Origin: a virus
Lineage: Duplodnaviria > Caudoviricetes
IMG/VR virus record: IMGVR_UViG_3300025782_000067
Coordinates: 1 to 25,217 of that record
Reading direction: 5' to 3' (one strand)
DNA length: 25,217 nt
Shown here: one piece after another, positions 1 through 25,217 of the stretch
Layout of the letters: every line of letters starts with the position of its first letter
How positions within the stretch are numbered: position 1 is the first letter of the stretch
Position numbers and translations under genes: made by a program
Notes under the pieces: model-generated
The model's database searches: none
What the model was told of the DNA's origin: nothing
What the model saw: only the letters and a program-made list of their open reading frames with translations

Positions 1-1457
1 GACTTGGTAAGAATTTGCGATGTTGCAAACATCTGGTCTGTTGCAGAAAGTTTTCCAGCCATCCATCTAGAAAGGAATTCTGGCGTAATTTGATTAACGC
101 CCCATGATTCTAATTGATTAATGGCACCCTGTTTTCCACCAGCACCCTTATATTTAGGGTAATTGGCAAAAGGATTCATTACCTGAATCTTGTTTCTAAG
201 GTCAAGAACAGCACCATAAAGTCCACTTTGCCCTTGATATGTGGCATTACCGGACATAATTTTTTGCAATTCACCAGGTTTAATACCAATGATAGCCAAT
301 GCCTTTGCACCCTGTTGTGTAGGGTTAGCAAGTTGGTTAATACCGGTAGTTACTTTTGTACCAGCAACTGAACCAGTACTACCCATAGAAGTCATTAGGT
401 CAACCCAAGCAAGCGTGTCCCTTGCGGACATTCCGTTTGCTTTTGCAGACTGCATCAAACCACGGGACATTGCGGAAATAAGTTCGCTTGGTTTAATGTC
501 ACCAGCACCAATGGCAGCATTGTAAAGTTCTGCTGCCTTTTCTACGGCATTTTTGTTGTAGTTTGCAGCATTTTTGTTGGACATTTGACCAATGTCCTTC
601 ATACCAGCGTTAATCAAAGAAGTAAGTACACGTGAAGATTGTTCAGTTGCTTGACCACCAGCAATATTTCCAACAACGCTAAGTTTTGCAACCATGTCTA
701 CGACGTCTTTTAATTGCGTCTTTGTAGCACCTAGACCGTCATTCCAGGAAGCCGTACCAGAAGCGGCACGGTAAATAATGTCAGCCATGTCGGTAAGGCT
801 GACACCAGTTTTCTTAGCAATGTCTAGTGCCGTTTGATTAAGCCAGGGAAGTTCCTTCTTGTTAATACCCGCCTGTGTTACAGATTGGGTCATTAACTTA
901 TCGAAGTTCATGTATTGCTTAATACCTTCGTAAGCAACACCACCTAGTGCAAACGCACCCCAAGTACCCGCCTTCAAAACGGCGGGGGTTCCAAATGATT
1001 CTAGTTTTGTAAGGTTTTTGTATGTGGTTGAATAACCTACATTTTGTGCTTCAAGTGAACGTGTTACATCTGCTTGGCGCTGTGCAATACGTTCGTCAGC
1101 AATAGCAAGACGGTCATCCATTGTGATGACCTTGCGCTTAGTTTCATAGTTTTGTTGCCAAACACGGTTATTTCTAACGGTGGAATTAGTTAACTTATCC
1201 GTAAGGTCGGTAAGTAAAGTTGTGTCGTATCCCATTCTTTGAAGAACTTCACGGTTCTTCATCATCAATGGAAGTACTTCTTTAATTTGACCGGCTTCTA
1301 TTTGAAAACTGTCAGCAAGACCCTTAACTGCTTCGTCGGTAACAATTGCAGAATCTACAAAATTCTTATTTTCCTTTGCGGCATTTTGCATTGCCTCCAC
1401 GAATTTCTTCGTGTTACCGGTCACATTTACATTTACATTGTTGTCTTTACTTGCCAT
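1..1457 (-). CDS. Tail tape measure protein, N-terminal part (runs off window)
   Basis: ATG at 1457 opens MASKDNNVNVNVTGNTKKFVEAMQNAAK. The same frame later reads GAFALGGVAYEGIKQYMNFDKLMTQSVTQAG...ALDIAKKTGVSLTDMADIIYRAASG, a typical tape-measure core. It follows the tail chaperone. It is absent from the ORF track, consistent with no stop inside the window. Confidence 0.9.
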   Translation of the reverse strand, partial: MASKDNNVNVNVTGNTKKFVEAMQNAAKENKNFVDSAIVTDEAVKGLADSFQIEAGQIKEVLPLMMKNREVLQRMGYDTTLLTDLTDKLTNSTVRNNRVWQQNYETKRKVITMDDRLAIADERIAQRQADVTRSLEAQNVGYSTTYKNLTKLESFGTPAVLKAGTWGAFALGGVAYEGIKQYMNFDKLMTQSVTQAGINKKELPWLNQTALDIAKKTGVSLTDMADIIYRAASGTASWNDGLGATKTQLKDVVDMVAKLSVVGNIAGGQATEQSSRVLTSLINAGMKDIGQMSNKNAANYNKNAVEKAAELYNAAIGAGDIKPSELISAMSRGLMQSAKANGMSARDTLAWVDLMTSMGSTGSVAGTKVTTGINQLANPTQQGAKALAIIGIKPGELQKIMSGNATYQGQSGLYGAVLDLRNKIQVMNPFANYPKYKGAGGKQGAINQLESWGVNQITPEFLSRWMAGKLSATDQMFATSQILTK

Positions 1458-1467
1458 AAAAGTGCCT

Positions 1468-1506
1468 TAAAAGGAGAAAGCCGCTACCCGGCGTGGGGTA
1501 GCGGCT
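1468..1506 (-). terminator. Intrinsic terminator-like hairpin upstream of tape measure gene
   Basis: Perfect 11-bp inverted repeat AGCCGCTACCC/GGGTAGCGGCT (1479-1489, 1496-1506), followed on the minus strand by TTCTCCTTTT. Confidence 0.65.
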
Positions 1507-1547
1507 ATTGGTCTGCCGCCTGATTGCGTTACAGGCGGAAAGGTGGT

Positions 1548-1775
1548 TTAGAAGATTTTTGCAATTGTTTTCGCGACTTCTAGGCCAATCAATTCCGCAA
1601 GAACTTTAATTTCTTCTACTTTTTTTTCACCGTCCATTGTCATCGCTTTTTGCATTAAAGCAATGTCAATCAAGTAGTCAACGGTGCCCCGGTTCAGAAT
1701 ATTACGCGGTTCTAATCCAAGAAGTATCGCGTATGCCCCCGTTTCAATGTGGGGGTCTGAATCCAGGGACTTTAA
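1548..1775 (-). CDS. Tail assembly chaperone C-terminal extension (lambda gpT-like), reached by a predicted -1 frameshift
   Basis: At ACT TTT TAA AG the -1 frame continues TTA AAG TCC CTG... for 75 codons (LKSLDSDPHIETGAYAILLGLEPRNILNRG...AKTIAKIF*). It has no early start or RBS of its own and lies between the chaperone and tape measure genes. Confidence 0.8.
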   Translation of the reverse strand, partial: LKSLDSDPHIETGAYAILLGLEPRNILNRGTVDYLIDIALMQKAMTMDGEKKVEEIKVLAELIGLEVAKTIAKIF

Positions 1776-2317
1776 AAAGTTTCGTCGGCTTCGTCGTTCG
1801 CGATATTACTCCACTTAAACAGACGATTAGCGGCGTCAATAAGGTCGCCTTCTGTCAAGTAAAGTGCTACGCAAGCGTCTACAGCACGAACCGCTTCAAT
1901 CCCAAGGGCCTTGGCAAGGTCGAGGTCGAACTTGGTCCAGGTGCCATTGGGGTTATCACTACGAAGTGATAACTTGTTGTCAAAGTCGCCATCAACAACT
2001 GCAAAAATACCAACGCATGAATCGACAAGCATGTCGGCATTGGCCAAGAATGACCAGTCGTTGCCTTTTTGCTTGCGACGATTTTCAATTGTAGCATTCA
2101 ACTTTGTTGCTGATACTGGCTTAAATCGTACATAAATTTCTGGGTCGTCCCAACGTGGTACTTGAATGTCAACGTATAGTTCGTTAACAATCTGTTCACG
2201 TCGGTGCTTCAAAGAAAGCAGGGGCGTTACTTCCGCAACTGGTGCGTCAGCAACAGCCCCCGCAGTCTCTGCAGTAAATTCATTTCCGTCTTGGTTTTCA
2301 ATATTAAAATCAACCAT
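1772..2317 (-). CDS. Tail assembly chaperone (lambda gpG-like)
   Basis: Acidic protein between tail tube and tape measure. The start at 2317 is preceded by GGAGGA (the track starts it at 2329). It ends at a T-run slippery site. Confidence 0.8.
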   Translation of the reverse strand: MVDFNIENQDGNEFTAETAGAVADAPVAEVTPLLSLKHRREQIVNELYVDIQVPRWDDPEIYVRFKPVSATKLNATIENRRKQKGNDWSFLANADMLVDSCVGIFAVVDGDFDNKLSLRSDNPNGTWTKFDLDLAKALGIEAVRAVDACVALYLTEGDLIDAANRLFKWSNIANDEADETF

Positions 2318-2379
2318 GTGTTCCTCCATGGATTCGGTTACATTAAATTCTAACTGCTAGTCGCTTAAAAAGCAACTAT

Positions 2380-2856
2380 TTATACACCAGAATTAAGGGT
2401 ATTTGTGCCAGCGGCAGTAGTCTCACCGATTGTTTCAACGGCAATGTCAACCTCAAACATACGGGCTGCGTTGCTCATCGAGTCGGTTCCACCATCTTTA
2501 ACGGCAATAATTCGGCCATTGTAGGTGCGTGGGTTTCCCCAGGCGGCACCAGTGTCGTCAAGTGGTTGAAGGGTGACAGTTGCCAACTTGTTTCCTACTG
2601 CGCGGTGCAGGTCAGAAAGACGGTCGTGGTCACGCTGTGTTTCGTATACCTTGGTCAATGTTACGTCCGAAATGGTCGGCATTGATAGGTAGGTGATTTC
2701 TGGGCCCATTCCGCCGGGACGGTGCTTGTTGACGGCTGCAGAAACGTCTCCGCCTGCAAACTTGTCAAAAGTTCCGTAGTCAACTGAATCAACAGTCAAA
2801 GTGGCTAGCCACTGCTGTTCTGAACCGTAAAAGTGGCTTGATACTTGTGTAGCCAT
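2380..2856 (-). CDS. Contractile tail tube protein
   Basis: 158 aa directly after the sheath. FDKFAGGD...HRPGGM...ISDVTLTK and G.II.VK...FEVDIAVE patterns resemble tube proteins. RBS AAGGAG. Confidence 0.85.
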   Translation of the reverse strand: MATQVSSHFYGSEQQWLATLTVDSVDYGTFDKFAGGDVSAAVNKHRPGGMGPEITYLSMPTISDVTLTKVYETQRDHDRLSDLHRAVGNKLATVTLQPLDDTGAAWGNPRTYNGRIIAVKDGGTDSMSNAARMFEVDIAVETIGETTAAGTNTLNSGV

Positions 2857-2886
2857 TTAAATTCTCCTTGAATTAAAGTTTACTGA

Positions 2887-4446
2887 TTAGTAAGGAAGCG
2901 GCGAAGTAACTGCGTACTTAGTCACGTTTACAGTGACCAATTCACCGAATGGTGACATACGAAGGTTAACAGCAGCATTGATTTGACCAGCAGCGATAGT
3001 TGCTGGGGTGTTGACTTGTGGGCCAACGTTTACTGAGAAAGCATTGGCAGGCGAATCGCCGTAAATGCTCTTTCGAGTCCAGTATGCCTGGCATTGACCA
3101 GAAAGTGCACCGTTAAGTGCCGAGAAGATGTGGCCCTTACCGTCAATTTCTTGGAATACAAAGGATTCGGCAATGTTGTCAAAGTCCTTGATTACTTGCA
3201 TACGGAAACGAACGTTGTTTAGGTAGACCCAGTTGGTGTCTACTGCACATGAACGGAAGCCATAAACAGCAATGGTGTTTTGACCAGGTACAAACTTAAT
3301 AACGTTTACGCCTGCAGCATTAAGGGTTCCGCGGTCATCTGCGCCCCATGCTTGGGTTACGTTTACTGCGTAGTTAATTGAACCATTTACGATACCGGCT
3401 GCTGGAACGTTAGCGTCGTAAGATGCGTCGTTTACAGCAATGTTAGCAGCAACGAATGCTGAAGGCGGTACAGTGCGGTTAAATACAAATCCGCTAGTTT
3501 GGGTTGGGCTGGTAGATACAACGCCAGGAACGACCAACCAGGGGGCAAACAAGCCAGCGTAGGATGGGTCATTGGCAGTTGACTTAACAACCGTTGCAGC
3601 GGCAGTAAGGTCTGTGACTGTAGCGCTGTTTGGTGCGTCAAGGATTGCAACGCGGTTGAATGCTGCAGCGTGGTTAGTCAGGGTTCCGTAAACGGTGTTG
3701 CTGGTGTTGCCAGGTGCTGAAACTTGTCCAGGTCCGAATGATTCGTTGAATACTTCAAGTGCAACTGCAACGTCTGCGTCAGCAGTTGCTGCGTCAGTTC
3801 CACCGGTTAGGTAGATGTTGGTAACTGAACCAGTTGAAGGAAGGATTGAACTTGCTGATGCTGATGAAGCAGTAACCATTGAAACATAGCCAGGAAGGCT
3901 GTTTACCCAGTTAATTACATCAGTGTCACTTCCAAGAAGTGGTGAACTTGCCATTGTGATGCCATTGTAAGCAATGGTTGCAAGGTAGGCAGTAGTTGAA
4001 TTTACAGTAATTCCAGTGATTGACAGGATTACACCTGCTGCACCGGCGCTGCTACTGTTTGCCCAAGCACCCTTACCATTAGCAGTAAGAACAAACTTAC
4101 CACCGTTGGAACCACTTGTTGCAATTGCACCAGTTGAAGTAGGGGCAACGTTTGAAACGTAAGCGTTAATTCCACCTTCGCGGAAGAAAACGTCAAGTGA
4201 GTCGTAAAGAAGGGTGCTGTCAACAGTGACTGCGCCTGGCTTTACTGCGTAGCGACCAGTTACCTGGCCGTTAACAATTTGACCGAAGTACTTAGTAAAG
4301 TCTGCGATTGAATTAATTGGAACTGCGATGTTTGAAACACCTGCGGCATTACCAACGACAAACCAGGTGCCGGTAGGGTTGTTGCCACGGGTGCTTGCGC
4401 TGCTGGCGGCTACGTTAATGTATACGCCTGGGGCTTGATTAGCCAT
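2887..4446 (-). CDS. Tail sheath protein
   Basis: N-terminal APGVYI; AILDAP, LFAPWL, VPPSAFVAA, LNAAGVNVIK and YLNNVRF sheath motifs. Confidence 0.95.
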   Translation of the reverse strand: MANQAPGVYINVAASSASTRGNNPTGTWFVVGNAAGVSNIAVPINSIADFTKYFGQIVNGQVTGRYAVKPGAVTVDSTLLYDSLDVFFREGGINAYVSNVAPTSTGAIATSGSNGGKFVLTANGKGAWANSSSAGAAGVILSITGITVNSTTAYLATIAYNGITMASSPLLGSDTDVINWVNSLPGYVSMVTASSASASSILPSTGSVTNIYLTGGTDAATADADVAVALEVFNESFGPGQVSAPGNTSNTVYGTLTNHAAAFNRVAILDAPNSATVTDLTAAATVVKSTANDPSYAGLFAPWLVVPGVVSTSPTQTSGFVFNRTVPPSAFVAANIAVNDASYDANVPAAGIVNGSINYAVNVTQAWGADDRGTLNAAGVNVIKFVPGQNTIAVYGFRSCAVDTNWVYLNNVRFRMQVIKDFDNIAESFVFQEIDGKGHIFSALNGALSGQCQAYWTRKSIYGDSPANAFSVNVGPQVNTPATIAAGQINAAVNLRMSPFGELVTVNVTKYAVTSPLPY

Positions 4447-4700
4447 TAGTTATTCTCCTGTGGGGTTAGGGTCGACTCAGTTTCCTGTGTCTTTGAATTC
4501 TTGTTAATTACAGGCTTCTTGGGTTCTTCCTTCACTTCGCTTTCGCTTACTGAAGTTTCAAGACTTGCAAAACCTTGCTTGATGTATCCATCAATTATTT
4601 CGTCGTCAGTTACGCTGTAAACGAAACCGGGTGACATTGGTTGGCCACTGGCGTCATAAATGACGTGTGATGCCTGAATTAAAATCTTTTTCTTGCTCAT
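4446..4700 (-). CDS. Small hypothetical virion-associated protein
   Basis: 84 aa, overlapping start/stop codons with both neighbours; charged C-terminal tail. Confidence 0.7.
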   Translation of the reverse strand: MSKKKILIQASHVIYDASGQPMSPGFVYSVTDDEIIDGYIKQGFASLETSVSESEVKEEPKKPVINKNSKTQETESTLTPQENN

Positions 4701-5338
4701 TGTAGTGGTTCCTTCTCGACGGCGATGTTTACGGCTTCAACTTCTGGCAATGCAGAAGGTGCTGCTGTGGATGGTAGTGGCAAGCCACCGTGCATGTTCA
4801 TAGCACTGCCTACAGTCACGACAAAACGAGCGTGGCCAATGCCAGTCGTTCTACCACTGCTGTGTTCGCCTTCTAGATATTCTTCGCCATCCCAAACGGT
4901 TGTTTCTGCAAACCCTTCAAGACCGCGTTTCTGTACAAGGCAGGTACGGATGCATGCTGTGTAAGCCTGCGTCAACGCTTCGGTTTCCTGCCAGTCTTTC
5001 GTTCCATAGACATAAACCATGGCTTCTACACGAAAGTTTGTTCGAATTGCATTTTGGTAAATTTGTGGACTTCCAACAGTTGTTGGGACACTGACCAAAA
5101 CGGCCGCCTTCGCGTTCCTTGGAAGGGTGCGAAATTCGGGGCGGTGACGGTATTCAAAAGGAAGTTCTAAAACTTCACTTCCAAGAACACGATTAAATTC
5201 TGCTATATAAGTCGGTAGCCATTTTTGAAGGGTATTGTAAACCGCTTCTTGGACCGAATGCCCACCGTAAACAGGGCCATAGGCATCATCAAGGTAGGAC
5301 AAATTCCAGTCTGTCCACCAATCACGCTGTGCTGCCAT
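4697..5338 (-). CDS. Probable tail completion/terminator protein
   Basis: 213 aa at the usual position before the sheath; function inferred from synteny. Confidence 0.6.
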   Translation of the reverse strand: MAAQRDWWTDWNLSYLDDAYGPVYGGHSVQEAVYNTLQKWLPTYIAEFNRVLGSEVLELPFEYRHRPEFRTLPRNAKAAVLVSVPTTVGSPQIYQNAIRTNFRVEAMVYVYGTKDWQETEALTQAYTACIRTCLVQKRGLEGFAETTVWDGEEYLEGEHSSGRTTGIGHARFVVTVGSAMNMHGGLPLPSTAAPSALPEVEAVNIAVEKEPLQ

Positions 5339-5347
5339 AATGTTCCT

Positions 5348-6205
5348 TTATCGTTTTTTATCTGTATAGGTTCGGTAATGGGCAGCAAGAGATTCAATTT
5401 GTTGAACCACTGCGAATCTTTCAGGTTCAATTTTGCGTAATTCCGTTTGTGACTTCATATCCCTGCTACGCCAGTCTTTTGCTGAAGCAAGCGCTTTTTC
5501 ATGTTGTTCTGCAGTAAGTTTTGGTTGAACAGTGTGAGCCCATTCACCATAAGTCATTGGACGGTCATCAATTGGGGCACGGCCTTCGCGGGACCTACGT
5601 TCCGCTTTAACCTTATTCGCTTCCTTCATGTGGATGCGGTGTTCTTTATTATTCTTACGAACTGCTTTTGCGTATGCAGCAGCATTACTGTTAACACGGG
5701 AAGGCTTGGTGCGAATATCTTCTAAAAGATATTGACTAACAATTTCGTCTGCAATAAGCATAAACTTTTCTGTTATGTCAACAAAAACACGTTCTGGACG
5801 GTTGGCACCTATTTGATGACGGAAGCCGTAGTTTTCTTTCTCAGAATAAGAATCACTGGCACGTTTGTTACGTGGGTCAATAATTATGCGAAGGCTGTTT
5901 TCTGCAAATGTTTCAATGCGTGGGCTAGTAGCCGCTTCAAAAAGGTAACCACGGTTAATAAGTGGTTGGTCATTTGGATTGTCACGTTTTGCAAGTGTTT
6001 TGTCAGCAAGACTTCCCCAATTTTCGTGAACACCAAAAGTTGTTGAAATTCCTCCGCCTTTAAAAACTTCTTCTTCCATTAAACCAAATTCAGCGGTAAT
6101 CGCATTCATGGCTGGTGCAAAATTTTTACCACGTTCAATCATTGTTTCAATTGTTACGCGAACATCGTATAATCCGGTTACTTCAAATCCACCTAAATTA
6201 GCCAT
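5348..6205 (-). CDS. Neck/virion morphogenesis protein (Mu gpG-like) with basic C-terminal extension
   Basis: W.SLADKTLAKR...PLINRGYL...YGFRHQIG...PERVF pattern. Start MANLGG at 6205, just after the upstream stop. Confidence 0.65.
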   Translation of the reverse strand: MANLGGFEVTGLYDVRVTIETMIERGKNFAPAMNAITAEFGLMEEEVFKGGGISTTFGVHENWGSLADKTLAKRDNPNDQPLINRGYLFEAATSPRIETFAENSLRIIIDPRNKRASDSYSEKENYGFRHQIGANRPERVFVDITEKFMLIADEIVSQYLLEDIRTKPSRVNSNAAAYAKAVRKNNKEHRIHMKEANKVKAERRSREGRAPIDDRPMTYGEWAHTVQPKLTAEQHEKALASAKDWRSRDMKSQTELRKIEPERFAVVQQIESLAAHYRTYTDKKR

Positions 6206-6207
6206 TG

Positions 6208-6894
6208 TTAGCCGCGTACCCAAGGGGCAATAAGGTTATCAATCTGCTGGTCAATTTGGTCAAGATTCATTTCACGACGGGTCTGCGGTTCAAATTCAAG
6301 AATGATGAATTTTGCTGCCTGGAAAAGGCAGGCACGACGAAGCGAAGCGGGAACACCATGGGTATAACCGCCGTCATAAATAACTTCAATACGACTTCCT
6401 TCAGGGGCAAAAGTACCAAGACGAATCCAGACGTGACCGTCTGTTACATCAGGGCCTTTGATTCCGCCGTGCAAAAAGTCGATAGGCTGAACGTCACCGT
6501 AGGTACGCAGAATCTGCATAGACCTGATTGTGTACGTCCATAGTTCCGGATAAACCGGTGCGAATTGGTCAAGCCAGAAGTGTCGAACTAGGGTCGATGC
6601 ACCTAACGCTACGGCTTGAGAAAGGCCAAGTGAACCATAAATGTCCATAGGCATGTCTGCGTTATTCCCATATTCAGATGGGTCAATACCGAATAGTCTG
6701 TCTTGATAGATGTGGCCCGAAAACGGTGCCAAGCGACGACCAGTGCGGTCTTCCAAGTGGGAAGTCGCCTCAACCAAAATGTCAGCAATGACAGTAGGTT
6801 CAAGGTCGACGACCAACTCAGGATAGCGCCTTTGAAGGTCTGCTACGCTGGCAAGCGAAACGGGGTCGTTATATTGTGACCCGTTATTTGCCAT
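6208..6894 (-). CDS. Head-tail adaptor/connector protein
   Basis: LASVADL...ILVEATSHLEDRTGRRL and IEVIYDGGY...VPASLRRACL motifs of head-tail adaptor proteins. Confidence 0.8.
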   Translation of the reverse strand: MANNGSQYNDPVSLASVADLQRRYPELVVDLEPTVIADILVEATSHLEDRTGRRLAPFSGHIYQDRLFGIDPSEYGNNADMPMDIYGSLGLSQAVALGASTLVRHFWLDQFAPVYPELWTYTIRSMQILRTYGDVQPIDFLHGGIKGPDVTDGHVWIRLGTFAPEGSRIEVIYDGGYTHGVPASLRRACLFQAAKFIILEFEPQTRREMNLDQIDQQIDNLIAPWVRG

Positions 6895-6899
6895 AGTAA

Positions 6900-7199
6900 C
6901 TACTCCTTGGTTGTGCGCTTAGATTTTGATGCAGCCTTTGGGGCCGCTGGTGTTTCTTCTGCTGGGATGTGAAGAACTTTTTCAACTTCTTCTTCAACCT
7001 TTGCAACGACTGTTTCAACAGCCTTTACAACTTTTTCAGCCTTTTTTACATCCTTTTGAACTACATAGTAAAGTTCACCAGGAATAGAAAGAAGTGCGTG
7101 GGCCAAGCGTGGTGGGACTTCAATAGCCCCGGCGTCACCTGTTTTAATCCAAGTGTAACCTTCTGTACCGCCTGGTTCATTTGCTGCTAGTAATACCAT
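6900..7199 (-). CDS. Small protein following capsid gene (possible head accessory)
   Basis: 99 aa with a K/E/A-rich C-terminal tail; AAAGG upstream; synteny. Confidence 0.7.
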   Translation of the reverse strand: MVLLAANEPGGTEGYTWIKTGDAGAIEVPPRLAHALLSIPGELYYVVQKDVKKAEKVVKAVETVVAKVEEEVEKVLHIPAEETPAAPKAASKSKRTTKE

Positions 7200-7223
7200 G
7201 GTAAAACCTTTCTAAAGTAAATC

Positions 7224-7270
7224 CAGCGCGGCGGGCGGGGGAGGAACGAGGGAACCCGCCCGCCACACTG
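7224..7270 (-). terminator. Long GC-rich stem-loop downstream of capsid gene
   Basis: 16-bp stem (two G-U pairs, only on the minus-strand RNA), 15-nt pyrimidine-rich loop, weak U-rich tail GATTTACTTT. Confidence 0.55.
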
Positions 7271-7286
7271 AAATGTTTCTACCTAA

Positions 7287-8819
7287 TTAGTCAACGATGA
7301 AGTTAGGGCTGTAAGACGTGTTGGTAGGTTGTACACCATTACCAGCCTTAGAGTCCAAAGCACTTGCAACGTTAGCAAGACGACCAATGTACTTAGGCGC
7401 ACGAACAGCAAGCGTGGTGTCCGCAACGAATGCGAATGGCAGGCTGTCAGGCGATGCAGTAGTTGGGTACACGTTGATTGCCTGCATTTCACGTACGAAT
7501 GGACGTACGATGTAGTTAGGGTCACGTGACATTAGGAAGATGCTCTGCTCACCGGCCGAAGTCAGTGGGTGCAGGTTAGCGTTTCCGTAGACGTAAGTTG
7601 CTGGAACTGAACCTTGAAGGTGTGAACCGTTCTTGGCAGTAAGCGTAGTTCCGTTGTCAACAATTGTGGTAGTTGCGTAAGCAGCACCAGTGTTGTCAAG
7701 GAAGTTTGCGTCTACAATACCGAGCAGGGTGAAGTCCGTGTTAGCAGGGCTGCTAACCGAAGCGCGGTATACCTTGTAGTGAGTTGGCTGTGCGCCTTCT
7801 GGTCCAACAGGTGTGCTGAACGAAAGTGTGCAAGCGCTTGTTGAAGGTGAAAGCGTTGCTGTCTTTGCAGCCTGGATTTCTCCGTAGCGAGCAATTACAG
7901 GTGCAACTGCGTAGGTGTAAGAACCTGTAAGGGTTCCTGTTCCTGTTGCAGCACCGGTTACAGTTGACATTGCGTTTGTGCGAGGTGACAAGAACGAAGT
8001 CTTGACGATTGGTACACCACGGTAAGTAGGTACAATCAAACCTGCTGCAATTTCAGTCTGGTCGATGAAGCGCTGTTGGTTAACAAGCAACTGTGCAAGA
8101 CGGCTGTTTGCGTTAGGTGACATGAGGAACATCCACTCGCTGTTCTCGACAGGCTCAGCGACGTTGCTTTCAACAAGGTCAATGAGGAGGTCAAGTCCAC
8201 CAAGAGTAAGGCTGTTTCCACCGAAGTCAATTGCGTTCTGGTCTACACCATCAACCCATGGGTTGAATGCTGGAGCGCCCCATGAAGAAGCACCACCGTA
8301 GTTGTCAATTGTTCCGTTGCCGATACCCTGTGAAGGGCCACCAGTAGATGCTGATGAGAATGACGAGCAAATTACGTCAAGTCCATCGAATTGTGGGTAA
8401 GGTCCCGCAACTGTAGGTGCACCAGCACCCCAGATGAGGGAATTCTCAATGTCCCAGTAAAGGCCACGTGCAGCACCCTCGATTTCGCGAGCACGAAGGT
8501 CGCCAATCAAGTCTGCAGTTACAGCCTGTGAGTAACCAGTTACAGCACCGACGCTTTGCAGCAAGCGAATTTGGAAATTCTCTTGTGCGTAGTTAGATGT
8601 TGATACTGGACGTGCACCGCCATCAGTGACGAATCCGCCCTGAGGAAGCGTTGTACGCTTGTTGAAGTAGTAAACTGTTGAGCCCCACTTGACTGTAGGT
8701 AGAGCACGAACAAGCGGCGCGTAGCGGCGCTGGTATTCGAGCAATACTGGGTCAATCTGCTTCTGAACTAGTGCAGCAGCACCAGCAGCAGTTAAGGCCT
8801 CTTCCAAATCGTTAGCCAT
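7287..8819 (-). CDS. Major capsid protein with inserted beta-sandwich domain
   Basis: Follows the protease/scaffold; strong RBS AAGGAG. HK97-fold features (QFDGL, YRGVPIV) and C-terminal TLAVRAPKYIGRLANV. Confidence 0.9.
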   Translation of the reverse strand: MANDLEEALTAAGAAALVQKQIDPVLLEYQRRYAPLVRALPTVKWGSTVYYFNKRTTLPQGGFVTDGGARPVSTSNYAQENFQIRLLQSVGAVTGYSQAVTADLIGDLRAREIEGAARGLYWDIENSLIWGAGAPTVAGPYPQFDGLDVICSSFSSASTGGPSQGIGNGTIDNYGGASSWGAPAFNPWVDGVDQNAIDFGGNSLTLGGLDLLIDLVESNVAEPVENSEWMFLMSPNANSRLAQLLVNQQRFIDQTEIAAGLIVPTYRGVPIVKTSFLSPRTNAMSTVTGAATGTGTLTGSYTYAVAPVIARYGEIQAAKTATLSPSTSACTLSFSTPVGPEGAQPTHYKVYRASVSSPANTDFTLLGIVDANFLDNTGAAYATTTIVDNGTTLTAKNGSHLQGSVPATYVYGNANLHPLTSAGEQSIFLMSRDPNYIVRPFVREMQAINVYPTTASPDSLPFAFVADTTLAVRAPKYIGRLANVASALDSKAGNGVQPTNTSYSPNFIVD

Positions 8820-8866
8820 TGCTAATTCTCCTTATATGTATTGGATAGGGGTTTATTTTTAATTGC

Positions 8867-11149
8867 TTAGAAGCCGCGGTCGGCTTGAGCAAACTTGTTT
8901 GCGAAGAATGGAGTAGAACCCCATACTTCATTCTGAACCTTACGGAATGCAGCAGAATTCATTTCTGCAAGCATGTGTGGGTCCAGTTCCTCCGACTCTG
9001 ACAAGTCAGAGGCGTCGTTTCCGGTAGAAGCGTTGATGAGGCCCTTACGGAAGGTGTTTCCACCACGGTAAGACTCAACAGCGTTCTTCTTAGCATTAGC
9101 AACTGCTTCGGTAGCAGCCTTAGTGGCGGCCTCCGCAATCATTGCTGCAACTTGGTCGGCTGTAAACATATTTTCAGACACGGTGTTCTCCTGTGCTTCT
9201 ATAGTTGATTCTTCAGCAGCAACTTCTTCAGCGGCAACCTCGTCTTCAGCAGCAGGTGCTTCATCAGCAACTACTTCTTCTTCTTCGGCTACAACTTCAG
9301 CAGCAGGTGCTTCAGGTGTTGATTCAATTGGCTTAATTGCAGCAGCAATAACTGCGGCAAGGGCCGAAAGGTCTGCATCGCTCAGCGTACGGACGGCAGC
9401 GGTTTCAAGCGTTGCTTCCTCAGCAGGAGTCTCTACAGGTGTGTTTTCATCGGACACTTCTGTCTCCATTTCTTCAGTTGGGGCGTTGTCGCTTGACTCT
9501 GCCTGTGGTACGGGGTCCCCACAAGTGGGGCAATACATGGCGTCCTGTGGCGTAGATGTGCCACAGTTGCCACAGCCGAGCGCATTTGCCGTCATTGATT
9601 CTGGCAATAGCGCTCCACACATGTGACAATGGATTGCGTCTTCCATAGCAGCAGCGCCGCATTCAGAGCATTCCATGTTGTTGTCGTTTGTCATTTCTTC
9701 ATCCTCTGGTCCCATGCCACCAGCATCGCCGGTTGCATCTACCTGTGACCAGTCAGGCTTAGATAGGTAAATGTCGCCATCGTCATCTGGGTCAATTGCG
9801 TGCATAGCAGCAATGGCACCAAAAGCAATACGGTTGGCAACAATCCTTAGTTTGTGAGGGTCATTTGTTTGACCACTGATATTAATTGTATCATAGTCGT
9901 TAACAAGTGAAATAGAAGCATAGGCTTCTAGAATTTCTTGGAAATCGTTAGCAAGTTGTTCTTGTTCGCTAACAATGTTTACACCATACTTCTTTGCCGC
10001 AGACTTAATGCGTGATTTAATACGCGCTAGTTGGGCAGCAGTGTAAAGTTTGGCGTTCTTGTCTTGGTTAATGTATGACCAAGCAGCACGAACGTGACCG
10101 GCACCATTGATAGGATAACGCTTTTGCTTGTCCTTCTGGTATCCAGGGTCAGCGTAGGCAACATCGCCATAAGGCTTAGATGCGTCCTTTTCAAAAATCT
10201 TGTTTACGGCTTCTTCAACCGCTTCTTCCACTGCATCGCGAATTACTTCAGCGGCTTCGTGGGCAACTAATTCTTCGTCACGGGAAATAACTTCTACAGT
10301 TTCAACCGATTCAAAAATTGCTAGTTTGTTGTGTGATTCCGCAAGGGAAGCGTATTGGATTTCTGCACCTTCAACGCCAGGGCTGTTGGTGAAGTCAATG
10401 CCGTGAATAGCAAGGTCGTCAGCAGTAGTTGCTTCTTGACCGTCAGTGTGTACAACCGTTTCTGGATTGCCACGCCATTCACCACGAATAGAAACGCCCT
10501 TAATGAACTTTCCTGCAGCAAGGTTTGCAACGTCACGGCCATGGGCTGTGTTTGCAATTTCTGCTTCAAACATGGCAGAACCGTCAGCAAGAAGTTTTAC
10601 GTTAGTAATGCGACCAACAGTTGAAGTTGCGTCGTCTTGAAAGGCCGCTGCGTGGCTAGTAGCCATGTTTAATGGCATTCCATTACCAGATTCAATCTGG
10701 CTTTGCATACGCTCTACAGCCTTTGCGATGTTCCCGCGGGTGTAAAGACGACGGTTTTTTGAAAGACCGGGCTTTAGAAAAATACCACGAATAGTGGCTG
10801 CCTTAGTTGAGGCCATGTTTGTCTCCTGGGATTCTTTGGCATCTAGTTTTTTAATAATTCCATTGACCCAAGAACGACCAGCATCCCCACCCCAGCCAAG
10901 CCAAGCAATGTAGCCAGCGGAAGGGTTTGAAGCGTTTGCCCAGTCTTTGCCCTTTTTGTCAACTTCGTGACGTGCAAAGTATGAGTGCATTCTTTTGATG
11001 GTGTCAGCGGAAATATTCTTACCATTAGAAAGGTCGCGTGCACGCGCAACACCTACCGCGGTCATGCCGCGATTGTGCTTTTTGCGCAGTTCTAATGAAC
11101 GCGCAGCATTGCTTCGAACTTGTGCTGGTGGTGAAAAACTGTCTGTCAT
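8867..11149 (-). CDS. Multidomain prohead protease / scaffold protein
   Basis: T4 gp21-like protease motifs (SKNRRLY, SH, GVSIRG, IDFTNSPG). Also an N-terminal helical domain, a DUF6582-like domain, four CxxC knuckles and an acidic scaffold C-terminus. Confidence 0.85.
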   Translation of the reverse strand: MTDSFSPPAQVRSNAARSLELRKKHNRGMTAVGVARARDLSNGKNISADTIKRMHSYFARHEVDKKGKDWANASNPSAGYIAWLGWGGDAGRSWVNGIIKKLDAKESQETNMASTKAATIRGIFLKPGLSKNRRLYTRGNIAKAVERMQSQIESGNGMPLNMATSHAAAFQDDATSTVGRITNVKLLADGSAMFEAEIANTAHGRDVANLAAGKFIKGVSIRGEWRGNPETVVHTDGQEATTADDLAIHGIDFTNSPGVEGAEIQYASLAESHNKLAIFESVETVEVISRDEELVAHEAAEVIRDAVEEAVEEAVNKIFEKDASKPYGDVAYADPGYQKDKQKRYPINGAGHVRAAWSYINQDKNAKLYTAAQLARIKSRIKSAAKKYGVNIVSEQEQLANDFQEILEAYASISLVNDYDTINISGQTNDPHKLRIVANRIAFGAIAAMHAIDPDDDGDIYLSKPDWSQVDATGDAGGMGPEDEEMTNDNNMECSECGAAAMEDAIHCHMCGALLPESMTANALGCGNCGTSTPQDAMYCPTCGDPVPQAESSDNAPTEEMETEVSDENTPVETPAEEATLETAAVRTLSDADLSALAAVIAAAIKPIESTPEAPAAEVVAEEEEVVADEAPAAEDEVAAEEVAAEESTIEAQENTVSENMFTADQVAAMIAEAATKAATEAVANAKKNAVESYRGGNTFRKGLINASTGNDASDLSESEELDPHMLAEMNSAAFRKVQNEVWGSTPFFANKFAQADRGF

Positions 11150-11159
11150 AATCTAATTT

Positions 11160-11642
11160 TCATCTTGGTGTAAAACGTTTTCCACGAAACTTCCAACGAC
11201 TTACCTGCTTTAGGCGGTGTTGACGTTTGTATAAACGCTTTCTAAATCCGTGGTGCCTTGTTCGGCCCCATTGGGTTCTGCCGTATGCACGACTTGAACC
11301 TACTTCTTTTACAAACTTTTTTGGAATACCACTAATGCTTGGTTTTTTAAAACGCGCACGTGTTTGATAGCGCATGAAACGAATACCCATTGCGTGGGCT
11401 TTCATTGTCGTTATTTCACGCATATTGAATGCACGCGCTGCTGCGCCGGTTTCGCGCATTTTAATGGTGGTTTTTCTTAGGCCGTGATATGGGACTGACT
11501 TAGTGTGTCGCATCTGACCACGGGCCGCGCGGGCGGCTTTAAGGTTTGCACGTTCCGCAGCCAACTGTGCAGCAGTCTGCGAACCAGATGGATACTTTTT
11601 GTGCATTGCATAGGATGCAGCACGACCTAAATAGTTACCCAT
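11160..11642 (-). CDS. Highly basic hypothetical protein
   Basis: 160 aa with about 42 K/R and 4 acidic residues; TAATG coupling with the upstream ORF. Confidence 0.75.
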   Translation of the reverse strand: MGNYLGRAASYAMHKKYPSGSQTAAQLAAERANLKAARAARGQMRHTKSVPYHGLRKTTIKMRETGAAARAFNMREITTMKAHAMGIRFMRYQTRARFKKPSISGIPKKFVKEVGSSRAYGRTQWGRTRHHGFRKRLYKRQHRLKQVSRWKFRGKRFTPR

Positions 11643-11800
11643 TAGCCTACTTCTTTAGATACCAATGCTGCGGCCTTGGCGGCAGTCATTCCCTTGTATC
11701 GGGTGAAGTTAAAAATTGGCTTTGTTTGGTCAACCTGTGGGAAAGAATCAACGTTAGTGATTCCACCTTCAGTAGAAACATTTGGTTCTTCGTTATTCAT
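11642..11800 (-). CDS. Small hypothetical protein (52 aa)
   Basis: MNNEEPNVSTEGG...VSKEVG. Its ATG overlaps the portal end and it fills the gap exactly. Confidence 0.6.
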   Translation of the reverse strand: MNNEEPNVSTEGGITNVDSFPQVDQTKPIFNFTRYKGMTAAKAAALVSKEVG

Positions 11801-13298
11801 CTTCTTGAACCGTTTCGATTGTTTTGTTAGCCTTACCAGTGTTTCGTGGCTTCTTAAGAAGTTTGTTTGGTTCCTTAGCAGCGACTGCGGCCTTTCCACC
11901 ACTAACGTTGCTTGTTGGTGCCGTTGTAGGACCTTGCATAGCGTTTTGTGGCGTTCCCTGAACCTTGGCAATATTAAGGTTTGCCGTAGAAAGTTCTTTA
12001 AGGTCTGACCATAGAACCATGTTCTGACGGTCAACAAGAATTGGGTCATCGCCACCTTCAATTGGTGGTTCGCCAATGTCTGCGCGGGCGCGGTTAATAG
12101 TCCATGAACCATTGCGGATACGCTGGTCACGAATTTGTTCAATAACTTCGTCGTCACGCCAGTCAACAACACCGAACTTCAATGTCCAGTCTTTGATGCC
12201 ATGTGCTTGGTATAGAAGTGCGAATGAAAACTTTTCAAGAACAAGTTCCTGAATTGGACCTACGGTGTTAACACGGAAGGTCTTGTCTTGTGATGTTCCC
12301 GTACCACCACCGATGTTGCCTGATTCAACAACACCGACTTTTGATGGTGGAACACCATAGCCAGAAAGAATTTCGTCACGACGTTGCTGAAGTGTGCTTA
12401 ACCAGTTATTAATTTGGTTAACACCCATTTCATTAACGATTGCGCCACCCTTGGTTTCAAAAAGGTTACCGATGTTACGGGCACCAAGGTTTCGGGTTGC
12501 GTACTGCTGTTGTAGGCGCTTCATTTCTGATTCAGGAAGGGCAAGTGGCCAGTCGACGTGGGCGCGCATTGGGTCACCACGCTTCATCGTTTCCTTAATC
12601 AAAGCAGCCGTAAAAAGCCAAGAAGTAATAGGCAGAATGTTCTTCTGCGTTGGGCTTACACCGTAAAGGGTGTCGCCTGGTGAATCAAACTTGACGTGGA
12701 TAACTTCATTTGGCTTAAATCGTGCAATACGATTAGTAGCAGTCTTTTGAACGTATCCCTTAATAACACCATGCTCGTCGGCAATAACTGTCATTGTTTG
12801 TGGGTCAAGTTGGTAAAGGGCAACAGGTTCACCCATTGTCCATACAACTTCAGTAAAAGAATCACCAAAAATAAGAAGGTCAGTAACAATACTGCGCATC
12901 AATTGACGAACGTCATCTTTTGGATTTATGTAGTTAAGAAGTTCTTGAATCTTTTTAACTTCTTCTGGTGCTTCTGGCGTTACGTTTTCACCAGTGACAC
13001 CACCGATGTATGTAACTTCAAGCCCACCAGCGGTGGCTGTACGGGCAATTGTGTCAACAGAAGCAGATGCCCATGTGCAAGCAAGGTAAGCCTGCATAAG
13101 TTGCTGCATGAAAGTAGGGCGGTCAAGTGTTCCCGCAGTTACGCTTTCACCAGGGTTTTGTTCAGAAGTTCCACCAAGTGGAACGCCGGTTGCATAACCA
13201 GCGCGCTTTGGTCCGCTTTTAGGACGGGCTTCTTCAATTTGTAAATCGAAGGAAGCACCCGCTTCTTCGAGTCCCCTTCTAAAAGATGTAATAGGCAT
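11793..13298 (-). CDS. Portal protein
   Basis: DLLIFGDSF, LYQLDPQTM, EVIHVK...YGVSP, ILSGYGVPPSKVG and TINRARADIGEPPIEGGD, all HK97-type portal motifs. Confidence 0.95.
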   Translation of the reverse strand: MPITSFRRGLEEAGASFDLQIEEARPKSGPKRAGYATGVPLGGTSEQNPGESVTAGTLDRPTFMQQLMQAYLACTWASASVDTIARTATAGGLEVTYIGGVTGENVTPEAPEEVKKIQELLNYINPKDDVRQLMRSIVTDLLIFGDSFTEVVWTMGEPVALYQLDPQTMTVIADEHGVIKGYVQKTATNRIARFKPNEVIHVKFDSPGDTLYGVSPTQKNILPITSWLFTAALIKETMKRGDPMRAHVDWPLALPESEMKRLQQQYATRNLGARNIGNLFETKGGAIVNEMGVNQINNWLSTLQQRRDEILSGYGVPPSKVGVVESGNIGGGTGTSQDKTFRVNTVGPIQELVLEKFSFALLYQAHGIKDWTLKFGVVDWRDDEVIEQIRDQRIRNGSWTINRARADIGEPPIEGGDDPILVDRQNMVLWSDLKELSTANLNIAKVQGTPQNAMQGPTTAPTSNVSGGKAAVAAKEPNKLLKKPRNTGKANKTIETVQEDE

Positions 13299-13313
13299 TA
13301 CAGATTTCTTTCT

Positions 13314-14837
13314 TTAGTTGAAGGGAAGCGAAAAGTCACCAACAAACATGTTTCCAAAATTGGGTGATTGTAGGGGTTGTGATTCATCTTCCATAACAGC
13401 AACCATTGTATCAGGTAGCCCAGTATTAAAAACAGGATTACTTTCATAAATAATTGGTCGTGCGTAGTTACCGGCGTACATGCAGACATACCGAAGGGCG
13501 TCAGCAATGTGGTCGGGAACATTCCTTGTTTCAGCATCATCAGGCTTTGTGGCGCTTCTTGGAAGTGAAGGAATTTGTTCTACAAACTGTGGACAACTTT
13601 CTTCAAAGACATGAAGCATTGGGCATTTTTCCCAACCCATGTTGCGGTGCAAATCACATGCAGGCGCATCGTTTAGGTATTGGTGAACGCGCGACCAACC
13701 GTTAATACGGTCATTGTCGGCCTTCATAATGCCGCAGCCTTCTATTCCATAAATGTCTGCAATAGACATTGGTGTACCGCGTGACCCCCACATAGAAGGG
13801 TCTGCAACGCGAATGACTTCATATTCACCGTGCGAATGTTCTGTTTCAAGAATTATCTTTGCCTGGTCGTCAGCATTTACGCCAGTTACACAGATTTCAC
13901 GGTAAACCCAAATTCTTCCATCATTGTCAGTGGCAATCCAAACGACCGCAAATGGGTCCCTGAATCCATAGTCAATTCCGGCGTACTTTGGCCATTCTGG
14001 TGGAATGGGGAATTGTTTGACAACATGCTTAGAATATTGCCATTGTTCAAAGAACTGCCCGACCATTGCATCCCAGTCGCCGTCACGCATTGCGGCTCGA
14101 CGCTGTGGGTCGGGAATTGAATTAAGAACCGCATCATACCCTTCGTTAACGTGGGGGTTATCGGTTGCTTTTGCAGGGATATAACAGACTTCACGGCTGT
14201 AACTGCTGCCTTCTGTTACTTCCTTGTGACGCTTTTTACCACGCTGTGTGGGGTTAATAAAGCGGTCTTTAAGATATTTGTGGCCAACGCCACCTGGGTT
14301 AGAAGCAAGACGCAAACCGATAACGGGTACCAATTTGCTACCAGAACGAAGACGTTCTTCAATGTGCTGAATAACCTGGGGAAGCATAAGTGATGCTTCG
14401 TCAATGTAGAAAGCCTGGTATTCACCACCCAAGATACGGGATGCGTCAACTAGGTTTTCAGCGTAAGTAAAGTTAATTACAGAACCATTTGCAAACTTCA
14501 ACACCTTGTTGGTGGAATTCCATTTTGCACCAAGGTCTTTGGCATAGCCCCATTTTGCTAACTGGGCTAGAAATGATTCTTCAAGTTCTGGGTAAGAACG
14601 ACGAAAACAACCGATTTTAATTCCTGGGAAATTGGCGGCATTCCAAAGGGCGTCCATAAGGAACGCAGCAGTTTTTCCACCACCAGCGGCACCACCATAA
14701 AGAATGGCATCAATTCGTTCTGCTGAAGCGGTGTGAAATACTTTCTGGCGTTCGTGTGGTTCATAACCAAGAATGCCAAAAACGTCGACCGTTTCCGGTA
14801 CAACTGAATTTGAAATGAACTTACCAAAGTTGGACAT
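13314..14837 (-). CDS. terL: Terminase large subunit
   Basis: Walker A YGGAAGGGKT, Walker B FYIDEA, coupling motif ASNPGG, nuclease motifs GIDYG.RDP and DHIADALRY. Confidence 0.96.
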   Translation of the reverse strand: MSNFGKFISNSVVPETVDVFGILGYEPHERQKVFHTASAERIDAILYGGAAGGGKTAAFLMDALWNAANFPGIKIGCFRRSYPELEESFLAQLAKWGYAKDLGAKWNSTNKVLKFANGSVINFTYAENLVDASRILGGEYQAFYIDEASLMLPQVIQHIEERLRSGSKLVPVIGLRLASNPGGVGHKYLKDRFINPTQRGKKRHKEVTEGSSYSREVCYIPAKATDNPHVNEGYDAVLNSIPDPQRRAAMRDGDWDAMVGQFFEQWQYSKHVVKQFPIPPEWPKYAGIDYGFRDPFAVVWIATDNDGRIWVYREICVTGVNADDQAKIILETEHSHGEYEVIRVADPSMWGSRGTPMSIADIYGIEGCGIMKADNDRINGWSRVHQYLNDAPACDLHRNMGWEKCPMLHVFEESCPQFVEQIPSLPRSATKPDDAETRNVPDHIADALRYVCMYAGNYARPIIYESNPVFNTGLPDTMVAVMEDESQPLQSPNFGNMFVGDFSLPFN

Positions 14838-15121
14838 TACTTAACCCAGAAGTAAATTGACCAGGCAATCCCCATGATAGTAGCGGTCAAAAAGGTAAAA
14901 CCAATAGCAGTAAATAGGAATGAAACTGCTTCGGTGTATTTGATTTTTGATGCGCCATCAGCGAGTATAAGGGCGTTGTTCGTTTCAATCCAGGCAACAG
15001 TCTTTTCGTACCGTTCATTTCCTAGGATTTCACGTGCCTCAATTTCACTTGCACCAACAAGGCCGTGTAGGCCATTGTTGATAAGTTCTGTAAATTCGCC
15101 TTCAAATTCTTCGTTGGCCAT
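14837..15121 (-). CDS. Hypothetical membrane protein
   Basis: 94 aa with one C-terminal hydrophobic segment; TAATG coupling to terL. Confidence 0.7.
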   Translation of the reverse strand: MANEEFEGEFTELINNGLHGLVGASEIEAREILGNERYEKTVAWIETNNALILADGASKIKYTEAVSFLFTAIGFTFLTATIMGIAWSIYFWVK

Positions 15122-15129
15122 TTTTTTCC

Positions 15130-15330
15130 TTAGAAACGAAATTCTTCGTTAGAATCGTTGGACATTAAACGGCGAATAAATTCGTCGTGGGCTTCCCATT
15201 GTAAATCGGGGGGCAGTTTCTTCATTATAGAAACCTGCCATTTTTCAAAGCCCAGTAAGTAAAGTTCTTCTTCACTTGGGGCACAATTGCACACCTTATC
15301 AGGGGTACAATGATGGCGACTATTAACCAT
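15130..15330 (-). CDS. Small hypothetical protein
   Basis: 66-aa ORF filling the gap; start position uncertain. Confidence 0.55.
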   Translation of the reverse strand: MVNSRHHCTPDKVCNCAPSEEELYLLGFEKWQVSIMKKLPPDLQWEAHDEFIRRLMSNDSNEEFRF

Positions 15331-15331
15331 A

Positions 15332-15359
15332 AGATTACAGCACTTTTCATGTTTGTCAA
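15332..15359 (-). promoter_or_regulatory. Candidate sigma70/SigA-type promoter ahead of packaging genes
   Basis: TTGACA-16 nt-TAATCT. Confidence 0.45.
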
Positions 15360-15940
15360 GTATTTCGCTTTGGGTGCCTTGCAGGTGGTTGGTCCGTTAC
15401 AAGGGGAATCCCGTCAGAAGCCGTTAATTGTCGCTTATATGCCTTCCATTTGAAACGGTCAGGTGCGCCTTCGTCTACCCATTCAGAGTAGCAGGGAATG
15501 CACATTGCTGTTTTTACCGCTGGAAGAACCACGCAGATTTCGCATGGTTCGCTTGTTACACGACTGCGTTTTGCTTCAACGCCTTCTTTTAGAAAGTTAA
15601 TACTTTGGTGGATTTGCCGAAGGTTTTCTTCGGATTTGATAATTAAGCGTTCTATATTTTTGACCTGTTCACGAACTGGGTCACGCGGTTGTCTGCCTTC
15701 AACTTTGGCAATAACAGCACGCTCTACGGATGAAGATTCAGGTTTTCCGCTTGTGCGGGCAATGGCTAGGTTTGAACCAGAACCAGAACTGTTTGAAGAA
15801 TCGATGGATACAGAATCCCTACGAACTAATTCTTCTAAATCTTCAAGTCGCAACTTTGCAGCAAATTTGTTGATATTTTCAAGACTTTCGACCATTCGCT
15901 TCAAACGCTGTTGAGAACGACGGTTTAGTTTCCTTGCCAC
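15356..15940 (-). CDS. Hypothetical protein with C-terminal CxxC...CxxC zinc finger (possible late regulator)
   Basis: GTG start with GGAG upstream; helical body; CEIC...CIPC. The regulatory role is inferred only from position. Confidence 0.65.
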   Translation of the reverse strand: MARKLNRRSQQRLKRMVESLENINKFAAKLRLEDLEELVRRDSVSIDSSNSSGSGSNLAIARTSGKPESSSVERAVIAKVEGRQPRDPVREQVKNIERLIIKSEENLRQIHQSINFLKEGVEAKRSRVTSEPCEICVVLPAVKTAMCIPCYSEWVDEGAPDRFKWKAYKRQLTASDGIPLVTDQPPARHPKRNT

Positions 15941-15954
15941 AAAAAGACTCCGTT

Positions 15955-15982
15955 AAATATAAAAGGACGCCGCCTGGCGCCC
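15955..15982 (-). terminator. Intrinsic terminator-like hairpin
   Basis: GGGCGCC-AGGC-GGCGTCC followed by TTTTATATTT. Confidence 0.6.
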
Positions 15983-15993
15983 ACTTAACTACT

Positions 15994-16022
15994 ATCGTAT
16001 GTAAAAAAACTTAGTCTGTCAA
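15994..16022 (-). promoter_or_regulatory. Sigma70/SigA-type promoter
   Basis: TTGACA-17 nt-TACGAT. Confidence 0.7.
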
Positions 16023-16346
16023 GGATTTATTATACGCTTTTAGCAAAACTACAAACTGTTCAAGTTCCATCGTAACGTAAGACTTGTTTGTGCCAGTACG
16101 GGCACGCTTGTGTATTACTGCCCAAAGTTTGTTGGCTTTTTTTCCGGAAACTTCGGCTTGTTTGCACCATTCTGATAAGGCCATTGCTTTGTGGTTTTTC
16201 GCTTCAAGGACCATCGGCGTGTTTCGAATGTCACCAAGTGCCATATCGCTACTGCCCCAACGCTCAGCGTCAGGAAAACCACTTTCATTAAGGAAGCGTA
16301 CGATTGCAGTTTCGAAACTGGTTCCTTTTGCACGTGCCTTACTCAC
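16011..16346 (-). CDS. Holliday junction resolvase (Hjc-like PD-(D/E)xK nuclease)
   Basis: KAKGTSFE-like N-terminus (RAKGTSFETAIVRFL), GDI, LEAKN, and VIHKR...YVTM motifs. Confidence 0.85.
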   Translation of the reverse strand: MSKARAKGTSFETAIVRFLNESGFPDAERWGSSDMALGDIRNTPMVLEAKNHKAMALSEWCKQAEVSGKKANKLWAVIHKRARTGTNKSYVTMELEQFVVLLKAYNKSLTD

Positions 16347-16692
16347 CTTCTGTAATCATCCTGTCAATCTTACCGGCATTGGTGTCAAGGTAACCTGACA
16401 AAGTTTCGCTAGACCAGTAAAATCCACAGACAAAACACTTCTTGTGAAGATGTTCGTCAGTTCGTCCGCATAGGCACTTTTGGCCTTCGTTAAGTTTTAC
16501 ATAGGTTGTTGAAATGGTGGCACGGATTGTTCTGCGTGATTCCACCCATTTCTTAGACTTTTCATCGAACACTTGTTCGCTTGTAACAGCAATGCTGTCA
16601 TCTTCGCAAACCGTTCCGCATTTAAGGCATTCGGTTTTTACCGGATTTTCCTTCTTGTAGAACATAGAAGCGGTTACCTTTGGCACGTCCAT
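16339..16692 (-). CDS. Zinc-finger hypothetical protein
   Basis: CLKCG, CLCG, EHLHKKCFVCGFYW. Confidence 0.7.
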   Translation of the reverse strand: MDVPKVTASMFYKKENPVKTECLKCGTVCEDDSIAVTSEQVFDEKSKKWVESRRTIRATISTTYVKLNEGQKCLCGRTDEHLHKKCFVCGFYWSSETLSGYLDTNAGKIDRMITEGE

Positions 16693-16907
16693 TATTTAAG
16701 TTCCTGTACAAATTGTTTAATTCCATACCAAATAACGTACCAAGGCCAAAGAAGGGCATCGCCAACCATACGGCTAATGTAATCCTCAACCTTTAGTTCA
16801 ATTTCCTGGTCCTGCCAGTCTTTGCGTGCCCGCATGACAATTTGAAAATAGCGGACAAAAAGGGCAATGGCAACCAAGACATACACGATAAGCGCTATTA
16901 GTGCCAT
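16692..16907 (-). CDS. Hypothetical membrane protein
   Basis: Start MALIALIVY at 16907 (TAATG overlap); two hydrophobic segments, including LLWPWY. Confidence 0.7.
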   Translation of the reverse strand: MALIALIVYVLVAIALFVRYFQIVMRARKDWQDQEIELKVEDYISRMVGDALLWPWYVIWYGIKQFVQELK

Positions 16908-17119
16908 TATTTTCCTTCGTTGTAAAGATGCCTTAATTCTTCTTGATAAGCGTGGATTGTTGACCAGGCTAGTCCAAGCCTGTCGCACATCCACTCAACA
17001 TCATACGTGATTTGGTTGAGCAAGTCAACCATAATGGGATTAATTCCTTCAAGGCCGTAAAGAATGTCAATGCGGTCTAAAATAGCATTTACACGGTCAA
17101 GTTCAGCGCTATTCGCCAT
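16907..17119 (-). CDS. Hypothetical helical protein
   Basis: MANSAELDRVNAILDRID...; overlaps both neighbours. Confidence 0.65.
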   Translation of the reverse strand: MANSAELDRVNAILDRIDILYGLEGINPIMVDLLNQITYDVEWMCDRLGLAWSTIHAYQEELRHLYNEGK

Positions 17120-17252
17120 CATGCACCCAATTCGTATAAGCGGGTCGGTAGATGGGAAGTTGGCAGATATTGCAGAAATTGCGCGTGGCGTCTTCATGCA
17201 GCATTGGTGTGGGTTCGTGCTGTGTCGCTTCAACTTCTGTAAAATATTTCAT
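17109..17252 (-). CDS. Small hypothetical protein (47 aa, CxxC), probably leaderless
   Basis: MKYFTEVEATQHEPTPMLHEDATRNFCNICQLPIYRPAYTNWVHDGE*; not listed in the ORF track. Confidence 0.55.
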   Translation of the reverse strand: MKYFTEVEATQHEPTPMLHEDATRNFCNICQLPIYRPAYTNWVHDGE

Positions 17253-17258
17253 ACCAAA

Positions 17259-17286
17259 AGGCTATACGGCACTTTTAAAAAAGCAA
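17259..17286 (-). promoter_or_regulatory. Leftward promoter of divergent region
   Basis: TTGCTT-16 nt-TAGCCT, then 6 nt to the ATG at 17252. Confidence 0.5.
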
Positions 17287-17296
17287 GGATTAAAAC

Positions 17297-17325
17297 TTGA
17301 CGGCGCCGCGTTTTGGGTGTATGTT
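17297..17325 (+). promoter_or_regulatory. Rightward promoter of divergent region
   Basis: TTGACG-17 nt-TATGTT. Confidence 0.65.
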
Positions 17326-17375
17326 GTCGTGTGCCCAGATGGGAATTTGCGCACACCCTAAAACAAAGGATAAAA

Positions 17376-17660
17376 ATGTCAAATACATCATCAATCGTAT
17401 CCATTGCGGTTGCCTGGGCCGGTACTGCTGGCGGTGGGGTAGCAATGCTAAGGAAGTACGCAACCAAGGCAGAAAACTACATTTCATACGTAGAAGCAGA
17501 AATTAACAGCATTCTTACAAAATTGGAAGTACTGGACAAAAAGTTGGGACAACTTGCGCAACCTGCACCTGCACCCGCACCTGCACCTGCGCAATCAAAA
17601 ACTACACGGGCGCCCAAGAAGTCAGAAAAAAATCCTGAACCAAAGAAGCGTTTGCGTTAA
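17376..17660 (+). CDS. Hypothetical protein: hydrophobic N-terminus, coiled coil, Pro-Ala linker, basic tail
   Basis: AAGGA RBS; 94 aa; QPAPAPAPAPAQ encoded by CCTGCA repeats. Confidence 0.7.
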   Translation: MSNTSSIVSIAVAWAGTAGGGVAMLRKYATKAENYISYVEAEINSILTKLEVLDKKLGQLAQPAPAPAPAPAQSKTTRAPKKSEKNPEPKKRLR

Positions 17661-17667
17661 TTCGCAT

Positions 17668-17739
17668 TGGTCAGTAGCACAATGGCAGTGCACCTCACTG
17701 TTAATGAGGTGGTTGTAGGTTCGAGTCCTACCTGACCAG
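17668..17739 (+). tRNA. tRNA-Asn(GTT)
   Basis: Acceptor stem TGGTCAG/CTGACCA, anticodon arm CCTCA-CTGTTAA-TGAGG, T-arm GTAGG-TTCGAGT-CCTAC. CCA is not encoded. Confidence 0.93.
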
Positions 17740-17744
17740 CAATT

Positions 17745-17818
17745 TGGCAGATGGTGTAATGGCAACACTAGGGACTTTGAATCCCTCGTTCTAGGTTCGA
17801 GTCCTAGTCTGCCAGCCA
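17745..17818 (+). tRNA. tRNA-Gln(TTG)
   Basis: Acceptor stem TGGCAGA/TCTGCCA, anticodon arm AGGGA-CTTTGAA-TCCCT, T-arm CTAGG-TTCGAGT-CCTAG. CCA is encoded. Confidence 0.95.
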
Positions 17819-17835
17819 ATAAATGAAAGGAAATT

Positions 17836-18507
17836 ATGTCTAAAAGAAAACTTCTTGAGTGGGAAAGTCTTCACGGATTTGACAATGAAGTAGTTTCAGC
17901 ACGAACTGCAATACCTGAATGGTATAAGCAAATTCCAAGGGATGTTGTAATTCCTGGTGATACAAACACAATGTCGGCAAAACACTGTCTTCCATTTTTG
18001 GAATCAATGACAACCGGTTATTATGTTACGCTTAACACTGACATTTACGTCGACCGTTCACAGGGTTTTCCAATATTTCGTTATGCCATTGAAGGGGATG
18101 GGGTAAGCGCAAGGCATCAAATTCAAACAGACCCCATGCCGGTTCCGCATGGTTACGAACCCTACTATTGGACATGGACTACGCGCGCCTGCGTACGTCT
18201 TCCTGAAGGGTACAGCGCATTGTACATACACCCAATGAATCGCTTTGAATTGCCATTTATTACGCTTTCTGGCGTTATGGAAAATGACTTCCCACTGATG
18301 GGCGGAAATATTCCCTTCTTCCTAAAAGAAGGTTTTGAAGGTCTTATTCCAGAAGGAACACCAGTTCTACAAATTATACCTTTTTTGCGTGAAGATTGGG
18401 AAAGCAAGAAAGTCAAGGGGTTAGCACATGAAGGACGCGAACTTGAAACCAAAAGCGCCCATGACTGGTACCGTAAAACAAAGTGGCAACGCAAATCTTA
18501 CAAATAA
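17836..18507 (+). CDS. DUF6065-like / dUTPase-like fold protein
   Basis: PEWYK, K.C.PF...MTTGY, LPEGYSALY.HP.N, LSGVM.ND and IPEGTPVLQIIPF patterns recalled from a family frequent in freshwater phages. Confidence 0.6.
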   Translation: MSKRKLLEWESLHGFDNEVVSARTAIPEWYKQIPRDVVIPGDTNTMSAKHCLPFLESMTTGYYVTLNTDIYVDRSQGFPIFRYAIEGDGVSARHQIQTDPMPVPHGYEPYYWTWTTRACVRLPEGYSALYIHPMNRFELPFITLSGVMENDFPLMGGNIPFFLKEGFEGLIPEGTPVLQIIPFLREDWESKKVKGLAHEGRELETKSAHDWYRKTKWQRKSYK

Positions 18508-18518
18508 AGAAAGAAATT

Positions 18519-18851
18519 ATGAAAAAAGTTACCTTAGACCCCAACGTTGAATTTGAAGCAGTTCTTATAGAACTAAAGGAAATGCACGACCGCAAATCCA
18601 AGGATTATGGAAGCCCAGAAGATAGTTGGGCAAATGTTCTTGCTAGTGCGGAATTCGGAACGCCTGGATGGGTAGGCGCCTTGATTCGCATGAATGACAA
18701 ACTTCACCGAATTAAAAACCACATTCGTTACGGAACGCCAATGACGAATGAATCTGTTGAAGACAGTCTTATTGACATGCCTGTGTACAACATTGGCGCT
18801 ATTATTTGCTACCGTCGCGATACATATGGGCCAAACTGGTACAAGCAATGA
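18519..18851 (+). CDS. Nucleotide modification-associated domain 1 (Nmad1/DUF1599, MazG-like) protein
   Basis: RKSKDYG...N, IRMNDKLHRI, ESVEDSLID. Confidence 0.8.
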   Translation: MKKVTLDPNVEFEAVLIELKEMHDRKSKDYGSPEDSWANVLASAEFGTPGWVGALIRMNDKLHRIKNHIRYGTPMTNESVEDSLIDMPVYNIGAIICYRRDTYGPNWYKQ

Positions 18852-19411
18852 CCGAACTTGCTGAAGGTGTACACCTTTTAAAGGATGCAATCCCTGAAAA
18901 AGATTGTGATTACTTTTCGGCAAAACTTATAAGGCTTCGCGAAGAATTTAAACTTAAGGCATTCTTTGACGAACCACAAATCCTTATTATTGAAGAACCC
19001 GAAGAAGAAGATAAGCGTTTTATTGAAAAGTGCTACGAAATCTTCTGTTCCCAGGTAAAGGAAAAATACAACGACGGCCCATACCCGCGCATGGATGGTG
19101 ACCTAAGTATTTGGCGCCCAGGATTATCAGGAACTGCGCACGTGGATAACGCTGACCCAAAAATTAAGGGACATGGCGCAAAATATTCGGGAATCTTTTA
19201 CCTTAACGATAACTTTGAAGGCGGGGAAATTGAATTCCCGAACTTAAACATTTCGTACAAACCAGTAAAGGGCAGTTTCATTTGGTTTACCGATGACCCT
19301 GTAAACCCTGACAATCATTGGTCACACAACTGGGACCAGTACAAACACCTTCATCGTGTTAAAAAGGTTTTAGGAAATTACCGTTGCACCCTTCCAATGT
19401 GGTTGGGGTAG
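18848..19411 (+). CDS. 2OG-Fe(II) oxygenase (prolyl 4-hydroxylase-like)
   Basis: HVD, YLNDNFEGGE, distal H in HRVKKV, and the 2OG-binding R. Confidence 0.9.
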   Translation: MTELAEGVHLLKDAIPEKDCDYFSAKLIRLREEFKLKAFFDEPQILIIEEPEEEDKRFIEKCYEIFCSQVKEKYNDGPYPRMDGDLSIWRPGLSGTAHVDNADPKIKGHGAKYSGIFYLNDNFEGGEIEFPNLNISYKPVKGSFIWFTDDPVNPDNHWSHNWDQYKHLHRVKKVLGNYRCTLPMWLG

Positions 19412-19415
19412 TGAC

Positions 19416-19658
19416 ATGGTAAAACGTGTAGACAAATTACAACAGGCACTTCTTTGGGCGGAAATAATGTCATCAGGCAAAACGCCTTGGTACCGACCCT
19501 GGCACCGTGGTTATGTTCAGGCTTTAAAAGATATTCAGTATTTCTTGCGTGACGATTGTTCTGTTGTTATAATGCCAATTGAAGAATACAAAGCCATTGA
19601 AGGCGATATTAAAAGTCTTTTAGAAGAAATGGAAAACAATGAACGCAACGCCGACTGA
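19416..19658 (+). CDS. Hypothetical protein
   Basis: 80-aa ORF in the operon; GYVQALKD segment. Confidence 0.65.
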   Translation: MVKRVDKLQQALLWAEIMSSGKTPWYRPWHRGYVQALKDIQYFLRDDCSVVIMPIEEYKAIEGDIKSLLEEMENNERNAD

Positions 19659-19932
19659 AGACCGTGTAATCCTTAAACTGGACCACAGCGACAAAACAAC
19701 CGATTCCGGTTTTATTATCCCAGCATCTTCGCAGCCTGTACCGAATCAGGGTGAAGTAATGGCTGTGGGTCCTGGTAAAACCAATAGGTTTGGCGTCCTA
19801 ATTCCTATGGACATTAAAGTTGGCGACATGGTTGTTTTCAGCAAAGAAAAAGCCTACGGAATCGAAATTGACAACGAACCTTACGTTACCGTCACCAGTG
19901 ATGGCATCCTTGCGGTTATCGACAATGATTAA
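19639..19932 (+). CDS. groES: Co-chaperonin GroES (Cpn10)
   Basis: PTEDRVIL, mobile loop TTDSGFIIP, GEVMAVGPG, IKVGDMVVF, ILAVI. Confidence 0.93.
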   Translation: MNATPTEDRVILKLDHSDKTTDSGFIIPASSQPVPNQGEVMAVGPGKTNRFGVLIPMDIKVGDMVVFSKEKAYGIEIDNEPYVTVTSDGILAVIDND

Positions 19933-20122
19933 GAACGCACCGCGCAGGGTTCCGCGCAAGATGAAAAAAAAGTACTACAGCAAGGTTTCACTTGATTTTT
20001 CAACAGAAGAATGGTCACGTGTACGTTCTTTTGCAAAAGCAGAAGGCATGCGACCAACACAATATATTAACCAGGCACTTTACAATGCCGCTGGGGATTG
20101 GAACAACAATGAATCAATTTGA
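19925..20122 (+). CDS. Possible ribbon-helix-helix DNA-binding protein
   Basis: KVSLDFSTEEWSRVRSFAKAEGMRPTQYINQAL fits a strand-helix-G-helix pattern. Confidence 0.55.
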   Translation: MIKNAPRRVPRKMKKKYYSKVSLDFSTEEWSRVRSFAKAEGMRPTQYINQALYNAAGDWNNNESI

Positions 20123-20300
20123 AGTTGGTGACGAAGTAGTATTAAGTACAAGTATTGGTCGTGTTGTTGGTTTTAACAGTCGCGACTGGCCTATTGTTGA
20201 ATGGCCAAGTATTGATGAAGTTCTTGTAGAAAATCCTTCCGATATTGAACTTTTAACACCAGCACCACCAAGAAGGCCATTCTGGGATGATGGACGCTAA
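20109..20300 (+). CDS. Small SH3/KOW-like beta-barrel protein
   Basis: FEVGDEV...GRVVGF...IVEW...SDIELL. Confidence 0.6.
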   Translation: MNQFEVGDEVVLSTSIGRVVGFNSRDWPIVEWPSIDEVLVENPSDIELLTPAPPRRPFWDDGR

Positions 20301-21117
20301 TGCGAAGCGGTATATTTCTTGGTGATGCTTTAAAACTGGATTTAGACAGTAGAAGCATCAATCTAATAGTTACGCACCCGCCGTATTTTGGCTTTTCCGG
20401 TTAATAGTTACGCACCCGCCGTATTTTGGCTTTTCCGGTGACCGTTATGGTGGTGAACACGACAAACAAATTATTGTTCCCGACCACAAAAAAGTTGTTA
20501 AGTCACTTGTCAAAGCGACAAAGGAAATGGAACGCGTTCTTGCTGACGATGGAAACATTCTTATTTGCATTGGCGATGTTGCTGGTGCTGGAACGCCCTA
20601 CCACTACGTTTCTGAAGTCTTAAAAAAAACTAACCTTGCTTGTCGTGGATTTTTCTACTGGGATTACAGTAGTTCTGAAATGTTTATTGAATTCAGAAAT
20701 CCTGATACACCCGTCTATGAAAACATAAACCCTTATCACAACTTTTGGATTCACCTTTCAAAGAAAAACTTTAACCACTATTTTGACGAAAGGGTTCTTA
20801 AGCAGAACTGGGGTACTGAATTTGTATCAAATGAAGGTCAAGAATTGGACAAAGAACTTGCCAAAGGCGATGTAGCATTTGGTTCAATTGGTGACACCTA
20901 TCCCATTGGTTGGGCGCACAAGTTTATAAATCTTTTCAGCCGTCCAGGTGATTTTGTTCTTGACCCGTTTGGCGGTACTGGTTTAACTGCCCAGGCAGCA
21001 ATTGAAAACAAACGGTCTTATATTTGCGTTGACATTTCTACGCAGCAAACAGAAGTAGCAAAGCGAAGAATAGAACTTTATTATTCCGACCCCCAAAAGT
21101 ATGGTACATTAAAATAA
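20300..21117 (+). pseudogene. Beta-class N6/N4 DNA methyltransferase interrupted by a 38-bp tandem duplication
   Basis: N-part MRSGIFLGDAL...INLIVTHPPYFGFSG* and C-part FSRPGDFVLDPFGGTG...YICVDI. Removing one repeat copy gives an uninterrupted 259-aa ORF. Confidence 0.85.
20364..20439. repeat. Exact 38-bp tandem duplication
   Basis: TAATAGTTACGCACCCGCCGTATTTTGGCTTTTCCGGT at 20364-20401 and 20402-20439. Confidence 0.98.
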
Positions 21118-21215
21118 TGAATATAATAATCAACTGGGTTGCACACATTTCTTTAGTTGGCGCCATAGCATTTTTCTTATTTGTACTTGCCGGTATTTGT
21201 GGAGCGTGGAAGTAA
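21117..21215 (+). CDS. Small single-TM protein (32 aa)
   Basis: MNIIINWVAHISLVGAIAFFLFVLAGICGAWK; TAATG overlaps at both ends. Confidence 0.6.
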   Translation: MNIIINWVAHISLVGAIAFFLFVLAGICGAWK

Positions 21216-21433
21216 TGACACCCGAGGAACGTCAAGAAATACGAGAAAGGCATTTTCTTTGGAAAGAAAGAGAGTGCAATTATGACGGCGAGTCCTACCC
21301 CTGCGACGTAATCAAAGTACTTGACTCTTACGACAAACAAGACGCTGACATTCTTGAAATTATTCACACTTATGACGAAGACCCCAATAGTAAAGTTCTT
21401 CGCATTTGGACGTTGCTTGGCAACAGGGCTTAA
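21215..21433 (+). CDS. Hypothetical protein
   Basis: MTPEERQEIRERH...C..D...YPCD; coupled start. Confidence 0.65.
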   Translation: MTPEERQEIRERHFLWKERECNYDGESYPCDVIKVLDSYDKQDADILEIIHTYDEDPNSKVLRIWTLLGNRA

Positions 21434-21449
21434 GAAGGGAAATTAACTA

Positions 21450-21539
21450 ATGTTCTATATTACTTTTGGATTGACCTGGGCCATTGGTGTTGTTACTGGT
21501 GCACTTTTGATGCTTATTTGGGACATGTTAGTTAACTAA
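21450..21539 (+). CDS. Small single-TM protein (29 aa)
   Basis: MFYITFGLTWAIGVVTGALLMLIWDMLVN; AAGGGA upstream; TAATG overlap with the next gene. Confidence 0.55.
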   Translation: MFYITFGLTWAIGVVTGALLMLIWDMLVN

Positions 21540-21781
21540 TGTGGTCGTTTGTTCTTGAAGGCGTTGGTCTTACCGGTGCCTACCTAATTGGTAGGAAATA
21601 CTGGTGGGCATGGTTAATTCTATTTACGAACGCTTTCCTATGGGTAATCTACGGCTTGATTCAAAAGCAATACGGATTTGTTTTTGCAAGTGCTTTTTAT
21701 GCACCAATCTACATGAAGAACACAATTCAGTGGAAAAAGAAAAACAAAACAGTTAACACACCTATACACGAAGGACCATAA
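21539..21781 (+). CDS. Three-helix membrane protein, PnuC/SemiSWEET half-transporter-like
   Basis: GAYLIGRKYWWAWLI...LWVIYGLIQKQYG...Y..IY pattern. Confidence 0.6.
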   Translation: MWSFVLEGVGLTGAYLIGRKYWWAWLILFTNAFLWVIYGLIQKQYGFVFASAFYAPIYMKNTIQWKKKNKTVNTPIHEGP

Positions 21782-21782
21782 A

Positions 21783-23753
21783 GTGGACATGTTTGAAAAC
21801 GCAACGCTTTTTGAAGTGGAAAAAAAGCCTGCTGTATCACTTGCCGATAAATTTGTAGTACCACCATTTTCTGTACTGGATAGACGCCAGGGTGAATGGC
21901 AGAATCGTAAACGACGTTGGCTTCAAATGGGTATGCGTTCTGAAGTTGGTCGCAATGAAAACCTTGCGTACACGGGTCAGGTTTCATTGAACGCAATAAC
22001 GGAAAACGAAGAACAAGTTGGCACTTCTGTATTCGACCCAGTTATTTGCGAAGTTGCCTATCGCTGGTTTAGCCCCGAAGGTGGAAGCATTCTTGACCCC
22101 TTTGCTGGGGGTAGCGTTCGCGGAATCGTTGCTTCACAACTAAACCGTTCATACACTGGTTATGACATTCGCCCCGAACAGGTTCAATCAAACTACGACC
22201 AGATTGACCTTGCTAATTCGGAATTTCCACCAACATGGATTACTAGCGATATTCGCAATAGCGCTGTAGTTGCTGAAGGGCCAAATCATATTGCCCTTTC
22301 GCATGACGACAGGCCAATTATGTCTGTGAATTCCAATAACCCTTTTATTCTTGAAGCCGTAGACCTTTATAATTCAACATCTTCAATCCCTATGCGTAAT
22401 GACTGGCATAACGTGCCAGTTTCAATGGTTCCATACCTTCAGTATGCATATCAACTTTCTTCCTTTAACATGTCAACAGAACCAAACCGCGTTTTTTCTA
22501 CCGCAGTTGATAACGGAACAATGTGGGTTGCTTTTTCTGGCGGCAAGGATGGCATGGCTGCCGCAATTAAAGCAAGGAATGAAGGTTTTAAAGTAATTCT
22601 TTACCACATAACTGGAATCAATCGTGCGTGGCCTGATGAACTTAAATGGGCACAGGAAGCGGCAGACCAGATGAACATGCCATTATTTGTTGATAAAGTT
22701 TCTATTAGCGGTGCAAAAAACGGCTTTGTAGAAATGCCAACCAAAAACCAGGTTATTACCGAAATGATGATTGGCCGTATGATGGAATACGGTGGTTCCC
22801 ATTACACCTTGGGGGTTTTTTCTAACGACATTACTTCAGCAAATTGGACACTTGATTGGTCGGATAATCCAGAATCAGTAGAACTTTTTCATCAACACCT
22901 TGAATCCAGGTTTCCTGGTTTGCAGTTTCACCAGTACCTAAAAAACAGCACAGAATCAATACATGTTGTTGCTAGTGAAGGATTAATCAATTTTGCGCAT
23001 GGTTGCATGTCACAAATGCGTTTCCGTGATAAAACTAAAAAAGCCAATGAAACCAAATTTGGTGAAATCCTTCCTGGGCGGTGTGGTTCTTGCAAAAAAT
23101 GCGTAAAGGAATACCTAAACCTTTTTGCATTGGAAGTAATCCAGTTTAATAAAGACTTCTATGAACACTGTCTTTCAAAAGCCAAAGAACTTCTAAAGGA
23201 AGAATTTACCAACGGCGCAGGTATTGATTCTATTGTTGACGAAAGTTTCAAGGGCAACATCTACCCCGAAGAACCATTCAACGCACCACTTAACGTAGAA
23301 ATGCCCGAAAAAATTTTGGGGGGGCAGCCTGAAGGTTACGACTTCATTTTTACGTGCCCACCCTATGCGGACCTAGAAGTCTACAGCGATGACCCACAAG
23401 ACCTTTCTAACATGCCCTACGACCAGTTCCTAAAGGAATACAAGGAAATCTTCGAAGCAGCAGTAAAGCAGTTAAAGAACGACCGATTCATTGGCATTGT
23501 AATTAGCGACGCACGAATCCAAAAGGGCGACGGTCACTACTACGGCCTTGTAGCCGACACGGTAAATGTTATGCGTGAAATAGGTTGCGAACTGTACAAC
23601 GACTTGATTATTGTGGACCCCGTTGGTACCCTAGCCATCCGTTCGGAAAAACAAATGCGTTCTTCCCGAAAGGTTGGACGCGGGCACCAACACATGCTTA
23701 TATTTGTAAAAGGAAACGGCAGAAATGCCGCCAAAGAATGCGGGGAAATCTAA
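21783..23753 (+). CDS. DNA amino-methyltransferase with inserted QueC-like PP-loop ATPase domain
   Basis: MTase N-half: PPFSVLD, TSVFDPV, ILDPFAGGSVRG, GYDIRPEQV. Insert: VAFSGGKDG, PTKN, GC, CGSCKKC. MTase C-half: DFIFTCPPYADLEVYS...HQHMLIFVKG. Confidence 0.85.
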   Translation: MDMFENATLFEVEKKPAVSLADKFVVPPFSVLDRRQGEWQNRKRRWLQMGMRSEVGRNENLAYTGQVSLNAITENEEQVGTSVFDPVICEVAYRWFSPEGGSILDPFAGGSVRGIVASQLNRSYTGYDIRPEQVQSNYDQIDLANSEFPPTWITSDIRNSAVVAEGPNHIALSHDDRPIMSVNSNNPFILEAVDLYNSTSSIPMRNDWHNVPVSMVPYLQYAYQLSSFNMSTEPNRVFSTAVDNGTMWVAFSGGKDGMAAAIKARNEGFKVILYHITGINRAWPDELKWAQEAADQMNMPLFVDKVSISGAKNGFVEMPTKNQVITEMMIGRMMEYGGSHYTLGVFSNDITSANWTLDWSDNPESVELFHQHLESRFPGLQFHQYLKNSTESIHVVASEGLINFAHGCMSQMRFRDKTKKANETKFGEILPGRCGSCKKCVKEYLNLFALEVIQFNKDFYEHCLSKAKELLKEEFTNGAGIDSIVDESFKGNIYPEEPFNAPLNVEMPEKILGGQPEGYDFIFTCPPYADLEVYSDDPQDLSNMPYDQFLKEYKEIFEAAVKQLKNDRFIGIVISDARIQKGDGHYYGLVADTVNVMREIGCELYNDLIIVDPVGTLAIRSEKQMRSSRKVGRGHQHMLIFVKGNGRNAAKECGEI

Positions 23754-23896
23754 TGGACGACAACTACAGTCCCAGGATTGACGACATTGACTACATTGTT
23801 GACTTCTGGGCTATGGACCAGAACCTAGAAAAAATCCGCGGTATACTTAAAGAAATAGCAGATATGTGCGACCCAGAAAAGGACGAAGACCTATGA
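23753..23896 (+). CDS. Small acidic hypothetical protein (47 aa)
   Basis: TAATG overlap; MDDNYSPRIDDIDY... Confidence 0.55.
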   Translation: MDDNYSPRIDDIDYIVDFWAMDQNLEKIRGILKEIADMCDPEKDEDL

Positions 23897-24042
23897 TGTT
23901 CATGCGAACCAAGACATTCCACCGCAAGTTGGACGAACTTGAAGAACAACTGTACCTGAACTACAAGAAGTTGAACCTAACTGTACTTGACGCACGGCGC
24001 CAACAGCACGTCTTCGAAGCAATCCGCAAAACGATTCGTTAA
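23893..24042 (+). CDS. Small hypothetical protein (49 aa)
   Basis: ATGA overlap; MMFMRTKTFHRKLDELEEQLYLNYKKLNLTVLDARRQQHVFEAIRKTIR*. Confidence 0.5.
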   Translation: MMFMRTKTFHRKLDELEEQLYLNYKKLNLTVLDARRQQHVFEAIRKTIR

Positions 24043-24434
24043 CCCGCGAATCGGGGGTAATATACAATTGTATATAGGCACCCCCCACTTTTGTATTAAA
24101 CAATACTAAATACAATTCCTAAACAAACACAAACCAAACCCCTACACTGAACTTTTGTTCAACACAATAGAGGGCCACATCAAAAATTTTTTTCAAAATT
24201 GGCATATTGGGGTATTTAGCGTTGCTAAATGAATGGTGTGCTTATACCGACACATCTATTAATCGTATGTACGGTATATATGTATATGGCAATGACGGTG
24301 GCAAGGTGTACGGCGTTGGGTGCGTGTTGGACTAGGGTAGTCCCCCCGGATTTAAAAAACGTCTACCTAGCGGTCCAAATACATGGCTAGAATCCCAAAT
24401 GCGAACAGCAACATCCCGACTACGTACAACATGA
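24043..24434. other. Non-coding region between convergent genes, with several palindromes
   Basis: 16-bp palindrome ATATACAATTGTATAT (24060-24075) flanked by G5/C6 runs; also TGAAC-TTTT-GTTCA, ATTTAGC-GTT-GCTAAAT and GGACTA-GGG-TAGTCC. Confidence 0.6.
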
Positions 24435-25097
24435 CTAGTGCGTGTTAGGGGCGTGGAAGTATTTCTTCCCCAACTTAATGATGGTATCGCCAGGCTTGAT
24501 TACTGCCCCGTCCATATTGTGGTTATAGACGTTAATACTGTCAAAGAAGCGGTTACCGTTATTGAAACGATACTGGATGGTCCATATAGCGTTAGGTCCA
24601 ATAAAGGCTAGGAAAGCATCTTCGTCAAACGATTCGTTAATGTGGAAGGTTGTGGTTTCTGGCGGTGTGTTTTTCTTCTTACACTTGCAGTTACCGTCGC
24701 AACCCTTCTTCTTGTTTAAACTGGCTTCTATGGCGTCTGATTTGGCGTCCATAGCCTTATTAAGGTTGTTGACTTCCATCCCCACCCCCTCCAAAAAATT
24801 TTTACCTAGGCGTGTTACAAATTTAGCATTAAAGTCTTCGCGCTTGTATATGCGCGGTAGTCCATCTTCGTTAACGATGTAATCGTCAAAATCTGCAAAA
24901 AGGGATTTGTATCGTCCCGATTCGCCCCATACGTTAATTTCAAGTACCGAACCCCCGGCAATAAACGCCATAACTTCGCGCTTACCTGGTAGGTTGGTCG
25001 TGTTAAAAATTGCCTTGACTTCATCAAGGTTCTTAGCAGGTGACCATTGGGTAAATGGGAATTCCGCCCGGTCAAAAATTCGTACGCATGTGGCCAT
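24435..25097 (-). CDS. Hypothetical protein, possibly two related domains
   Basis: 220 aa; ADFDDYIV in the first half and IKPGDTIIK in the second; own promoter. Confidence 0.75.
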   Translation of the reverse strand: MATCVRIFDRAEFPFTQWSPAKNLDEVKAIFNTTNLPGKREVMAFIAGGSVLEINVWGESGRYKSLFADFDDYIVNEDGLPRIYKREDFNAKFVTRLGKNFLEGVGMEVNNLNKAMDAKSDAIEASLNKKKGCDGNCKCKKKNTPPETTTFHINESFDEDAFLAFIGPNAIWTIQYRFNNGNRFFDSINVYNHNMDGAVIKPGDTIIKLGKKYFHAPNTH

Positions 25098-25103
25098 AAA
25101 AAA

Positions 25104-25132
25104 ATTCTAGGGTACCCCCTATGCCTTGTCAA
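25104..25132 (-). promoter_or_regulatory. Near-consensus promoter giving a predicted leaderless mRNA
   Basis: TTGACA-17 nt-TAGAAT-6 nt-ATG(25097); no Shine-Dalgarno sequence. Confidence 0.8.
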
Positions 25133-25217
25133 GTGTTTGAACGTATGTTCCTATATTAGGGTATAAAATTCACGTGCGGTAGCACCGCGCGGGCACGCGC
25201 TGTGTACGGTCTCACTC

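Follow-up and report, generated by a model that had tools for sequence, protein, structure and literature searches.

A whole PP-loop domain nested inside a phage amino-methyltransferase: a candidate two-step DNA-modifying enzyme

A tailed phage encodes a 656-aa protein in which a whole PP-loop domain is lodged between the SAM-binding and catalytic halves of an amino-methyltransferase, a nested arrangement that is real, recurrent and uncharacterised and that has a fair chance of representing a new base chemistry. The reading preferred here, to which a probability of about 0.4 is assigned, is that the methyltransferase fold would install a carboxyl-bearing group from SAM and that the PP-loop insert would adenylate the carboxyl, such that the two together may constitute a two-step DNA-modifying unit.

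The fusion gene and its phage context

The gene was found in the window, which is the whole stretch of 25,217 nucleotides that was analysed (IMG/VR record IMGVR_UViG_3300025782_000067), where it occupies positions 21783-23753 of the plus strand as an uninterrupted open reading frame with a GTG start. The SGGKDG, CGSCKKC and CPPY motifs begin at 22536, 23082 and 23355, respectively, and rechecking both frame and motifs returned exactly the coordinates given in the original prediction of a single 656-aa ORF. Profiles place the N-terminal half of the methyltransferase at aa 11-160, the PP-loop domain at aa 177-504 (E 4e-134, against a profile that contains this very sequence) and the C-terminal half at aa 515-655. 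The proposal that the SAM-binding and catalytic halves enclose an entire adenine-nucleotide alpha-hydrolase domain is supported by these placements and by the fold matches. The N-terminus has no ParB domain, a domain that most of the nested relatives possess. In a full-length model (pTM 0.63) the segment aa 142-172, which includes the WITSD motif, has a pLDDT below 50.

Could so unusual a layout have been created during assembly? The same 656-aa ORF is present in three IMG/VR contigs, and in 4/4 metagenome runs both junctions are spanned by one contig of flat, even depth with no joint that skips the insert, which rules out the chimeric assembly that had been raised as a concern. The population differences that fall within the ORF are all synonymous (3/3). 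The runs listed as carrying the stretch number 24, all of them 2017 freshwater metagenomes that may stem from one campaign, with 15 marked as possible sources; there is no RNA run among the 24 listed.

The window is a tailed-phage fragment whose minus strand encodes a terminase, a portal protein and a major capsid protein together with weak sheath and tail-tube matches, and whose plus strand carries a block consisting of a 2OG-Fe(II) oxygenase, GroES, a second methylase, a small PnuC-like membrane protein and the fusion gene. Among related contigs the longest reaches 36 kb, corresponding to 41% of a complete genome. Within the plus-strand block, two neighbours at 18483..19411 match DUF1599, 'nucleotide modification associated domain 1' (weakly, at E 0.003, which is under the cut-off), and a 2OG-Fe(II) oxygenase (E 5e-8). 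The second amino-methyltransferase, at 20300..21117 on the plus strand, is possibly an unrelated neighbour and has the opposite motif order, with HPPY ahead of DPFGG; it is 259 aa long in the IMG/VR copies. The window's version of this second gene has a 38-bp duplication near 20364-20401, which is present in 0/4 runs. Matches to folE, queD, queE and dpdA were absent from the 32 window ORFs, in line with what had been noticed originally, and from 83 hand-picked members of the 190 neighbour ORFs, with 41% of the genome seen.

The methyltransferase halves

The N-terminal half (21813..22262, plus strand, aa 11-160) holds the family N-terminal segment, TSVFDP, DPFAGGSVRG, YDIR and, at aa 152-156, WITSD, where DPFAGGSVRG, YDIR and WITSD are what we take to be motif I, motif II and a motif III-like element. 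The C-terminal half (23325..23750, plus strand, aa 515-656) opens with motif IV, CPPY, at aa 525-528 and continues with strands to the C-terminus. Pfam N6_N4_Mtase (PF01555) scores above its cut-off over two stretches (E 9e-14), which together with DPFAGG and CPPY places the protein by sequence in the N4-cytosine/N6-adenine DNA methyltransferase family, and PHROG 12517 matches at E 5e-89. By sequence and fold the enzyme resembles ordinary N4/N6 methylases. Its relatives have CPPY in 78/82 cases and SPPY in the other 4/82, as against an expected (S/D/N)PPY, so that motif IV is a variant.

The inserted PP-loop domain

The insert (22311..23294, plus strand, aa 177-504) is about 330 aa in length and consists of a small N-terminal subdomain followed by a core like that of QueC and Cap9. 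Its key residues are the P-loop S252-G257, N280, E286, P319-K321-N322 and D361, with C408, C434, C437 and C440 forming a predicted Zn site. The S252-G-G-K-D sequence places it in the PP-loop superfamily, with G254 conserved in 129/129 and D256 in 128/129 aligned members, and every residue that is invariant across the PP-loop family is present. The P-loop ends in S in 112/129 members and in G in 10/129, the latter including the nearest free-standing and fused relatives; the G after SGGKD, once suggested as a sign of diverged chemistry, is better read as a variant of this subclade.

An AlphaFold model of the insert, built from the 129-row alignment, has a pLDDT of 91.7 and a pTM of 0.90, and its top Foldseek matches among viral models are mostly annotated as QueC, with TM by target of up to 0.73, so that the adenine-nucleotide alpha-hydrolase core anticipated for this region is recovered. 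The nearest cores in the PDB, compared by means of the full-length rather than the insert-only model, are those of Cap9 (9nto; TM by target 0.79, rmsd 3.8 Å) and QueC (0.70 for 3bl5, and 0.63). LarE, TtuA and TilS return E-values similar to those of Cap9 and QueC but with poor geometry (TM by target 0.24-0.43, rmsd 12-21 Å). The fits are 0.25-0.43 and 12-21 Å for TtuA and LarE, and 0.24-0.38 and 13-17 Å for TilS. The TtuA sequence match is confined to profile positions 68-136, which is the P-loop region. Membership of the TtuA/TtcA/LarE sulfurtransferases was rejected on the absence of both a whole-fold match and a three-cysteine Fe-S site. In an Atlas search unnamed viral clusters came top (TM 0.75) and MurL next (TM 0.65 over 287 aa, predicted model against predicted model), with MurL the only named family to align over the N-terminal subdomain as well, a subdomain that QueC does not have. 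The query has no NCBIfam match, and among the family members 1/129 matches the MurL model NF041275, weakly (E 2e-6), and 1/129 has a weak match to asparagine synthase. No mur genes were present among the 83 of 190 neighbour ORFs scanned, which leaves the insert outside MurL by sequence match and by gene neighbourhood.

How close, then, is the insert to QueC? Profile comparison with four QueC proteins (probability 96%) aligns the P-loop and a conserved E, and pairs PxKN to PARN and SD to YPD. The motifs of QueC itself are YxQxHxxE, with an essential Y35, VPxRN, with an essential R99, YPDC, with an essential aromatic, and C(x)8CxxCxxC (PMC13329287, in the part of the text available). At the first of these the insert family has GINRxxPxE, in which only the E aligns and the essential Y is absent. 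The VPxRN position reads MPTKN in the insert (K in 118/129 members, R in 10/129), and the YPDC position reads WSDN, where the D is invariant and the aromatic often kept but the P and C are not (C in 10/129). The four cysteines are retained in 129, 129, 129 and 127 of 129 members, with a first gap of 25-28 residues as against 8 in QueC, and at the SGGxDS position of QueC the insert reads SGGKDG. These alterations to YxQxHxxE, VPxRN, YPDC and the first cysteine spacing rule out a canonical QueC. The description of the insert as QueC-like thus survives for its fold, its P-loop and its four cysteines, but not for the essential residues of QueC, which are replaced. From its sequence, the insert is a non-QueC member of an unnamed and almost purely viral PP-loop family.

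Distribution, linkage and layouts

At E<=0.001 the PP-loop family comprises 506 representatives; the stricter threshold of E<=1e-10 leaves 370 clusters, and the listing covers 150 of these. A search of 185,579 prokaryote genomes with a strict motif that misses variants gave 33 matches with one true member, on a 3.3-kb MAG contig, and among 50,697 cultured-phage records the family occurs only in Staphylococcus phage Alsa_1, where it lies in pieces in the record. Judged by such sequence searches, the family is viral and almost absent from cells. In IMG/VR there were 37 motif matches, which yielded 35 family members at 28 distinct loci. At 21/28 of these loci, a count that includes this phage and is uncorrected for kinship, a member of the present methyltransferase family is fused to the PP-loop or lies within 5 kb (<=5 kb), while a further 2/28 have another motif-I-first amino-methyltransferase, such that the PP-loop family is found beside two methyltransferase types. 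The flanks of the remaining 5/28 contain no methyltransferase, with two of the five at contig ends; the other three have flanks of about 5 kb on both sides (L047, L051) or of 5 and 3.6 kb (L053). In L047 and L051 the PP-loop gene is accompanied by a ParB-like and a DUF2156-like gene, labels given by reading the sequences, for which Pfam returned no match. L013/L020 (E ~1e-4), which has the look of a PAPS-reductase-type protein, was not counted. Many loci abut terminase or replication genes.

The methyltransferase family comprises 1,213 proteins and an estimated ~1,300 viral stretches. Flanks, many of them short, were available for 80/120 motif matches from this estimated total of ~1,300, giving 76 distinct loci, at which a PP-loop gene was found in 2 (one being this phage), a PLP enzyme in 16 and neither in 58. 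The linkage is one-sided in that the PP-loop is usually with the methyltransferase and the methyltransferase mostly without the PP-loop. The PLP partner sits beside or inside the methyltransferase at its 16/76 loci, with a PP-loop gene in none of these 16, and a PLP or short PLP-like gene is present in only 7/28 PP-loop loci. Its profile matches M6 gp52 (E 1e-29) and ViI gp226 (E 3e-26), with no match to two control proteins, and one such partner, P0217, is named by its source as being of the ACC deaminase/D-cysteine desulfhydrase type. Cultured phages in which this methyltransferase occurs together with the PLP partner include mycobacteriophages Vincenzo and AlanGrant, Pseudanabaena phage Pam4 and Erythrobacter phage ZS04.

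Nesting of the PP-loop within the same methyltransferase family is seen in seven other complete proteins (P0002, P0003, P0016, P0021, P0022, P0023 and P0030) and in two partial forms (P0024 and L048), with ParB-type domains fused in most nested forms. In P0016 and P0021 a PLP domain is nested together with the PP-loop, in P0002 a GNAT domain is, and the partial L048 adds DUF2156. Other layouts include end-to-end fusions of methyltransferase and PP-loop (P0014 and P0128), fusions of the PP-loop to PLP or GNAT domains only (P0098 and P0117) and, at L028, three abutting genes for the N-terminal half, the PP-loop and the C-terminal half. The search for homologues that had been called for, with and without the insert or with other enzymes in its place, thus returned nested, free, end-to-end and split forms, and PLP enzymes, GNAT (P0002, P0117) and DUF2156 (L048) are found at the same methyltransferase loop. 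The insertion site is after the WITSD strand here and before the W..[GE]D strand, in the neighbouring loop, in the seven nested relatives. In quick trees the methyltransferase halves of this fusion group with an uninterrupted methyltransferase, P0156 (SH-aLRT 96), and the PP-loop domains of nested and free proteins are intermixed; starred branches force at least two gains or losses in the methyltransferase tree, which excludes P0253, and at least four in the PP-loop tree. The module usually exists as separate genes, with the fusion as one of its layouts, and the simplest reading is of operon genes that fuse and split repeatedly at the loops either side of one strand, events that duplication followed by deletion would produce. 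A complex prediction for the free-standing methyltransferase/PP-loop pair of L007 with SAM and ATP scored 0.01, which is uninformative either way.

Proposed chemistry and its alternatives

In the preferred two-step reading, a flipped base would receive, on its exocyclic amine, a carboxyl-bearing group from SAM, most likely 3-amino-3-carboxypropyl, after which the insert, as its fold suggests, would adenylate the carboxyl with ATP and an amine or ammonia would displace AMP to leave an amide. We infer phage DNA as the substrate, a non-methyl transferred group and the final product alike. The target may be cytosine N4, to which the C/SPPY motif presumably, and weakly, points, and the likely purpose would be protection from restriction enzymes. 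More tentative, and something that could readily prove wrong, is the broader proposal that the amino-methyltransferase family as a whole consists of aminocarboxypropyl transferases, which would equip cytosine N4 (or adenine N6) with an amino-acid handle for interchangeable tailoring enzymes, PP-loop, PLP, GNAT or DUF2156, housed in one permissive loop. Enzymes of the GNAT and DUF2156 folds acylate amines. M6 gp52 and ViI gp226 are decarboxylases of amino acids carried on DNA bases (PMC8989533, in the part available), and QueC acts with ATP on the carboxy compound CDG (PMC13329287, likewise in part). Relatives of the insert and the PLP, GNAT and DUF2156 enzymes therefore all act on carboxyl or amino groups, which suggests a substrate that has both; the aminocarboxypropyl arm of SAM has both, and the only group-transfer enzyme that the loci have in common binds SAM, which favours the handle model. 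Where a PLP enzyme is present without a PP-loop, at 16/76 loci, either the methyltransferase fold or an unseen gene would have to supply the amino-acid substrate.

Several observations argue against the handle model. The 58/76 methyltransferase loci that have no partner give the enzyme the look of a self-sufficient plain methylase, its likeness to ordinary N4/N6 methylases points the same way, 5/28 PP-loop loci have no methyltransferase in their flanks, and this phage's 36-kb contig (41% complete) carries no PLP partner gene. No enzyme with a PPY motif is known to us to transfer aminocarboxypropyl. The authors of the CmoX study state that no N6/N4 carboxymethyltransferase was found beside CmoA (PMC12783734, in the part of the text available). 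The original prediction of a base-modification module is accordingly retained in part: the domain recurs, travels with the methyltransferase and fits a phage module, and the option of thio chemistry has become the weaker one, with TtuA and LarE at 0.25-0.43 compared with 0.79 for Cap9 and 0.63-0.70 for QueC.

What else could the fusion be doing? One possible, if rather doubtful, alternative is that the methyltransferase produces no more than m4C or m6A and the PP-loop makes a separate change to a base on the same DNA, with the fusion only co-delivering the two; in a TilS-like example, a base carbonyl would be activated and an amino acid or polyamine attached. The ordinary amino-methyltransferase motifs and the many partnerless methyltransferase loci (58/76) sit well with this, as does the occurrence of the PP-loop with two methyltransferase types and, in L047 and L051, with ParB-like and DUF2156-like genes instead, but the TilS fit is poor (TM by target 0.24-0.38, rmsd 13-17 Å) and the PLP decarboxylase homologue at 16/76 methyltransferase loci without a PP-loop is left unexplained. 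It is unlikely that the substrate is something other than DNA, be it a SAM-derived small molecule, a polyamine-like donor, a protein or the cell wall, as for MurL, Cap9 and QatC. ParB-type domains are present in most nested forms, many loci abut terminase or replication genes and the characterised homologues of the PLP partner act on DNA (PMC8989533, in part), all of which count against such a substrate even though Cap9 and QatC modify proteins (PMC13329287, in part) and MurL, alone among named families in aligning over the N-terminal subdomain, acts on a peptidoglycan precursor (PMC5808125, in part).

Sulfur chemistry is improbable enough to carry little weight. Here the PP-loop would adenylate a base carbonyl and insert sulfur, with the PLP enzyme acting as a cysteine desulfhydrase and the methyltransferase methylating base or sulfur, a scheme for which DndA and DndC provide a precedent as a PLP and PP-loop pair acting on DNA (PMC10853773, in part). 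TtuA ranks first in profile searches, over the P-loop region only, and P0217 is of the desulfhydrase type by source name; the whole-fold fit to TtuA and LarE is however poor, the four-cysteine pattern is that of QueC and not the three-cysteine Fe-S site of LarE, and a PLP or PLP-like gene is found in just 7/28 PP-loop loci. There is also only a slight chance that duplication and deletion in the operon left the present fusion as a neutral or partly dead by-product, with one or both activities lost: its junction follows WITSD, where those of the seven other complete nested proteins precede W..[GE]D, its ParB domain is absent and its P-loop ends in G, yet all family-invariant residues are retained, the population differences are 3/3 synonymous and the same G is found in free-standing relatives. 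Slighter still is the prospect of a diverged QueC that serves a 7-deazaguanine pathway, whether by making preQ0 or ADG or by linking host CDG to a protein. Cap9 and QueC offer the best structural cores and some family members exceed the Pfam QueC (PF06508) cut-off by way of the P-loop region, but YxQxHxxE, VPxRN and YPDC are lost and folE, queD, queE and dpdA are absent among the 32 window ORFs and 83/190 neighbours.

Most of the known hypermodifications in phages are built on deazaguanine or on a handle, hydroxymethyl or carboxymethyl, at C5 of a pyrimidine. If the preferred two-step reading is true, placing the handle on an exocyclic amine would open a new path to hypermodification, and the annotation of more than a thousand viral 'methylase' stretches would change. 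The PP-loop family, with its 370 clusters, so far has neither name nor function. Even if the methyltransferase only methylates, its fold accommodates entire enzymes to each side of a single strand, where it can also be divided into separate genes. As a 656-aa single chain without ParB, the present protein is among the shortest complete fusions seen, which makes it convenient for expression and testing.

Comparison with known systems

Neither the PP-loop family, its nesting in an amino-methyltransferase nor an activity for this methyltransferase subfamily was found in the literature searched, a scope outside which lie supplements and Iyer et al. 2013 NAR. The words 'methyltransferase', 'methylase' and 'MurL' are absent from the main text of the 2026 survey of the QueC family (PMC13329287), PMC12704722 contains none of the terms sought, and PMC10853773 and PMC13458397, in the parts available, provide general background only. 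The kind of system is known, since ParB-terminase methylases and the CmoX/CmoY pairing of methyltransferase and ligase have already been described.

With QueC and Cap9 the insert shares the core fold, the SGGxD loop, the four-cysteine site and E, N and D residues that are conserved in equivalent places; it differs in having some 70 extra N-terminal residues, 25-28 rather than 8 residues between the first two cysteines, K in place of the essential R, no YPDC and no queuosine genes among the neighbours scanned. MurL, which releases AMP while epimerising a terminal glutamate on a peptidoglycan precursor (PMC5808125, in part), is alike in that the Atlas match of 287 aa takes in the N-terminal subdomain and that it activates an amino-acid substrate, converting ATP to AMP; the likeness is one between predicted models, and the insert family is viral with DNA-enzyme neighbours, whereas MurL occurs with mur genes. 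The amino-methyltransferases of ParB-terminase loci (PHROG 12517/498) are predicted phage DNA modifiers (PMC4738411, in part), and many relatives of the present gene share with them the ParB fusion and the position next to terminase. This gene, in contrast, is without ParB and lies ~7 kb from the terminase on the opposite strand, and insertions of PP-loop or PLP domains go unmentioned for these enzymes in the part of PMC4738411 available.

The thymidine hypermodification pathways of M6 and ViI (PMC8989533, in part) are similar in having PLP enzymes, gp52 and gp226, to which the PLP partner is homologous, and in their use of GNAT tailoring, but the handle there is 5-hmdU and the amino acid is added by aGPT-Pplase2. 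A transferase of the aGPT-Pplase2 type was not noticed beside the methyltransferase, and the gene of this window has no PLP domain. The closest parallel in logic is CmoX/CmoY of Synechococcus phage S-B43, in which a C5-methyltransferase homologue installs a carboxyl handle that an AMP-forming ligase amidates (PMC12783734, in part). Both systems combine a DNA-methyltransferase homologue with an AMP-forming ligase, there an asparagine synthetase homologue, and often with ParB, and the same logic is proposed here. Membership of the CmoX/CmoY system is ruled out by the amino-methyltransferase fold, which is not that of a C5-methyltransferase with an SPPC motif, and no CmoA-type match was found among the window ORFs and the neighbours scanned with Pfam. 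CmoX is a C5 enzyme that uses carboxy-SAM from CmoA, whereas the present enzyme is of the N4/N6 type, and its candidate ligase is like QueC and MurL and is nested inside the methyltransferase itself.

Genomic settings of the PP-loop gene in other phages

One set of related phages (viral loci L025, L031, L040, L043, L046 and L054) carries its PP-loop and methyltransferase genes amid genes for clamp-loader subunits and away from the terminase, a setting that suggests that the PP-loop/methyltransferase module of this group is coupled to replication. On the jumbo-phage contigs L047 (5096-6172) and L051 the PP-loop gene is followed by a gene that, judged by eye, appears to be DUF2156-like, for which there was no Pfam match, and no methyltransferase lies within 5 kb of the PP-loop gene on either contig. 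The only cultured phage found to carry the PP-loop family, among 50,697 records, is Staphylococcus phage Alsa_1 (L004, 6663-9423), where the gene order runs from the methyltransferase through the PP-loop gene, which is in pieces in the record, to the gene for the PLP enzyme.

Splitting and duplication of the methyltransferase

The methyltransferase is commonly divided at a second site, 3' of the ParB domain and the family N-terminal segment, so that two ORFs encode it (L064, L065, L068, L072, L077, L082, L086, L097, L100, L115, L118, L121, L122, L129, L132, L139 and L140). In the related protein P0155 a ParB-methyltransferase is followed, within one chain, by a second and degenerate methyltransferase copy, and a tandem duplicate of this type could be a forerunner of nested insertions.

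The second methylase and its surroundings

In the window the frame of the upstream methylase is shifted by a 38-bp tandem duplication (20364-20401), which is probably an assembly slip since it is absent from the three IMG/VR copies and from all four of the metagenome runs examined. Between this methylase and the PnuC-like gene lies a variable patch (21200-21510), where differences are clustered and contigs short, and within which depth spikes near 21216-21342. Further upstream, the stretch between two ORFs at 17670-17830 reads like putative tRNA genes, as judged from ORF translations only.

Accompanying small protein and cysteine-rich segment

A conserved protein of 160-170 aa is encoded near the methyltransferase and PP-loop genes in five of the 28 PP-loop loci (L008, 10905-11423; L022, 2250-2732; L029, 5831-6493; L049, 1948-2460; L050, 5823-6314). 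Its motifs, CF(T/S)CGNA and PTGSGET, would make it resemble a miniature PLP fold-II enzyme; a Pfam search gave no match, and neither the PLP profile nor M6 gp52 matched it. A cysteine-rich segment (C..G.CC), likewise with no Pfam match, follows the N-terminal half of the methyltransferase in L028 (5812-7308, minus strand) and precedes the PP-loop domain in the related protein P0018, and its resemblance is, we presume, to the metal-binding domains of the YkgJ type.
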